64,000 nucleotides of DNA, from positions 9,285-73,284 of IMG/VR virus record IMGVR_UViG_3300036781_000179; one strand, given 5' to 3'. The translations under genes were made by a program, and so were the position numbers. Below, piece after piece: positions 1 through 64,000 of this stretch. The number at the start of each line of letters is the position of its first letter. Within the stretch, counting starts at the first letter, position 1. The notes under the pieces were generated by a model, which was not told where the DNA came from, did not search any database, and saw only the letters and a program-made list of their open reading frames with translations. This DNA comes from a virus.

Positions 1-689
1 TTTTAATACCATTTAGTAATACATTACTACCTTTTGGTTGGTTATTACTGTTTTATTGCTGTTTTTACAGGGTGGATTATCCCTCCCTTGAACTCATTGT
101 AACAAATTGACACAATAGTAACCAATTGTTTTATAGCAAGTTATAGGATTTAAACTGTTTACCATTTATACCCTGTTTAAACCGTTGTAAGGGTGTAACA
201 CAATAACCATGGTTAACACAGTAACAGGTGTAATAGGGGTTTACAATCCTGTTAACAGGGTTTATCAGGAGTAACGGTGATCAGGGTTTAAAACCGTTTA
301 TCAGGGGTGGGGTAGTGTGTAGCCCCGGGTATTCCGGCTTTTAGGTGGTGGAACGTGATAACGGGGGGATAGTCACCACTGTATACCCATATACAGCTTT
401 TTAAAAATAAACCATAAAAAAAATTGGAAAAATTTTTGAAAAATAGTTTTGCAGTGTTTTTACAAGTAATAAAGTTTTATCATTAAAATCATGTTATATA
501 TTAATACGTGAAAATGATGACTTGTTAAAAGTGTTATAACTTACTGTATTACTGTTAATTACAAAAGTTTAACTGGTATCAATCAGTTGATAAAAAAGCA
601 ATAACTACTTTATAGGTAAAGTGTCAATTAACTATTGCAATAAAATGAAATAAAAAGTGTCAATGTATTGATAGTTTAACAAATAGTAG

Positions 690-697
690 TATCTTTG
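690..697 (+). promoter_or_regulatory. Bacteroidota-type -7 promoter element (TATCTTTG)
   Basis: Matches TAnnTTTG; ends 4 nt before ATG 702. Confidence 0.6.
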
Positions 698-701
698 ATA
701 T

Positions 702-1193
702 ATGGTTATGAAACGAAAGAAGCCCGACTTTGTAAATGAGAAAATGGGTATCAATCCTTTTGAGAGTGGATTACAGATATATGTCAATAAGAAGTTTAAA
801 AAGGTAACTAATAAATATGATCAACCGGATCAGCAGGAGTTTGATTATGAAGCTACGCCCTATACAAAAGTTTTCGATGTACCGGATGATAAGAAGAATA
901 TAATAGACTTACCAATTAGGTGTAAGGAGTTGTACCTGTACTTCATTCACTCATTAACTCCTGCACAGGATTACTTGTGGATTGATAAGGGTGTTTATAT
1001 GAAACAAATGAAAATAAAAGCTTTAAACACATATAAACAGGCGGTTAATGGTTTGTGTGAGGCTGGTTATATTGCAAAGCATACAAGGCTGGCAAATGTA
1101 TTTTGGATTAATCCTTATTACTTTTTCAAGGGTAGTAGGATTAACAAGTATCCGACTAAAGTTTATGTAAAATCAAAAAAGGAGATAGTATAA
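702..1193 (+). CDS. RepL-like winged-helix DNA-binding/replication protein
   Basis: C-terminal 'YKQAVNGLCEAGYIAK...FWINPYYFFKG' resembles the RepL-family wHTH with INP motif. Confidence 0.55.
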   Translation: MVMKRKKPDFVNEKMGINPFESGLQIYVNKKFKKVTNKYDQPDQQEFDYEATPYTKVFDVPDDKKNIIDLPIRCKELYLYFIHSLTPAQDYLWIDKGVYMKQMKIKALNTYKQAVNGLCEAGYIAKHTRLANVFWINPYYFFKGSRINKYPTKVYVKSKKEIV

Positions 1194-1444
1194 TGGCATT
1201 AAAAATTCAAATATATCAAAACACGCCAATCAAAGATGGGTTTAGTTTAAATATTGTAGCCTCTGTTGATTTTATAGAGGAACTATGTATATTAAAAACA
1301 ATTATTGAGAATCAATGCCAATCCCACTGTATGGGAGTTACAATAGAATCGCTTGGCCCTATTAAAGTAAAGAAGTTATATAGTTTCAATTTTAAATCAG
1401 TGTACGGGGGGAGTGCAGAGTTAACTTCACAAATTATAAAGTAA
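1193..1444 (+). CDS. hypothetical protein
   Basis: ORF coupled to the previous stop (TAATG). Confidence 0.5.
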   Translation: MALKIQIYQNTPIKDGFSLNIVASVDFIEELCILKTIIENQCQSHCMGVTIESLGPIKVKKLYSFNFKSVYGGSAELTSQIIK

Positions 1445-1489
1445 AAACCTCATTTAAATAGTAAATAACCAATTAACAAACGAATTGAT

Positions 1490-1681
1490 ATGACAGCAAC
1501 AAGTTACTACACGATCATTAAGAACTGTTTAAGCGGTGATTACGCTGACTCAGAGGACATGGATAAGGAAACGATACGGGACTTTCTGTTAAGCCAGTTA
1601 CAAATTGATTTAAGCATTGGGGAATTGTTTATGCAGGAGGTAGTGGATTTAAGGAGGGATATAATAACAATGTTAACATGA
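1490..1681 (+). CDS. hypothetical protein
   Basis: ORF in tightly packed run. Confidence 0.5.
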   Translation: MTATSYYTIIKNCLSGDYADSEDMDKETIRDFLLSQLQIDLSIGELFMQEVVDLRRDIITMLT

Positions 1682-2037
1682 GTATACAAATAGAAATACC
1701 AATTGTATTTGGTAGTAAATCAAAAGACCGGATAATAAAAGCATCATTTAGTAAACTAACACTTGATGAAAAGTTTTTAATTGGCAGAACTGTTTACAGG
1801 TATGAAACCCCAATTGATAAGGATGATGAAAAGAAGGGCTATAAAGAAGAATTAATAAATGAGAAGTCTTACACTGCAAAAGATAAAATTGTGCAAATAG
1901 GTGTGGCTTATGATGGCGAGGAAGATGTTTACTTTGTAGCAGTGGAAAAGATTAATAAAACCATGTTCTTCAATGTAGAATCAGCAGAAAAGGGTAACGA
2001 GTTGTTAAACCAATTAATAGAGTGGTGGAAATCATGA
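1678..2037 (+). CDS. hypothetical protein
   Basis: ATGA overlap, 119 aa. Confidence 0.6.
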   Translation: MSIQIEIPIVFGSKSKDRIIKASFSKLTLDEKFLIGRTVYRYETPIDKDDEKKGYKEELINEKSYTAKDKIVQIGVAYDGEEDVYFVAVEKINKTMFFNVESAEKGNELLNQLIEWWKS

Positions 2038-2237
2038 CCGACAATCAATACTTATGGATGGGAATCACAGTTGATGGTATCTGTTTTCTAACAGCTATAT
2101 ACTTGGTAACAGTGGGTAACTGGAAGGAAAGAATGAAGGAAATAAAACGTAAACCCAAGACTGTTAAAAACAACTTTTGGACAATTACCAAACAAGAAAT
2201 TATTGACGAATTTAAATTTGATAAAAATGGATACTAA
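2022..2237 (+). CDS. small membrane protein (start probably ATG 2034)
   Basis: One hydrophobic segment followed by a basic tail. Confidence 0.5.
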   Translation: MVEIMTDNQYLWMGITVDGICFLTAIYLVTVGNWKERMKEIKRKPKTVKNNFWTITKQEIIDEFKFDKNGY

Positions 2238-2430
2238 AATGTGGCAACTATGCCCTAAATGCAACGGGAGTGGGACAGTAATTGATAATTATTATGGTAA
2301 TTTTCAAAGTGGAGTATGTGATTTATGTTGTGGCTCAAAACTTATTAGTTTATTAACTGGACTGCCTCCATATAAAGTTACAACACAAACATCTGACACA
2401 ACTAATTTAATAGTAACGATTAACAAATGA
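2203..2430 (+). CDS. DnaJ-type zinc-finger protein
   Basis: CPKCNGSG and CDLCCGS motifs. Confidence 0.6.
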   Translation: MTNLNLIKMDTKMWQLCPKCNGSGTVIDNYYGNFQSGVCDLCCGSKLISLLTGLPPYKVTTQTSDTTNLIVTINK

Positions 2431-2615
2431 AAACAGAACCAACCTACGAACTAAACGTTGAAAAGCTACAATCACTAAGTATAGCTGATTTAACAGGACT
2501 GATGCAATTAATGACGAGTGGAGAACATTATTTACCAATACTAAAAGCCACTATTATATTGGAAGCCACATCAACAGAACTGGACAAACGTATTAATGAT
2601 ATTATCATTTTTTAA
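2427..2615 (+). CDS. hypothetical protein, likely paralog of 9463..9654
   Basis: Shared LS..DL..L...ELDKRI pattern. Confidence 0.55.
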   Translation: MKTEPTYELNVEKLQSLSIADLTGLMQLMTSGEHYLPILKATIILEATSTELDKRINDIIIF

Positions 2616-2617
2616 TT

Positions 2618-2812
2618 ATGGATGAGAGAAAGTATATGGACAAAATAATGCTTCTTGAAGAAGAAGTTGAGAAGTATAAATCTGATTGTGAAGATTTGAA
2701 GTATCACTTCTTAGCATTATTACAGGATTACGCCATAGTAATATCACAAGAAGGGTACGCAAATAAAAATGATATAACAGAATTGTGGATGAATAAAATA
2801 AAATATCTTTAA
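2618..2812 (+). CDS. hypothetical protein
   Basis: ORF in packed run. Confidence 0.5.
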   Translation: MDERKYMDKIMLLEEEVEKYKSDCEDLKYHFLALLQDYAIVISQEGYANKNDITELWMNKIKYL

Positions 2813-2814
2813 TT

Positions 2815-3096
2815 ATGGAATGGAATACAAACATAAAAGATATGTATGAGGTTGCCAATACCGAAAGATTGGTTGTTAGTTTTAATAATGGAACATGGTT
2901 GCCACATAATTCACCGGGATGGCCAAGTTATTTAGTTACAGGATGGATTTTATTACCAGAATTACCACATCAACCAAAATTAGTATGGCAACGTTCAACC
3001 AAGGCTATGCCTGATATATGGATTACATCAACTGATGAAGATTACGAAAAGGGTAAAAATCTACCAAAATTTAATTGGAGACGAAAGGAAATATAA
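2815..3096 (+). CDS. hypothetical protein (DUF551-like)
   Basis: N-terminal W and 'VTGWILLPELP' motif. Confidence 0.45.
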   Translation: MEWNTNIKDMYEVANTERLVVSFNNGTWLPHNSPGWPSYLVTGWILLPELPHQPKLVWQRSTKAMPDIWITSTDEDYEKGKNLPKFNWRRKEI

Positions 3097-3158
3097 TGAC
3101 AGAGCAGGAATTTAGATAGCACCGTTTCTTATGTGGCTACTAATAAAAAAGTATAATA

Positions 3159-3593
3159 ATGGCACACGAACAGAAATTTGTAATTGAGAAAACAGACACA
3201 GGAATCAAAGGTTCTAAAGCCATTAGGAACGCCATAGACGAACTTTCTAATGGTAGGTGGGTAGTAACTATAGCCAAGTATAAAAAGAAGCGTAGTAACA
3301 ACCAAAACAGGTTTTATTTCGGGAACTTCATTGCATCCCAGATAGAGTGTTTCCAAGAAAGATGGGGTGAAACGTACAGGCAAGAACAGGTACACGATTG
3401 GAACAAGGCTAACTTTTGGGCAGACAGTCACATCAATGAAGATACAGGTGAGGTAATTATGAAACCTGCGTCATCCACTGACAACAACACGATTGAGTGG
3501 GAAGAAAAGTTAGAAAAGATAAGACAGTGGTTCAGACAAAACATGGATTGGGAACTTCCTTTTCCCCTGCAACAAACGGAAATAGATTTATAA
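3159..3593 (+). CDS. NinB/Orf-like recombination accessory protein
   Basis: 'KKRSNNQNRFYFG' and 'SST' motifs, C-terminal LPFP. Confidence 0.6.
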   Translation: MAHEQKFVIEKTDTGIKGSKAIRNAIDELSNGRWVVTIAKYKKKRSNNQNRFYFGNFIASQIECFQERWGETYRQEQVHDWNKANFWADSHINEDTGEVIMKPASSTDNNTIEWEEKLEKIRQWFRQNMDWELPFPLQQTEIDL

Positions 3594-3609
3594 ACATAAA
3601 AAACTAATA

Positions 3610-3798
3610 ATGGAAACACTATCAGACACTGATTTAAAACGTGAGGCACGAAACAAGGCTTTACAGACAGCAGAACACATGCAGCCACTGAATAACATGT
3701 CTTACAACGGTAGAGGGCTACAAGACCCTAAAAGGGACATTTCACAACTGTTAAAAGATGCGGAAACAATTTATAATTGGTTAATTAAAGACCTGTAA
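3610..3798 (+). CDS. hypothetical protein, likely paralog of 10713..10979
   Basis: Shared QLL..(A/S)ETIY motif. Confidence 0.55.
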   Translation: METLSDTDLKREARNKALQTAEHMQPLNNMSYNGRGLQDPKRDISQLLKDAETIYNWLIKDL

Positions 3799-3885
3799 CC
3801 CCTACGAAACGGAATTCCTGACTACGGTTGGGGATTTATTTTGAAAAAAAGTAAAATAATAACTTGTAAATAAAAATTAACATCG

Positions 3886-3893
3886 TATATTTG
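3886..3893 (+). promoter_or_regulatory. Bacteroidota-type -7 element (TATATTTG)
   Basis: Consensus match, TTG upstream, 4 nt before ATG 3898. Confidence 0.65.
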
Positions 3894-3897
3894 GATT

Positions 3898-4083
3898 ATG
3901 GAATCAAAACTAAAAGAAAGAATTTCAAATTGTAAAGTAAAAAAGAAGTTTATATCAGAAGTAATAGGAGTAAACCAATCTGTATTTAGTATGTGTATCA
4001 AAGGCGACCGCCATTTATCTCCTGAACAAGAAACTAAGTTAAAGAACTTTTTAGACAAGACAGAATCATTACAATTGGTTTAG
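3898..4083 (+). CDS. Cro-like helix-turn-helix regulator
   Basis: 61 aa, 'KKFISEVIGVNQSVFSMCIKGDR' XRE-type HTH. Confidence 0.7.
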   Translation: MESKLKERISNCKVKKKFISEVIGVNQSVFSMCIKGDRHLSPEQETKLKNFLDKTESLQLV

Positions 4084-4124
4084 TAGGGTGTTTTTTAGGC
4101 TTTATACAGTAAATAAAATTTAAC

Positions 4125-4547
4125 ATGAGCACATATTCAGATAAATTAAAAGACCCTCGCTGGCAGAAAAAAAGACTTGAAATATTGAGCAGAGATAATT
4201 GGAAGTGCCATTACTGTGATGATACTAAAACAACACTTAATGTTCACCATGAAAAATATTTTAAAAATCCTTGGGAGATTAACTCGGAGTTTTTAAAAAC
4301 AGTATGCGAAGTATGTCATGAGGTTATTGAGGAAGAAAAAAAACTAAAGAAAACTGTTCTGCATATTGAACGAAGAGTCTCTCAACAGAATCAAGAGTTG
4401 TTAATTTCTGTTTTTTCAAAGAAAATTGATAGCGATGAAAAATTCGTAACTCTGTATTCTAAAGATAAAAGTAAAAAGGTCGTTTATGAAGTGGCAATAA
4501 CAATGCAGACAATCCAAAGATTTAATTCAATATTAAGCTCTTTATAA
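4125..4547 (+). CDS. HNH endonuclease domain protein
   Basis: 'DPRWQKKRLEILSRDNWKCHYC...LNVHH...CEVCH'. Confidence 0.8.
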   Translation: MSTYSDKLKDPRWQKKRLEILSRDNWKCHYCDDTKTTLNVHHEKYFKNPWEINSEFLKTVCEVCHEVIEEEKKLKKTVLHIERRVSQQNQELLISVFSKKIDSDEKFVTLYSKDKSKKVVYEVAITMQTIQRFNSILSSL

Positions 4548-4549
4548 TT

Positions 4550-5206
4550 ATGGCAAAAGAAGCTTATTATTTTAGCCATGACCTTGGTGCACGTAATGAC
4601 CCTAAGTTACAAAAAGTATTAATGAAATTGGGGCAAGCTGGAAAAGGTGTTTATTGGGATTTAGTTGAAATGCTTTTTGAAGAAGGGGGTAAACTTCTTT
4701 TATCGGAAGTTGAAAGTTATGCGTTCGCATTACGGTCGGATAACGACTGCATTACGAAACTAATAAATGACTTTGATTTGTTTGTAAAAGATGAGGTTTT
4801 CTTTTGGTCAAATAGTGTAAATCGCAGGATTTCAGAGCGTGAAGAAAAGTCTGAAAAGGCTCGTTCAAGCGCAAATGAAAGGTGGAAGATTGCGAACGCA
4901 TTAAAAAATGATGCGAACGTATTGCGAGATGAAAGCGATGGCAATGCTATAAAGGAAAAGAAAGTAAAAGAAAAAAAAGTAAAGGAAAAGTTTATTGCGC
5001 CATCCATTGGAGAAGTTTCATTATACTTTACAGAAAATGGATACGATAGGATGGCAGGAGAAAAAGCTTTTAAGTATTATGATGTGGCAGGATGGAAAGA
5101 CAGTAATGGTAAGTCAGTCATTAATTGGAAACAAAAAATGCAAAGCGTTTGGTTTAAAGACGAAAATAAAATTAGACAAAGGGAAGCAAGGGGTTTAGTA
5201 CACTAA
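4550..5206 (+). CDS. phage replication initiator (DUF4373/Lin1244-like)
   Basis: 'YYFSHDLGARNDPKL...GVYWDLVEML' N-terminus; C-terminal 'YYDVAGW...INWKQK'. Confidence 0.7.
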   Translation: MAKEAYYFSHDLGARNDPKLQKVLMKLGQAGKGVYWDLVEMLFEEGGKLLLSEVESYAFALRSDNDCITKLINDFDLFVKDEVFFWSNSVNRRISEREEKSEKARSSANERWKIANALKNDANVLRDESDGNAIKEKKVKEKKVKEKFIAPSIGEVSLYFTENGYDRMAGEKAFKYYDVAGWKDSNGKSVINWKQKMQSVWFKDENKIRQREARGLVH

Positions 5207-5210
5207 CAAA

Positions 5211-7025
5211 ATGGACAAAACGATACGAGAACAATTTTCACAATTAGGAATAGAAACCAAAAGGAATCATGGCGGAGATAAAGTTCTTTGCCCAAAATGT
5301 AGCCACACACGTAAAAATAAAAAAGACCCATGCCTTAGTATCGACTTAAACACAGGAGAGTATAACTGCCATAATAATTGCGGATTTAAGGGCAAAGTAA
5401 AAGTTTCTGAAAACTATGTGCCAAAGCCAAAGGATTATATCAAGCCAATTTTCAATAACAAAACAGAATTGTGTGATGGAATGGTAAAGTTCTTTCAGGG
5501 GCGTGGTATAGGCCAAAAAACAATTAAGGAATTTAGAATAAGCGAATCTAAAAAGTACATGCCACAGTTGGAATCAGAAGTAACGGTTATCAACTTCAAC
5601 TATTTCCGGGATGAGGATTTAGTAAACGTTAAGTATCGTCCTGCTAAGAAAGCCTTTATGATGGTAAAGGATGCCGAACTTATATTTTTTGGGCTTAACA
5701 ATATCAAAAATGAAGATTGGTGTATCATTACGGAGGGTGAGATTGATTGCATGTCTTTTTACGAGGCCGGAGTTAAAAATGTAGTGAGCGTACCTAATGG
5801 TGCATCTAAAGGTAACTCAAACTTAGAATATCTTGATAACTGCATTGAATACTTTGAGAAAAAGAAGAAAATTATACTTGCCACAGACAACGATGAGTCC
5901 GGAATGGCACTTAGAGAAGAACTTGCAAGAAGATTAGGATACGATATATGCTTTAAAATCGATTTTAATGACTGTAAAGACGCTAATGAGTATTTAGTGG
6001 CACATGGTATCGATAAATTAAAAGAATTGATTACAGAGCCTAATTTAATTGAATTTCCAATGGCCGGAATCATAACAGCCGATATGGTTTGGGATGATGT
6101 AAAGTGGTTGTTAGAAAATGGACTTGAAAGAGGTGATGTGACGGAGGTTTTGAAAGAGTTTGATGAGTTGGTTTCGTTTGTTCCCGGACAATTAATGGCA
6201 CTAACTGGAATACCAAATCATGGCAAGTCTCCTTTCGCTTTGTTAATTATGGTTTGCCTATCTTTAAAGCACAGGTGGAAGTGGGGTATTTACTCGCCTG
6301 AACATAAGCCATTGGCAATATTTTTAGTTAAGATATGCGAGTTATTGCTTGGTAAAAGATCAAGAAAAGGAGTTGGTTTTAGTTCTAATGAGATGGATTT
6401 ATCAAGATCGTTCATTAACGATCACTTTTTCTTTATAGAGCCTGATGATGATGACTATACACTCGATAATATTTTGTTAAAGGGGAAACAATTGGTCACA
6501 CGTAAAGGGATAAGAGGCTTGCTAATTGACCCTTGGAACAAATTGGAGCACAATATGACTAAAGGCGATAATGAAACCATGTATATTTCAAAAGAACTGG
6601 ATAAGGTTATTAAGTTCAATCAAAGAAATTCGGTATTTTCGATAATAATTGCTCATCCTACCAAAATCAGGAAAAATTTAAAAACAGGATTGTATGAAGT
6701 GCCAAACCTTTATGACATTGCAGGTTCTGCCAATTGGTTTAATAAAGTTGATATAGGAGTATGTTTTTACCGGAACTATGATACTGAATTGAGTGAAATA
6801 CATGTACAAAAGATAAAATATGACCACTTAGGTAAGCAAGGTATGGTTGAAGTTAAGTACAATATGAATAGCAGTAGATTTAATGATTTATATGGCGACT
6901 ACGATAACTCAAATTGGCTACTACCAAAAGAACCGCAATCGGCAATTAATTATAGTGAGCCACTAAAGTTACAGCCTAATTACAATTTTGATAAAAATGA
7001 AAAAACAGAGCCATACCCATTTTAA
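5211..7025 (+). CDS. primase-helicase (T7 gp4/Twinkle-like)
   Basis: Zn-finger CPKC/CHNNC, TOPRIM 'ITEGEIDCMS' and 'ATDND', Walker A GIPNHGKS, 'LIDPWN', 'IIAHPTK'. Confidence 0.92.
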   Translation: MDKTIREQFSQLGIETKRNHGGDKVLCPKCSHTRKNKKDPCLSIDLNTGEYNCHNNCGFKGKVKVSENYVPKPKDYIKPIFNNKTELCDGMVKFFQGRGIGQKTIKEFRISESKKYMPQLESEVTVINFNYFRDEDLVNVKYRPAKKAFMMVKDAELIFFGLNNIKNEDWCIITEGEIDCMSFYEAGVKNVVSVPNGASKGNSNLEYLDNCIEYFEKKKKIILATDNDESGMALREELARRLGYDICFKIDFNDCKDANEYLVAHGIDKLKELITEPNLIEFPMAGIITADMVWDDVKWLLENGLERGDVTEVLKEFDELVSFVPGQLMALTGIPNHGKSPFALLIMVCLSLKHRWKWGIYSPEHKPLAIFLVKICELLLGKRSRKGVGFSSNEMDLSRSFINDHFFFIEPDDDDYTLDNILLKGKQLVTRKGIRGLLIDPWNKLEHNMTKGDNETMYISKELDKVIKFNQRNSVFSIIIAHPTKIRKNLKTGLYEVPNLYDIAGSANWFNKVDIGVCFYRNYDTELSEIHVQKIKYDHLGKQGMVEVKYNMNSSRFNDLYGDYDNSNWLLPKEPQSAINYSEPLKLQPNYNFDKNEKTEPYPF

Positions 7026-7130
7026 CAAAAAATTTATAGAAAGTTACCTCGCAGAGCGAAACAAAATTTTATTAAGACTATACCCCAATGATAAAACACT
7101 AACAGATTATTTAAATAAACAGAAAACAAA

Positions 7131-7319
7131 ATGAATATGAAAAAAAATGACAGAAATTGGATTGCAGTTTTCGAAACCTTACCTGAATTTGAGGATTACT
7201 ACGAAGTTAAATTTAAAGACGGGACAACAGATGAAAAACCATTTCGCATAAGGCCATCAAAAAATATAAAAGGATTTATGACAGAAACTGAAGTAACACA
7301 TTGGAGAGAATTAGCATGA
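7131..7319 (+). CDS. DUF551-like small protein
   Basis: 'WIAVFETLPE...VTHW'. Confidence 0.55.
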   Translation: MNMKKNDRNWIAVFETLPEFEDYYEVKFKDGTTDEKPFRIRPSKNIKGFMTETEVTHWRELA

Positions 7320-7573
7320 CCCATAAACTACTATCCTTAAAGCCCAATGTCTATTACGACATAAGCCAACATCACGAACGTGAAAGCATTGTTAGTGCTA
7401 TCAAGTATTTACAATCACAGAATGAGCCTTTCAGGTTTAACGATGATGAAACTAAATTCCAACGATTATCAACTGACCCTTTTGATTTAAAGGATGAACA
7501 GGGATATAGTGTGATTAAGAGAGGACGACATGAAGAATTGATGTACAATAATAAGTTAATTGCAATAAGATAA
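7301..7573 (+). CDS. hypothetical protein
   Basis: ORF in packed run. Confidence 0.5.
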   Translation: MERISMTHKLLSLKPNVYYDISQHHERESIVSAIKYLQSQNEPFRFNDDETKFQRLSTDPFDLKDEQGYSVIKRGRHEELMYNNKLIAIR

Positions 7574-7845
7574 TGGCAGAAGAATTACCAGATGGCACAA
7601 GGCAAGGATATTTTGCTTCGTGCCCAAAATGTAGAAAAACAATTGAGACTAATATTCAAGGGAATATATTAAGCGATCACAACTGCTACAAAAATGTAAA
7701 GCTTGAAAGTGGTGGAGGGATAGTTGGCATTGTTGATTACGAAAATAAAGATATTTCATTTTCAAACTATAACATAAAAACACAAATATCAGAACTATCC
7801 TTTAACGATATAAAAAACATATATGAAAGTATTTTCGGCATTTGA
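7573..7845 (+). CDS. hypothetical protein with possible Zn-binding motif
   Basis: CPKC and HNC. Confidence 0.5.
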   Translation: MAEELPDGTRQGYFASCPKCRKTIETNIQGNILSDHNCYKNVKLESGGGIVGIVDYENKDISFSNYNIKTQISELSFNDIKNIYESIFGI

Positions 7846-8683
7846 TGGCATGAGTTGTCTACAGTTAGCGCTAAATAGAATTGGCATATCACCAAAAGCC
7901 TATTACGCTTCTGAAATTAAACCACATGCCATAAGATTGACCCAACACAATTTTACAAACACCATTCAAGTAGGTGATATTACAAAAGTTAAAGGAGACG
8001 ACATAGGACACATTGACCTTTTTGCGGGAGGTTCTCCTTGTCAAGACCTATCAAGGGCAAATAAAGAAAGGCTCGGCTTAGATGGCTTAAAAAGCGGTCT
8101 ATTCTTTCATTATTTACGGCTATACCATGAACTAAAACAAATAAACCCAAACATTAAGTTTTTACTTGAAAATGTAATAATGAGTGATGCTGATTATTGG
8201 ATTATTTCTAAATATATGAACGTATTGCCAATTAATATTGATAGTCGTTTGGTATCAGCACAACAACGAGATAGACTTTACTGGACTAATATTGGATTAA
8301 CAGAAAGTGGGCTGTTTGGAGATTTAACCTCATCAATACCACAGCCACAAAATAAAAAAATCAGACTTTCTGATATATTAGAGAGTGGATACACCGATAG
8401 GGTCAAGTCAACTTGTGTAATGGAAGGATGGTCAAGGCCAAATAGCCTTAAAAGCCCTGAAAGGATGTTTAAAAGGCACCAAAAAGGGTTCACTACTTAT
8501 ATCTTTGAAGATAAGTCATTAGATTGGCGCAAAGGCATTAGGTATATGAGCCAAACAGAAATGGAAAGATTACAAACGGTTCCAGATGGGTACACTTCAA
8601 TATTGACTAGGAATCAAGCAGCTTGTTTACTTGGCGATGGTTGGACTATAGACGTAATATCACATATTTTATCTTATTTATGA
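7823..8683 (+). CDS. DNA cytosine-C5 methyltransferase
   Basis: Motif I FDGMS, catalytic GGSPCQ, ENV, QQRDRLYW, LGDGW. Confidence 0.9.
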   Translation: MKVFSAFDGMSCLQLALNRIGISPKAYYASEIKPHAIRLTQHNFTNTIQVGDITKVKGDDIGHIDLFAGGSPCQDLSRANKERLGLDGLKSGLFFHYLRLYHELKQINPNIKFLLENVIMSDADYWIISKYMNVLPINIDSRLVSAQQRDRLYWTNIGLTESGLFGDLTSSIPQPQNKKIRLSDILESGYTDRVKSTCVMEGWSRPNSLKSPERMFKRHQKGFTTYIFEDKSLDWRKGIRYMSQTEMERLQTVPDGYTSILTRNQAACLLGDGWTIDVISHILSYL

Positions 8684-8738
8684 ATAACCCCCAATACCAC
8701 TTACTCCCCGGATACATTAAATATAGAAAGGAAACATC

Positions 8739-8996
8739 ATGGAGATAACAGCTAAAAAGATTAAAGCACTATTTGAAGCCATGGAAGATATTGGTGCTAA
8801 AGAAGTATATTTTGGTAAAAATTCACATTCGGATTTAAAAAAAGATATTGATGAATGGTTTTATAAACGGTCACATCACAATAATTTTTATGTTTGGGGT
8901 GAAAGTGGAAGATATGGACATTGGTCTTATGTGACTAATGGAAGTGAGGATAGAAATGACAATTTATTAAAAATAACATTTTTAGAATACATATAA
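8739..8996 (+). CDS. hypothetical protein
   Basis: 85 aa ORF. Confidence 0.5.
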   Translation: MEITAKKIKALFEAMEDIGAKEVYFGKNSHSDLKKDIDEWFYKRSHHNNFYVWGESGRYGHWSYVTNGSEDRNDNLLKITFLEYI

Positions 8997-9115
8997 CAAG
9001 TTTAAACACGTCTATGGCTTTAATATAGCCACCACAGTGTATTTAAATTGTAAAATGGATATATGTATCAACAGAAGTAGCAAACAGGCTGTAATGGTCT
9101 TAAAACAAGTTAAAA

Positions 9116-9316
9116 ATGAAAACAGAAAAAAATACATTTAACAGATTCAGTATTAACAACCGTTGGAAACAACGTAAGATACAGAGAAGCGATAATTGGT
9201 TGGTATTTGGTATTCAAACTTGGTGGGCATCCCCTTATGATTATTGTTATAAAATTGGATTTTTTGGTATAGATTTTCAGTTTTGGTTCAAACGATCATA
9301 TATTTTACCAAGTTAA
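9116..9316 (+). CDS. hypothetical aromatic-rich protein
   Basis: 66 aa ORF with A-rich initiation context. Confidence 0.5.
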   Translation: MKTEKNTFNRFSINNRWKQRKIQRSDNWLVFGIQTWWASPYDYCYKIGFFGIDFQFWFKRSYILPS

Positions 9317-9462
9317 CGCCAACGGTTGAGTTACTTGAAATTTTAAAATTAACCCCGGGCCTAAGAATTTATGATTTATACTTAAACCAGAAATCTATTA
9401 AATTTCAAATGATTGATTATCAGATAATTAAACAAGGGCCTAAGAATTAAAAAAAACAAAAT

Positions 9463-9654
9463 ATGAGCATACAAAAAAATTGGAGTATAAATCAAGAAAA
9501 TATGTCAAAACTATCAAATAGTGATTTATATGCGCTGTTAAAAATGTGCGCTATCTATCCAACATTTCCTATTTTAGATAATGAAATAAAAAGTGAATTA
9601 GATAAAAGAATTTCTGAATTAATAGTCATTGACGATGTTTCAACCAACACCTGA
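9463..9654 (+). CDS. hypothetical protein, likely paralog of 2427..2615
   Basis: ELDKRI motif. Confidence 0.55.
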   Translation: MSIQKNWSINQENMSKLSNSDLYALLKMCAIYPTFPILDNEIKSELDKRISELIVIDDVSTNT

Positions 9655-9706
9655 ATTTTTACAAAACTTCATCAGCAACAGAAAATGTATAATGATTTTT
9701 TTTATT

Positions 9707-9811
9707 TATATTTGTTGTATAAAATCATCGTGCAGGATGGATTTAAAGACATTTTAATAGCCTTAGTTTCGGGGATAGCCTGCACGCTTGAACCGGGATT
9801 AAGGCTTTTTA
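9707..9811 (+). promoter_or_regulatory. promoter plus structured leader with terminator
   Basis: TATATTTG 9707-9714; CGTGCAGG/CCTGCACG complement; hairpin 9759-9806 followed by T-run. Confidence 0.65.
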
Positions 9812-9818
9812 ATTTATT

Positions 9819-10379
9819 ATGGATTTTTATAAATGGATTCCAGTTATTTTTAATGGAGAAGAAAGTGATTACATAATATTTATTAATGACTCCACTGTTA
9901 TAATAAATAGGAAGTATAAAATTAACAACAAGTTAAATAATGGAGTTAGGGCTGACCATCATTTAAAAGAAAGAGAGTTAAAACAATCAAAAGCCCATAC
10001 AACAGGATATACTCAAGTTGGGTTTACTCATAAAGGGAAGACATACAGGTTGTTGGTTCATAGAATAGTAGCTTTAACCTTCATACCAAATCCTGAAAAT
10101 AAAAAATGTGTTAATCACATAGACGGGAATAAGTCAAACAATCATCCATCTAACTTAGAATGGTGTACTTATAAAGAAAACATAAAGCATGCTCATGACA
10201 CAGGACTAATTATAAAAGGAAAAGGAGTGGCTAAATTAACACATGATCAAGTTGTTGAAATAAGATTATCTGACATAGTTGATAAAAGACATAAATATAA
10301 ATTATTTTCAAATAAGTTTAATGTGTCTCGAACTACAATAGGAGATGTGATTAGAAGAAAAACTTTTAAATATTTGTAA
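9819..10379 (+). CDS. HNH homing endonuclease (NUMOD4/HNH_3 type)
   Basis: 'VHRIVALTFIPNPENKKCVNHIDGNKSNNHPSNLEWCT'. Confidence 0.9.
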   Translation: MDFYKWIPVIFNGEESDYIIFINDSTVIINRKYKINNKLNNGVRADHHLKERELKQSKAHTTGYTQVGFTHKGKTYRLLVHRIVALTFIPNPENKKCVNHIDGNKSNNHPSNLEWCTYKENIKHAHDTGLIIKGKGVAKLTHDQVVEIRLSDIVDKRHKYKLFSNKFNVSRTTIGDVIRRKTFKYL

Positions 10380-10449
10380 TAAAAAGGAACATAGAGAGGG
10401 AGTTAAGGGAATTTAAAACAGATTTGAAAAATAATAGACAATTGGAATT

Positions 10450-10710
10450 ATGGTAGAACACGACTTAAAAACATGGCCTGAATACTTTGAGCAAGTATGG
10501 AATGGCAACAAACGTTTTGAACTTAGAAAAGATGACAGGGATTATAAAGTACTTGACCAAATGACACTACGGGAATATGTGCCAACCCTTGGTTATACAG
10601 GACGTGTAATTGAATCAATAATTACCCATGTGTTGAGGGATGTTCCCGATTTTGGATTAAAAGAAGGATATTGTATTTTATCGTTTAACATTACAAACTA
10701 TATTGATTAA
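10450..10710 (+). CDS. ASCH/PUA-like DUF3850 protein
   Basis: 'HDLKTWPEYFEQVWNGNKRFELRKDDRDYKV'. Confidence 0.85.
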   Translation: MVEHDLKTWPEYFEQVWNGNKRFELRKDDRDYKVLDQMTLREYVPTLGYTGRVIESIITHVLRDVPDFGLKEGYCILSFNITNYID

Positions 10711-10712
10711 TC

Positions 10713-10979
10713 ATGGAAGAATTAACAGATGAACAGTTTTTAGAGAACTTATGGAGAGAAAAAGGCATAAGTTTAGAGCGCGATAGAAATTTTGAGCAAC
10801 GCCAAGTAATACAAGAATCTGATTATAGATTTGAATCAGTAAAAATAGCATCCACACTAACCAATGAAAACCTTGAACAACTATTAGACAGGAGCGAAAC
10901 AATTTATCAGTATATGATGAAGGATAAAATCAGGAGACGAACCCCTGTATCATTGGAAGAAGCATTTAAAAAGGCATAA
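10713..10979 (+). CDS. hypothetical protein
   Basis: 88 aa; resembles 3610..3798. Confidence 0.55.
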   Translation: MEELTDEQFLENLWREKGISLERDRNFEQRQVIQESDYRFESVKIASTLTNENLEQLLDRSETIYQYMMKDKIRRRTPVSLEEAFKKA

Positions 10980-11020
10980 AAAAATCCCCGGTAGTTAATT
11001 CAGCCGGGGATTCCTGTTTT
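10978..11020. terminator. bidirectional intrinsic terminator
   Basis: ATCCCCGG/CCGGGGAT stem flanked by A- and T-runs between convergent genes. Confidence 0.75.
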
Positions 11021-11273
11021 AAGCGGATGCAGTTACTAATGTAGCGATTGTTTCGCCAACTAAGTAAACGTGTTGCTGACCCTCATTGTTTAACAAAGAG
11101 TTAGTCACGATACGTGAGTTGATACTCCCTGATGCTGCGGGATTACTTTTTTTGTTCGCTGCGGAGGCGTTCTGCACAACGATAATGGAATCAGTACCGA
11201 TTGCCATTGGACTTGCTGATGCATACACAGATGAATCATGTGCATACACAGTTGCTGAAATGAGTCTTGCCAT
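11019..11273 (-). CDS. small putative virion (decoration-like) protein
   Basis: Ala/Ser/Thr-rich, C-terminal 'YLVGETIATLVTASA'; strong A-rich start context. Confidence 0.5.
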   Translation of the reverse strand: MARLISATVYAHDSSVYASASPMAIGTDSIIVVQNASAANKKSNPAASGSINSRIVTNSLLNNEGQQHVYLVGETIATLVTASA

Positions 11274-11354
11274 GTTGGTAAGAGTTTAATTGTTAATTTG
11301 AAATTATTTTCACAATAAAGGTAAGCAATGTTTTGAAATAAGAAATGATATAAC

Positions 11355-11476
11355 TAAATTTACATCAGCGAAACGATACACACATGAACAAAAGATATTC
11401 AAAGATTTCCCGCAGCAACTCACAATGTTCATATCGTTTCGCAATGTTATACTCATTGGCTGCGGGATTAATTTTT
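11355..11476 (+). promoter_or_regulatory. structured leader of the glycosylation operon
   Basis: GCGAAACGATA/TATCGTTTCGC complement interleaved with TCCCGCAGC/GCTGCGGGA stem. Confidence 0.6.
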
Positions 11477-11490
11477 AAAAACTAAATTAT

Positions 11491-12276
11491 ATGTCATTAA
11501 TTGCAATGTGTTGTTTCGACACAATAGAAAATAAAAGGTCAGACTATACACGACAAACATTAGAATCTTTATATAAAACAGTAAATCAAGAAAGGCATAG
11601 GATTATTATAATAGATAACAACTCCTGTAAGGAAACGAAAGATTTAATAAGTTCGTTTTATGAATCAAATCCTTTGGTAACCGTTATCACACTTAGTGAA
11701 AATGTAGGAACTGCTCGTGGCATAAATTTAGCCATTAAAATGAGAAAAGATGGAGAATCAGTTACTAAATTGGATAATGATTGTGTTATAAATTATAACG
11801 GATGGGCTGATGATTTAGAGGAAGCAATCAAACGTGATCCAACAATAGGTATTTGTGCTTTAAAAAGGGTTGATTTAGAGGAACACCCTGAACATGAATT
11901 GGATCATTATAGGTCTAAGTTATATATGTTACCACGTGAAAAGGGACAATCATGGTTGATTGCTGAACATGTGCAACATTGCATGGGAACATGCACAATG
12001 TTTAACCCGTTATTACTTGATAAAGTAGGTTTTATGTGGCAAAAAGGTCTTTACGCGTTAGATGATTTTGAAATTGCAGTTAGATGTAACATGTTAGGAT
12101 TTAAAAATGTATTCTTGCCTCATATACCAATAATTCACGTGGATACAGGAGATACAGATTATACCCACTGGAAAGTAAAATATGCGGGAGAGGTTTGGGA
12201 TTCAACACTGGAAAGGATAAACAACTATAAAAACGGAACTATACCAATTTATTACGATGGGGGATTTTCAGAATGA
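11491..12276 (+). CDS. glycosyltransferase family 2
   Basis: 'IIIIDNNS', 'ENVGTARGIN', DxD motif 'LDNDC', 'DDFE'. Confidence 0.85.
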   Translation: MSLIAMCCFDTIENKRSDYTRQTLESLYKTVNQERHRIIIIDNNSCKETKDLISSFYESNPLVTVITLSENVGTARGINLAIKMRKDGESVTKLDNDCVINYNGWADDLEEAIKRDPTIGICALKRVDLEEHPEHELDHYRSKLYMLPREKGQSWLIAEHVQHCMGTCTMFNPLLLDKVGFMWQKGLYALDDFEIAVRCNMLGFKNVFLPHIPIIHVDTGDTDYTHWKVKYAGEVWDSTLERINNYKNGTIPIYYDGGFSE

Positions 12277-12881
12277 TTAATATAAGCGGCGATTCAGGAG
12301 AATATGAACTATTAACACAGGGTATTGAGTTATCAAAAGGCGTTGATGGTATTTGTGTTGAAATTGGGTTACGTCTTGGTTTAGGAACGAAGACAATTAT
12401 TGATGCAGTACGCCAATATAGCCCCAACAAGACGGTAATTAGCATTGATCCTTACGGAAGTATCCTTTATACATGTCGTGAGCCTGACGGTCCTTGTAGG
12501 CTTGATTACGACAATAACATGAAGAACACATGCCTGTCAAATATTTACCAATACATAGTTGAAAATCCTGTTAGTTATCAATTTTATAATTGGACAGATA
12601 GTTTTTATTTTGATGCCATGAGAAATGGAGTCCCTGTTTATGACTTAGAAGAAACCATAGTAAATAAATACAGTTTCGCTTTCCTTGATGGACCTCACAC
12701 AGTTAAACACATTTGTAGAGAGATTGACTTTTTTGCTCCACGCATGGATAAAGGTGCAATCATTATTTTAGATGACATCACTCCTGATTTCTACAATGTA
12801 TTAGAAGTTGAGGATTACATGAAAGATAAGTTTGAAATTGTTTACAAAGGCGAGAAGAAAGGAATTTACCGAAGAATATGA
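12273..12881 (+). CDS. class I SAM-dependent O-methyltransferase (Methyltransf_24-like)
   Basis: 'VEIGLRLGLG', 'SIDPY', 'FLDGPH', 'IILDD'. Confidence 0.85.
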   Translation: MINISGDSGEYELLTQGIELSKGVDGICVEIGLRLGLGTKTIIDAVRQYSPNKTVISIDPYGSILYTCREPDGPCRLDYDNNMKNTCLSNIYQYIVENPVSYQFYNWTDSFYFDAMRNGVPVYDLEETIVNKYSFAFLDGPHTVKHICREIDFFAPRMDKGAIIILDDITPDFYNVLEVEDYMKDKFEIVYKGEKKGIYRRI

Positions 12882-13531
12882 AAGTGAAACTAATAACAGT
12901 ATGTACTGACCCAAATAATGAGGCATTACAAATCCTAAAATACTCATTAGAGAAATATCAATGGGATTTTGAGATATTGATAGCCCCTGAATGGCGTGGA
13001 TTTGGCACGAAACTAATCACAGTTCAACAATATTTAGTCAACTCTGATATTGATGCTTTCTTTTTCTGTGATGCTTATGATTGTTTGGCACTTAATACAA
13101 TGCATGAGGCAATTATATCCATTGAAGAAACATATGGACTTGATAAAATGGTATTTAGTGCGGAACGTGGTTGCTGGCCGATACCCGAACACAACGTTCA
13201 TTATAAACCAATATTAGATCATGGTTTCAATTATCTTAATTCTGGTTTATATTATTCACCAAAGGATAAATTCTTGTCAGTTATGTCTAAGAACCCGCCA
13301 CAGTATGCTGACGACGACCAACTATATTTTACTACTGAGTACTTATTTAATGATAACAAGGATATTGTTTTAGATCAAAACTGTGAAGTATTTCAATCTT
13401 ATTCATTTATTGAAGATGATGACTATTGGTATGGAAACACTTATGTAAGAAATTTAAAGACAGGGACTATGCCATGTATATTTCATGGAAATGGAAAGTC
13501 CGACATGACTAAATTATATGAATTAATATGA
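12878..13531 (+). CDS. PLOD-type glycosyltransferase domain protein
   Basis: 'FCDAYD', 'VFSAERGCWP', 'YLNSG', 'DDDQLYFT', 'LDQNCEVFQS', 'IFHGNG'. Confidence 0.85.
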   Translation: MKVKLITVCTDPNNEALQILKYSLEKYQWDFEILIAPEWRGFGTKLITVQQYLVNSDIDAFFFCDAYDCLALNTMHEAIISIEETYGLDKMVFSAERGCWPIPEHNVHYKPILDHGFNYLNSGLYYSPKDKFLSVMSKNPPQYADDDQLYFTTEYLFNDNKDIVLDQNCEVFQSYSFIEDDDYWYGNTYVRNLKTGTMPCIFHGNGKSDMTKLYELI

Positions 13532-14229
13532 CATTAGCCGAACTTAAAGAAAATTGGAAGGATGAACCAAGTTATCATCAACACATACATGAGTTATTTA
13601 TTAAACATGTTAATGAAGATACATTACTCAACAAACATCGGACATGGGTGGAAACTAATATTTGGGGCTTTGGTGAAAGGTCTTTTCATTGGTTTTGGTT
13701 ATTGTTGATTAATGAGATGCCAAATGAATTTTCATTTTGCGAAGTAGGAGTTTTTAGAGGCCAGTCAATATCATTGGTGGCACTTATAGCAATGTATCAA
13801 GATAAAATATCTCATGTTTATGGTGTTTCACCTTTAGATAGCAGCGATGGTCATTATGAATCAGATTACAGGACTGATATAAAGAGGATACACGATGAGT
13901 TTGAATTACCTGAATCATATACCATATATCATGGATCAAGCACTGATAAAGACATAATTAAACAGGCGACCCAAACAGCCCCTTACGATATAGTTTATAT
14001 TGATGGATGCCACTTATATGACTATGTTGTGAGTGATCTAAACAATTATGCCCCTATGGTTAAAGCAGGTGGTTATTTAGTTGTGGATGATGCCTGTTGC
14101 GATATGGATATGCCTTTTGGGTTCTTCCAAGGTATAGTTAGTGTCACAAACGCAGTTTTAGAATGGGAAAATGAACAGTTTGAGTTTCAGTTTAATGTAG
14201 TTCATTTAAGGGTTTATAAAAGAAAATAA
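13528..14229 (+). CDS. class I SAM-dependent O-methyltransferase (Methyltransf_24-like)
   Basis: 'CEVGVFRGQS', 'YIDGCHLYDYVVSD', 'GGYLVVDD'. Confidence 0.85.
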   Translation: MTLAELKENWKDEPSYHQHIHELFIKHVNEDTLLNKHRTWVETNIWGFGERSFHWFWLLLINEMPNEFSFCEVGVFRGQSISLVALIAMYQDKISHVYGVSPLDSSDGHYESDYRTDIKRIHDEFELPESYTIYHGSSTDKDIIKQATQTAPYDIVYIDGCHLYDYVVSDLNNYAPMVKAGGYLVVDDACCDMDMPFGFFQGIVSVTNAVLEWENEQFEFQFNVVHLRVYKRK

Positions 14230-14230
14230 A

Positions 14231-14704
14231 ATGGGCACACATATAAACAAAAGAGAAGGGCATTATAGAAAAGGTACTCGTATATATAACATATGGAAAA
14301 ATATGAGGGCAAGATGCCATAATTCAAATCACCCAAATTTTAAATATTATGGAGGTAAAGGAGTTGTCATATGCGGAGAGTGGAATGACATTATTGTTTT
14401 TGAAAAGTGGGCATTAGAAAATGGATACAAAGACGACCTTACTATTGATAGGATGGATAGTAACGGTAATTATGAACCTGATAACTGTAGATGGGCAACC
14501 CGAGAAGAACAGTCAAATAACAAATGTTCAAATGTTAAAATAACTCATAATGGAATTACATTAGGTATATCACAATGGGCATATAAATTAGGAGGTAAAA
14601 GCCATATGGTAATTTCTAGGTTAAGGAGGGGATGGACTGATTCAGAAGCAGTTTCTATACCATTTAAAGCAACTCGTAATCAATTTTATAAAAGAATTTC
14701 ATGA
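14231..14704 (+). CDS. HNH homing endonuclease
   Basis: 'YNIWKNMRARC', 'YGGKGVVIC', 'TIDRMDSNGNYEPDNCRWAT'. Confidence 0.88.
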   Translation: MGTHINKREGHYRKGTRIYNIWKNMRARCHNSNHPNFKYYGGKGVVICGEWNDIIVFEKWALENGYKDDLTIDRMDSNGNYEPDNCRWATREEQSNNKCSNVKITHNGITLGISQWAYKLGGKSHMVISRLRRGWTDSEAVSIPFKATRNQFYKRIS

Positions 14705-15675
14705 AGAAAATAGTAAAATACTACTCGCCAATGCCAAGTGATTCTACCAGTTTTTACAGGGCTGTAGGGATATTACCATTTATAAAAAGTGATGAATTTG
14801 AATTGATAAACGTTTCTAACACCACACACTTTAGTTGGGCTGATTTTACAGGATGTGACATATTCTTTTTGCAACGACCATTTACAGCAGAGCATTTAAG
14901 CCTGTTAACATTGGCAAAAGACATGGGAGTAAAGGTAATCATTGATTTAGATGATGATATATGGAATGTACCGCAGGAAAACCCCACACACCAATTATAT
15001 ACAATATCACAAGCCACTTTAAACGCCTGTGTTGAATTATCAGATGAGGTATGGGTTAGCACACAGTCAATAAAAGAAAGTGCCTTACAACACAATAAAA
15101 ACGTTCATGTAATAAACAATGCGTGGAATGATTACTTGTTTCCTGTTAAGGACAAGAAATCGTTTAATCACAAGACTAAAAAGATCACCTATAGGGGCGG
15201 TTCATCTCATCAAGCCGATGTAATGAGTATTGCAGATGATTTGGTCAAGGTTGTTAATAACAACAAAGATTGGACATTTACATTCATGGGTGATAGGTAC
15301 ACCTATTTAGAACAAAGGTGCGGGGACAACTATCACATAGTACCGGGATTTACCTTAATTCCATATTTCAAGTATATCATTGAAGATAATGCCAATGCCT
15401 TTATATTCCCATTGGTTGACAATAAGTTTAATAAGGGTAAAAGCAATATAAGCTGGATGGAAGCTACATATTCAGGTGCTTGTTTTTTTGGTAATGTATC
15501 ATTGCCGGAATTTAATTTTGTATTCCAAAGAGGGTTAAAAGTATTAAATAGTTTCATGGAAGATGTTGATTCAATGTGGATAGGCAATCAATTATCATGG
15601 GAATACATTTGTGATGAATTGTTACTATCGAAAGTAAATAACCAACGAATTGAAAGGATATTAAACAATCTATAA
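14701..15675 (+). CDS. glycosyltransferase (GT-B/GT4-like)
   Basis: 'FYR', 'LQRP', 'IDLDDD', 'GGSSH', 'PLVDNKFNKGKSNI..MEA'. Confidence 0.78.
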   Translation: MKKIVKYYSPMPSDSTSFYRAVGILPFIKSDEFELINVSNTTHFSWADFTGCDIFFLQRPFTAEHLSLLTLAKDMGVKVIIDLDDDIWNVPQENPTHQLYTISQATLNACVELSDEVWVSTQSIKESALQHNKNVHVINNAWNDYLFPVKDKKSFNHKTKKITYRGGSSHQADVMSIADDLVKVVNNNKDWTFTFMGDRYTYLEQRCGDNYHIVPGFTLIPYFKYIIEDNANAFIFPLVDNKFNKGKSNISWMEATYSGACFFGNVSLPEFNFVFQRGLKVLNSFMEDVDSMWIGNQLSWEYICDELLLSKVNNQRIERILNNL

Positions 15676-16394
15676 TGGGTGACTTTACAAGACAGCAATT
15701 GTGGGATAGATGGATGAAATCTAAAGCCAAAGTAAAGGAGTTGCAGGATGTAATTCACAAGTTCAACCATTTCGATACTACAAAAGAGCGTCTAATTAAC
15801 ATGGAGGTAAGGAAATTACAAACCATACATAAGAATGAACTTAAAAAAAAGGATGAAAAGATAGATGAGTTAAGGGCAAAGCTAAAAACACACCAATTAA
15901 GAAGTAAGGTATCCCGGTTTAGAACAAGAGAAAAGGTGAGGGAACGTTCAGAACTTAAAAAGAAGTTTGATGATTTTAAAGAGGAAGTAAAATACCTGTC
16001 AAAAGACTTTGAATGGGATAACACCACATCAAGGTTACAACACTTAGAAATAATTGTCAGAACCATTATAACATATAACAAGTTAACCAATAATAACATT
16101 ATAACGTTTCATGAGTTCGCAGTGCTATTATTAGGCTCTCAGAAGCAATATTTTAATAAAAAGGATATAATAGACAGATACACCAATTTAGGTAGGTTTT
16201 TAAGGTCTGATTTAAAGTTATTCCTTGAAATAGGTTATATCAGGAAGGTGGAGCGAAAACCCTATTGGTATATTACAGTAATGGGTAAAAAGAGGTTAAA
16301 CGAGATATTAAAGTTTATATACGAAGAAAAAGTTGGACTGTTTAAGTTTGACGGAAATAAAAATATAAAATCACCAATAGATGAAGTCGATTAA
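15675..16394 (+). CDS. coiled-coil protein with possible C-terminal winged helix
   Basis: Charged helical N-terminus; 'LEIGYIRKV...WYITVMGKKRL' wing-like end. Confidence 0.5.
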   Translation: MGDFTRQQLWDRWMKSKAKVKELQDVIHKFNHFDTTKERLINMEVRKLQTIHKNELKKKDEKIDELRAKLKTHQLRSKVSRFRTREKVRERSELKKKFDDFKEEVKYLSKDFEWDNTTSRLQHLEIIVRTIITYNKLTNNNIITFHEFAVLLLGSQKQYFNKKDIIDRYTNLGRFLRSDLKLFLEIGYIRKVERKPYWYITVMGKKRLNEILKFIYEEKVGLFKFDGNKNIKSPIDEVD

Positions 16395-17160
16395 AGGAAC
16401 ATATTTATTATCCATGATAGACCATAAGGCAACCCATCAATTAACAGATGAGATAACCTTAGAAATTGATAAATCATTTGAAAACAATTTAAGGGAAAGA
16501 AACCCGCAATTAGGGAAAGTAGAAGCGATCCCAGATGATAACTTTTTAAAACTGGAAATTGGTGATACTGTAGCAGTGCAGCACTTCACATTTTATGGAG
16601 ATATAGGAACTAACAAGTCATTTGCGCTACAGCCCCATGTAAAACATGACGGCAAACTTCTGTTTAAAGCTCATCAATGGCAGATATTCTTTAAGTACAA
16701 TAATAATGTCCCTGAACCATTAGATGGATTTATATTATGTGATAATGTAGAAGAAGACCAAAGCGAATCAGGTATCATTTTAGAATCAAAACCACACAAG
16801 AACAAAGCCATTGTAACATTTGGACACAATGAGTTCAAAGTGGGCGATATAGTGCTTGTTTTGGATAATGCGTTATATTCCATAACTTTAGATAAAAAAG
16901 AATATTTCAAGGTTAGGACAGATGAGGTAGTAGCCAAATTAGACGGCGACAAAATAATTCCAGTTAACAATAACATGTTAATTGAGTACCTGCCTGAAAA
17001 AGAAAGTATCTTTGATTTATCATTTGTAAAAAAGACCAACAATTTAACAGCTAAGAAAGATAACGGAGATTTAGTTCAAGTTTACAGGAATCAGGGCGTT
17101 AAATATGGAGATAAAAGGATTATTTCAGAAGATATGATAGCATTTAATTTATATGAATAA
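16381..17160 (+). CDS. tandem GroES-like co-chaperonin
   Basis: 'PLDGFIL...SESGIIL...FKVGDIVL' plus a second 'GKVEAIP...LEIGDTV' repeat. Confidence 0.7.
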   Translation: MKSIKGTYLLSMIDHKATHQLTDEITLEIDKSFENNLRERNPQLGKVEAIPDDNFLKLEIGDTVAVQHFTFYGDIGTNKSFALQPHVKHDGKLLFKAHQWQIFFKYNNNVPEPLDGFILCDNVEEDQSESGIILESKPHKNKAIVTFGHNEFKVGDIVLVLDNALYSITLDKKEYFKVRTDEVVAKLDGDKIIPVNNNMLIEYLPEKESIFDLSFVKKTNNLTAKKDNGDLVQVYRNQGVKYGDKRIISEDMIAFNLYE

Positions 17161-17569
17161 ACCGGGATTTACAGGGTTAACAAAAGAGCAACTTAAATAC
17201 ATTGAGTATTTGGAAAGTTGCTTAAATGGGACTGCTGATTTAATATTAGAGTTGAATAACCTGAATAGTATATTGGCAGGTGAAATAAACATGATATGTC
17301 AAGGCAATGACACCATTGATGTTAAGGATGAAGAAAGCGGAGAAACTGTAAAGAAAAGCAAGTTAATACTGTTAAGCCCTGATAAGGATGATAAAACGTT
17401 TGACAAGATTATGAAAATCGTTGATAAATACGATAAATTCAAAGCCATAGGTATATCTCCCAAGGAAGAAATTGGACAGCGTAATAAATTAAAGTTTAAT
17501 ATTGGCGATAACCCATTTGAAAAAGTTATTGGTGATATTAAGTCACAAAAAAACGGAATTAAACATTAA
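17153..17569 (+). CDS. putative terminase small subunit
   Basis: Helical 138 aa protein coupled directly upstream of TerL. Confidence 0.5.
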   Translation: MNKPGFTGLTKEQLKYIEYLESCLNGTADLILELNNLNSILAGEINMICQGNDTIDVKDEESGETVKKSKLILLSPDKDDKTFDKIMKIVDKYDKFKAIGISPKEEIGQRNKLKFNIGDNPFEKVIGDIKSQKNGIKH

Positions 17570-19644
17570 TGGATATGGACTTTGAGGTAGGTAAACCAAT
17601 TAAAGTTCACATATATGAGGGACTATATTATACAACACCTCCTGTTCCAAAGCTTAATACCATAAGAGGGTACAAACTAAAAAAAGAAGACCAAGTCTAC
17701 CATAGGGATACCACCTACGAAAAATGGTCATGGAATGAGAACCCCAAAGATGGCACCGTTTGGTACATAGACCCCGAACCGGGGCAGTTAGAATGGTATT
17801 ATGCAGAGATAGATAGGATACTAAATGGAGCATGGATAATAATTGAGGGTAAACCAGTATTCTTAAACCTATTTGCTTATTTCTACCATCAGTGGTTTGT
17901 TTTAAAAGAGGGCGGTTATCCTGAATATCGTGACAGTTCATTAGAATTTTTTCGGTTCATAGAGATTGTATTCAATGACCCAAAATGCCGTGGTGCCAAT
18001 ATGATGAAAGGTAGGCGTAAAGGCGTTTCTACCATGTGCATGTCTATCATGCTCCAATTTGGGTTAATCAAGCAGAACACAGAGCAAGGCATAACCTCTA
18101 AATCAGCTATTGATGCTGAAAAGATTTTCAAGTTGATGCTTGTCAACGGATATAGTAGGCTACCAAGTTTCCTTAAACCAAGATTAAGTGGTACAGATAC
18201 CCCTGTCAAGACAATGCACATTACTAAACAGGCAGGCAGGATTACAAAAGAGGGTGGGACAGGCGCGAACAAAGAGGGCTTAAACAATAAGTTAGAATGG
18301 CGCGCACCGTCTTTAAACGTATTTGACGGAGATGGTTTGTGGGTATTATTATTAGATGAAGCCGCAAAATGGGAGGACGTAAATATTGATGAATACTTAG
18401 AAATAGCCCTAAATATCATAACCGCAGGAAAGCAAATAGGTCGTATCATCATAATAACTACTGTAAATAGAGGCGATAAAGGCGGTGACAATTATAAACC
18501 CGTATGGACAAACTCTGACCAAACAAAATTAAACGTATTAGGGCAGACAGAGAATAAACTATATCGTCACTTTATGCCCGGATACATGGGAGGAAGGGAT
18601 GGAGGATGGATTGATAAATATGGAAACTCAGTTTGGGACACCCCAACGCCTGAACAAACAGAATATCTTAAAAACGACCCTAATACCCTTGATCCGTATA
18701 TGGGGTGTAAAGAGTATTGTGAACTGCAACGAAAGTTAAAAGCTAAAGACCCTGAGAAACTACAGGAAGAAATACGAATGTTCCCTTTCAACCCGGAGGA
18801 AGTATTTAATGCTGCCAACAACAAGTGCCACTTTAGTAATCCTGATGAAATAAACAACCAAATAGAAAGGGTAGAAGCCAAATTAGAAGATGCCAGTCTT
18901 TACCGCAGGGGATGGTTTAAAAAGATGGACAATGGCGATATTGAGTTTAAGGATGACCCGGAAGGACTATGGTACATATTAGAATTGTTAGAACCAAATC
19001 AGGCAAATAAATGGATATGGAAAAATGGTCAAAAAACCCCTAATAACACGGAATATGGTGCAGGAGGGGTAGATACATTCTCCAATAGTGAATCAACAGC
19101 AGAAAAAGGCTCTGATGCCGCTATGTGCGTATTTAAACGATATAACCTGTTAGACCCTGAAAACTCAGGTATGCCAACAGCACTGTTTATAGGCAGGCCA
19201 AAGAATAAAAGGATATTTAACCAACAGATATTTTGGGGTGCTGAATATTATGGCATTAAAATGCTTATAGAACGTGCGCCTACAGATTGGTACGATTATG
19301 CCGAAAAGGAAAAGATATTAGGATATTGCCTTAAAACAAAACTCAAAATCAACGGACAAGAGGTTTATGGCTGTGCGCCACAAGATCAGGAAGCAAGAGA
19401 GCAGCACTTAACAGAAATGGTAGAATACATTGGCAATAATGTGGACAAGGTTTGGTTTTTAAGGATACTAAATGATTTGATACCATTTAATGTTAAGGAC
19501 AGAACAAAATATGATGGTGCAATGGCATTTGGATACTCCCTAATGGCATGTAAAGACAAGTATAGAAGTATTGTGCCACCAAGTAAAAAAGAAGCTATTA
19601 TAAAGACATTTAACCTGTTTAGTAAAAAACAAGCAAATTATTAA
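17569..19644 (+). CDS. terL: terminase large subunit
   Basis: 'KGRRKGVST' Walker A, 'LLLDEAAKW' Walker B, nuclease 'GVDTF..GSD' and 'YDGAMA'. Confidence 0.9.
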   Translation: MDMDFEVGKPIKVHIYEGLYYTTPPVPKLNTIRGYKLKKEDQVYHRDTTYEKWSWNENPKDGTVWYIDPEPGQLEWYYAEIDRILNGAWIIIEGKPVFLNLFAYFYHQWFVLKEGGYPEYRDSSLEFFRFIEIVFNDPKCRGANMMKGRRKGVSTMCMSIMLQFGLIKQNTEQGITSKSAIDAEKIFKLMLVNGYSRLPSFLKPRLSGTDTPVKTMHITKQAGRITKEGGTGANKEGLNNKLEWRAPSLNVFDGDGLWVLLLDEAAKWEDVNIDEYLEIALNIITAGKQIGRIIIITTVNRGDKGGDNYKPVWTNSDQTKLNVLGQTENKLYRHFMPGYMGGRDGGWIDKYGNSVWDTPTPEQTEYLKNDPNTLDPYMGCKEYCELQRKLKAKDPEKLQEEIRMFPFNPEEVFNAANNKCHFSNPDEINNQIERVEAKLEDASLYRRGWFKKMDNGDIEFKDDPEGLWYILELLEPNQANKWIWKNGQKTPNNTEYGAGGVDTFSNSESTAEKGSDAAMCVFKRYNLLDPENSGMPTALFIGRPKNKRIFNQQIFWGAEYYGIKMLIERAPTDWYDYAEKEKILGYCLKTKLKINGQEVYGCAPQDQEAREQHLTEMVEYIGNNVDKVWFLRILNDLIPFNVKDRTKYDGAMAFGYSLMACKDKYRSIVPPSKKEAIIKTFNLFSKKQANY

Positions 19645-19665
19645 TAAATTAGCATTAAAAAAGTC

Positions 19666-20094
19666 ATGGCAAAACTTCAACCACAACAGATAACACAGGC
19701 GATACAATTAGGAAAATCATTAAATCCGGTCGATAAAGACCCTACGCCACCTATAAAATTAAAAAACGGTCAATTGTTGACGGTAGACCAATTTAATACA
19801 TCTGCAAAAAATGGGATGCCGTTCACCTCAATGAACACAATGGCAGACTACATCAATGGATGGGCGAGAAAGCTACCACCTGATTTAAAGTTTTCACCCT
19901 ATTATAGAACATATGGGGGTCAAAACATCCCCGGTGGAGACATGGCTATATTACACGCCAAGTACTACAATAACCCACAAGTGATGCAAATACTACAAAG
20001 GAATATAGCAAAACCGGGGGAAGTTCCAATGTATAGCCCTGAAGATTCTGATGTGATAAAAAAGCTCCTATCGGTACAGCCTGAAAATAAATAA
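19666..20094 (+). CDS. hypothetical protein
   Basis: 142 aa between TerL and portal. Confidence 0.6.
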   Translation: MAKLQPQQITQAIQLGKSLNPVDKDPTPPIKLKNGQLLTVDQFNTSAKNGMPFTSMNTMADYINGWARKLPPDLKFSPYYRTYGGQNIPGGDMAILHAKYYNNPQVMQILQRNIAKPGEVPMYSPEDSDVIKKLLSVQPENK

Positions 20095-20129
20095 AATAAA
20101 TTAGTTAGATTTGACAAACTAAATAGACA

Positions 20130-22604
20130 ATGCCAGACGAAAATGTAATGCCTCAGTTTTATCAGGGGTCTTTTCCAAATCCTTTACTTCCGAAGAATAT
20201 AATGGATAGACCAGAAACTGGAGTGGCAGTTGCGAGGGCTATATATAATAGTTGTATAGATGGTGAGAACTCATTTTATTATAGGAGAAACAGTATTTTC
20301 GCACAGTGCCGCGTATTTGGAGCAGGAAAGCAACCTTTTCAAACCTATTTAGACTTATTAGGAGTAGATGGCAAACAGTCATTTCTAAACTTAGATTATC
20401 ATCCCCGACCTGTAGCACCAAAATTCAGAAGTATTCTTGTTAATGACATTATGAACCGATTAGAAACGGTTAACTGTACAGGACTGTCATTGACTATGCA
20501 GGAACGTAAGAACCTGAAAAAAGCAGAAGCAGCATTCAGGATGGATCATGGTGACTACATTCAGGCAATAGAAGAACAAAGCGGAATGAAGTTTACTAAC
20601 CCAAGTGACTTCACCCCTGAAAATGATGATGAGTTAGAACTATGGTCACAATTAAACGATAAAGAAAAAGAAGAATTGTTAATGGAGGAAGGTATAGAGT
20701 TTATACTATACAACAATGACCAAAATGCAATTAAAAAAGAAATAGCCGAAGATTTAGTAGATACGGGTTTAGGGTGTGAATACACTTATTTTGACGGTAG
20801 AAAAAGGATACGTTGTAAGAGGATTAGACCAGAGTATTTAGTTTATGGAACTACTAATACGTTAAACTTTAGAAACATGCCATACATGGCTCATTTGGAG
20901 CGTATGAGCATTGTGGATGTAAGGGCTATGTTCCCTAACTATCCCGAAAAAGAATTATACCAAAGAGCATACCAGTTTAAAGGGTTATATGGCAACCCAT
21001 TGGGATTAGTAGATTTCGTTATTGACTTTGAAACAGCTTACACACGTCCTTATGATAGCTACTTGGTAGATGTATTGTTTTACGAGTATAAAGTAATTAA
21101 ATCAATAGACTACACAAAAGGAACAGATAAGAATAATAATCCAATATTTGACCTATATAAAAAGACAAATGGGAATAATCCTAATAAAAAGTCTTATAAG
21201 ATAACCATACCAACAATTTACAAAGGAGCATGGTTAACCGGGGCAGATGATGTGATGCAGTGGGGAGAAATGGAAAACCTGATTAGGAATAATGAGGATG
21301 TGGAAGATGTAAGATTTAGTTATGCAGCTTACATGTTGAATAACAATGGGGACATGCTCCCTGTATCACCAATACAATCCATCAGGTCATCCATTGTACA
21401 GATGGACTTAGCAATATTGAAAATACAGCACACCTTAGCCACAACACCTCCTAATGGTATGAAGATGGATATAGATGCCATTACTGAATTGGATTTAGGA
21501 ACGGGATTAAAAAGTGTTGGGCCAATGAAACTAAGAGAGATTTGGTTGCAAACAGGGGACACGTATTATAGTGGTTCTAAAATATCAGGAGATAACGCCA
21601 ATAGAAATCCAATAGAACAAAACATTAATCAAATAGGAGATAAGATACAGCAGTATATAGGAGTGTACAACTTTGAATTAGGCTGTATAAGGGATTATAT
21701 TGGGATTAACGAGGTAAAGGATGGCTCAGAAGTAAACCCACGCTTAGGTCTTGGTGTAATGCAAGGACAGTTACAAGCATCCAACACAGCAACAGCACAT
21801 ATTTATAACGGGTATATCAGCATCAGAACAGACATATGTAAATCAGTAGCTATTATGTTATGGGATGCCCTGTCAACTGATACCACTAATGACATGTATA
21901 TTAAGTTATTGGGTAAAAAGAATGCTGATTTCATTAAGTACAACAAGGAATTAACCAAAAGTAATTACCTGACCAAAATTAGCACCAATATGTCACAGGA
22001 TGACAGAGTATTCTTAGAAAAGAACATTGAAGTAGCGTTAAGTCAAGGGAAAATAGAGTTGGAAGATGCGTTAATGGTGCGCAAATATGCAGAAACGAAC
22101 ATTGAATACGCTATTCGTTACTTGTCATTCATGCAAAAGAAACGAGCACAGATGGCACAAAAACAACAGATGCAGTTAGCTCAACAGCAACAGCAAGCTA
22201 CTGCACAGCAAGCGCAGGTAATGATGGCACAAAAACAACAGGACGAAAAGGATATAGATGACAGAGAGATAAAGAAAGTTGATAAAAAGGGTTCATTGGA
22301 TATGGTTTCATTGAAGCAGCAGTTGATTAATGCAGCATTATTGGAAAACATGAAATCAGGAGCAGTTTTACCTGCTTACGTACAGAATCTGATTAATGAG
22401 CAAATGGCTGCACAAATAAATGAGCAGGAAACACAAATAGAGCAAATAGAAAACGCTTTACAATTGCATGACCTGCAAGTTACAACCCAACAGATACAAG
22501 CACAAGAACAACAGGCTATGGAGCAACAGCAAGCACAAGCGGCACAACAAGAACAACCAATGCCAGAAGGACAACCAATGGAACAAGATATGATGCCCCA
22601 ATAG
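20130..22604 (+). CDS. portal protein
   Basis: 824 aa; 'LNLDYHPRPVAPKFRSILV' and 'IRDYIGINEVKDG' crAss-type portal motifs; Q-rich C-terminus. Confidence 0.85.
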   Translation: MPDENVMPQFYQGSFPNPLLPKNIMDRPETGVAVARAIYNSCIDGENSFYYRRNSIFAQCRVFGAGKQPFQTYLDLLGVDGKQSFLNLDYHPRPVAPKFRSILVNDIMNRLETVNCTGLSLTMQERKNLKKAEAAFRMDHGDYIQAIEEQSGMKFTNPSDFTPENDDELELWSQLNDKEKEELLMEEGIEFILYNNDQNAIKKEIAEDLVDTGLGCEYTYFDGRKRIRCKRIRPEYLVYGTTNTLNFRNMPYMAHLERMSIVDVRAMFPNYPEKELYQRAYQFKGLYGNPLGLVDFVIDFETAYTRPYDSYLVDVLFYEYKVIKSIDYTKGTDKNNNPIFDLYKKTNGNNPNKKSYKITIPTIYKGAWLTGADDVMQWGEMENLIRNNEDVEDVRFSYAAYMLNNNGDMLPVSPIQSIRSSIVQMDLAILKIQHTLATTPPNGMKMDIDAITELDLGTGLKSVGPMKLREIWLQTGDTYYSGSKISGDNANRNPIEQNINQIGDKIQQYIGVYNFELGCIRDYIGINEVKDGSEVNPRLGLGVMQGQLQASNTATAHIYNGYISIRTDICKSVAIMLWDALSTDTTNDMYIKLLGKKNADFIKYNKELTKSNYLTKISTNMSQDDRVFLEKNIEVALSQGKIELEDALMVRKYAETNIEYAIRYLSFMQKKRAQMAQKQQMQLAQQQQQATAQQAQVMMAQKQQDEKDIDDREIKKVDKKGSLDMVSLKQQLINAALLENMKSGAVLPAYVQNLINEQMAAQINEQETQIEQIENALQLHDLQVTTQQIQAQEQQAMEQQQAQAAQQEQPMPEGQPMEQDMMPQ

Positions 22605-22654
22605 GCTATTTGGAATAATGAAAAAGTTAATTTAAATTTGATAAAAATAGATTT

Positions 22655-23698
22655 ATGGCAGTTGATGTAAATTCAATGGAGTATGAGTTCTTTACAGAAC
22701 AAATAACAACACCCGAAGCAGAAGTTGTAGAGGAAACACCAGTAGTTGAAGAAACTCCGGTTGCAGAGGTAGTAACTCCTGAACCTGTAATAGAACAACC
22801 AATAGCAGAAACCCCCGTAGTTGAGGAAGCCAAATTTTGGACGCCTGAATTTAAGAAAGAAAGCGACAGGTATATCTATTCAAAATTGGCAGAAGGTGAT
22901 GAAAAATCTGTTTACGAAGTACTTAAACAAAAATACCAATACGATTCATTTTCAGATGAACAAAAGGCAATAGCTTATATTGCTGCTAAAAACCCTGAAT
23001 TAGATGATGCTGATTTGGCATTTATGGCCGCAACAGAATACGGTATCGGAGCAGAAGAAATTTCAGAAGATGAATTAACAGATGCACAGTTATTGGAAAT
23101 AAAGAAACAGGCTTTAGGTCGTAAGAAACTCATTAGTCAAGCCAATTCCTATTTCGCAGAACAAGCGGCTAATATAGAGTTGCCACCACTTCCCAACCCG
23201 ATAGACTTAGACAACGATTACAAAGTTTACAAGACACAACAGGAATCGGCAAAAGAACAAGCAATAAAAGACAAAGAGTTGTATGACAATACGCTCCAAT
23301 CAATAGAAACAAATGCCAAGATTATAACAGAAGTCAACGAGAAAATTGAGATTGATATTGACGAAGGCAAGTTTGCCTTAGATACCAATTTTAAACTAAA
23401 CGAGGATAGACAAAAACAATTAGCTGATTTTACAAAACGTTATACCCCTACAACAGAGGAATTACAAGCGTTTACAGACACCCAAACAGGCAAGTTCGAC
23501 TATAAGGGATACATGTCTATGTTAGCACCACGTGTTTTTGCAAAAGAGATCATGGCAGCAGGAATGAAACAAGCATTAGCAAAAGACAGACAGCAATTCA
23601 TTGAAAAAGAACTCAAAAACTCCACGTTACGGAATAACGATGTTTCTCAAACAGTAGAAACGCCATTTGATATTTTTACTGCTTATTCGTTCGGTTAA
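22655..23698 (+). CDS. putative scaffolding protein
   Basis: Acidic E/P/V-rich N-terminus; between portal and capsid. Confidence 0.65.
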   Translation: MAVDVNSMEYEFFTEQITTPEAEVVEETPVVEETPVAEVVTPEPVIEQPIAETPVVEEAKFWTPEFKKESDRYIYSKLAEGDEKSVYEVLKQKYQYDSFSDEQKAIAYIAAKNPELDDADLAFMAATEYGIGAEEISEDELTDAQLLEIKKQALGRKKLISQANSYFAEQAANIELPPLPNPIDLDNDYKVYKTQQESAKEQAIKDKELYDNTLQSIETNAKIITEVNEKIEIDIDEGKFALDTNFKLNEDRQKQLADFTKRYTPTTEELQAFTDTQTGKFDYKGYMSMLAPRVFAKEIMAAGMKQALAKDRQQFIEKELKNSTLRNNDVSQTVETPFDIFTAYSFG

Positions 23699-23737
23699 TT
23701 AACAAAAATATTCGAACTTATTTAAAAACTTAAAACA

Positions 23738-25099
23738 ATGGCACAGCCAACCGGACAAAACCCATCACACGTAGGACTACCTAATGGTGTAAATTATCAG
23801 TATCTATCTGATTTATCCATGTTAGTACCCCGTTCATTTCCAAAATTCATTAAACAATTTCCTGATTTAGCCTCTAAAAACTATATTGTTTTAAGGGAAG
23901 CTCAAGGATCAGGTGTTTATACGCCAAACAAAACGTTCTATTACTGGACACAAAAGGGCAAAAACGCACCATCATTTAAAGTACAGACCAACGTAGCAGC
24001 AGGTGCATCATCTGCCACTATTACTTGTGCTACCGCTTACTACATTGACAACAACACCTTGTCACCATTGGCAAATGGTCACTACTATCGTAATGATACA
24101 AGTGGTCAACTATACCAATTGACAAACGTTAACGTAACTACTCCGGGAGCGCACACTGCTACCGTGACCACTACTGATGGCTCTAACGTGGCTATTTCAA
24201 CCACTGACCTGTTAGTATGGTATCCAACAGTAGTAGGTGAGAAATCAGGTTCACAATCAACCATTGCACAAGTAGACGTAAAGAATACCAACTATTGCGC
24301 TACCATCAAAACCACTCAGGAATTTACTGATTGGGCATTGTTTGAGCGTTTGGATATACCTAACAACCCAGAAGGTTTCGACCGTATTAAATTCCGTCAA
24401 TCTTATAATGAGAAAGACCGTTTCTTAATGCAACAGGAAACCCTTTTGATGTTTGGTACTCCGTTTACCAATATTGCGGGTGTTCCTAACCAACACACAG
24501 GTTTAGTTCCATTGGTTCAGGCAAATGGTCAGACTGATACCACTTCAACAGTAGTAAATCAGGCTTACTTTGATAACATCCGCAGGAACATTGATGCACA
24601 AGGTTATTCAATGAACTTTGATGCTTTGTTGAACATTGAATTGCGCATGAAATGGGAAAACTTTATTGCAAGCTCATTTAACGCAGGGTCATTGGTTTAC
24701 AAAAATGAGGAAGCATTCAAAGGAGAAGGTGCAGAAATCAACCGTAACTTTAAAGCTTACGATTTCCACGGCATCCAATTGAACTTCAAAACTTATGATT
24801 ATTTCTCTACAGCAAATATCTATGGTGAAACACCAAACACAGGCTTGTGGAACAACGCAGCCCTGTTAATCCCACGTGGAGATGGCGTTAACCCTGAAGA
24901 TGGTACTAACGTGCCACGTTTCAATGTTAGATGGCAAGGAGAGAGCGAAACCTCAACTCCGGTTAAATTACGTTTAACTGGTGGTCTTGCTCCTGTACCA
25001 ACAGATGACGTTGAGCACTTGGTAGTATCAACTGTAGCTACTAAAGGTGTGCAAGTATTTGGTATCAATGGTTACCAATTCCTGCAATTAGCATCGTAA
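23738..25099 (+). CDS. major capsid protein
   Basis: 453 aa; position after scaffold; highly expressed codon style; followed by terminator. Confidence 0.8.
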   Translation: MAQPTGQNPSHVGLPNGVNYQYLSDLSMLVPRSFPKFIKQFPDLASKNYIVLREAQGSGVYTPNKTFYYWTQKGKNAPSFKVQTNVAAGASSATITCATAYYIDNNTLSPLANGHYYRNDTSGQLYQLTNVNVTTPGAHTATVTTTDGSNVAISTTDLLVWYPTVVGEKSGSQSTIAQVDVKNTNYCATIKTTQEFTDWALFERLDIPNNPEGFDRIKFRQSYNEKDRFLMQQETLLMFGTPFTNIAGVPNQHTGLVPLVQANGQTDTTSTVVNQAYFDNIRRNIDAQGYSMNFDALLNIELRMKWENFIASSFNAGSLVYKNEEAFKGEGAEINRNFKAYDFHGIQLNFKTYDYFSTANIYGETPNTGLWNNAALLIPRGDGVNPEDGTNVPRFNVRWQGESETSTPVKLRLTGGLAPVPTDDVEHLVVSTVATKGVQVFGINGYQFLQLAS

Positions 25100-25106
25100 C
25101 AACATT

Positions 25107-25137
25107 AAAGGGGATGCAATTTAGTGTCCCCTTTTTA
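25107..25137 (+). terminator. intrinsic terminator after capsid gene
   Basis: AAAGGGGA/TCCCCTTT stem with T-run. Confidence 0.75.
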
Positions 25138-25146
25138 TAAATTAAT

Positions 25147-26043
25147 ATGGAAGGATTAGCAGCAACACCAACTAAAAAACGGGGTAACCCAAATTTCGGG
25201 AAAAGGAATTTAGACGATTCAGAACAAGAAACCACGAATCCTATTGACTTAGGGTTTGAAATTGATGTTGATAAGACATACGTCTTTGAAACAATCAAAA
25301 AATCAGATATTCCAAGAGTAGAAAACTTGGGCAATAAATGCCGTATTTACGATGTAACAGAGAAAAGATACCGTGAATTAAGGTATGTGCCTGTTGCAGA
25401 TAGTATTTACAAAGAAGATCAGCATGAAAGCTATGACAACTATCCTGATACACCATTGGCATTTTACAGGAATCAGATATTGGTAAAAGGGTCAGACAGG
25501 CGTTTAATGGAATACATGTTAAACCATGACCTATACGAACATAGCCCTTACAGGATTTCAAACAAACCTGCTTTTTTCACATTGGTAGATAAAGAAGTAC
25601 AGGAAAAAATAAAGGCGAAGCGTCATGAAACAGAAATGAATGCGTTAAGTGCCATTAAAGATATGACTATAGAGGATTTAAAGCCTATTGTAAGGATTAT
25701 CTTTGGAATTACAGAAGATAGTGACTTAGCCATTATAAATGCCATGAACGAGCTTATTAAGCAGCCCAAAAAAGGAAGCGAAAAGCAAAGCAATGCAGAG
25801 AAAGTACTGGACAACTTAGGGAATCCAAAATTGGTTAGAAAATACAATATTCAGAATGCGTTGGATAATGGCATAATCGTAGCCGACACTAATAAAATGC
25901 AGGTTAGATTGTCAGAAAACAACACGTTCTTATGTAATTTAGTAAGGGCTACCTCCCCTAATGGCATATTAGAGGAACTAACAGCATGGTCATTTACTCC
26001 TGATGGAGAAAAAGTATATAATGTAATAAGGAAAAAGGTTTAA
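25147..26043 (+). CDS. conserved post-capsid protein
   Basis: 298 aa; 'RELRY' motif; same position as in crAss-related phages. Confidence 0.6.
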   Translation: MEGLAATPTKKRGNPNFGKRNLDDSEQETTNPIDLGFEIDVDKTYVFETIKKSDIPRVENLGNKCRIYDVTEKRYRELRYVPVADSIYKEDQHESYDNYPDTPLAFYRNQILVKGSDRRLMEYMLNHDLYEHSPYRISNKPAFFTLVDKEVQEKIKAKRHETEMNALSAIKDMTIEDLKPIVRIIFGITEDSDLAIINAMNELIKQPKKGSEKQSNAEKVLDNLGNPKLVRKYNIQNALDNGIIVADTNKMQVRLSENNTFLCNLVRATSPNGILEELTAWSFTPDGEKVYNVIRKKV

Positions 26044-26063
26044 TAGCGTTTCACTCCCTCCGA

Positions 26064-26106
26064 GAAGCCCCGTTCAGTATAAAATCTGCCGGGGTTTCGT
26101 TTTTTA
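26064..26106 (+). terminator. intrinsic terminator
   Basis: GAAGCCCCG/CGGGGTTTC stem followed by T-run. Confidence 0.7.
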
Positions 26107-26296
26107 CCTAAACCAAATGGTATAGACCAATAGCCAACCTACTATTGCTAATATCACACAAACACCCCTATATCCCCAATAGTAAACCGTTGGAGTAGGC
26201 AGCACAAAACTAAGAAGCGTGAATACAATAGTAGATACTGTAATAAATAATTTAGTGATTTCCATAATCACACTACAACCAAAAAAAGAAAAAGTT

Positions 26297-26461
26297 TTAT
26301 TTACCTTTAACCTTCTTTAGAGCAGGATTTGCTTTTTTAGCCGCAGAACTTGCACCTCTGCTCGCAGATGCGACAATAGCTCCGGCTGATTTCTTTGAGT
26401 AACCTTCTTTTTCTACTTTTTGCATTGCTCCTTTGAAGCCGATGTGTTTTACTTTTTTCAT
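26297..26461 (-). CDS. small basic Lys/Ala-rich protein (54 aa; not in ORF track)
   Basis: Manual translation MKKVKHIGFKGAMQKVEKEGYSKKSAGAIVASASRGASSAAKKANPALKKVKGK. Confidence 0.7.
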   Translation of the reverse strand: MKKVKHIGFKGAMQKVEKEGYSKKSAGAIVASASRGASSAAKKANPALKKVKGK

Positions 26462-26512
26462 GACTTTTTTTCTTTATATTTGATAATTCAAAAATAGTAT
26501 ATTTACAGGGAA

Positions 26513-27175
26513 ATGATAAATATAAATGACGTTAAAGTTCTGAGTTATGATTTAGCAGCGAAGCAGGAACGTGCATTCCCATCACCTGATGAATTTAACT
26601 CTTATGCAAATTTAGCAAGTTTAGACCTATTTAACTATTACAACGATGAACGTAATAAAATGTTATTGCGTGTTAAATCAGGAGAATCATTAAAAATACC
26701 ACAGGTTTTAAACAATTTCGTACTGAATGATGTAAGTTTAACATTAACATCAGGGTCGGCATCGGTTCCATCAAATTATGCTTATGATTTAGCATTTAAA
26801 ACCCCTGTAAATTCAGTTAATAAAACCATAATAAAAGTAGATTTTGACAAGGTAGAAAGTTATTTAAACAGCACTATTGACCCACCAACAGCTACAAACC
26901 CTATTTTTATAGAAACTGCAAACAATTTCCAAATATATCCAACCACTATAACACCTGCTTTGTTAACCTATTTAAAATACCCTGATACCGTAGTATGGGG
27001 ATATTCAATGGCTACAGGCAGACCTGTTTATGATCCTACAACATCAGTTAATTTTGAATGGCCGGAATCGGAGTTATTCAGGTTAACAGCAAGGATTTTA
27101 GGATATATGGGAATATCCATTAGAGATAGCGAATTAGAACGGTATGCACAACAGCAAACACAAATAGCAAGTTAA
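26513..27175 (+). CDS. tail ring/adaptor protein
   Basis: 'SPDEFNSYANLASLDLF', 'YLKYPDTVVWGY', 'LGYMGISIRD' resemble crAss-type ring proteins. Confidence 0.7.
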   Translation: MININDVKVLSYDLAAKQERAFPSPDEFNSYANLASLDLFNYYNDERNKMLLRVKSGESLKIPQVLNNFVLNDVSLTLTSGSASVPSNYAYDLAFKTPVNSVNKTIIKVDFDKVESYLNSTIDPPTATNPIFIETANNFQIYPTTITPALLTYLKYPDTVVWGYSMATGRPVYDPTTSVNFEWPESELFRLTARILGYMGISIRDSELERYAQQQTQIAS

Positions 27176-27176
27176 C

Positions 27177-27827
27177 ATGGCACTAACCACTAAAAGACAA
27201 ATTGTAGACGAAATACGTTATCAAGTGTTTGGAGGAATGCCAAATAACAGCACAGCTATCAGTGAGAACTTTGTGTTAAGGTTGTTGAATAATAGAATAG
27301 CAGAAGCAGCCGTTAAAAACTCTTACATCAATTCAAATTTAGAAGGAGTTTTGTATGCAGATGATATTTTCACACTAACCTACAGTAACATCACTTTACT
27401 AACAGATGCTAATTCAGGGCTTAAATACTTTGAATTACCAACACAACCAGTAGGTTTACCAAATAAACGTGCTATAACCATATTCCCACCAAAAACAAGG
27501 GGTGGTTTTATGGATGACCTATTTAAGCCAATACTTAGAAGTAAGGTAACAAAAGTAAGGAGGTTGCCTAATTTAAAAAAGGTATTTCACTTTACTGAAA
27601 ACGGAAATGAATACTTTGTAGACAATTTTCAGATCATGGATTCTTTTTCCAACGTTAACCTGTCTATAGTGAGCGCAGGAGCATTGGATTTGGATGATAA
27701 TATAAACATGCCAGAAGATATGATAAGTGGCGTAAAAGCCCTGATAATAGCAGAATGTAGACAGATGATGGGTATTCAAGATTTGACCCCACTTCCCGCA
27801 GTCGATAACCCTCAACCTCGTAGATAA
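27177..27827 (+). CDS. tail ring/tube protein
   Basis: Size and position in tail module. Confidence 0.6.
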   Translation: MALTTKRQIVDEIRYQVFGGMPNNSTAISENFVLRLLNNRIAEAAVKNSYINSNLEGVLYADDIFTLTYSNITLLTDANSGLKYFELPTQPVGLPNKRAITIFPPKTRGGFMDDLFKPILRSKVTKVRRLPNLKKVFHFTENGNEYFVDNFQIMDSFSNVNLSIVSAGALDLDDNINMPEDMISGVKALIIAECRQMMGIQDLTPLPAVDNPQPRR

Positions 27828-28588
27828 TGGAATCAGCATTAATTACATTAGATGAAGTAACAGAATTTTTTTTAGACCAATTTGATTACATTCCTGAATC
27901 GAGATATGACAAAGTATCAAGGTTGGCTATAAGAGGTTTTCGTTTGTTTCATCGTGATTCCACAGGCATACCAAAAACAGTAACCATACCCGTACAGGCT
28001 AACAATACAGCAGTATTGCCATCTGATTGTTTAACTAAGATAGCAATAGGTGTACTAAACCAACGCGGAGAGATCGCCTCATTAACAGAAGATAGTTTAC
28101 TGTCACTCACAAAGGATGAAAGTTCACAGAGGCTAAAACAACCTACAGACCATACTTTGATTGATAACACAGATATGATTATCAACTTTACCGAAAACTT
28201 AAATACAACCTATCCATTTTTAGGATATGGACAATATGGTTTAGGCGCGACAGGTACATTAGGATTTTACAGGATTGATTGGGGACACAGGGTAATTATA
28301 TTCAATTTTGGATTTTGTCAACAAGAGATTATATTTGAATATTTGGCTACCCCTAATTGCGAGGATGGTAATTTTATGATTAACGCCTTATATCAGGAAG
28401 CACTGATAGCGTTTATAGCGTGGCAGTATAGTGTAGGAGATAAAAAGGCAAGCAGGGCAGAACGTTTGGACAATAAGAGAGATTATGATGTAGCCTATGC
28501 TAATGCAAGACGTGCCGCTCATCCTTTTGACCCAAGCAACGTGTACAACCAATATAGGCAAGGAGTTCGTTTATCCCCTAAAGCATAA
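27827..28588 (+). CDS. tail ring/tube protein
   Basis: 'LPSDCL', 'IIFEY', 'EALIAFI' motifs; position. Confidence 0.6.
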   Translation: MESALITLDEVTEFFLDQFDYIPESRYDKVSRLAIRGFRLFHRDSTGIPKTVTIPVQANNTAVLPSDCLTKIAIGVLNQRGEIASLTEDSLLSLTKDESSQRLKQPTDHTLIDNTDMIINFTENLNTTYPFLGYGQYGLGATGTLGFYRIDWGHRVIIFNFGFCQQEIIFEYLATPNCEDGNFMINALYQEALIAFIAWQYSVGDKKASRAERLDNKRDYDVAYANARRAAHPFDPSNVYNQYRQGVRLSPKA

Positions 28589-28591
28589 GAG

Positions 28592-31500
28592 ATGGCACTT
28601 TTTAAGGATTTAAAAATGTTTCAACAGGGCGGTATCGATTTCGACAGCGCAATTGAATATATTAGTAAAAACGATTATTTAGAAGCCTATAACATACGTG
28701 TCACAGGGACACAAGAGGGTGAACAAGGGTATGTAACCAACATAGACAGCAACGAATTTGTTCCCGGAGAACGAGCAGAAGGGATTAATAAGGGCATAGG
28801 AGGGCGTTCATTTGAAGATACAAGACAAATTGTATTCTTTGTTTACAATAGCGGAGGGTTTCACCAAATAGTTACCTATAGTTCCGATACCCAAACCCAA
28901 CAAGTTATATACACTGATAAAACAGATAGTGATGGAATACCATTATTAACCCTTAACCCCCAATACTATGTACAATGTGTACTGATTAATGGCACATATT
29001 TGGTTTGGGCAGATGGCATTAGTGAAGTAGGATATACCAATTTACAAACATTAACAAGTGGTGGCTATGGAACAGTATTGGCAGAGGATTTATCTTTAAT
29101 AAAACCACAGTGTTTAATCCCGATCAAGGGAGTTTATGCAAGTGATGCAGGTAAAGCCTCAAACTTTCTTAAACAAAAACTGTATCAATTTACTGTACAG
29201 TATGTAAATGCTGATTTTAATTATTCCACATGGGCTACATGGTCTAAAAGGATTATTCCGGCACAGGAGAGCACCCCAACAGAAGGAGCAAGTGTAAGTG
29301 AGAATAATTGTATTATAGTGTCCGTAAATATAGGTTCAATAAGGGCAACACAATTAAATATAGCCTGTAAATACAGTGATTTTGATTTTAACATTATCAA
29401 AACAGTAGACAGGAGTTATATTGTAGCGTTGCCAAATACAATAATAGATATAGCGAACCAAGTATTTGAATCCTACAATGCTACTACCAACGAGTATTCA
29501 TTTGTTTTTTATAACCAAAGCTTAAATATACCAGTACCACCAACTGAAACGGATCAAATGGTAGATTATATATGGCCATCTACAGCAGTTGAAAAGATAA
29601 ATGGGAACATCATAGCGTTGGCAGATTTAAAAACAGGTTATGAACGTCCTGTAACATCTGTAAATGTAAGTTCAAGCGGTTATGACCCTAATTTAACAGT
29701 GCCTACAGATACAGAACCCAATCCATTAAAAGTATCAGTAGTATATGCAGGAGGGGAAGGAAGCGGTTCTAATAAGTTTAACCGTAGGATGCAAATTAAT
29801 TACTCAGGCGTGCCACATGCAGGTGATATTTTAAATGTCACTACCAATAGTGCATCTGATGCCAATGATACTTCATCCTATAGCTATACTGTTCCTTTTG
29901 CTCAGGATGGTAATTTAATTGCTGTTACATCTTCAATGTCTGCAATTTTAGCAGGTTCATTTGCGGCATCTGGTGGTGGATATACTATCACATTCTATGA
30001 AGACCCACGACCACATAGAAGGGTTCAGATAGCCTCTATAACCTTGTCCAATACAGGAGCAAGTATCAGTAAGTCAATTCATGCAATTTTGGATAACTCA
30101 TCCTATCAGTTAGCATTGAGTTATAGAGATACTTATGGGCGTTTGTTCCCATTAGATACAGATAATACATATATTATATCCACACAGTCATTTGCTCAAC
30201 TAAATGGATTAACACCAAAAATATCATGGTTGATCAATACAGCACTTGCGCCTGTAGGAGCAGTTGATTATCAATGGTTAATAACTAAAAACACTACGAC
30301 AACGAATTTATTGGATGTTTTTGGGAATATATTAATATACGTAGGAGGATGGGATGCACATAGTAATTCTCCGGGGCTAACAGCTACCATAGGGAATGTC
30401 GGAGAAACTTATCAAATTACAGTACCAAGCATTCCATCAGACAACAGGAACTTAGGTAATGGTGTTCAACAATTCAATACAGGAGATTACGTGGTATGTA
30501 ATGGAAAAGGATGGGATATTGTGCCAAAATCATTTGGAGATTTAACACCAAATGGGAATGTAATGGCAATTAAGATAAACCCCCTTAATTTATTTAACCA
30601 ACGTTATACCAACAGCAGTACTAATTCCATATTAACCTATGATTTTTCAGATGGTGACAGGTGTACATTCCATTATTACATTGACCCTGCAACCCCTTCA
30701 AATAAGGTATATTTTAATAACCCATGCGTAGATGTTCAGGTGTATGGATATGACCCAACGAGTTTTTTATTAAAAATAGAAAAATCAGCAGCCATACCTC
30801 CGGGTTTTTTAGACGTAAAAAACGTTTTTATAAGGTTATATAGTCCTAATACACAAAAATCAGATAGTGAAGTAACAACAGATAATACAACAGTATGGTA
30901 TGAAATTGGAGAACGGTTTACTATAACCAACGGAAACCATGACACGCTTTCAGGAGATATAACCGATGGGGATGTTTATTTTAAAACAAGATCATATAAT
31001 GGCGCTGTAGACCCTAACGTCATTTATGATATACTGGCTACAGATTTTAATTTCAGTGACTTCTATGCCTCTAATTTTACGTCTTATGGCAGACCACGCA
31101 CCTATTATGACGTGTTGGAGAAAACAGAACAAAAGGCCACAATAATTACATCACAAAATTACGTATTAGGAAGTAAAAAGAACGGTTTAAACAGGTTCTT
31201 CCCTGAAAGCCAATATGGAGAAAGTGATGGTCAAACATCATCAAGTTATGGCTCTATTCAGGTATTGTGGCAGAGGGGAGATATACTGATACCATTTCAG
31301 GAATTAAGGGTTGGTTATATCCCGGTGAATATCTCCATATTGGAAGATGCTATACAACAAAAACAGTATGCCATTTCAGAAAAGCTACTGAATAATATCA
31401 GGTATAACCAAACAGGTAATATTGGTATAGGATTGGCAAAAGAAAGCTTTTGTTTTAAAGATAATAACGCATACTTCGTTGACCCTAACCGGAGTGAACC

Positions 31501-32524
31501 AATGAGATTGGGATTGGATGGAATAGAACCCATATCAGGTAAAATGAGTAAGTACTTTAGAAGTACTATTCAATTAGCCTATTCTCAAGGTAAGAAATTG
31601 GTAATGTACTATAACATGTTCTATGATGAAGTTATGTTATGCATACAAGCACAGGGAGGGGTATTAACATTATTCCCTTTTAACGAAACCAATTGGCAAC
31701 CATTTGATAACTATAACATCACGTATTCTGATATAACCAATATTGCAGATGGAACACACTGTACTGCAACTGATAATGGTGATGGGACAGTTACTTATAC
31801 TCCAACCACTAATTATATAGGTAACGATACAGCCACTTTTACATTTGATGTAGACGGGAATCCCATAACAAAGAACAATTGTTTACAATGGGTAGCAGCC
31901 GATGTAACTGTAAATCCTTTTTCATTCACTCCATTGATTGCGCAACCATTAAATACTTTGATAGAAAGCAATTCTATATTAGTAAGCGGGATTAATGTTC
32001 CTGTAGGTATTAGTATTGTAGGAGGTGAATACAGTATCAATGGAGGTGCATATACAAGTACACCCGGAACTGTAGTGAATAATGACTCTGTGCAGATAAG
32101 GCAATTAAGTTCTAATTTGTCTAACACTACAACAAGTGCTACACTGACCATTAGTGGCACAAGTGCGCAATTTGATGTAACGACCAAAGTTCCCGTACTG
32201 ATTAATTACAGGGTTACGTCACAAGTAACACCTTTTGCAGATGCGAATTTGAATATTAGGCAAAACGGAGTAACAGTGGCGACTATAAACGGGTCAGCAA
32301 CAGGTTCGGTAAATGTATTTGGAACAGACAGTATAGTGGTAGAAGCATATACTTTATTGCCATCAGCAGGTGTTTCGCCAAGTCTGATTATGACCAATAA
32401 AAAAGATGGAGTTAACTTTTATAATAATGCCATAGCCAATGTAGTCAGTGCGAGTATGTCTAACAATTTTATAGCCATGAATCCATCAGTGTATTTGATT
32501 ACAGTAGATGGAACAGCATCATAA
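28592..32524 (+). CDS. tail stabilization/muzzle protein (N-terminal part) with Ig-like domains
   Basis: 'GGIDFD..YLEAYNIR', 'YGSIQVL', 'ESF..YFVD' motifs; C-terminal 'DNGDGTVTYTP' Ig-like repeat. Confidence 0.75.
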   Translation: MALFKDLKMFQQGGIDFDSAIEYISKNDYLEAYNIRVTGTQEGEQGYVTNIDSNEFVPGERAEGINKGIGGRSFEDTRQIVFFVYNSGGFHQIVTYSSDTQTQQVIYTDKTDSDGIPLLTLNPQYYVQCVLINGTYLVWADGISEVGYTNLQTLTSGGYGTVLAEDLSLIKPQCLIPIKGVYASDAGKASNFLKQKLYQFTVQYVNADFNYSTWATWSKRIIPAQESTPTEGASVSENNCIIVSVNIGSIRATQLNIACKYSDFDFNIIKTVDRSYIVALPNTIIDIANQVFESYNATTNEYSFVFYNQSLNIPVPPTETDQMVDYIWPSTAVEKINGNIIALADLKTGYERPVTSVNVSSSGYDPNLTVPTDTEPNPLKVSVVYAGGEGSGSNKFNRRMQINYSGVPHAGDILNVTTNSASDANDTSSYSYTVPFAQDGNLIAVTSSMSAILAGSFAASGGGYTITFYEDPRPHRRVQIASITLSNTGASISKSIHAILDNSSYQLALSYRDTYGRLFPLDTDNTYIISTQSFAQLNGLTPKISWLINTALAPVGAVDYQWLITKNTTTTNLLDVFGNILIYVGGWDAHSNSPGLTATIGNVGETYQITVPSIPSDNRNLGNGVQQFNTGDYVVCNGKGWDIVPKSFGDLTPNGNVMAIKINPLNLFNQRYTNSSTNSILTYDFSDGDRCTFHYYIDPATPSNKVYFNNPCVDVQVYGYDPTSFLLKIEKSAAIPPGFLDVKNVFIRLYSPNTQKSDSEVTTDNTTVWYEIGERFTITNGNHDTLSGDITDGDVYFKTRSYNGAVDPNVIYDILATDFNFSDFYASNFTSYGRPRTYYDVLEKTEQKATIITSQNYVLGSKKNGLNRFFPESQYGESDGQTSSSYGSIQVLWQRGDILIPFQELRVGYIPVNISILEDAIQQKQYAISEKLLNNIRYNQTGNIGIGLAKESFCFKDNNAYFVDPNRSEPMRLGLDGIEPISGKMSKYFRSTIQLAYSQGKKLVMYYNMFYDEVMLCIQAQGGVLTLFPFNETNWQPFDNYNITYSDITNIADGTHCTATDNGDGTVTYTPTTNYIGNDTATFTFDVDGNPITKNNCLQWVAADVTVNPFSFTPLIAQPLNTLIESNSILVSGINVPVGISIVGGEYSINGGAYTSTPGTVVNNDSVQIRQLSSNLSNTTTSATLTISGTSAQFDVTTKVPVLINYRVTSQVTPFADANLNIRQNGVTVATINGSATGSVNVFGTDSIVVEAYTLLPSAGVSPSLIMTNKKDGVNFYNNAIANVVSASMSNNFIAMNPSVYLITVDGTAS

Positions 32525-32545
32525 ATAATTTATATATTTGATAAA

Positions 32546-33475
32546 ATGTTTTCAGCAGTCCAAAATGTTCCGATTATAGTTAACCTGATTGAACAATCAA
32601 GGAATAATGGATGGTCTGTAAACTCCGATGATAACACAGCGAGTCATGAAAATTGCAATAGCGGCTACATCCCACTACTCACATACCCATTAATAACAGG
32701 GCGTGCATATCAAATAAGTTATTCAGTATTAACCATTACAAATGGCACAGTACAGCCGTTTATGGGGACACAGGCAGGTGTTTCAAGGACAACCCCCGGA
32801 TTATATGTAGAAACGATAACCGCAGCAGGGAGTAATCCTGAATTTAAATTCTATAGTAACGGTAATTGTCAAATACAAGCATTTAATATCAGGGATACAG
32901 TAGTAAATACAGACCTTAAACAACAAAACACCATTTGTTTTTCAGTTAGGGCGCAAAAATGGAGTGACTTTAGAACGATAGAACCTGATTACGGATTTTC
33001 TCTATTTACAAAGAGTTTCACACTGTTTAACGGTGATTTATATGGACAAGTAAACCAAAACTCCAACAGGAATAATTTTTATGGTGTACAATATCAATCC
33101 ATCATTAAATTTACAACCAATCAACAACCAACAATAACCAAAAGGTATAACTCTTTAAATTATCAGGCAAATCAATTATTAGTTGCTCCATCAGGCAGTA
33201 TTACTACTGAAAACGGACAGGTGTCAGAATTACTTGCCAATGACTTTTTACAACAACGTTTAGACGATGGAGTAAATCCGATAGTTCTTGATTATCAGAT
33301 AGAGGGATTGTATCAAGGTAATTTCCTCCGGGATTCCAATTATGACCTGATAAACGGGCCTATATTAATAGGTAATTATATGACAGTTGAATTGTACACT
33401 ACATCACCAAGTGTACCACTAAAAATATTTACAACAGAAATAATATATATTCACTCGGCTCAAGGGATACGATGA
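32546..33475 (+). CDS. tail stabilization/muzzle protein C-terminal part
   Basis: 'KWSDF', 'RNNFYGVQYQS', 'KRYNSL' motifs. Confidence 0.6.
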   Translation: MFSAVQNVPIIVNLIEQSRNNGWSVNSDDNTASHENCNSGYIPLLTYPLITGRAYQISYSVLTITNGTVQPFMGTQAGVSRTTPGLYVETITAAGSNPEFKFYSNGNCQIQAFNIRDTVVNTDLKQQNTICFSVRAQKWSDFRTIEPDYGFSLFTKSFTLFNGDLYGQVNQNSNRNNFYGVQYQSIIKFTTNQQPTITKRYNSLNYQANQLLVAPSGSITTENGQVSELLANDFLQQRLDDGVNPIVLDYQIEGLYQGNFLRDSNYDLINGPILIGNYMTVELYTTSPSVPLKIFTTEIIYIHSAQGIR

Positions 33476-33924
33476 TATTTGAAGAAATATCTATAAATGA
33501 ACTAAAACCATATATTGCGTTTGCTTTTATGGAGGATGAAGATTTGTTTAAGAAGTGGCACATAGTGCAAGGAGAGCCTTTAGAGTGTATAGAAGATACT
33601 TATAACCGAATTATAGACACTATAGGACACTTTTATATTGAGTGCTATAGAATAGTAGCAAATGAAGTTATTATTGGTTATACGGTCTTATGTAAGGAAT
33701 ACGGACTACTGTATAGCTTCGGAATAAACAAGCAATTTAGAGATAAGGAAACGCTCAAAAATTGGTTTGCAGAAATAAGAAATATTTTAGGTATTTTTGA
33801 TTGTATCTTGTGGAAGAAAAATGAAAGGGCAATCAATCATTTAATAAAGCAGGGAATGACCATAAAGAATACCACTGATGATTACATTATATTAAATTAT
33901 AGCACATGCCAGCAGGAGGATTAG
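33472..33924 (+). CDS. GNAT-fold protein (T7 gp13-like position)
   Basis: 'IIGY', 'SFGINKQFR', 'KNERAINHLIKQGM'. Confidence 0.6.
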   Translation: MIFEEISINELKPYIAFAFMEDEDLFKKWHIVQGEPLECIEDTYNRIIDTIGHFYIECYRIVANEVIIGYTVLCKEYGLLYSFGINKQFRDKETLKNWFAEIRNILGIFDCILWKKNERAINHLIKQGMTIKNTTDDYIILNYSTCQQED

Positions 33925-34586
33925 GAACAGCAGCACTTATAGGGGGTGGATTAGCCGGGGTCAGCGCAATCGGAAAAGGGATCGCAGGATTATTTCAGGG
34001 TAAAAAAGCTGATAACATAGATAAAACAAATCCATACCCTACTATGGTAGTGCAGCCGGGGTATTATCAAAACTTAGCCCAAGCAGAGCAACAGGCTAAG
34101 GTAGGTATCCCGCAACAACAGTATCAAGGCCAATTGAATGCCATTAGCAGGAATCAGGCATCAGGTATTCAAGCGTTATCACGTACACAAAATCCATCAG
34201 GGAGTGTGGCCTCTATTGTCAGAGCAGGCAATGATGCTTCCAATAATTTAAATTCACAGGATGCAATTGAGCGCAACAGGAACTTATTAAACCTTATGCA
34301 ACAGAGGCAGACATTAGCACAACAACAACAAGGAGCATGGGATTGGAACTCCCGTCAAAAGTATTTAGGCTTATTAGCCAAATCACAGGCATTACGTGGT
34401 GCAAGTATGCAAAATCTTAATGGAGCATTTAATGATTTGTCAAGTGCAGGAAGTGCATTAATATCAAGCGGAATAGGAGGGAGTCAGAGAACTCCAAATG
34501 TAAACGGAGCAGGAGCAGGTGTTCCGATTGGTTCAGGTTATGTTGGTGATATTAACCCAACAGGTATGTTTAATAACATGGCATAA
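33906..34586 (+). CDS. DNA ejection/pilot protein
   Basis: Gly/Ala-rich hydrophobic N-terminus, Gln-rich coiled coil. Confidence 0.7.
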   Translation: MPAGGLGTAALIGGGLAGVSAIGKGIAGLFQGKKADNIDKTNPYPTMVVQPGYYQNLAQAEQQAKVGIPQQQYQGQLNAISRNQASGIQALSRTQNPSGSVASIVRAGNDASNNLNSQDAIERNRNLLNLMQQRQTLAQQQQGAWDWNSRQKYLGLLAKSQALRGASMQNLNGAFNDLSSAGSALISSGIGGSQRTPNVNGAGAGVPIGSGYVGDINPTGMFNNMA

Positions 34587-34588
34587 GC

Positions 34589-35950
34589 ATGGAAGTTAAT
34601 TGGCAAAATTATTATGGTAAAAACTTAGGAGATGCCCAAGTATTTCAAGGTAATCCTGCTTTAGATGATTTGCGCAGGAATTTAGCCCTTAGACAGCAAC
34701 AAAAAGCACAAGAGGAAGCACAATTCAATGCCGGATTAGCTAAATTAAACTTTAAGGGGGCTAAGAATGCAGACTTTGGTGAATTATCCAAACAATATCA
34801 GGATATACTAAATACACACGCTCAATTAAGGAATACCAATGACTTAGCCCAAAGGCAACAATTACAACAGCAATTACAACAAAAACAACAAGGGTTATTG
34901 TATGACATTAATCAAAGTTCCGAACATAATCAACAGGAACAAAAGTTGGCTGATGTGAGGTTGAACCCTAATGCAGATGTAGTAGATGACTTTATTCCTA
35001 AAGTAACACAACTTCAAAAAACACCATCTATAGGCAGTGGATACAACGATTATCAAAACGCTTACCAAAATACGACTTCCAATATATTCGCACCTAAATG
35101 GGATGCTTACAAAGAAAGTGCTGATTTGGCAAAAGGATTAGTAAATACAGGTAAGCCACAAGTTATTGATACGGTAGACCCAAGAACGGGGTTTGTAAAC
35201 AAACAAACAATAACACCGCAGACTTTTGATAAGGATGCTTTTATTATCAATTATGTAGCAAGAGCATCTAAAAGTCCACAGGCAGCACGAGCAGCTATAG
35301 CAGCAACAGGAGAAAAAGACCCTGCTGATGCTTTGTACGCACAAGCTAATCAATTGGCTGATTTCTATTCTAAAGGATTAGACACAAAGTATGCCGATAA
35401 AAGCGGAGGACAAACTATTGCATCTAAAATAGCATTACACAACGCAAATAGGCAATACGATATAGCCCATCCCACAAGGGAGGCAAAAGATAAAACAATA
35501 GACCCTACTTATTTTCAGGATTTATCTGAAAGAATGAGGCAGGGAGTAAAAGGGTCAGGAGAGGAATTTAATAATCAATTGGCAAACAATCCTGCTTATT
35601 TACACGGGTTAACCATAAACAAGGATAATCCTAAAGCGGTTCAATTGACTATCCCTGCCAAATACCACGAGATAAAAAATCCAAACGCAGATCAGGAGGG
35701 ACAACCACAATACATACGAGCTGTGCAAACGCCATCTTATAAGGTAACATTGGATAGTACCGATCCGACACAATGGCATGCAGGATTTGCAAGGATATAC
35801 AGGGACATCACAGGAGATGCTACGGCAGCACCATCAAAAGCCTTAACCCAATCAGGGAAAGGGAAAGTTCCGGGAGGGTTAACAAATCCTAACCAAAGAC
35901 CAACTCAAAAATTATCAAAAAAAGATGACCCGTTAGGGCTTGGAATTTAA
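34589..35950 (+). CDS. internal virion/ejection protein
   Basis: Q-rich, Cys-free, ends DDPLGLGI; position. Confidence 0.65.
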   Translation: MEVNWQNYYGKNLGDAQVFQGNPALDDLRRNLALRQQQKAQEEAQFNAGLAKLNFKGAKNADFGELSKQYQDILNTHAQLRNTNDLAQRQQLQQQLQQKQQGLLYDINQSSEHNQQEQKLADVRLNPNADVVDDFIPKVTQLQKTPSIGSGYNDYQNAYQNTTSNIFAPKWDAYKESADLAKGLVNTGKPQVIDTVDPRTGFVNKQTITPQTFDKDAFIINYVARASKSPQAARAAIAATGEKDPADALYAQANQLADFYSKGLDTKYADKSGGQTIASKIALHNANRQYDIAHPTREAKDKTIDPTYFQDLSERMRQGVKGSGEEFNNQLANNPAYLHGLTINKDNPKAVQLTIPAKYHEIKNPNADQEGQPQYIRAVQTPSYKVTLDSTDPTQWHAGFARIYRDITGDATAAPSKALTQSGKGKVPGGLTNPNQRPTQKLSKKDDPLGLGI

Positions 35951-35988
35951 TAACTAAATAACGTTATCTTTGAATAAAACAAAATATA

Positions 35989-38900
35989 ATGGCAGAAGAA
36001 GTTATAGACCAAGATACACCGTTATTATCACCACAAGCATTTGCGGCTAAGATAAAGGCCAAGTATCCACAATATAAAGACGTTGATGATGAAACCTTAA
36101 CTGCCAAAATAATCAGCAAGTATCCCACTTATGCCTCCCAAATAAACACAGGGGGCTTAAAAAAAAATGCTTCACCACAAGGTGTAGACAATACATCACA
36201 GCCATTAAATACTGGTGGTCAATCAGACCCGTTTTCCCTGACAAGTGGCAATAATACACCTGTTTCGTATGCGCCAATAACTGATCCTGAATTACGTCAA
36301 CAGCAACGTAACCACGATATAGAACTGCGTAATCAACAAGAACAGCGCAGGCAAGAAATATCAAATAGCCTTAAGAAGATACGAAGTGAACTCCCTAAAG
36401 ATGCACAAGCTAATTGGGATGAAGCCGTTAACTTATCAGCCACAAGACCTGTAGACAATTTAAGAGAACCAACGCAGGAGGAATTGGCACATGATAAGTT
36501 CATGCAAACACCATTAGGTAAAACATTAGGAACAGTAGCGTACTTAGGGTCTAAAGCCACCAAAGGGACACTACAGGTTGCTAAAGGGACAGCGTGGCTA
36601 ATGAATAAAGCCGGATTATCAGGTGCGCCTACACAAGCCTTAGGGGATGTAATGAGTGATTTAGCTTTTGACAAGGCAGATGAAGCATCTAACTATGGGC
36701 TAACTAAAAATGATCAATCAAGATTTGACGAAAATAAAATAACATCCAACTTAGGCGGTGTTGCTGAATTTCTACCTGCTATGGCGGCAGGAGGCCCGAC
36801 ATTCTATTTACAAGGAATGGGGATGGGCAAAGAAACAGCAGACCAAGCAGAAAAGAACGGTGCTAAAATTAACCCACATGTAAAAGATGCCTTTATCTTA
36901 GGAACAGGTATAGCCAATGGATTTCTGATGAAAGCGTTAGGTGAAGGAGTATTTAGTAAACTACCCGCAGGATTACGTGGAGATATAGCATCTAAAATAA
37001 GCATGGATGCCATCAAGGAAGCAGGTAACAAGGAACTCACAGGAGAACAGTTTCAGAACCTTATAAACAACGGTGTTAAAGATTGGGGACAGAAGGTACA
37101 GCAAACAGGGTTAAATGCTCTAAAGGGCTATAATAAAGCCGTAGTGGATTTGTCAGCACTGTCAGGAGCTAACTTTGCCTTAAAGAAAGGTGTGGATGTA
37201 GCCAATGATAAACCTGTGTTCAATGAATCATTGGGGGACTTAGCTGAAAACGTAAGTAATGTAGCAACAGAGCAAGCACCATTTTTCGCAGGATTAGGCC
37301 AGATAGGTAACTTAGGTAAACTTACTAAGTACTCTGATTATAAAAATAGTGCAACAGAATCGTTAATGAACGACCCATCTCCTGAAAATGTGGATAGAGT
37401 TAAACAGGCATTACACGATCATGGATTTGATCAAAATAAGCAAGACCAGTGGACACCGGAAGAAATGGATGCTACATTTAAACAGGTAGATAACATTGCT
37501 GATGTGGCTAAAAAGTTACCACGTGGTATTCCTGAAAAGAAAATAGGAGATGCCGTTGATTTGGTGCAAGGTAGGGATGAGTTAAAGAAACAATTGGCAG
37601 ACGAACAAGGCAACAGGCAACAATTGGATGAATCAGTTAATGAGATGCCAACGCAGCACGAGCAGTTATTAATTGATAAAATTGACCAAGCCAATGATAA
37701 ATTGAGAGATATTGTTAGTGGCAAAAAGACAACATACTCCATTGAGAAAGGTGAAGACGGTAAAGAGGATAAATACTTCAAAAAAGTAGATGGTAAAGTT
37801 GAGCCAATTGAGAAATCAAGGTATGAATTAGAAAATTTAGAACGAGAATCCAAAATACAACCAAATGAACAACCAATCGAAAGCGCACCTACTGAGAACA
37901 ATATTCCTGAAACACCACAGACAAATGAAGCCGGAGTGCCGGAAGCAATTGGTGAGAAACCTGTTGAAACAACTGAAAATAACATAAAACCGATAGAAAA
38001 TGAAAACAATGAAAAAAGTAACGGTCAAGGTCAAGAAAGCCTCACCGAAATCAGCCCCGAAAGTAGCCGTGAAGAAAACAATGGCGTACAAGAAGGGAAT
38101 GTAAGTAATTCAGGTGTGGAACAATCTGCACCTGATATTACTAATATTAAAGAAAATGAGATTAGACCCGCAGATGTGGCTGAACAAACTACAGGAACAA
38201 CTGAACCAACTAAAGGAGCAGGAACTGAAGTTGAGAAAGCAAAAGATGAATCTGTTAATACAGATAAAACGGTTTCAAAAAAGCCAAGAACAGCAGAAGC
38301 CATAAAGAACGAAAATACCAAAGCCAAAGCAGAGGAAGCCGGGATAGAATTAGAAGACCACGTTGGCGAAACACGTTCTAAGGAAGTAATTGACAAAGAA
38401 GCTACCAAAGAAATTAAAAATGGTTATGATAGTCATGAATTGGTGCGTAAGATATTAGAAGATAAACATCAGGCATCAGATACCGAAGTGGCAATATTAG
38501 CTAAACATACTGCCACGGTTAAAAGGAATTATCAGGATTTAACTAAAAAGTTAGAAACTGATGGCGCAACCATGAGTAAACGTGAGTTTGATGATTTAAC
38601 AGCCGAACATGAACAAGCGACCAAAGACTATCAGGATGCTTTGAATGCAGATGTAAAAACAGGAACAGGGACAGCAAGGGCATTATCAGCAAGGCGTTTC
38701 GCTGTAAAAAACAATTTCTCATTAGGGCAGATGATTAAAAACAAACGTGCCGCTAATAATGGTGAGAAACTATCAACAGAACAAGTAAAAGAAGTTACAC
38801 AACGTTTCAACGAGATACAGGAAGCCAACGAAAAACTACAGGCACGTATTGACAAACTGGAATCTGAAAATACCCGTATAAAGGCTGAAAAGGCTATTAA

Positions 38901-40797
38901 ACGGATTAAAGATGGAGAGGAAAGGATAAGACGTAAGGCTGTTACTAAAGAAGAATTGGCCGAAGACCGTAAAAAGATTGCAGCAGACTTTAGTGCAAAG
39001 CTAAAAGAAATGCGATCACAAGGCTTAAATGATGTATTTAAGGCATCAGCAGAGTTTTTACAGGCAGCAGCTCCATACGTGGCAAAAATGGTACGGAACT
39101 TGGCATTAGAGGGTGTAACAGAAATTAAAGATGTTGTAGCAAGGGTAAAAGAGGAATTGGATTTAAAAGACCTTACAGACCGTGAGGTGACAGATTTAAT
39201 CGGTGGCGTATATAATGAGAAGAAAGGAACTAAAAGCGAAATAGAGGCTCAAATACGTGACCTAAAGACTCAAGCCCGTTTAATAGGAGAAATAGAAGAT
39301 GCGGAAGCAGGATTGGCAAAACAGAAAACACCGAAACCTAAAATCAGTGAAAAAGTAAAAGTATTACGACAACGGTTAGATGAGTTACAAAAAGGCACAC
39401 CTCCAACTAAAGAAGAAACAAGTCTAAAAGTATCTAAAACAAATGCTCAAAAGAAAATAGCTGAGTTAGAACGTAGAATAAGAGAAAAGGATTTTTCAAA
39501 GGTTAATCCAACTGAGATTAAACCTGATGCTGAATTGATTGATTTAAGACGTAAGGCTGACAGGTTAATGGAAGATTACCAATTACAATTAGCAAAAGAT
39601 GAATTGGCTAATCGGACTAAAATTGAAAAGGCTAAGGATATATTATTAGACGTAGCATCATTGCCACGTGCATTAAAAGCATCGTTAGACTTTTCAGCAG
39701 TTTTAAGGCAAGGACTATTTGCTACAGCAGGGCATCCAAAAGAAGCGTTAACAGCTTTTAAAGAAATGTTCAGGCAGACAGTATCAGAGGAAAAGTATAA
39801 GAATTGGATTTCAGATTTAAAACATGAACCAATTTATGACCTGATGCAAAAGAGTGATTTGTACCTGTCTGATAAAAACAATGCTAAATTGTTAGCAAGA
39901 GAGGAAGAATTTACCTCTAATTTGGCTGATAAGATTCCGGGAATAGGTAAACTAATAGAAGCATCAGAAAGGGCTTACACAGGGTATTTAAACGTGTTAC
40001 GTGCAGGTGTGTTTACATCAGAAGCACAGAAATTAATTCAAAAAGGATATACCTTTGAAAATAACCCGGAACAGTTTAAAGCATTGGCTAAAGTGGTAAA
40101 CGTATTAACAGGACGTGGTGACATCCCTGAGTTTTTAGGAGGTAAACAGCCTAAAATATTAAGTTCAGCATTGTTTTCACCACGTTTCATGGCCGCAAGG
40201 ATACAAACCTTGTATTTATGGGCTGATCCAAGATTGCCAAAAGAAGCAAAGATATTAGCAGCAAAAGATATAGGAACAACATTGGCATCAGGGGCATTAA
40301 TACTATCATTAGCTGCATTAGCAGGGTACAAGGTACAAACAGACCCACGAAGCGTTAACTTCCTTAAAATACAGGATAAACAAGAACATGGGAGTACATT
40401 CTATGATATATTGGGAGGTCTGCCACAATATGTAAGGTTTTTGGCGCAACAAGGATTAGGAGAGAAAATACCATCAAATGGTAATGGAGTAATAACTTTT
40501 GGCAGTAAAAAAGCAAGAGGAACAACAAGGTTATCAGAGGCATCAAGGTTCTTACGTGGTAAACTATCTCCTTTAACGGGGGGTGCATTGAATTTAATGG
40601 AGGGTAAGGATGTATTAGGACAGCCATATCATTTGTGGCCTAATGTGCCATTGGAATTTGTACCACTGCCTTATACTGATGTTAATGAGGCGTATAAGAT
40701 TGGAGGCATTGACGCAGCAATTAAAGCATTTATTCCGTCACAATTTGGGGTTGGGGTTAGTTCATACAATCCTAATGCTAAACATCCGAAAAAATAA
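35989..40797 (+). CDS. large internal virion/ejection protein
   Basis: 1602 aa, Cys-free; N-terminal 'KAKYPQYKDVDD'; long coiled coils. Confidence 0.7.
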   Translation: MAEEVIDQDTPLLSPQAFAAKIKAKYPQYKDVDDETLTAKIISKYPTYASQINTGGLKKNASPQGVDNTSQPLNTGGQSDPFSLTSGNNTPVSYAPITDPELRQQQRNHDIELRNQQEQRRQEISNSLKKIRSELPKDAQANWDEAVNLSATRPVDNLREPTQEELAHDKFMQTPLGKTLGTVAYLGSKATKGTLQVAKGTAWLMNKAGLSGAPTQALGDVMSDLAFDKADEASNYGLTKNDQSRFDENKITSNLGGVAEFLPAMAAGGPTFYLQGMGMGKETADQAEKNGAKINPHVKDAFILGTGIANGFLMKALGEGVFSKLPAGLRGDIASKISMDAIKEAGNKELTGEQFQNLINNGVKDWGQKVQQTGLNALKGYNKAVVDLSALSGANFALKKGVDVANDKPVFNESLGDLAENVSNVATEQAPFFAGLGQIGNLGKLTKYSDYKNSATESLMNDPSPENVDRVKQALHDHGFDQNKQDQWTPEEMDATFKQVDNIADVAKKLPRGIPEKKIGDAVDLVQGRDELKKQLADEQGNRQQLDESVNEMPTQHEQLLIDKIDQANDKLRDIVSGKKTTYSIEKGEDGKEDKYFKKVDGKVEPIEKSRYELENLERESKIQPNEQPIESAPTENNIPETPQTNEAGVPEAIGEKPVETTENNIKPIENENNEKSNGQGQESLTEISPESSREENNGVQEGNVSNSGVEQSAPDITNIKENEIRPADVAEQTTGTTEPTKGAGTEVEKAKDESVNTDKTVSKKPRTAEAIKNENTKAKAEEAGIELEDHVGETRSKEVIDKEATKEIKNGYDSHELVRKILEDKHQASDTEVAILAKHTATVKRNYQDLTKKLETDGATMSKREFDDLTAEHEQATKDYQDALNADVKTGTGTARALSARRFAVKNNFSLGQMIKNKRAANNGEKLSTEQVKEVTQRFNEIQEANEKLQARIDKLESENTRIKAEKAIKRIKDGEERIRRKAVTKEELAEDRKKIAADFSAKLKEMRSQGLNDVFKASAEFLQAAAPYVAKMVRNLALEGVTEIKDVVARVKEELDLKDLTDREVTDLIGGVYNEKKGTKSEIEAQIRDLKTQARLIGEIEDAEAGLAKQKTPKPKISEKVKVLRQRLDELQKGTPPTKEETSLKVSKTNAQKKIAELERRIREKDFSKVNPTEIKPDAELIDLRRKADRLMEDYQLQLAKDELANRTKIEKAKDILLDVASLPRALKASLDFSAVLRQGLFATAGHPKEALTAFKEMFRQTVSEEKYKNWISDLKHEPIYDLMQKSDLYLSDKNNAKLLAREEEFTSNLADKIPGIGKLIEASERAYTGYLNVLRAGVFTSEAQKLIQKGYTFENNPEQFKALAKVVNVLTGRGDIPEFLGGKQPKILSSALFSPRFMAARIQTLYLWADPRLPKEAKILAAKDIGTTLASGALILSLAALAGYKVQTDPRSVNFLKIQDKQEHGSTFYDILGGLPQYVRFLAQQGLGEKIPSNGNGVITFGSKKARGTTRLSEASRFLRGKLSPLTGGALNLMEGKDVLGQPYHLWPNVPLEFVPLPYTDVNEAYKIGGIDAAIKAFIPSQFGVGVSSYNPNAKHPKK

Positions 40798-40828
40798 TTA
40801 TATTTGATTAATTTAAACAACATAAGAA

Positions 40829-41098
40829 ATGGCTATAATAGTGAGTTCAAGCGTACCGGGTAGCTTAAAGATTAACAACAGCAGTGCAAGCCCTTTAAGC
40901 ATGTATCTGTGTAATCTAAAAACAGTCACTGTAAATGGTGATTTTAGTTCAGGCATGGTTAATATACTAAACCAAAATGGACAGCCATTGATACAATTAC
41001 CATTAAATAAACTATCTAACGTTGGCGCATCAGGGGCGGGTAGTTTTACAATGCAGAACGCAGTTGATGCCATTAGTTCACTTATCATAACCGCTTAA
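40829..41098 (+). CDS. putative structural protein
   Basis: Preceded by TATATTTG at 40799. Confidence 0.55.
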   Translation: MAIIVSSSVPGSLKINNSSASPLSMYLCNLKTVTVNGDFSSGMVNILNQNGQPLIQLPLNKLSNVGASGAGSFTMQNAVDAISSLIITA

Positions 41099-41100
41099 TC

Positions 41101-41562
41101 ATGGCAACCTATACCGGAGTAGTTACACAATCAGCAAATGGTCAGGTGTTAACCTATACAGATACTTCATCTAATGTAGGTACAGTTACATCCCGTATAT
41201 TAAACATTTATGATAGTAATGAAGTGTTGGTTGATACGATTAACATGGGTGCAAGCCTTACAGCAACGTATAACATCACAACAGACGTGTATTTATCGTT
41301 TATAGAAACATTGGTTGATGATGGTGTAAACCATGAAATAACAGTAAACTACTTATCAACAATATTCTATGAAATAACATTTGCTCCATTAATAGCAGCA
41401 CAGAATTGTGATACTGATGTATTTGGGTTAATTTATAATTTAACAAGAGCATCGTTATTCAAAGAAAGTGCAGAAATATATGCTGAATTTGGAGTAGGTC
41501 AAAATGCTCAAGCAAACATTACTCAAGCTAACTTTTATTTAGTGACACCTTATTACGCTTAA
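41101..41562 (+). CDS. putative structural protein
   Basis: Thr-rich, beta-rich composition. Confidence 0.55.
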   Translation: MATYTGVVTQSANGQVLTYTDTSSNVGTVTSRILNIYDSNEVLVDTINMGASLTATYNITTDVYLSFIETLVDDGVNHEITVNYLSTIFYEITFAPLIAAQNCDTDVFGLIYNLTRASLFKESAEIYAEFGVGQNAQANITQANFYLVTPYYA

Positions 41563-41566
41563 TCAG

Positions 41567-42418
41567 ATGCCTACACCACAACAGGTTCAAACCACGATAC
41601 AAAGTGCAAAGTACAAGTTAGCTACGTGGACACAAAAGAACTTGAACCTGATTTTAAACGGAGGCGTAGCCATTAATGAGCAACTGATTAATTATTTCAG
41701 GCTTAATTTACATGGTTTACAATACCAACAAAAGAGAGCCGATTACACCTCTAACACAACCATAATTATTTACAACAGGTTATTAGGGTTAATAGGTATA
41801 GATACCAATGTGTATTCACGTGACCCTGATTATCAAAATCCAACCAATCCTGTTGTGAATACTGTTACTGTAGTAGGATTCAACGATCAAAAATATGAAT
41901 TTGATACCACAGTAACCCCTGATAACCCACAATGGATATTAGCTAATTACCATGCCAATTATTACCCTTTATTTGGTAATAACCCTGATTTAGCTATTTA
42001 TATAGAGGAAGGGGACTTTGTAGGAGATGAGCAAACACCGCCTATCATAGAATATGCAGTTGATGGCAATGTAAATAGCGATATATTAAGTATCACTTAT
42101 GATTTTCCTCCGGGTGTAGGAGCTAAAGGTTACGTAAGGATAGCAGGTAAAGCACCATCATCAGGGAATTCAGGATCATCAACTCCGGGAGGTGGAAATG
42201 CAAGCACATTAACATTTAACCAAAGCAATTTATTGGAAGATGGAACAGGTTCAGGAAACTGGTATTTACCATTGGTAATAGGTGTTAACCAGAACCCTAT
42301 ATTTACTACATCAAACGGAGTGTCATTAAGTGCTACTTATGATAAAACCTTCTCTCCTAACAGATTGTACGGCTTCGCTAACAACGATACACAGGTAATA
42401 AAAGTAACCATTATATAA
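41567..42418 (+). CDS. putative tail fibre docking/structural protein
   Basis: Position; Gly/Ser linker before C-terminal domain. Confidence 0.5.
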   Translation: MPTPQQVQTTIQSAKYKLATWTQKNLNLILNGGVAINEQLINYFRLNLHGLQYQQKRADYTSNTTIIIYNRLLGLIGIDTNVYSRDPDYQNPTNPVVNTVTVVGFNDQKYEFDTTVTPDNPQWILANYHANYYPLFGNNPDLAIYIEEGDFVGDEQTPPIIEYAVDGNVNSDILSITYDFPPGVGAKGYVRIAGKAPSSGNSGSSTPGGGNASTLTFNQSNLLEDGTGSGNWYLPLVIGVNQNPIFTTSNGVSLSATYDKTFSPNRLYGFANNDTQVIKVTII

Positions 42419-43585
42419 ATGAAAAAACTATTTACAATATTATTGTTATTCATTAGTGTAACAAGTTATGCTCAATGGAGTAATGTAGGTACAGCGACTC
42501 TCCAAAGACAACCAACAGCAAAGGGTTATTTTTACAGGGATAACATGGGGGCAAAGGGATTTGTAAATTGGTATAATGTTCCACAATTAGATAGTTTATT
42601 AAATATTAGGGCTATAAAAGATAGCACATTTAATATCAATAAAAATTTCTTTGATATACAAAATGCTTCCACAGCCCGTAACAACCTTGGTATCACAATC
42701 CTATTAGCAGGCAAAGTAGATACAGCAACATTAGCCAATTACGCTTTAGATAATACCGTATTACACAAGGTGAATAACCTTTCAGACGTGCCTAATAAAC
42801 CATTAGCAAAAGTTAATTTAGGCATATTTGAGTATTTAGGAGAATGGAATAGTGGTCAGGCGGCAGCAAGTTATTATAACCGTGTAGGTTGTTTAGTTTC
42901 TTACAATGGAGTACTTTACAGGATAGTATCCAATCCCGGAACAATAGCACCCCGAAATTGGGACCCATCACATTATGCAGTGGCAGATAACCCTATTGGT
43001 TTAAACATCTTAAAAAGTTTTGTATTAGCAGGTAATGATAGATACGACTTTTTAACCATGAGCAACCTGAGTACCCAACAGCTAACATTCCGGTTTAATA
43101 TATTGGTGAGTGATGCATTATCAGTGGATTCAACAACCGCAGTGGAAGTACAGGGATATGACTTTAATTTACAAAAAGTGTTTTTAATAACGCCTAATAC
43201 ATGGTTTCAATTAAATCCTACGAGGTATAGCACGTTTAATAACACCTATGGAGATACTACGTCTGTAAAAAACAGGGTGATATTTATAGACTTTCAATTT
43301 GTGCCAACTGATCCATTAGACCCAACAAAAGCAGGAACATTTAAATTCAGATATCGTGTAAACAACAGTTTAGGGTTGACCGGGAGTATTGCTATCAGGA
43401 ATTACGCTGTAAGCAATAGCGACTTGTTACCTATAGCTAACCAATACACGGGTGTAGATACCCCTGCTTTATACATGAACCAAGTTATCCAATTAGATAA
43501 AGGGTTGGTAATAGCATCCCCTAATGGGACACAATATAAAATTACGGTATCCAACGGAGGTACATTAACCGTGACAGCATTATGA
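42419..43585 (+). CDS. tail fibre-like protein with N-terminal signal peptide
   Basis: MKKLFTILLLFISVTSYA-Q; 'NNLSDVPNKPLAKVNLG'; 'SPNGTQYKITVSNGGTL'. Confidence 0.65.
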   Translation: MKKLFTILLLFISVTSYAQWSNVGTATLQRQPTAKGYFYRDNMGAKGFVNWYNVPQLDSLLNIRAIKDSTFNINKNFFDIQNASTARNNLGITILLAGKVDTATLANYALDNTVLHKVNNLSDVPNKPLAKVNLGIFEYLGEWNSGQAAASYYNRVGCLVSYNGVLYRIVSNPGTIAPRNWDPSHYAVADNPIGLNILKSFVLAGNDRYDFLTMSNLSTQQLTFRFNILVSDALSVDSTTAVEVQGYDFNLQKVFLITPNTWFQLNPTRYSTFNNTYGDTTSVKNRVIFIDFQFVPTDPLDPTKAGTFKFRYRVNNSLGLTGSIAIRNYAVSNSDLLPIANQYTGVDTPALYMNQVIQLDKGLVIASPNGTQYKITVSNGGTLTVTAL

Positions 43586-46500
43586 AAAAACTACTCTTAA
43601 TACTTTGTTTATTTACCTGTTTTAAAGCGTTTGGACAGACTCCAACACAACCAACACCTGTTAACCAAATGACGTGGTATAAAGACCTTGGAGGACACAT
43701 GTGGGCTTACAGGGGGGCTACGTTAGGATGGATACAAATGGCAGATGCTTCACAGTTAAGTAATATAACATTTCTTCCAAAAGCCAATAGTGGCCTTCAC
43801 ATAACTGGAGATAGCACTATCAGGTGGGGTGGTGAACTTTTAGAGGATATTGATATAATTGGTAACAATCATTATATACAACAAAATAATAGCTTTTCGT
43901 CTGATGAGATAAATTCATTTTCAAGAACTCTTTTATTAAATAATGAAATAGGAGCGCCAAGTATTGGAACTTTTATAAGCTCCAATTACAATGATGGCAT
44001 AGGAAATATATCTACGACAGGAAGCCTTAACACATGGAATTTCGGATCACAATTATTGGCTGCGTATTCATCATCTACACCTAATATAAATAGCAGACAA
44101 TCTGTTACTGTAGGTAAGATAGGAGGCGAGATGCCGGTATTATCGGGTAGTAAAATAGAAATATTTGATGGACTTAATTTAAAAGGGGCGCAATACGCTG
44201 CTGATTACTCTACGGTAGGTAAATTAGATGACCGTTGGATACCCGATTGGGGAGCAGTTAAATCAAGGGTTGATAGTTCAGGAAGTAACTATGTAAACTT
44301 AACCACCAATCAAACAGGTATAGGTGGTAATAAAACATGGACCGGAGATCATACTTGGCACATTACCGGGAATAATTCAACAATGCAAGTTAATCAGGAT
44401 GGTTGGAATATAACTTCTACCGGCAGTCCTAATTTTTATGGTGCAAATATATCTGATGGGATATATGCGATAACCACTGATAAAGGAGCAAACCTGTTCC
44501 CTTATGATTTATCCTTTAATAGAGATAGTTTTACGGTCCATTTAACAGGACCGGCTTCTATTTCAACAAGCAGCAAGGTTCAAACCTTACAAGATAAGGC
44601 AGGCACAATAGCCTTATTAAGTGATGTTGTAGGGGTAGACAGCACAACAATAGCTAATACCTATGCTACAAAAATACACGTTGATAGCGTTTCAGCAGCC
44701 ACAACCCAAAATCAGATATTGCTTTATGATAAATCATTTTATACCTCATTAACAGATTTTGTAAAGGCAGGTACATTCACTCCATCATTAACCACTGATT
44801 TTGGAATTTTAATGACAGGGGGCGTAAGTGGAACGGATACTACGAATTATATCCGGTTAAAAGGATTCACTAATAATGATGATCTATTAAATCTTGAAGT
44901 AACTTTTATTGTAAATGATTTAACAGGATTTGGTATTGGCGTAGGTAGAAAACATACAAGCCCATCATCTGATTATAGTTGCTTTGGAAGCTATGACTTA
45001 GTTAATAACACTGTTTTTGTAAAGAGTTTTGGTGTAAGTAGAAGCGCACCTTCAGGCATTACTGTTGCGGTAAATGATATATGCAAGATAATATTCAGGA
45101 TACGGGGTAACATGCTGATAACTGACTTTTATGACTTAACCCAAAATAAATATGCTACAGTGTCCGGAGTTAATAATTTGCTCAATACCGGTAATATTGT
45201 TATTACAGAACATGGAGGGTCAGTAACTATAAAGGGCTTTAAAGCATATAGTTCATCTCCACGAAGCCCTGATTTAGCCATTTTAAGTGATAGTAAGTTA
45301 CGTAACCCAATAAACGGGTTGGCATTTGGCAACTGGGATAACACATTTGGCATTACAGCGACTTTTGCAGGACAGGGCGACCAAGTTACACAGTTGCTTC
45401 AAGGGTTGCCATATGTGCTTAAATATATCAAACCAAAACAGGTTATTGTAAATATAGGCCGTAACAACTTACAGCCAGGAGGTGTGATGCCAGACAGTGT
45501 TAAAACACAATATGCCACGCTGGTTCATAAATTAGATAGCGCGGGTATTAATGCAGGATATTTCAGGGCTATACCCGAAACAGTTAATCCGGATCAAACC
45601 GGATTGAATCATTTAGTAGATAGTTTAGTGCCATCAAGAACTATCGACGTATCACCTTATTGGACTAATGCCATTGATTTGGCAGGGGATGGCATACATC
45701 CTAATGAAGCAGGAGCGAGGTTATTAACTTGGGTATCGCAAAGAACAGGTTATTTTGATACTACAAAAGTTTACTCACAGCCACAAGCATTAACCGAACA
45801 GAACTATGCGAAATATAATCAGAATAATAATTTCAACATTAATCAGGTTGTAAATGGTTTGGTATTAGGCACGGCCAATTCGTCATATACCGGAATTGAA
45901 TCATCTGTAATTACTGTACCATTGGCTGTCGGTGGAGCATTTCCTTATACAAATTCCAATAACTTAGTTTTATCATCATCGGGGGCAGCAGGAAAGCAAA
46001 TTGTTTTTAAGACTAACAATACGGTCAGGGCATACATTGATGGATCGGGTAACATGACGGTAGGTAAAACAGATGGAACAGTAGCGGTAACAGGGGCTAA
46101 ATTTAGTGTATCAGGAAACTTCGGAACCACGGGAGCTAATACATTAGGGGGGCTAAGTTCAACAGGGGGTATAGTATATACATCATCAGCGGCAGGGTTA
46201 TTGGCACAGGTTGCAGCAGTGGCAACAGGGAACGTTTTATTATCAGGAGGTCTAAGTACCGCACCTGCATATGGTAAAGTCAGTTCAGCTCATATTGATG
46301 CCTCTGTGGCTCCTACAGCAAGTCCTACATTCACAGGAACACCAACACTGCCAACCGGTACAATAGGGGTAACACAAACAGCAGGTAATAGTACTACAGC
46401 AGTAGCCACTACAGCCTTTGTAACAACCGCAGATAACTTAAAGGCCAATATAGCCTCTCCAACATTTACAGGTGTTCCTGCCGCTCCTACACCTGCTTCA

Positions 46501-47106
46501 AACGTAAATACAACACAGATACCCACAACAGCATGGGTAAATACGTATTACGGAGCATTAGCAGGAACACAAAACTGGTCAGGAACTAATACTTTTGGAT
46601 TAGAGGTAACGGGGCTTAGTGGTTTTATCACAAGGAGCAATAACCCGGTACAATTTTATGGTACGGGGAATACGTTTTTTGGCAATTTATTTCCAAATAC
46701 TTTAACAGGGAATCAAAACTGGAATTTACCTAATAATTCAGGTACGCTCGCTTTGACAAGTGATGTTAATTCTCCTATAGTGGGAACGCCAACAATATCA
46801 GCAGGGGCAGGCGCCGGAACATCACCTACAGTTAGCGTTACAAGCAACGGAAAGGGATTACAAGTAACTGTAACGACAGGAACTATACCTACAGGAACAA
46901 ATGCAACTGTAGCTACCATTACACTTCCAAATACCCTACCATATACGCCGTATCCTGTATTTTCGCCAGCCGGAGCAAATTCTGCTCTTTTGAATGGAGC
47001 AAGTATGATATACATGACAAGTTCAAGTGGCACAAATATTACAATCACATCAGGCACAACCGCTCTGGTAGCAGCCACTACTTATACATGGAACATTTCT
47101 TTGTAA
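43582..47106 (+). CDS. tail fibre/spike protein with SGNH-hydrolase-like domain and signal peptide
   Basis: 'ILSDS', 'NIGRNN', 'DGIHPNEAG'; fibre repeats 'SPTFTGTPTLPT...ATTAFV'. Confidence 0.75.
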   Translation: MKKLLLILCLFTCFKAFGQTPTQPTPVNQMTWYKDLGGHMWAYRGATLGWIQMADASQLSNITFLPKANSGLHITGDSTIRWGGELLEDIDIIGNNHYIQQNNSFSSDEINSFSRTLLLNNEIGAPSIGTFISSNYNDGIGNISTTGSLNTWNFGSQLLAAYSSSTPNINSRQSVTVGKIGGEMPVLSGSKIEIFDGLNLKGAQYAADYSTVGKLDDRWIPDWGAVKSRVDSSGSNYVNLTTNQTGIGGNKTWTGDHTWHITGNNSTMQVNQDGWNITSTGSPNFYGANISDGIYAITTDKGANLFPYDLSFNRDSFTVHLTGPASISTSSKVQTLQDKAGTIALLSDVVGVDSTTIANTYATKIHVDSVSAATTQNQILLYDKSFYTSLTDFVKAGTFTPSLTTDFGILMTGGVSGTDTTNYIRLKGFTNNDDLLNLEVTFIVNDLTGFGIGVGRKHTSPSSDYSCFGSYDLVNNTVFVKSFGVSRSAPSGITVAVNDICKIIFRIRGNMLITDFYDLTQNKYATVSGVNNLLNTGNIVITEHGGSVTIKGFKAYSSSPRSPDLAILSDSKLRNPINGLAFGNWDNTFGITATFAGQGDQVTQLLQGLPYVLKYIKPKQVIVNIGRNNLQPGGVMPDSVKTQYATLVHKLDSAGINAGYFRAIPETVNPDQTGLNHLVDSLVPSRTIDVSPYWTNAIDLAGDGIHPNEAGARLLTWVSQRTGYFDTTKVYSQPQALTEQNYAKYNQNNNFNINQVVNGLVLGTANSSYTGIESSVITVPLAVGGAFPYTNSNNLVLSSSGAAGKQIVFKTNNTVRAYIDGSGNMTVGKTDGTVAVTGAKFSVSGNFGTTGANTLGGLSSTGGIVYTSSAAGLLAQVAAVATGNVLLSGGLSTAPAYGKVSSAHIDASVAPTASPTFTGTPTLPTGTIGVTQTAGNSTTAVATTAFVTTADNLKANIASPTFTGVPAAPTPASNVNTTQIPTTAWVNTYYGALAGTQNWSGTNTFGLEVTGLSGFITRSNNPVQFYGTGNTFFGNLFPNTLTGNQNWNLPNNSGTLALTSDVNSPIVGTPTISAGAGAGTSPTVSVTSNGKGLQVTVTTGTIPTGTNATVATITLPNTLPYTPYPVFSPAGANSALLNGASMIYMTSSSGTNITITSGTTALVAATTYTWNISL

Positions 47107-47126
47107 CAATTTAAACTATATATAAC

Positions 47127-47285
47127 ATGGTAAAGCAGCCCAAAAAGAAACAAGAGAAAAAATGTCACCCTGTAGAATCAGGAACAGACGGTGGTGTAGT
47201 GGTTAATACTGACCCGACACCGATAAACAAATGTCCTCGTGGATATTATTGGAACGGAACGAGATGTGTTGCAGACCTTGGATAA
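47127..47285 (+). CDS. 52-aa Cys-containing peptide (not in ORF track)
   Basis: Manual translation ends CPRGYYWNGTRCVADLG; stop 1 nt before ATG 47287. Confidence 0.65.
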   Translation: MVKQPKKKQEKKCHPVESGTDGGVVVNTDPTPINKCPRGYYWNGTRCVADLG

Positions 47286-47286
47286 A

Positions 47287-47661
47287 ATGAGAGCAGTAAT
47301 TTGTGCTATAGCCTTGATACTTTTTTGTGCATCAATGAATACCTACATATACAGGATTGACCATAATTGCTTGCCTATAAAAGAAATGAGGCTATGGTAC
47401 AATTATACATTAGGAGGATTTATCTTATTTTATATAATAGACGAACTATTTGGGTATAAGAATTACATACATGAAAATCTAAACTTAATATGTAAATTTA
47501 CGTCAGTTATAAACATTATATTAGTAATAATAAATCATCAAGATATTATGACGAACCCTTTAGAGAAGTTTTTATTATTCAATGGTGCAATTCTTGCGGT
47601 TACCATAATGATATTAATTTCAGGAGGGCGGCATGGTTATTTCCAAAACAATAATGACTAA
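47287..47661 (+). CDS. multi-pass membrane protein
   Basis: About four hydrophobic segments; ATG 47287 preferred over GTG 47239. Confidence 0.65.
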   Translation: MRAVICAIALILFCASMNTYIYRIDHNCLPIKEMRLWYNYTLGGFILFYIIDELFGYKNYIHENLNLICKFTSVINIILVIINHQDIMTNPLEKFLLFNGAILAVTIMILISGGRHGYFQNNND

Positions 47662-47944
47662 TAAACAAGGCGACTGGTATATTCAGATTTTAGAATGGTG
47701 TGTAGACCACGCCTTAGTTTGGACGACCTTTTTATTAGGGTTTACCGCGATAGATAAAACGTTTAAAGAAATTAGAAAACGTAGAGAAGCATCTGAAAAA
47801 TTAGAACTTGAAAGACATGATTTAAGGATGAGGCAAATCGTCCAAGAGGAAATAACTAAAGGTGTTTTAATGAGGCTTGATAAAATAGCTGAAAAGGTTG
47901 ATGATCTAAATGATGCTTTTATCAGGCATAACATCAAAAAATAA
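47633..47944 (+). CDS. putative holin/antiholin-like membrane protein
   Basis: One hydrophobic segment plus coiled coil, upstream of endolysin. Confidence 0.5.
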   Translation: MVISKTIMTNKQGDWYIQILEWCVDHALVWTTFLLGFTAIDKTFKEIRKRREASEKLELERHDLRMRQIVQEEITKGVLMRLDKIAEKVDDLNDAFIRHNIKK

Positions 47945-47947
47945 CCT

Positions 47948-48037
47948 ATGACTGAATTAGCACAGTACGGCATATTAGGAATAATCATAGGAGGACTGTT
48001 ATTATTATGGTCACTCCTATTAGCGGTTAAAGGATGA
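47948..48037 (+). CDS. 29-aa single-TM peptide (not in ORF track)
   Basis: MTELAQYGILGIIIGGLLLLWSLLLAVKG; ATGA overlap with endolysin. Confidence 0.55.
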   Translation: MTELAQYGILGIIIGGLLLLWSLLLAVKG

Positions 48038-48561
48038 ATGAGACTAATTTATTTAATGCATTACGAGGCATCACAAGTGATAAACGATTGTCACAAGTAC
48101 AAGTAGATAGCGTGAATGCTATTTTAGAGGCTTGTGTTAAATACCACGTTACAGAACAACGTCAAATAGCTTACATATTGGCAACGGCATTTCATGAAAG
48201 CAGATTAAAGCCAATTGAAGAAATAGGCCATGGTGCAGGCCATCCATACGGCAAGTTTATCAACGGGCATGTTTATTACGGTCGAGGCTTTGTCCAATTG
48301 ACATGGAAGGATAATTATGCAACATTTAGTAAAAGATTAAACATAGACCTTGTAAATAGGCCAGAACTGGCTTTAAACATTGAGTATGCCGCAGATATTT
48401 TGGTATTAGGTATGAGGGATGCTATGTTTACAGGAGTAGGATTATCTAAGTATCTATCAGAAACTAAAAATGATCCGTTAAATGCGAGGCGAATAGTAAA
48501 CGGGATTGACTGTGCAGCCTTAATAAGAGGATATTATCAACATATTTTAAGTTCATTATAA
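48034..48561 (+). CDS. endolysin, glycoside hydrolase family 19
   Basis: 'AYILATAFHES', 'YYGRGFVQLTWKDNY', 'ARRIVNG'. Confidence 0.9.
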   Translation: MNETNLFNALRGITSDKRLSQVQVDSVNAILEACVKYHVTEQRQIAYILATAFHESRLKPIEEIGHGAGHPYGKFINGHVYYGRGFVQLTWKDNYATFSKRLNIDLVNRPELALNIEYAADILVLGMRDAMFTGVGLSKYLSETKNDPLNARRIVNGIDCAALIRGYYQHILSSL

Positions 48562-48824
48562 TGGAAGATCACAAAGAGATTATTAAACTTTATTTTGCAT
48601 CAGGCGTGTGTTTATGCGGATTAATACTGTTATCACTTTTGGTATGGTTACCTGTACCTCACGAGAATCAGCCTATGGCAAATTTAGCAATGGGTGCTGT
48701 TATAACATCAATCATTGGTGTACCTATTGCATTTGTGTTAGGAGGTAATCCAACAAAAAAACCGGGAGAGAACCCAACTGTTAACAATGCAGACACAGTT
48801 AATGTGAACCAAAAACCTGAATGA
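48561..48824 (+). CDS. putative holin (2 TM)
   Basis: Two TM helices directly after endolysin. Confidence 0.6.
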   Translation: MEDHKEIIKLYFASGVCLCGLILLSLLVWLPVPHENQPMANLAMGAVITSIIGVPIAFVLGGNPTKKPGENPTVNNADTVNVNQKPE

Positions 48825-49003
48825 TTGCTTTAGCCTTTATCATAGGTCTTATCATGGGACACGTTACTAAAGCCCATTTATACAGGTTTGTAGTGGATAA
48901 GTTCATTGAGCAAAGGAAACGCAGGGAACAGGAATTTGAGTGCCTTATAGGGGCTAAAAACGAGGTTATAAAGGAATTAGAAAAAAATAAAATTGCAGAT
49001 TAA
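48821..49003 (+). CDS. small membrane-anchored protein
   Basis: N-terminal TM; ATGA overlap. Confidence 0.5.
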   Translation: MIALAFIIGLIMGHVTKAHLYRFVVDKFIEQRKRREQEFECLIGAKNEVIKELEKNKIAD

Positions 49004-49014
49004 AATAATTTACG

Positions 49015-49022
49015 TATCATTG
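49015..49022 (+). promoter_or_regulatory. putative -7 promoter element (TATCATTG) of tRNA operon leader
   Basis: One mismatch to TAnnTTTG; TTG at 48993; same 4-nt spacing to ATG as at 690, 3886 and 49205. Confidence 0.55.
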
Positions 49023-49026
49023 TACT

Positions 49027-49083
49027 ATGATTAAAACAACAACATATAGTAATTCGGATTGGTCTTTGACCGATGCAGGATAA
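49027..49083 (+). CDS. attenuator leader peptide MIKTTTYSNSDWSLTDAG
   Basis: 18-codon ORF whose codons 4-13 match the anticodons of the downstream tRNA cluster. Confidence 0.75.
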   Translation: MIKTTTYSNSDWSLTDAG

Positions 49084-49102
49084 CTATATGTTAAAATACA
49101 TA

Positions 49103-49141
49103 AGAAAACCCTGCATAGAAATATGTGGGGTTTTCTGTTTT
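49103..49141 (+). terminator. attenuator terminator hairpin
   Basis: 15-bp stem 49103-49117/49122-49136 with GAAA loop and T-rich tail. Confidence 0.85.
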
Positions 49142-49216
49142 AAATACGTCTACTCAAAGGAGCGATAAGCAGTCTCCAATATTATTTATTTGGAGACTAA
49201 TTTGTATATTTGCTGA

Positions 49217-49633
49217 ATGAAATGCACAAAATGTTTAGAAGAAAAATCAGAATTTGATTTCGTATTTAAAAATAAAGTAGCTAATAAAAGACACACAGTA
49301 TGCGGCGTTTGTCAAAGGGAATATAAAAAGAAACATTATTATGAAAATAAACCAGCACATTATGCGCGAAATATTAAAACAAGGATAGAAATAAAAAAAA
49401 TTTATGACGAAGTTAAGGATAACGCTGTATGTATAATTTGTGGTGAAAACGAAAGGTGTTGTATAGATTTTCACCATTTAGACCCAAGTAAAAAAGAGTT
49501 TAATGTGGGTAGGTTAACAACTTATGGATCAAAAATTAAACTTATTAACGAGTTTGAAAAATGTGTACCTCTTTGTGCTAATTGCCATAGAAAACTACAT
49601 GCAGGAGTAATAGAATTAAATATCGGTGTGTAA
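49217..49633 (+). CDS. HNH endonuclease at head of tRNA cluster
   Basis: CTKC/CGVC; 'CIICGE..IDFHHLDP..KCVPLCANCHRKLH'. Confidence 0.85.
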   Translation: MKCTKCLEEKSEFDFVFKNKVANKRHTVCGVCQREYKKKHYYENKPAHYARNIKTRIEIKKIYDEVKDNAVCIICGENERCCIDFHHLDPSKKEFNVGRLTTYGSKIKLINEFEKCVPLCANCHRKLHAGVIELNIGV

Positions 49634-49708
49634 TCAAGTGGTCGAAGATATTGGTCTCCAAAACCAACGGTTTAAAAACCCTCGACAGTTCGAATCTGTC
49701 CACATCTG
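49624..49708 (+). tRNA. tRNA with CCA (Trp) anticodon and long variable arm
   Basis: TTGGT-CTCCAAA-ACCAA arm; GACAG-TTCGAAT-CTGTC T-arm; 1:72 mismatch. Confidence 0.75.
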
Positions 49709-49713
49709 CAAAA

Positions 49714-49785
49714 GGGTAAGTAGCACAGAGGTAGTGCAAATGACTGTTAATCATTAGGTCACAGGTTCGAATCCTTTCTTGCCCT
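49714..49785 (+). tRNA. tRNA-Asn(GTT)
   Basis: GGGTAAG/CTTGCCC acceptor; AATGA-CTGTTAA-TCATT. Confidence 0.85.
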
Positions 49786-49789
49786 CATT

Positions 49790-49862
49790 GCATCCTTAGT
49801 TCAATTGGTAGAACGGCTGCCTTGTAAGCAGTTGGTTGGCGGTTCGATTCCGTCAGGATGCT
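49790..49862 (+). tRNA. tRNA-Thr(TGT)
   Basis: GCATCCT/AGGATGC acceptor; GCTGC-CTTGTAA-GCAGT. Confidence 0.9.
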
Positions 49863-49866
49863 CAAA

Positions 49867-49939
49867 CGTTTCGGCGCATAACGGCTGTTGCGCCTCACTG
49901 TCTATGAGGATTTAGAGGGTTCGACTCCCTTCGGGACGA
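49867..49939 (+). tRNA. tRNA-Asp(GTC)
   Basis: CGTTTCG/CGGGACG acceptor; CCTCA-CTGTCTA-TGAGG. Confidence 0.8.
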
Positions 49940-49944
49940 CAAAT

Positions 49945-50027
49945 AGTAGATTAGCCAAGCGGTACGGCAACTCACTGCTAATGAGTAACACTTTCGGGTG
50001 TCGTTGGTTCGAATCCAACATCTACTA
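49945..50027 (+). tRNA. tRNA-Ser(GCT)
   Basis: AGTAGAT/ATCTACT acceptor; ACTCA-CTGCTAA-TGAGT; long variable arm. Confidence 0.88.
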
Positions 50028-50033
50028 CTTAAT

Positions 50034-50120
50034 AGAGGTTCGTATGGTTGGCGTACTTATCTGTCTTGAAAACAGTGATGGGTTTAAAAGCCCGTGCAGG
50101 TTCGATCCCTGTAGCCTCTT
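50034..50120 (+). tRNA. tRNA-Ser(TGA)
   Basis: AGAGGTT/AGCCTCT acceptor; CTGT-CTTGAAA-ACAG; long variable arm. Confidence 0.8.
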
Positions 50121-50126
50121 CTTAAT

Positions 50127-50210
50127 CCTTTAGCGACAACGTGGGAGTGTTGTGACTGTCTGTAAAACAGTTGGTGTAAACCTTAGTAAGTTCGAATCTT
50201 ACCTATTGGA
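50127..50210 (+). tRNA. tRNA-Tyr(GTA)
   Basis: ACTGT-CTGTAAA-ACAGT; GTAAG-TTCGAAT-CTTAC; imperfect acceptor stem. Confidence 0.75.
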
Positions 50211-50221
50211 CATTCAATTAG

Positions 50222-50260
50222 AAAGCCGACACTGAATTGTACAGATGTCGGCTCATTTTC
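50222..50260. terminator. terminator at convergence of the two transcription arms
   Basis: AGCCGACA/TGTCGGCT stem. Confidence 0.7.
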
Positions 50261-50285
50261 TGAAATATGCTGTGTTAGCCACTCA

Positions 50286-50849
50286 TTAAACTTTAGGTTT
50301 TTTACTTCTCAAATAAATAACAACCACAATCAACACTACAAACACTAATATTGATATACCTATCCACTTGGCATAAGTTGTACCACTGCCTATTGCTGAT
50401 GAGTTCTTGGTTTTCCCGGTACTATCCTTTTTAACTGTGGTATTGGAATCAGTTTTAGTTGTCAATACTCCTGTAGTAAAGGTAGTAACCCCTGATTGTC
50501 TACTTACGTTGCCATTGGTCTTAACGTTACTTGAATCCGAAACCTGATAATGGATTACCTTTCCTTTAGTAGGATATATAACAGTTTTAGTTCCCTGTGA
50601 GTTCTTGGTTTGAACAATACTATCCACTTCTAACGTAGCATCCCTTGACGACCCTGTTTTAGCCTCTGTGGTTGATGATTTTGTTGATTTGGATGTATCT
50701 ACCGATTGCGTGTGTAAACTGTCTGTAGTGGTCTTATTTACAGCCACAGTTGATGACTGTGATACACTTGATGTTTGGGTTGCTACCTTACGTGTCTTGC
50801 AAGCGCAAAACAGGGTGAGTATGGTACATAATGAGATAAAAGTTTTCAT
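50286..50849 (-). CDS. putative unimolecular spanin (lipoprotein with C-terminal TM)
   Basis: Lipobox-like 'LFCAC', Thr/Ser-rich body, C-terminal TM helix and basic tail. Confidence 0.65.
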   Translation of the reverse strand: MKTFISLCTILTLFCACKTRKVATQTSSVSQSSTVAVNKTTTDSLHTQSVDTSKSTKSSTTEAKTGSSRDATLEVDSIVQTKNSQGTKTVIYPTKGKVIHYQVSDSSNVKTNGNVSRQSGVTTFTTGVLTTKTDSNTTVKKDSTGKTKNSSAIGSGTTYAKWIGISILVFVVLIVVVIYLRSKKPKV

Positions 50850-51011
50850 GTTTTTTATATAAAGTTAGTTATTTACTTTCATGTTCAATCCATTCAGAAA
50901 TTTGTAGCAATAAATTAATGATGTAGTCAAGGCAGCAATGAACAATAACCATCACTGCTGAAACAGTTACTAATGCGGTAACAGTTATAACAAGGTGTAG
51001 GATTAGGTCAT

Positions 51012-51602
51012 TCATGGTCTTAATATTGGTATGTAACGTGTCTCTTTATGCGCACCTTTAATCCAAACAGACCATGCTACATCCATAGTTGGTTGTCCTT
51101 TTTTATCCCCTATCTTACGTAAATGCTCCGAAAAATCAGGTCGCCACGTTAGAGGCAAAATGAACTGTGGAGGGTTTTTAGTAAACAATTCATATCTCCC
51201 TTTTGCATGCCAATATTGAGACTTTAGCAACATACAAACAATTTTAGTCCGTTTGCATGCTACCTCTATAAACTCAGCAGATAAATTAAAAGGCGGGTTT
51301 GTGATTATAGCGTCAAATTTATTCCAGTTCATTTGGGTTAAAAAGTTTTCCGTTGCTCCATATGAGGTGCTTATGTCGCTACTATAAACATCATGCCCAT
51401 ACATTTTGATGACATCGCTCATTGCGCCATTGCCGCAAGCGGGTTCATGTATTCTTAATAGGTTATCAAAATGCCAATCGCATTCTTTGTGTAAAAACTT
51501 CATTAGAGAATGGGTAACATTTTTTGGAGTAGGATAGAAGTCTAATTCCCTCCTATTTGCTTGATCTCCACCACAAGCAATTGCTACTGCTTTATTTTTC
51601 AT
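51012..51602 (-). CDS. amino (N6-adenine/N4-cytosine) DNA methyltransferase
   Basis: 'DFYPTP', 'EPACGNG', 'IITNPPF'. Confidence 0.85.
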   Translation of the reverse strand: MKNKAVAIACGGDQANRRELDFYPTPKNVTHSLMKFLHKECDWHFDNLLRIHEPACGNGAMSDVIKMYGHDVYSSDISTSYGATENFLTQMNWNKFDAIITNPPFNLSAEFIEVACKRTKIVCMLLKSQYWHAKGRYELFTKNPPQFILPLTWRPDFSEHLRKIGDKKGQPTMDVAWSVWIKGAHKETRYIPILRP

Positions 51603-51603
51603 G

Positions 51604-51900
51604 TTATGCTAATTTAAGTAAGGTTTCAAAGTCTTCCCGGATAGATTTTATATCAGTAACAGGGTCAACCCCTGATAACAAGTGAGTAAGTTCATGTATA
51701 AGACCATTATCAGCCAATATCTGCACAGGTTCTAATTCCTTTACCCAACTAACAAAACAGGTAAAATGAATAATATCAGGCAACTGTTTAATAAAGTCTT
51801 CATCGGATAGCCCGTTGTAGTATTCATATAGGTGTTTTGTCTTTTTGTAAGAAAAGTCATACTGGTCCTGGTGATTACTTGGGTTGAGAATGTATTTCAT
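51604..51900 (-). CDS. hypothetical protein
   Basis: 98 aa; contains HELTH (HExxH-like). Confidence 0.55.
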   Translation of the reverse strand: MKYILNPSNHQDQYDFSYKKTKHLYEYYNGLSDEDFIKQLPDIIHFTCFVSWVKELEPVQILADNGLIHELTHLLSGVDPVTDIKSIREDFETLLKLA

Positions 51901-52200
51901 AATTTACTCATTAAGATAGCACCGATCGCCAGTAGTATTGATACTTGGGTAAGGTCTATTAACTGGTTTAAGGAGGCTATTAGTTGATACTTGGTCATTA
52001 TCCACTAAATGTGAATGGTTAAATTAGGGGTTTTTAAACAACCTTATAAATGGATCTGTTTTGTAAATATAGTTCGGGTTGGCTTTGATTGAAAAACTAA
52101 ACTGCTTACTTATATGTAAATGCCATTTATAGATTCTTAAATTGAAAATTAGATTACTCATTTTATTTAAATTTTGATTGTTTCTGCTGATAGGATGGGT

Positions 52201-52404
52201 TTAAAGTTTTGGCCCTTTAAGAATTGGGAATGCCTCATTAATATTAAATACCTGTTCTAACCAAATAAACAATTTTAGTTTATGATCGTTCCACCAATTA
52301 ACCCCGGTTACATTCATATCTTCATCATCTGTCATGTAAATTGGAACGCCGTACATACAGCCGTAATGTGTATACCCTTTTAATTTTGCTTCCTGTGGTG
52401 TCAT
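52201..52404 (-). CDS. hypothetical protein
   Basis: 'GYTHYGCMYGVPIY' motif. Confidence 0.55.
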   Translation of the reverse strand: MTPQEAKLKGYTHYGCMYGVPIYMTDDEDMNVTGVNWWNDHKLKLFIWLEQVFNINEAFPILKGPKL

Positions 52405-52417
52405 TTTGATTCTTTAT

Positions 52418-52825
52418 TTAACTGGTGGGGGTTTTCAATAGGTCGGTGTAGTCAACATCTGAAATTGAATCCTTGTCAACTTTGTAATTATCAAAATCCC
52501 AACATTCTACCCTTGCACTATTTATGATCCTGGACCTGAAAGTTTCCAATATGATCAATAACTCCTGTTCTGTATAACAGTGTTGTAATTTTTCACTTGT
52601 GTGCTTTACAAAGGCTTTAAAATTTACATTTTCAAAATTCAAAAATTCGGGCTGTGCTTTCTGCCACCTTGCACCAAGTTCAAATGCATTTCTTCTTGAA
52701 TAAATTAGGTATCTATCAATCTCCGTAATATACCCTTCATAAATTGGGAATCTTTTTTTAGCCGCTTCCTCAACTGTTTCAATTTTTGAAATTGTATCTT
52801 CTTTTTCGTTCATGATTAAACACAT
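52418..52825 (-). CDS. hypothetical protein
   Basis: 'EEAA...AFELGARWQ' small phage motif. Confidence 0.55.
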   Translation of the reverse strand: MCLIMNEKEDTISKIETVEEAAKKRFPIYEGYITEIDRYLIYSRRNAFELGARWQKAQPEFLNFENVNFKAFVKHTSEKLQHCYTEQELLIILETFRSRIINSARVECWDFDNYKVDKDSISDVDYTDLLKTPTS

Positions 52826-53076
52826 TTAATAAAGTCAACTTTGGGGTTAATTGGAACACCGTAGATATTAATTCCATCGTGGTCAACAACTGCTATTTTC
52901 TTTTCGTCCCAATGGTTTTTACAATACTTCCACAAATGTTCTTTCTTTTCATCCGGCCCTTTAATTATAGCCTTAAACGATTCGTCTTTTTCAGTTGGAT
53001 GAACAAGAGTAGCAATGATATATTCATCACCGCCTACGCGCTCTAATTGTACTAATTGGTATTCGTCTGTTTTCAT
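52816..53076 (-). CDS. hypothetical protein
   Basis: 86 aa ORF in packed run. Confidence 0.55.
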   Translation of the reverse strand: MKTDEYQLVQLERVGGDEYIIATLVHPTEKDESFKAIIKGPDEKKEHLWKYCKNHWDEKKIAVVDHDGINIYGVPINPKVDFIKCV

Positions 53077-53124
53077 ACTTCATTCCTTTCCCACCCGTTA
53101 TTCCGGGCAGAGTGTTATTGGGGT

Positions 53125-53337
53125 TTAAAAATTGTGCTTTACTTTTTTACCGCAGCACTTATTTACTTCTGGTGAATCCGGGAATATATTTCTGCCATCG
53201 CTTTCAATTGTTTCTACTGTGCTACTGCCATTACCTAAATATTTAGCGACCGATTTGTACCAGCTTGCGCTACACGGCTCTTTGGCTGCTGCAAACACCT
53301 CCCCGCAAGTTTTACATTTGATTACCTGTATTTTCAT
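53125..53337 (-). CDS. small Cys-containing protein
   Basis: CKTC and CC. Confidence 0.5.
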   Translation of the reverse strand: MKIQVIKCKTCGEVFAAAKEPCSASWYKSVAKYLGNGSSTVETIESDGRNIFPDSPEVNKCCGKKVKHNF

Positions 53338-53582
53338 TATTTAATAAGTTTAAGAGTGTTTTTCAATTCCTCAATTTTTGCGGTTTTAGTAATAATATCC
53401 ATCGGATCATTTTCCAAATCCGCTATCCTATCCTCAATTACTTGGATTATTTGTTGCTTTTGTTGGTCGGACATCCAGTTTGCGCCGGCTTTAAACCCTT
53501 CGTGAAATGTATAGGTATTAGCGGGTTTATCTTTTTTGTAATATTCGGCACCGTATTTGGTTGCTGCTTCATCTATAGTCAT
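53337..53582 (-). CDS. hypothetical protein
   Basis: 'DEAA...GFKAGANW' motif. Confidence 0.55.
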   Translation of the reverse strand: MTIDEAATKYGAEYYKKDKPANTYTFHEGFKAGANWMSDQQKQQIIQVIEDRIADLENDPMDIITKTAKIEELKNTLKLIK

Positions 53583-53767
53583 GCTACTGTCCCTCCCGGT
53601 TCAATCCAATTACTTGGCTTTTTAAATTCTGATTTAAGTTCATTAGCTGAAGTATCAGCATTTAAACATGGGTAATCCTTAATACATTCAGTACCCTGTT
53701 TTATCATTTCTTTTTCTGCACAATCGCAGTTTGGTTTTGTGCATTTGGGTTGGTTGGTGTCTTGCAT
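53579..53767 (-). CDS. small Cys-rich protein
   Basis: Overlap-coupled ORF. Confidence 0.5.
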   Translation of the reverse strand: MQDTNQPKCTKPNCDCAEKEMIKQGTECIKDYPCLNADTSANELKSEFKKPSNWIEPGGTVA

Positions 53768-53769
53768 GG

Positions 53770-54417
53770 TTAAAAAAGCGTTATGGGTTCTTTAAATTTT
53801 CCCAAACAAGACATTAATTCAATGCATAATTGTTCAGGTATTAAACTTCTGTTGTGAGCGTCTTTTCTGCCCTGTGTTCCTGTTTTAGCCCCTCTTGGTG
53901 CCGGAGCATGGTGACAATTTTTATTACCGTTATGGCAGATTGCCCGAGGTGTCCAATCAAGGTTAGTCCATATATCTGTTGGCTTTGCCCTATCATCACC
54001 ATATTGGCAATACCAAACTGTATATCTTGTGAATTCCTGCATCCAAGGCATTTTACGGAGCATACCACGTGGATTTTCAAATGAGTAGGATATTTTAACA
54101 CCCTCCCTTTTTTCCAATTGTTTAATCAATGATATGATATATTGATTGGTATTATCACAGAAAATGGCGTAATCACTAAATGGTATAACGCCGCGTCTGT
54201 GATGAGAGATGGCCGCAATGGTATAAACAGTGCAATCAAAAGAGCAATGCACATGCCGTGTGCCGATAGGAATGTCTTCAAGTTTTAAGTTATTAGCATC
54301 CATTACTAATTGAACACCTTCGTAAGGATGCCAATCGAGACTAAGAACCTCATGTCCTAACTTTTCAGCCGCTCGCCCAATACACCTTGCACCGGCAAAT
54401 AATTCTAATACTTTCAT
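53770..54417 (-). CDS. C5-type DNA methyltransferase-like protein
   Basis: 'VLELFAG', 'ENPRGMLRK', 'YCQYG..RAKPTDIW'; catalytic loop reads SFDC. Confidence 0.8.
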   Translation of the reverse strand: MKVLELFAGARCIGRAAEKLGHEVLSLDWHPYEGVQLVMDANNLKLEDIPIGTRHVHCSFDCTVYTIAAISHHRRGVIPFSDYAIFCDNTNQYIISLIKQLEKREGVKISYSFENPRGMLRKMPWMQEFTRYTVWYCQYGDDRAKPTDIWTNLDWTPRAICHNGNKNCHHAPAPRGAKTGTQGRKDAHNRSLIPEQLCIELMSCLGKFKEPITLF

Positions 54418-54419
54418 GG

Positions 54420-54671
54420 TTAAATTGATTTAGGTGGTGAGGCCGGTAAAGGCATCCAATGAGTATAGGCATCCCATTTTTCATTTGAAATAAGTGAATC
54501 ATCTGATAATAAATCTATGAAACAATCGGAATCGTCATCAATTACTAAAACTCTAACAAATGGTTCAGGCATACAATCGCTACAATTTATCCACTCCCCG
54601 AACTGTTGTTTTACTTCCGGTTGGGTAACTGGAAGTTTTTTATCTTGCGAATATAATTTTGTCGAATCCAT
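54420..54671 (-). CDS. DUF551 protein
   Basis: 'WINCSDCMPE...THWMPLP'. Confidence 0.8.
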   Translation of the reverse strand: MDSTKLYSQDKKLPVTQPEVKQQFGEWINCSDCMPEPFVRVLVIDDDSDCFIDLLSDDSLISNEKWDAYTHWMPLPASPPKSI

Positions 54672-55170
54672 ATTTTATTTCTGCTTGTTTACGTGCGTTA
54701 ATAGCATCTTCTTTTAAAGTGAATGACCCTAAATAAAGACTTTTTTTATTTACTGTTATATAAGCCTTCCATTTACCTCCTGCCGGATATTGTGAAACTC
54801 CTATAAAACCACTTTTGCATTTTCCTAATTTCCTGTTTATGGTGTTATTTGTATAGTTGGTTTTAACAAGGTTGGATATTGCATTATTTAACCCATTACC
54901 ATCTTTGTGATCTATCGGCCTAATCCATTCTCCATGAACTATAAAAAATGCCAATGTATGAGCTAAATACTTACGATATGAAACCCACATCATTCTGTAG
55001 TAACGATCTCCATTAAATTTACCAATGTAACCTGCTTCTTTGTTTGCAAATTTGTCGTTCCATTGTTTTGGCATTTTGTCATTATACTTCCAAATGAAAA
55101 TTCCAGTAATTGGGTCATAATCAACAATTGAATTTAAATAGTATTGATTTATTTCACTTTCAAATTCCAT
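54640..55170 (-). CDS. HNH-AP2 homing endonuclease
   Basis: 'YDPITGIFIW', 'IDHKDGNGLNNAISNL', AP2 'KWKAYI..YLGSF..AINARKQAE'. Confidence 0.9.
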   Translation of the reverse strand: MEFESEINQYYLNSIVDYDPITGIFIWKYNDKMPKQWNDKFANKEAGYIGKFNGDRYYRMMWVSYRKYLAHTLAFFIVHGEWIRPIDHKDGNGLNNAISNLVKTNYTNNTINRKLGKCKSGFIGVSQYPAGGKWKAYITVNKKSLYLGSFTLKEDAINARKQAEIKYGFDKIIFAR

Positions 55171-55193
55171 AATCTTAATTATAAAAAGACTGT

Positions 55194-55320
55194 AAAAAAA
55201 CCCGGCACACCAATGTTGCGTAATAAATCAACCAAAGGAGAGATACCATTGATGGCCGGGATATTTTTAAGTTAAAAATGTTGTCATTTAAAGGGTTAAT
55301 TACTACGCACTACAAATATA
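55194..55320 (-). promoter_or_regulatory. promoter plus structured leader with terminator
   Basis: TATATTTG on minus strand at 55320-55313; CCCGGC/GCCGGG stem with T7 tail. Confidence 0.65.
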
Positions 55321-55396
55321 CTATATATATTTATAAATCAAATAAAAAACTAAAATTAAAAAAGGTAACAAACATGCTAACAGTATTAAATAGGGT

Positions 55397-55588
55397 TTAA
55401 TCGTCCTCATAATCTTTCCTTTTAAAGTATTCATTCATTTCCTGTTCCCATCTTTCGTAATCCTTATGTTGGTCACGCAATTGATTTAAAGCCCAAAATA
55501 CGGCTATTACAAACAGTATCATTACCAAAGGTACAGCAATGTATATTCCTATTTTATCGTGTTGTGAAAGGGTTAATAAGTGGTTCAT
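55397..55588 (-). CDS. small membrane protein
   Basis: One TM helix. Confidence 0.55.
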   Translation of the reverse strand: MNHLLTLSQHDKIGIYIAVPLVMILFVIAVFWALNQLRDQHKDYERWEQEMNEYFKRKDYEDD

Positions 55589-55590
55589 GG

Positions 55591-56250
55591 TTAAAATCTG
55601 TTTGTTGATGTGTCATTAAATATCATCTGTCTTATGTATCTAGTTGTTTGAATGGCAATGGCGTTTGCTATACCTTCAAATGTTTTTGAACTATCTTTTT
55701 GAGATATGTTTTTGAACATATATGATTGACCTCTTTTTTTCCCACCTGTGTTACTTGGTAGATAGGGAACGTAATCATCAATTATATGAGTTGGCCTAAT
55801 ATCAGGTAATCCAACATTCCACAATAGCGTTTTCTTACTAAATCCATGTCCATGCTCAAATGGTTGAATTGCTTGGCTATGCGGAGGTAATCCGATAATT
55901 TTTAATGGAACTGGATTTTCTATCCTTTTAAAAGGTATTGGCGCATCTAACATCTTCATAAAAAACTCTTTTGCTTCCATCCCTAATTTTAATCTGTTTT
56001 CACAAACAATACCTGATGTTGGATACATCCATCTTGCCCCAGCCTTGGACATGTAAGTACATGGTGGATGCGCTATTAATACTTGATATTTAAACGGTAT
56101 GTAAGCCTCTTCAACTGCATCTCCTTTAATATGCCATTCAGGATGACCTCCTGAACAGTCCTGTGTGTCACAAGAATAAGCTTCAACACCTAATTTTCTA
56201 AATGCAATTGTTATTGCTTGACTTTCTTCACAGGCTACTAATACTTTCAT
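55591..56250 (-). CDS. phage DNA cytosine methyltransferase-like protein
   Basis: 'VLVACEESQ', 'AHPPCTY', 'IENPV', 'KKTLLW', 'SKTFEGIA'. Confidence 0.85.
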   Translation of the reverse strand: MKVLVACEESQAITIAFRKLGVEAYSCDTQDCSGGHPEWHIKGDAVEEAYIPFKYQVLIAHPPCTYMSKAGARWMYPTSGIVCENRLKLGMEAKEFFMKMLDAPIPFKRIENPVPLKIIGLPPHSQAIQPFEHGHGFSKKTLLWNVGLPDIRPTHIIDDYVPYLPSNTGGKKRGQSYMFKNISQKDSSKTFEGIANAIAIQTTRYIRQMIFNDTSTNRF

Positions 56251-56252
56251 GG

Positions 56253-56597
56253 TTATTTATTTAAGTTTTCAATAAGTTCCCAAACTAATTTCTGTTTATC
56301 CAAGTCTAAGGCAAACATCCTATAAACTGTTTCTGAATGACTTTCCACTGCTTTAAGGAATATATCCCGTTCAACACTGGATAACTTCTTCATAAACTCA
56401 TACTGTACAATGTTTTTAAGGGCATTACAGACGTTCTCAGCCTCAATAACCTTAGTATGGGTATTCTTAGCGTTACGCTCCTTTAAAATAGGTTGTAGGG
56501 CATCCAAATAATCCGTAACAAGGGTTAAACTGAATAATGATCCGTACAATACGGAAAAATCTATTTGTTGGTCTTCTGTTAGTTCAAGTTCACTCAT
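56253..56597 (-). CDS. hypothetical protein
   Basis: 114 aa ORF. Confidence 0.55.
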   Translation of the reverse strand: MSELELTEDQQIDFSVLYGSLFSLTLVTDYLDALQPILKERNAKNTHTKVIEAENVCNALKNIVQYEFMKKLSSVERDIFLKAVESHSETVYRMFALDLDKQKLVWELIENLNK

Positions 56598-56715
56598 GAG
56601 AAATACTCTTTATAATCAGTTAAACAATGGTAACTACAAAATGGGTCTAAACAATTAGCATAATGATAATGGACATACCCTGTTTTAAAATATATCCTGA
56701 TTTTTCCTCTTAGTT

Positions 56716-57078
56716 TCATGTGTGATAAATTCTATAGATTCTTGGTAATGGTTTAATACTGTATTCTTTCCTGATTAGAGTTTTGCGTCCGTCTATAGAA
56801 CCCTTGCTCCGTTCGCCAAAGGTTTTATCCTTTATCAGTTGTTCTGTTGGTACATTTACAAACTCTTTTAATAATTGTAATTCCTGTTTACTCCACGTTT
56901 TTGTTGGACGCCTTATCTCAATTTTAGCCAGTTTTATCGGCTTGGGTACGCTTTCCTCAATTGCCTCTATCATTTGTTTCCGTTGTAACTGTTTACACAA
57001 CATAAAGTAACAGTAAGCACAATTAGGATCATTACACTCGTATGTGTAGTAACCCGGGCTTTGGTGTTCAACTTTCAT
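56716..57078 (-). CDS. protein with SANT/Myb-like helical motif
   Basis: 'TWSKQELQLLKE...RSKGSI'. Confidence 0.5.
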   Translation of the reverse strand: MKVEHQSPGYYTYECNDPNCAYCYFMLCKQLQRKQMIEAIEESVPKPIKLAKIEIRRPTKTWSKQELQLLKEFVNVPTEQLIKDKTFGERSKGSIDGRKTLIRKEYSIKPLPRIYRIYHT

Positions 57079-57602
57079 ATACCTAAGTACTTTTCTGCCA
57101 TTACAATCTCCTTATCTGTTAACATGTGGCTAAATGAATTAAATCTGTCTACTGCTATTTTATAAACCCTCATTGATATTCTGTTTTCAATGCAACTATC
57201 CCATTTATCATGGCATGAACACGAACCTAAAAATCCTGCACCTAAGTATAATATGTTTTCAGGTAATTTAGCTACACTTTTAAAAGTACTCTTGGGCAAA
57301 ATGTGTGCTGAGCAACAACGCTTCCCGAAATTATTAAAGGCCAATAACAATTGGTTACATTCCTGACAACGTGGTTCAATTTCTAAAGATTCAAAGAAAT
57401 CTTTGTATTCATCTTTAGCCACTTTTACAGGCTTCTTTTTAATTATTGTTGTATTGTACTGAACCAATGGTTTACGTGGCTTCACGGGGCTAATAATGGC
57501 TTCCTTTGCCTTTATTCTTTGGCTACAGTCTTTACAAGCCTTTAATTTAGCTGACCAATAAAAACAATCGTTACCACATTGGGAACAGGTCTTAACTTTC
57601 AT
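57075..57602 (-). CDS. Zn-binding HNH/NinG-like nuclease (start probably MKVKTC)
   Basis: CxxC pairs, 'AHILPKS', 'CHDKWD'. Confidence 0.6.
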   Translation of the reverse strand: MKVKTCSQCGNDCFYWSAKLKACKDCSQRIKAKEAIISPVKPRKPLVQYNTTIIKKKPVKVAKDEYKDFFESLEIEPRCQECNQLLLAFNNFGKRCCSAHILPKSTFKSVAKLPENILYLGAGFLGSCSCHDKWDSCIENRISMRVYKIAVDRFNSFSHMLTDKEIVMAEKYLGI

Positions 57603-57789
57603 TTCTATCGTTATAAATTGTAAACCGAGTTGACCCTTTATTCTCCTGAACCACACAACAAACAGATTTATCATTAACCTTGTAATCATTCCATACTTTA
57701 TATGGCGTACCTTTTGAAATGATTTCTGTAACCAAAGTAGTAGCGTGATAAAGTGGTATATCTGATTTATTGTTTATGATTATTTTCAT
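57592..57789 (-). CDS. hypothetical protein
   Basis: Packed run. Confidence 0.55.
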   Translation of the reverse strand: MKIIINNKSDIPLYHATTLVTEIISKGTPYKVWNDYKVNDKSVCCVVQENKGSTRFTIYNDRNES

Positions 57790-57982
57790 TATTAATTATA
57801 TTATCAATATCTCCCTGTGGTACTATCTTTATTCCTTCCGTTGTAACTATAGTCATGGCACGACCAAAACATATTAAGTCATCCATTACCTGTTTCTTAT
57901 CACCATTCATATCATTAAAGACTAATTGTGCCAATTGTTGTTTAAGTTTAAAGTGGTCGAATACGGGTTTATTCTTTTTCAT
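57767..57982 (-). CDS. hypothetical protein
   Basis: Packed run. Confidence 0.5.
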   Translation of the reverse strand: MKKNKPVFDHFKLKQQLAQLVFNDMNGDKKQVMDDLICFGRAMTIVTTEGIKIVPQGDIDNIINNENNHKQ

Positions 57983-58280
57983 TAGACAACAATTTGAGAA
58001 CTAAGGGCTTTATGAATTTATTAAGATAAAGTTCATCACTTACATCCACTACTTCAATTTCATTGTTAGAATCTTTCTTATCTCTTGTAATAGTAGAGAT
58101 GCCCGAATATCTATAGAATGAGTGATGTGATATTTTAGCAATATTACTTCCTTTGGTAAAAACCACATTGTTTAATTCACCATCTACACTACTAAATGAT
58201 ATTCCTTGTTTCTGTAATTCAGCCAAGAACTTATTTATGGACGGCTTCATGTTTTCTATTTGTTTTTCTGGATTCCACAT
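57969..58280 (-). CDS. hypothetical protein
   Basis: Packed run. Confidence 0.55.
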   Translation of the reverse strand: MWNPEKQIENMKPSINKFLAELQKQGISFSSVDGELNNVVFTKGSNIAKISHHSFYRYSGISTITRDKKDSNNEIEVVDVSDELYLNKFIKPLVLKLLSNEKE

Positions 58281-58299
58281 AATTATTTTTTATTTATGA

Positions 58300-58581
58300 T
58301 TATTTAAATTTTGGTTTACTAAGATTTGGATATTTTTCTAAAAACTTTATCACGTTATCACTAACTCCTCCTGCGAGTTCATTAATTAATTGTTTTTTAA
58401 CTCCATTGATGTCATTAGATTTAATTTCTGTTAATATATCCTTAAACTCTTGTATTTTATCAGGGTTTACACATGATGCATACTTTCTATTTGGTTCATA
58501 GAATGATATTACCGAGCCTAACTCACTTAGGTCTTTAAGTATTTTTGGTTTCTTTTTCACTTTCATAACTTTAATATCCAT
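58300..58581 (-). CDS. hypothetical protein
   Basis: Packed run. Confidence 0.5.
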   Translation of the reverse strand: MDIKVMKVKKKPKILKDLSELGSVISFYEPNRKYASCVNPDKIQEFKDILTEIKSNDINGVKKQLINELAGGVSDNVIKFLEKYPNLSKPKFK

Positions 58582-58784
58582 TGTAATATTTCTAACTGAC
58601 CTTCAAGATTTGTATTAATGGTAGTAATTCCATCATATTCAGCCCTGTCTAATTCATATTCAATGTTTTTATACCGTTGTCTTATTTTATCTTTAAAATC
58701 TTCAATTATAAGTATTTCATATTCAAAGATGTTTAGATTTTCAAGGCATGAAACGGTTTCTAAATACTTTTCTACCCTATTCAT
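58563..58784 (-). CDS. hypothetical protein
   Basis: C-terminal 'QLEILQWIL' motif. Confidence 0.5.
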   Translation of the reverse strand: MNRVEKYLETVSCLENLNIFEYEILIIEDFKDKIRQRYKNIEYELDRAEYDGITTINTNLEGQLEILQWILKL

Positions 58785-58794
58785 TGATCTTTAT

Positions 58795-59001
58795 TTAAAA
58801 TGTTCCCATGCCCATTCCACCAAATGGTTTCGGTAATCCTTTTTTTCTATAAATAGTTCTTAACTGTTGAGTATTTGGACCTCCATACATAATTCTGTCA
58901 ATCCATCCATGAGGTGCTAATTCTTGTGTTACTTGGTGATAGCGTTCTTGCAATGATTCGGGCAATGCCCAATATTCTTTTGATGTTATTTCCTCTTTCA
59001 T
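58795..59001 (-). CDS. hypothetical protein
   Basis: Packed run. Confidence 0.5.
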   Translation of the reverse strand: MKEEITSKEYWALPESLQERYHQVTQELAPHGWIDRIMYGGPNTQQLRTIYRKKGLPKPFGGMGMGTF

Positions 59002-59094
59002 GATTTTAAAAAATTAAATGTATCAATACTGTTAACAACTTAGGTATCCCAAATAAAAGGATTAAACAGGTTGTGAATGTTAGAACGTTTTTAA

Positions 59095-59586
59095 TCATAA
59101 ATCGAAGTCCTTAACAGTCAAATAATAAATATGCATTGCATCTGCCACATTATCATCCCCATCAAAGCCGGGATACATCTTTTTAGCTGCTGTTATCATT
59201 GCTTCCTTGTTAGCGTTCCCTTTACCTGTAGCAAACTGTTTTATCTCCTTTGCAGAATAAGCTTTGTACTCAATGTTATTATCCTCACAGAACAGTTTTA
59301 AAACCCCGTGCAACTCACTTTGGTGTATAACGGATGATTGGTGCATTCCGGAACTCCTTTCAAATGTTATAAGGTTTATGTCCTCTAATTGGCATACTTC
59401 TTTTAACTTGGCTCTAAACCGTAAGAATTTCATACCATTGCTTTCATCACGTTTGATATTAAAATCCCATAACCCATGAGCGTTTTTAGTTGCCCATCCT
59501 GTTTTGGTTGCCACATCAAGGGCAAGCACCCTTAATTGTATTTTAGAACTATCTGGAAATAAGGCCATTACTCCTTTACATTTCAT
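59095..59586 (-). CDS. RuvC-like Holliday junction resolvase
   Basis: 'VLALDVAT', 'FE', 'IKQFATGKGNANKE', 'DDNVADA'. Confidence 0.85.
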   Translation of the reverse strand: MKCKGVMALFPDSSKIQLRVLALDVATKTGWATKNAHGLWDFNIKRDESNGMKFLRFRAKLKEVCQLEDINLITFERSSGMHQSSVIHQSELHGVLKLFCEDNNIEYKAYSAKEIKQFATGKGNANKEAMITAAKKMYPGFDGDDNVADAMHIYYLTVKDFDL

Positions 59587-59930
59587 TTTTATCTTGTTTT
59601 AAAATTGGTTCATGATTTACGCAATAGCCTGTAGGTTCAGGTATATCCGTTTTAAATAGTTTATCATTGGAGTTTAAACAGTCATAAGTATCATTATACC
59701 CAATGTGGTTGCTGCATTTAAACCATTTACAATTGCTGCATGTTTTGTCCATTTCTTTGTCTTTTAATAAAGGGAGCTTCGTTCTCGCAACTCAATTCTC
59801 CCTTAACCTAAACCGTTATCACATTAACACACAAGAACAGTGTGTTGTCATATAGTCAAGTTTCGCTCCTGTACGTTCCCTATCAACGCAACACCGTCCT
59901 TTACGATGTACTATATGCCTTTTCATTAGG

Positions 59931-60404
59931 TTATAGTACTTTTATTACGGGACTTAATTTACCGCTTTTAACTGGCTCATAAACGGTAGAAACTTCTCCC
60001 GTATCTTCATCAACTATGGTCATGCTACCCTTTACTGTTTTTAAAAATGCTTCAATCTCTTTAACCCGTTCAATCAACTTATTATACTCTTTGTGGCCGC
60101 ATCCCTTAAAGTCGTATTTTACGCCAACCATTTGTTCCGTAATAACACAGTTAAACTTGCTATACTTTTCACCTTGACCAAGTTTCATTTCGTTGATTGC
60201 AGGAGATTGTAAATTTTCCTTGATTAACTCTGCTGCTTCTGTTAGCTTCTTAGCGAATATAAGCCCCTCTGTAGGGCTGGAATATCCGTCTGTGAACTTA
60301 TCCACTACCGACATTGAAAAATCTTTTATGCCCGATTTATCAAGGTTTACAAATGATTTCTCTGTTAGTATTAATCCTGTTTGTGGTTCTGCTGTTTCTT
60401 TCAT
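59931..60404 (-). CDS. hypothetical recombination-module protein
   Basis: 'GVKYDF', 'VDEDTGEV' motifs; close to SSB-like gene. Confidence 0.55.
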   Translation of the reverse strand: MKETAEPQTGLILTEKSFVNLDKSGIKDFSMSVVDKFTDGYSSPTEGLIFAKKLTEAAELIKENLQSPAINEMKLGQGEKYSKFNCVITEQMVGVKYDFKGCGHKEYNKLIERVKEIEAFLKTVKGSMTIVDEDTGEVSTVYEPVKSGKLSPVIKVL

Positions 60405-60715
60405 GATTCAATTGAAAATAAGTTTTTAAGTTTGTCAATTGCTTCCTTTGCCTCATAAGCGGTTTGGTAATCCCAAAAGCTATCAAGTGTTTCCCTGTTA
60501 TGTTTCTTGTTTACTTCATTTAATAAGTCAACATGCTCCTTTAAGGCATCCTGAATGGCACTTAACAAATCGGGTATTGTATTTATATCCTTGACATAAA
60601 CTTTTGTTGGTATAAATACTTTTGGCGCACTATTATACATTGGTACACCCGAATGCATGTTTTCGTTTATATCCTGTTGTCTCAGTTCTTCAAACTGCTG
60701 TTTACTTGATTTCAT
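60401..60715 (-). CDS. hypothetical protein
   Basis: Overlap-coupled ORF. Confidence 0.55.
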   Translation of the reverse strand: MKSSKQQFEELRQQDINENMHSGVPMYNSAPKVFIPTKVYVKDINTIPDLLSAIQDALKEHVDLLNEVNKKHNRETLDSFWDYQTAYEAKEAIDKLKNLFSIES

Positions 60716-61011
60716 ATCCTTACGTTAACTGTTTTTAATTGTTTACCACCCTCAAAATACTGTTTAACTATTGCCTGTGGAAACTGTGGTAAATTTAAAT
60801 TAGGGTTATTAGTCATTTCAATTGTATGCCAGTTTTCTAAAGGGGGTAACATTTGTTCACTCACATTTTGGATGCAACACATTCGCCCGTAATCCCGGCA
60901 ATAAATTACACTTCCTGCTGTTGGTTTCCTATCGCTTAGACCGTAGAGGAAAAGTGGCTCATCAGAATGCCTTGATAAACTGATGAGCCTTAGTTCAGTG
61001 ATTTTCATCAA
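60712..61011 (-). CDS. hypothetical protein
   Basis: Overlap-coupled ORF. Confidence 0.55.
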   Translation of the reverse strand: MMKITELRLISLSRHSDEPLFLYGLSDRKPTAGSVIYCRDYGRMCCIQNVSEQMLPPLENWHTIEMTNNPNLNLPQFPQAIVKQYFEGGKQLKTVNVRI

Positions 61012-61676
61012 AACAAGGGTTCTTGAGTTTCCGGTTCATCATAGAAATCGGCAGGTAAATCCGAAACTAAAGGTTGTCCGTTATCATCAGTGAACTTGTT
61101 TTCATTGGGGTTACGCATTGCTTTGTACTCCGGGGTTGTTTCCATTTTATTGCGGATAAAATCAGGTAATGATTTAAACAGGTCTTCATCCCATTTGTCA
61201 TAGGATAGTTCTTGACTTGGGTTAACCTGTTTAGGGTATGTCATGCCTTTAGGAACAGGGGTAATAGCAGATATTTCGTCGTATTTAATAGTTGGGTCTT
61301 TTTTACTCGGTTTGTGAGTAAGGTTAATCATACACGGTTTGCCCAATAAAACAGTAATGTCAAAGTTTTTAGCTTGTTCTTCTGTGAAGGGAGAGCCCCT
61401 CCATGATTCCAACATCTTACGAAGGTTAGCCTTGTCACCCATTGATAAAGTGAACTCCTTTGATACTACTAATGGTTGAGGACCTTTTGATTCATCAAAC
61501 ACCTTTGTTACTAATGGTAATTCAAATGTTAGGTTCACTTTGTGTAGGTGTTTTTCAACCCCCATTACATTTTCTAAGGTTGTACCCAGCTCGATCATTT
61601 TAATACAATATCCTACGTGGTTACCTGCTTCTGTTAGTTCTCTCGGTTGTGAATTGTTTCTTGCTACTATACTCAT
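61008..61676 (-). CDS. putative single-stranded DNA-binding protein
   Basis: 'KANLRKMLESWRG', 'LLGKPCMIN'; acidic tail ending PLF. Confidence 0.7.
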   Translation of the reverse strand: MSIVARNNSQPRELTEAGNHVGYCIKMIELGTTLENVMGVEKHLHKVNLTFELPLVTKVFDESKGPQPLVVSKEFTLSMGDKANLRKMLESWRGSPFTEEQAKNFDITVLLGKPCMINLTHKPSKKDPTIKYDEISAITPVPKGMTYPKQVNPSQELSYDKWDEDLFKSLPDFIRNKMETTPEYKAMRNPNENKFTDDNGQPLVSDLPADFYDEPETQEPLF

Positions 61677-61727
61677 TTTCTTACTTTTTTTAGTTTTTTA
61701 ATGTTTACGATTTATTTATTTGTTGTT

Positions 61728-62015
61728 TTATAATTTTACAAGATCAAACTGTTCCTTGATTTCATTGGTCAGGGCTTCATATTTAGCCACGAACTGACTT
61801 AATGATACAGTGCTATCATCTATTGCTATTTCTTCCCTTAGTAGCTTTAAAGCAGCATTAGCCAAGGTTGTACAATACCCCAATGTGTTTTCAGTTTGCT
61901 TACCATAGTTTTTTGATTCTTTATCCTGATTAACCTTATAGGCTATGGCAGTATAGTTAGCACCGTCAATATCTATGGCGTATTGGTGTTGGTTTAATTC
62001 GATTTCAATTCTCAT
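61728..62015 (-). CDS. hypothetical protein
   Basis: 'GYCTTLANAAL' motif. Confidence 0.55.
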   Translation of the reverse strand: MRIEIELNQHQYAIDIDGANYTAIAYKVNQDKESKNYGKQTENTLGYCTTLANAALKLLREEIAIDDSTVSLSQFVAKYEALTNEIKEQFDLVKL

Positions 62016-62221
62016 GGTTGTTTTATAATTTATAGAGTGATTTGTTTAAGGTTACAAGCTTGGCAACGATTCATCCAATAACTCGTTTAAATCCTGTAAC
62101 TCCGTTTTTAACTTCTGTAACTGTTCGGAATATGCTAACACTTGTTTTTGATGGTAGTCTACATTCCATGCAGCTTTTTCTATAGCTGATTCTATCTCTT
62201 TAATTATTGTTAACATAATTT

Positions 62222-62443
62222 TTATTTTAAAGACTTAATTATCATAGTACCTATTTTTACAGCTTCTTTGTGAAAAACCATTGTTTGGTTAAACTTATTT
62301 TTTTGCACTATTACACCTCCTTTTTTTACAAATCCAGCCCGATATGTATTAATTGTTGTAATTTCATTGCCATATACATCTGTGTCCGCACATAGCAATT
62401 TGAAAATATCAATCCTTTGCCCTACTTTTAATTGTGTTTCCAT
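62222..62443 (-). CDS. hypothetical protein
   Basis: 73 aa ORF. Confidence 0.5.
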   Translation of the reverse strand: METQLKVGQRIDIFKLLCADTDVYGNEITTINTYRAGFVKKGGVIVQKNKFNQTMVFHKEAVKIGTMIIKSLK

Positions 62444-62614
62444 TCTAATATTTTGCTTTTGGTGTTATGTTTAAACCGTGGGTTCTTGTAAAATAGTAAC
62501 ATAGTTGTATTGAAACGTTTTCATATAACACCTGTGATCCTTGTTTTATCTGCCAACACTTAATAGGTTTTTTTGGCAACTGATTCAGGGCTAAATATGT
62601 GTTCCTGTCCATAA

Positions 62615-62869
62615 TCAATGGAATTTCCTAAACTGTAAATATTCTTGTTCACGCTTGTTTGCTTCCCATTCATCAACCTGTGCCAACAACTCACTTGTTT
62701 TTAGCCCCTCTAACGACACTTCTTCTGTGTGGAAGGAGATACTACTGTCTAACACGTATTTATCCTCTAAAAGCTCTGATAACCGTTGATAAAACGTGTT
62801 AACGTCTGTATATGGTTTATCGGTTCTGTTTCCTGTTATGTGTTGGTAGGAAATAAAATATTGTTTCAT
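62615..62869 (-). CDS. hypothetical protein
   Basis: 84 aa ORF. Confidence 0.55.
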   Translation of the reverse strand: MKQYFISYQHITGNRTDKPYTDVNTFYQRLSELLEDKYVLDSSISFHTEEVSLEGLKTSELLAQVDEWEANKREQEYLQFRKFH

Positions 62870-62942
62870 TTTGTTTGGTTTTAATTAGCCCGTATCGCCG
62901 GGACTATGCGCTGCCTAAAACTTGACAGTAAACAAGCAGATT

Positions 62943-64000
62943 TTAAAACTCCTTCACCTCTCCATTGATTAAACAATAGAATACGTTCTCTTTAATTGTC
63001 TCGCCATCCACAAAAACCGTTTTAACCTCTTTTATGTAAGTTACGTAATTACGTTGTTCTGCTTCTGATAAAACTAACCATGCACCTATTTGTCCCTTAC
63101 ATTTGGTTTTATAACCGATCGCCATAGCCACGCAGCCCTTTCCGGCCTCTGCGGTGGCGTAGTCACCTGATGAGCTTGCACCTGAACAGTTACCTGATGA
63201 GCTTGCACCTGAATAGTCACCTGATGAGCTTGCACCTGACTTGTAACCTGATGAGCTTGCACCTGAATAGTCACCTGATGAGCTTGCACCTGAACAGTCA
63301 CCTGATGAGCTTGCACCTGAACAGTTACCTGATGAGCTTGCACCTGAACAGTAACCTGATGAGCTTGCACCTGACTTGTAACCTGATGAGCTTGCACCTG
63401 AACAGTTACCTGATGAGCTTGCACCTGACTTGTAACCTGATGAGCTTGCACCTGAATAGTCACCTGATGAGCTTGCACCTGACTTGTAACCTGATGAGCT
63501 TGCACCTGAACAGTTACCTGATGAGCTTGCACCTGAATAGTCACCTGATGAGCTTGCACCTGACTTGTAACCTGATGAGCTTGCACCTGAATAGTCACCT
63601 GATGAGCTTGCACCTGAACAGTCACCTGATGAGCTTGCACCTGAACAGTAACCTGATGAGCTTGCACCTGAACAGTTACCTGATGAGCTTGCACCTGACT
63701 TGTAACCTGATGAGCTTGCACCTGAACAGTCACCTGATGAGCTTGCACCTGAACAGTCACCTGATGAGCTTGCACCTGAACAGTTACCTGATGAGCTTGC
63801 ACCTGAACAGTTACCTGATGAGCTTGCACCTGAACAGTTACCTGATGAGCTTGCACCTGACTTGTAACCTGATGAGCTTGCACCTGAATAGTCACCTGAT
63901 GAGCTTGCACCTGACTTGTAACCTGATGAGCTTGCACCTGAATAGTCACCTGATGAGCTTGCACCTGAACAGTCACCTGATGAGCTTGCACCTGAACAGT
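62943..64000 (-). CDS. 9-aa repeat protein (G[DNY][CYK]SGASSS)n, 5'-truncated by window edge
   Basis: Repeat frame is stop-free and continues into 'GDYATAEAGKGCVAMAIGYKTKCKGQIGAWLVLSE...VDGETIKENVFYCLINGE'. Confidence 0.85.
   Translation of the reverse strand, partial: CSGASSSGDCSGASSSGDYSGASSSGYKSGASSSGDYSGASSSGYKSGASSSGNCSGASSSGNCSGASSSGNCSGASSSGDCSGASSSGDCSGASSSGYKSGASSSGNCSGASSSGYCSGASSSGDCSGASSSGDYSGASSSGYKSGASSSGDYSGASSSGNCSGASSSGYKSGASSSGDYSGASSSGYKSGASSSGNCSGASSSGYKSGASSSGYCSGASSSGNCSGASSSGDCSGASSSGDYSGASSSGYKSGASSSGDYSGASSSGNCSGASSSGDYATAEAGKGCVAMAIGYKTKCKGQIGAWLVLSEAEQRNYVTYIKEVKTVFVDGETIKENVFYCLINGEVKEF
63166..64000. repeat. 27-bp coding tandem repeat, about 31 copies
   Basis: Constant CCTGATGAGCTTGCACCTGA plus one of five 7-nt variants. 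Confidence 0.95.

What the first reader, a model, noticed from the sequence alone, without database searches (positions are those of the whole stretch)
49015..50260. Leader-peptide attenuator whose codons match the phage's own seven tRNAs: candidate tRNA-depletion sensor
Seen in sequence: ORF 49027-49083 reads ATG ATT AAA ACA ACA ACA TAT AGT AAT TCG GAT TGG TCT TTG ACC GAT GCA GGA TAA. Codons 4-13 are Thr x3, Tyr, Ser-AGT, Asn, Ser-TCG, Asp, Trp and Ser-TCT. They correspond to the downstream tRNAs Thr(TGT), Tyr(GTA), Ser(GCT), Asn(GTT), Ser(TGA), Asp(GTC) and Trp(CCA), and all seven tRNAs are represented, including both Ser boxes. Three competing helices overlap the ORF. The protector pairs AACATATAGT 49041-50 with ACTATATGTT 49083-92. 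The antiterminator pairs ATGCAGG 49073-79 with CCTGCAT 49110-16, plus TATGT/ACATA inside. The terminator is a 15-bp hairpin at 49103-49136. Established: this is the geometry of trp/thr/his ribosome-mediated attenuators, and host defences such as PrrC, PARIS and retron Ec78 cleave tRNAs that phage tRNAs can replace. Inference: ribosome stalling on any one of these codons frees the antiterminator and switches on the replacement tRNAs, a multi-input OR gate for counter-defence. I know of no described attenuator controlling a phage tRNA array. Caveat: the inserted HNH gene has its own TATATTTG (49205), which could bypass the switch.
Basis: partly seen in the sequence, partly recalled or inferred. 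Interest (0 to 1): 0.95.

Follow-up and report, generated by a model that had tools for sequence, protein, structure and literature searches.

The report
Codon-matched attenuator gating phage tRNA genes
A tiny gene written with one codon for each of this phage's seven tRNAs sits in front of a switchable transcription stop at the head of a mobile tRNA cassette, so the phage probably makes these tRNAs when ribosomes run short of any one of them.

Summary
The ORF at 49027-49083 holds seven consecutive codons (ACA, TAT, AGT, AAT, TCG, GAT, TGG). Each is read by a different one of the seven tRNAs, and those are the only tRNAs in the 73-kb record. No other stop-free 7-codon stretch of 82,134 in the window does this.

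A ribosome-mask fold simulation gives trp-type logic. A stall on codons 2-12 lets the antiterminator form. A ribosome further on lets the terminator form.

A metagenome homolog (L095) keeps the frame, stop, hairpin and terminator. All four of its non-synonymous codon changes give codons read by its own tRNAs, three of them (Lys, Phe, Gln) tRNAs the window lacks. L095 also has a second short ORF with His-Gln-Gln-Glu-Pro codons ahead of tRNA-Pro, Gln, Glu and His.

Related phage contigs lack 48975-50215 entirely. The leader, terminator, HNH gene and tRNAs therefore form one 1241-bp cassette flanked by a 9-bp direct repeat.

My survey of 120 IMG/VR loci found further cases. Earlier notes of this scan report the same kind of element on other DNA, and I found no paper describing it.

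Nothing shows expression, and the counter-defence role is untested. I read it as a new variant of leader-peptide attenuation.

The parts
48975..48983 (+). Left copy of the 9-bp direct repeat AATTAGAAA bounding the cassette
   Evidence: Identical to 50216-50224. Contigs of runs X4 and X5 join 48974 to 50216, skipping 1241 bases, with 9 letters fitting both sides (table 5).
48992..49022 (+). Promoter-like stretch: ATTG, 19 nt, TATCATTG, then 4 nt to the ATG. If used, it would give a leaderless leader mRNA. Weak evidence.
   Evidence: Pattern TANNWTTG-N4-ATG has 8 matches against 4.04 expected, with 3 of 100 shuffles reaching 8. The -7 box lies at -12 to -5 in Flavobacterium (PMC9723704, passage). 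This is inference only.
49027..49083 (+). Leader ORF, 18 sense codons plus TAA
   Evidence: Frame and stop position are kept in L095.
49036..49062 (+). Sensing codons 4-12 (Thr x3, Tyr, Ser, Asn, Ser, Asp, Trp). All 9 are read by the array's tRNAs, and codons 6-12 match them one-to-one.
   Evidence: These are the codons at which a masked ribosome still allows the antiterminator.
49041..49092 (+). Helix 1:2 (protector hairpin). Its 5' arm is the sensing codons, and its 3' arm holds the stop codon.
   Evidence: Part of the MFE structure. It folds at -22.1 kcal/mol alone.
49073..49116 (+). Helix 2:3 (antiterminator): 49073-79 pairs with 49110-16, and 49087-91 pairs with 49098-102
   Evidence: -12.2 kcal/mol alone. 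It forms in the nascent RNA when the A site is on codons 2-12. The ACATA to ATATA change in L095 keeps the pair as G-U.
49103..49141 (+). Helix 3:4: intrinsic terminator (15 pairs, 49103-49136) plus T-run
   Evidence: and -19.9 kcal/mol. The core is identical in L095.
49141..49181 (+). Remnant 5' half of a tRNA-Trp, up to the anticodon CCA, cut off by the HNH insertion
   Evidence: 49141-49179 is 88% identical to the 5' half of L095 tRNA-Trp. L095 tRNA-Trp was called by relaxed ARAGORN and by Rfam at 25.2 bits.
49172..49199 (+). 9-bp inverted repeat AGTCTCCAA / TTGGAGACT at the insertion joint
   Evidence: -12.5 kcal/mol. Role unknown.
49205..49633 (+). -7-like box TATATTTG (49205-49212) and the HNH endonuclease gene (49217-49633)
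   Evidence: phrog_2255 HNH endonuclease, E = 2e-29. Motif.
49624..50211 (+). Seven tRNA genes: Trp-CCA 49624-49709, Asn-GTT 49714-49786, Thr-TGT 49790-49863, Asp-GTC 49867-49939, Ser-GCT 49945-50028, Ser-TGA 50034-50121, Tyr-GTA 50127-50211
50216..50224 (+). Right copy of the 9-bp direct repeat
50225..50261 (.). Hairpin GCCGACACTG...CAGATGTCGGC plus T-run. It ends the late operon in relatives that lack the cassette, and it ends the tRNA transcript here.
   Evidence: -19.0 kcal/mol. It lies directly after the joint in X4 and X5 contigs.

Best explanation
49027-49141 is a leader-peptide (ribosome-mediated) transcription attenuator. It heads a 1241-bp tRNA cassette in a roughly 73-kb phage, probably of a Bacteroidota host.

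Proposed mechanism:
1. RNA polymerase transcribes the 18-codon leader.
2. If a ribosome reads it briskly to the stop codon, it covers segment 2 (49073-49092). The terminator 49103-49136 then forms and transcription stops before the tRNA genes.
3. If the ribosome is held on any of codons 4-12, it opens hairpin 1:2 but leaves segment 2 free. These codons are each read by one of the cassette's own tRNAs (Thr, Tyr, Ser-GCT, Asn, Ser-TGA, Asp, Trp).
4. Segment 2 then pairs with the 5' arm of the terminator (49098-49116), and polymerase runs on into the tRNA genes.
5. Without any ribosome, 1:2 and 3:4 both form and transcription stops.

The result would be a many-input OR gate with negative feedback: slow decoding of any one of seven codon families raises synthesis of the whole tRNA set.

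Shown here: the sequence anatomy, the codon-to-tRNA match and its rarity, the alternative helices in silico, codon change along with tRNA-set change in a homolog, and the cassette nature.

Inferred: translation of the leader, coupling of ribosome and polymerase, and the response to tRNA supply.
For: (1) One-to-one match of 7 consecutive codons to the only 7 tRNAs of the record. It is unique among 82,134 stop-free 7-codon stretches, at 2.8e-7 per position.

(2) Simulation with a ribosome mask. With the A site on codons 2-12, the antiterminator forms (-18.0 to -11.0 kcal/mol total) and holds 5-7 of the 15 bases of the terminator's 5' arm. On codon 13 it holds 4 of 15. From codon 14 to the stop it holds 0 of 15. 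Helix energies are 1:2 -22.1, 2:3 -12.2 and 3:4 -19.9 kcal/mol.

(3) Matched codons lie where a stall would count. In the window, 9 of 11 codons in that zone match against 1 of 6 behind it. Pooled over the window and both L095 leaders the counts are 25 of 30 against 6 of 23 (Fisher p = 3.3e-5). Without the homologous L095 unit 1 they are 17 of 22 against 3 of 17 (p = 2.7e-4).

(4) Homolog L095 is 88% identical over 102 bases, with the same frame and stop position.
- Its 4 non-synonymous codon differences are ACA to AAA, ACA to TCA, TCG to TTT and TTG to CAG.
- All four give codons read by L095's own tRNAs (Lys-TTT, Ser-TGA, Phe-GAA, Gln-TTG).
- Lys, Phe and Gln are absent from the window.
- tRNA-Thr, whose codons were lost, is not among L095's 12 visible tRNAs.

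(5) In L095 the T-run of the terminator is followed at once by tRNA-Lys. Those tRNAs can therefore only be made by read-through.

(6) A second short ORF in L095 (MKFNNLHQQEPR...) plus a 10-bp terminator stands before tRNA-Pro, Gln, Glu and His. Only 23 of 92,495 5-codon stretches of the window cover those four amino acids. Its simulation switches at the same place, between codons 12 and 13.

(7) Contigs of X4 and X5 join 48974 to 50216. Leader, terminator and tRNAs are therefore gained or lost as one unit, while the late operon keeps its own terminator at 50225.

(8) My survey of 120 IMG/VR loci with adjacent tRNAs.
- Across 16 short ORFs before 11 blocks, 64 of 359 codons matched in frame against 70 of 718 in shifted frames (p = 1.5e-4).
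- L153 covers 7 of 7 tRNAs within 12 codons (background 1 of 6,897).
- L122 covers 4 of 4 within 8 codons (background 14 of 18,487).
- L178 has a Leu/Arg leader with 9 of 21 codons matched.
- A second L178 leader holds all 13 isotypes of the tRNAs that follow.

(9) Leader-peptide attenuation is reported as likely in Flavobacterium (PMC9723704, passage).
Against: - There are no expression data of any kind. Translation of the ORF and conditional read-through are unproven.
- Only one homolog could be read, at 88-92% identity. Changes in stems are one-sided (A-U to G-U, G-C to G-U) or break outer pairs. There is no compensatory double change, so covariation does not support the helices.
- The antiterminator is modest (7 + 5 pairs). 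By my rough estimate, a 7-base complement of the terminator arm within 60 nt upstream has a chance of a few per cent.
- In this phage about 480 bases separate the terminator from the first intact tRNA. They hold a tRNA remnant and an HNH gene with its own -7-like box at 49205, so the tRNAs may be made without passing the switch.
- In the simulation the L095 unit 2 antiterminator holds only 4 of 10 arm bases, and L153 and L122 show no clear switch.
- CCC in unit 2 is not read by Pro-TGG under strict wobble, and ATT and AAA in the window's zone are unmatched.
- The four codon changes in L095 alone have a chance of about 0.06 at L095's background match rate of 0.49.
- Rfam hits to Thr_leader (28.3 bits, cut-off 55) and trpB (31.5 bits, cut-off 59) are below threshold.
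- The finding was picked from a scan of very many windows.
- The host is unknown, and so is its ribosome-polymerase coupling.
Confidence: 0.75

Rival explanations
1. Relic switch. The element was a working attenuator in the ancestral cassette, as arranged in L095. In this phage the HNH insertion between terminator and tRNAs brought a promoter (TATATTTG at 49205). The tRNAs would now be made with the HNH mRNA, and the leader would only insulate the cassette from upstream transcription.
For: The HNH gene sits inside a former tRNA-Trp. TATATTTG plus 4 nt plus ATG stands at 49205-49219. The -7 box position of -12 to -5 (PMC9723704) would put a start at the ATG. The first intact tRNA overlaps the HNH stop by 10 bases.
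Against: The leader still matches the present tRNA set exactly, including Thr, which L095 lacks. It shows no decay of frame, start or stems. The motif count is not above chance: 4 against 1.85 expected, with 11 of 100 shuffles reaching 4. Read-through transcripts would still add to tRNA output.
Confidence: 0.13
2. Ordinary operon-end or insulating terminator with a chance ORF. The two hairpins would merely end or stabilise the late (tail and lysis) transcript, and the codon match would be coincidence.
For: The site lies 24 bases after the last late gene (48821-49003), at the point where + and - strand genes converge. Tandem hairpins at operon ends are common (general knowledge). The finding was selected from a very large scan.
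Against: Relatives without the cassette end the same operon at the 50225 hairpin, so the 49103 terminator belongs to the tRNA cassette. The match is unique in the window. The ORF frame and stop are kept in L095, with codon changes that follow its tRNAs, and a second matched unit stands on that contig. In L095 tRNAs start right after the T-run.
Confidence: 0.07
3. The short ORF encodes a peptide with a job of its own, or the hairpins are an RNA processing or stability signal for the tRNA precursor, with no sensing of decoding speed.
For: The hairpin 49041-49092 is far more stable than chance. tRNA precursors do need 5' processing (general knowledge).
Against: The peptide is not conserved as a protein would be: 4 of 14 visible residues differ at 88% DNA identity, all towards tRNA-matched codons. 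The unit 2 peptide is unrelated. A processing signal does not explain the reading-frame-specific match, which is 64 of 359 in frame against 70 of 718 in shifted frames in the survey.
Confidence: 0.04

Closest known systems
Multivalent leader-peptide attenuators of enterobacterial amino-acid operons (thr leader with Thr and Ile codons; ilvGMEDA leader with Ile, Leu and Val; trpL as the model). Recalled from textbook knowledge.
   Same: A short ORF sits in the 5' part of the transcript. The sensing codons lie in the 5' arm of a first hairpin. There are mutually exclusive helices 1:2, 2:3 and 3:4 and an intrinsic terminator. More than one amino acid is sensed.
   Different: The regulated genes are tRNA genes, not biosynthetic enzymes. 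There is one codon per tRNA species (seven kinds in a row) instead of runs of one or two kinds. The output feeds back on the sensed molecule itself. The element is phage-borne and sits on a mobile cassette. There is no sequence-family membership: Rfam Thr_leader scores 28.3 bits against a cut-off of 55.
pheST (pheM leader) attenuator of E. coli phenylalanyl-tRNA synthetase (recalled)
   Same: Leader-peptide attenuation controls a component of the translation apparatus according to charged-tRNA supply.
   Different: It has a single amino acid and regulates a protein gene of the cell. It does not regulate the tRNA.
T-box riboswitches
   Same: A terminator/antiterminator choice in a leader, set by the state of a specific tRNA.
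   Different: The T-box binds uncharged tRNA directly through a specifier codon and needs no ribosome or ORF. No T-box match was found in 48000-51000 at E <= 1.
Inducible long tRNA operon (trn) of Anabaena PCC 7120 (PMC8421152 and PMC10272220; listing, abstract starts and term searches seen)
   Same: An accessory tRNA array kept low and switched on when translation is impaired. Homing endonuclease genes lie beside such arrays.
   Different: Control is ascribed to a protein repressor, TrcR. The words attenuat-, leader and terminator do not occur in either text.
T4 SegB homing endonuclease and the T4 tRNA region (Brok-Volchanskaya 2008; seen only as cited in a passage of PMC8421152)
   Same: A homing endonuclease gene lies among phage tRNA genes, cuts within tRNA genes and carries the neighbouring tRNA array along.
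   Different: It concerns spread, not expression control, and no leader ORF is described there.

Membership tests
Leader-peptide (ribosome-mediated) transcription attenuator, as a mechanism class | Short ORF upstream of, and on the same strand as, the regulated genes | tested here: met
   ORF 49027-49083. Frame and stop are kept in L095.
Leader-peptide (ribosome-mediated) transcription attenuator, as a mechanism class | Sensing codons that correspond to the regulated product | tested here: met
   Codons 4-12 are all read by the array's tRNAs, and codons 6-12 match one-to-one. Unique among 82,134 stretches.
Leader-peptide (ribosome-mediated) transcription attenuator, as a mechanism class | Intrinsic terminator between the ORF and the regulated genes | tested here: met
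   15-pair stem 49103-49136 plus T-run. In L095 it abuts the first tRNA.
Leader-peptide (ribosome-mediated) transcription attenuator, as a mechanism class | Mutually exclusive helices, with the choice set by ribosome position | tested here: met
   In silico only. The masked-ribosome folds switch between codons 12 and 13-14.
Leader-peptide (ribosome-mediated) transcription attenuator, as a mechanism class | Helices supported by compensatory changes among homologs | tested here: inconclusive
   Two sequences, with only one-sided changes.
Leader-peptide (ribosome-mediated) transcription attenuator, as a mechanism class | Leader translated, and read-through rises when the cognate charged tRNA is scarce | not testable with these tools
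   No RNA data were available. This needs a reporter, Term-seq or Ribo-seq.
Rfam Thr_leader (RF00506) and trpB motif (RF04312) | Score at or above the family gathering threshold | tested here: not met
   28.3 bits against 55, and 31.5 bits against 59. This is a resemblance of architecture, not membership.
T-box riboswitch | Match to the T-box covariance model (specifier loop and T-box sequence) | tested here: not met
   No T-box hit among the 11 matches at E <= 1 in 48000-51000.
Homing-endonuclease-associated mobile tRNA cassette | Presence/absence polymorphism among related genomes, with the endonuclease gene inside | tested here: met
   X4 and X5 contigs join 48974 to 50216 across a 9-bp repeat. 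HNH gene at 49217-49633.

The most novel reading that the evidence does not exclude
The 1241-bp unit is a self-contained, mobile tRNA-supply module. It would carry its own promoter giving a leaderless leader mRNA, a sensor ORF with one codon per tRNA, an attenuator, the tRNA genes and a homing endonuclease. It would move among phages of Bacteroidota, and its leader would be rewritten each time the tRNA set changes. In infection it would work as an OR gate that detects loss of any single tRNA species, for example through host anticodon nucleases, and answers by making replacements. This would be a general and so far undescribed layer of phage counter-defence and of tRNA homeostasis.
Probability: 0.3. 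Interest if true: 0.95.

Novelty: new variant of a known kind. Interest (0 to 1): 0.88.

Why it matters
Attenuation by leader peptides is a textbook control of amino-acid operons. I found no paper in which it controls tRNA genes.

Phage tRNAs are now discussed as compensation for codon usage and as replacements for tRNAs cut by host defences. How phages decide when to make them is an open question.

A sensor that measures decoding speed codon by codon would make that question directly testable. The system is 120 bases long, and every part of it (start codon, each sensing codon, three helices) makes a distinct prediction.

The one-to-one layout in this window, the codon changes that follow the tRNA set in L095, and the cassette's gain or loss as a unit make it a compact model case. 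The design could also serve as a natural template for reporters of the supply of a chosen tRNA.

Tried and rejected
Looking for close relatives:
The contigs carrying the closest endolysin homologs could therefore not be read (P0002, 89%, on a 39-kb contig; P0005, 73%, on a 75.8-kb contig).
- A single-protein scan of IMG/VR with the endolysin found no relative.
- The alignment scan gave 80 loci at 60% identity or less. ARAGORN on the first 60 of these 80 found 3 tRNAs in 2 loci and no array after the lysis genes.
- Of 5 whole records of such loci, 1 had a single tRNA.
- TerL relatives: G006 (72%) has no tRNA and G007 (61%) has one. Neither has a match to the endolysin or to 48800-50300.

Looking for more copies of the leader:
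- The leader/terminator pattern had 0 hits in IMG/VR.
- It had 9 hits in metagenome contigs, of which 8 are GC-rich chance matches and 1 (L095) is real.
- It had 4 chance hits in genome contigs.
- tRNA-Asp and tRNA-Tyr patterns shared with L095 had 0 hits in IMG/VR.
- GenBank phages gave no match to 49020-49150 at E <= 1. Only tRNA and HNH pieces matched the larger queries.

Sequencing runs: no RNA holder was listed. A 246-base X5 contig aligns to 49046-49145 with 7 other letters and 6 gap letters. It is a third copy whose letters I could not read.

Rfam Thr_leader, trpB and greA hits are below threshold and are treated as architecture only.

The promoter motif TANNTTTG-N4-ATG is not above chance, and the looser form is only mildly so.

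Lak phage and crAss-like loci were fetched as possible further cases (L100-L103). Lak tRNAs are scattered. cr111_1 has a short ORF before its first tRNAs, but it lacks a T-run and the array has 24 tRNAs, so a match is uninformative. I left both out of the counts.

The survey rule is strict and arbitrary: ATG ORF of 8-45 codons, stem of at least 6 pairs plus a T-run within 70 nt of the block, and blocks split at gaps over 60 nt. Only 11 of 191 eligible blocks passed. The rule says nothing about the other 180.

Protein folding, complex prediction and atlas tools were not used, because no protein question was open.

The supplements of PMC9723704 (its list of structured 5' regions) and of PMC7366714 (its sORF list) were not seen. 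They may hold host examples of leader peptides.

Full report
**Setting**

The window is bases 9285-73284 of a 73,284-base IMG/VR virus record that CheckV rates complete.
- Plus-strand genes run from 702 to 49003. They include primase/helicase, large terminase 17569-19644, portal and tail fibres.
- They end with a GH19-type endolysin at 48034-48561 and two small ORFs ending at 49003.
- From 50286 onward the genes lie on the minus strand, so 49003-50286 is a convergence point.
- Named endolysin homologs come from Mucilaginibacter and a Sphingobacteriales MAG. This hints at a Bacteroidota host but does not prove it.

The ORF at 49027-49083 reads MIKTTTYSNSDWSLTDAG.
- Default ARAGORN finds six tRNAs.
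- The seventh, Asp-GTC at 49867-49939, is found by Rfam at 38.1 bits and by relaxed ARAGORN.
- A whole-record search finds 7 tRNA matches, all in this array.

Codons 6-12 (ACA, TAT, AGT, AAT, TCG, GAT, TGG) are each read, under standard wobble, by a different one of the seven tRNAs.

How rare this is:
- In six frames of the window, 1 of 82,134 stop-free 7-codon stretches covers all seven sets, and it is this one.
- 4 of 69,630 10-codon stretches do so, all overlapping here.
- 23 of 49,970 17-codon stretches do so.
- From the codon usage of the phage's 43 long ORFs, the chance per position is 2.8e-7.

The helices are as described:
- The minimum-energy fold of 49015-49150 is the hairpin 49041-49092 plus the terminator, with z = -7.8.
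- The terminator has 15 pairs.
- The three helices fold alone at -22.1 (1:2), -12.2 (2:3) and -19.9 (3:4) kcal/mol.

**Geometry**

I folded the nascent RNA up to the terminator loop while masking a ribosome footprint around each A-site codon.
- With the A site on codons 2-12, the antiterminator forms (49073-79 with 49110-16, plus 49087-91 with 49098-102). It holds 5-7 of the 15 bases of the terminator's 5' arm.
- On codon 13 it holds 4 of 15.
- From codon 14 to the stop it holds none.

So the nine matched codons 4-12 fill the stretch where a stall would give read-through. The unmatched codons TTG, ACC, GCA and GGA lie where it would not. The counts are 9 of 11 matched in the zone against 1 of 6 behind it. 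The footprint size is my assumption.

**The cassette**

Logan contigs of four runs were laid on 47200-51000.
- A 7,288-base contig of X4 and a 236-base contig of X5 align up to 48974 and go straight on at 50216. The tool reports 'skips 1241', with 9 letters fitting both sides.
- AATTAGAAA stands at 48975-48983 and again at 50216-50224.
- These relatives therefore lack the leader, both hairpins, the HNH gene and all seven tRNAs.
- In them the last late gene runs directly into the hairpin at 50225-50252.

So the terminator at 49103 is not the end signal of the late operon. It belongs to the tRNA unit, whose left edge lies 43-52 bases before the leader ATG.

That short stretch holds ATTG, 19 nt, TATCATTG, 4 nt, ATG.
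- In Flavobacterium the sigma-A box TAnnTTTG lies at -12 to -5 (PMC9723704, passage). Such a layout would start the RNA at the ATG.
- The motif evidence is weak. I hold it as a lead only.

**The homolog and the co-variation test**

A gapped pattern of three blocks found nothing in IMG/VR. In metagenome contigs it found nine places: eight are chance and one is real, L095, a 1,674-base contig.

L095 is 88% identical over 102 bases. The contig end cuts off the first codons.

In the visible part the frame and the stop position are kept, with TAA changed to TAG. The peptide reads ...KSYSNFDWSQTDAG.

Relaxed ARAGORN gives 12 tRNAs, in this order:
- Lys-TTT, Trp-CCA, Phe-GAA, Asn-GTT
- an HNH ORF
- Asp-GTC, Ser-GCT, Ser-TGA, Tyr-GTA
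- a short ORF with terminator
- Pro-TGG, Gln-TTG, Glu-TTC, His-GTG

| Codon change, window to L095 | Type | tRNA in L095 that reads the new codon |
|---|---|---|
| ACA to AAA | non-synonymous | Lys-TTT (absent from the window) |
| ACA to TCA | non-synonymous | Ser-TGA |
| TCG to TTT | non-synonymous | Phe-GAA (absent from the window) |
| TTG to CAG | non-synonymous | Gln-TTG (absent from the window) |
| TCT to TCG | synonymous | none: same amino acid |

- All four new codons are read by L095 tRNAs.
- The lost Thr codons go with the absence of a visible tRNA-Thr.
- Taken alone, this has a chance of about 0.06 at L095's background match rate of 0.49.
- The visible zone codons of L095 are matched 8 of 8.
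- The T-run of the L095 terminator is followed directly by tRNA-Lys. That leaves no room for a promoter, so those tRNAs need read-through.

**A second unit in L095**

Between tRNA-Tyr and tRNA-Pro, L095 has a 23-codon ORF, MKFNNLHQQEPRYLTIGRKGIAM. It is followed by a 10-pair hairpin with a run of seven T, and then by tRNA-Pro, Gln, Glu and His.
- The five codons for His-Gln-Gln-Glu-Pro name exactly those four tRNAs.
- Lys, Phe and Asn codons before them name tRNAs of the first block.
- In the window's six frames, 23 of 92,495 5-codon stretches cover those four amino acids. With strict wobble the count is 15, and the CCC codon itself fails strict wobble.
- The masked-ribosome folds again change between codons 12 and 13. 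The alternative structure holds only 4 of 10 arm bases.
- Pooled over the three leaders, 25 of 30 zone codons match against 6 of 23 behind the zone (p = 3.3e-5). Without the homologous unit the counts are 17 of 22 against 3 of 17 (p = 2.7e-4).

**The HNH insertion**

Window 49141-49179 is 88% identical to the 5' half of L095's tRNA-Trp up to the anticodon.
- After it come a 9-bp inverted repeat, TATATTTG plus 4 nt plus ATG, and the HNH gene (phrog_2255, E = 2e-29).
- An intact tRNA-Trp then overlaps the HNH stop codon.
- The window also lacks the tRNA-Lys that follows the terminator in L095, yet it keeps an unmatched AAA as codon 3.
- In L095 the HNH gene sits elsewhere, between Asn and Asp.

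So the ancestral layout was leader, terminator, then tRNAs.

**Is it general?**

I scanned IMG/VR for a generic junction of two tRNAs.

Filtering:
- 457 same-strand blocks in all
- 205 with two or more tRNAs
- 191 of these with at least 70 bases upstream
- 11 with a hairpin plus T-run within 70 bases and an ATG ORF of 8-45 codons ending before it

Results for the 16 ORFs before those 11 blocks:
- 64 of 359 codons are read by the block's tRNAs in frame, against 70 of 718 in the two shifted frames (p = 1.5e-4).
- 8 of 16 ORFs cover every tRNA of the block in frame, against 5 of 32 in shifted frames.

The clearest cases:

| Locus | Match | Background in that locus |
|---|---|---|
| L153 | All 7 tRNAs within 12 codons | 1 of 6,897 |
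| L196 | Homolog of L153 | n/a |
| L122 | Thr-Ser-Ser-Thr-Cys-Glu-Ser-Ser before Ser, Ser, Thr, Cys | 14 of 18,487 |
| L178, first leader | Leu/Arg leader, 9 of 21 codons, before Leu and Arg tRNAs | n/a |
| L178, second leader | 33 codons holding all 13 isotypes of the tRNAs that follow | n/a |

In the masked-ribosome folds of seven leaders:
- The window, L196 and both L178 leaders show a clean switch, with matched codons just before it.
- L095 unit 2 shows a weak one.
- L153 and L122 show none.

The other 180 blocks were not judged.

**Earlier notes and papers**

Earlier notes of this scan describe the same kind of element in giant, crAss-like and soil phages. One note describes the HNH/tRNA-Trp remnant in this genome. 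They are unchecked AI notes. I used them as leads, in particular to the Anabaena papers, and not as support.

Six literature searches found no paper on attenuation of tRNA genes.
- The nearest in print is the inducible trn operon of Anabaena (PMC8421152) and its repressor TrcR (PMC10272220). Neither text holds the words attenuat-, leader or terminator.
- Likely leader-peptide attenuation upstream of amino-acid operons is reported for Flavobacterium (PMC9723704).
- Short ORFs reminiscent of leader peptides are reported for Bacteroides (PMC7366714).

**Verdict**

The attenuator reading is supported by rarity, by geometry, by a passed co-variation test, by a second unit and by cases in unrelated phages.

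Still unshown:
- translation of the leader
- conditional read-through
- how far the switch still matters behind the HNH insertion
- any link to host tRNA-cleaving defences

I put the attenuator reading at 0.75. I class it as a new variant of a known kind.

Noticed in passing
window 49624-49709: The intact tRNA-Trp (CCA) is 86 nt long with a long extra arm, which is unusual for tRNA-Trp, and it overlaps the HNH stop codon by 10 bases. Lak phage loci L100 and L101 also have 92-nt tRNA-Trp (CCA) calls.
   Followed up: no
window 49141-49199: A broken 5' half of a tRNA-Trp is followed by a 9-bp inverted repeat (AGTCTCCAA / TTGGAGACT) at the joint with the HNH gene. It looks like the scar of a homing event into a tRNA gene.
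   Followed up: partly
window 48975-48983 and 50216-50224: The 9-bp direct repeat AATTAGAAA flanks the 1241-bp cassette. Relatives in runs X4 and X5 lack the cassette, and their last late gene would end a few codons later, inside the 50225 hairpin.
   Followed up: yes
L095 459-337 (minus strand): A second leader ORF (MKFNNLHQQEPR...) plus terminator stands before tRNA-Pro, Gln, Glu and His. It is preceded by TATAATTG plus 4 nt plus ATG and by TTTG 19 nt further up.
   Followed up: yes
L178 (plus strand) 1258 and 3655; L153 (minus strand) 3634; L196 (plus strand) 10137; L122 (plus strand) 3035: Unrelated IMG/VR contigs carry short ORFs plus terminators whose codons mirror the tRNA block behind them. 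Several of these leaders, like the window's, end in GGA TAA, and two begin M-(K/R)-T-T.
   Followed up: partly
L103 4973-5014 (uncultured phage cr111_1, MT774387.1): A short ORF, MVKTIREGQSVEG, follows a TACCTTTG box and precedes tRNA-Gln, Arg, Glu, Glu. Its AGA, GAA, CAA and GAG codons fit those four tRNAs. The hairpin behind it has no T-run, and the array has 24 tRNAs, so the match is not informative.
   Followed up: partly
window 49429-49621; L095 HNH ORF: The 3' part of the HNH gene is about 72% identical in DNA to stretches of Prevotella Lak megaphages. This suggests a shared family of homing endonucleases among Bacteroidota phages.
   Followed up: no
G007:C1:54063-54249: The only tRNA match in a TerL relative (61%) spans 187 bases for a 71-position model. 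It may be a tRNA gene with an insertion or intron.
   Followed up: no
window 690-704 and 3886-3900: TAnnTTTG plus 4 nt plus ATG also stands before the first plus-strand ORF (702-1193) and at 3886. These are possible leaderless starts in this phage. The count is not above chance.
   Followed up: partly
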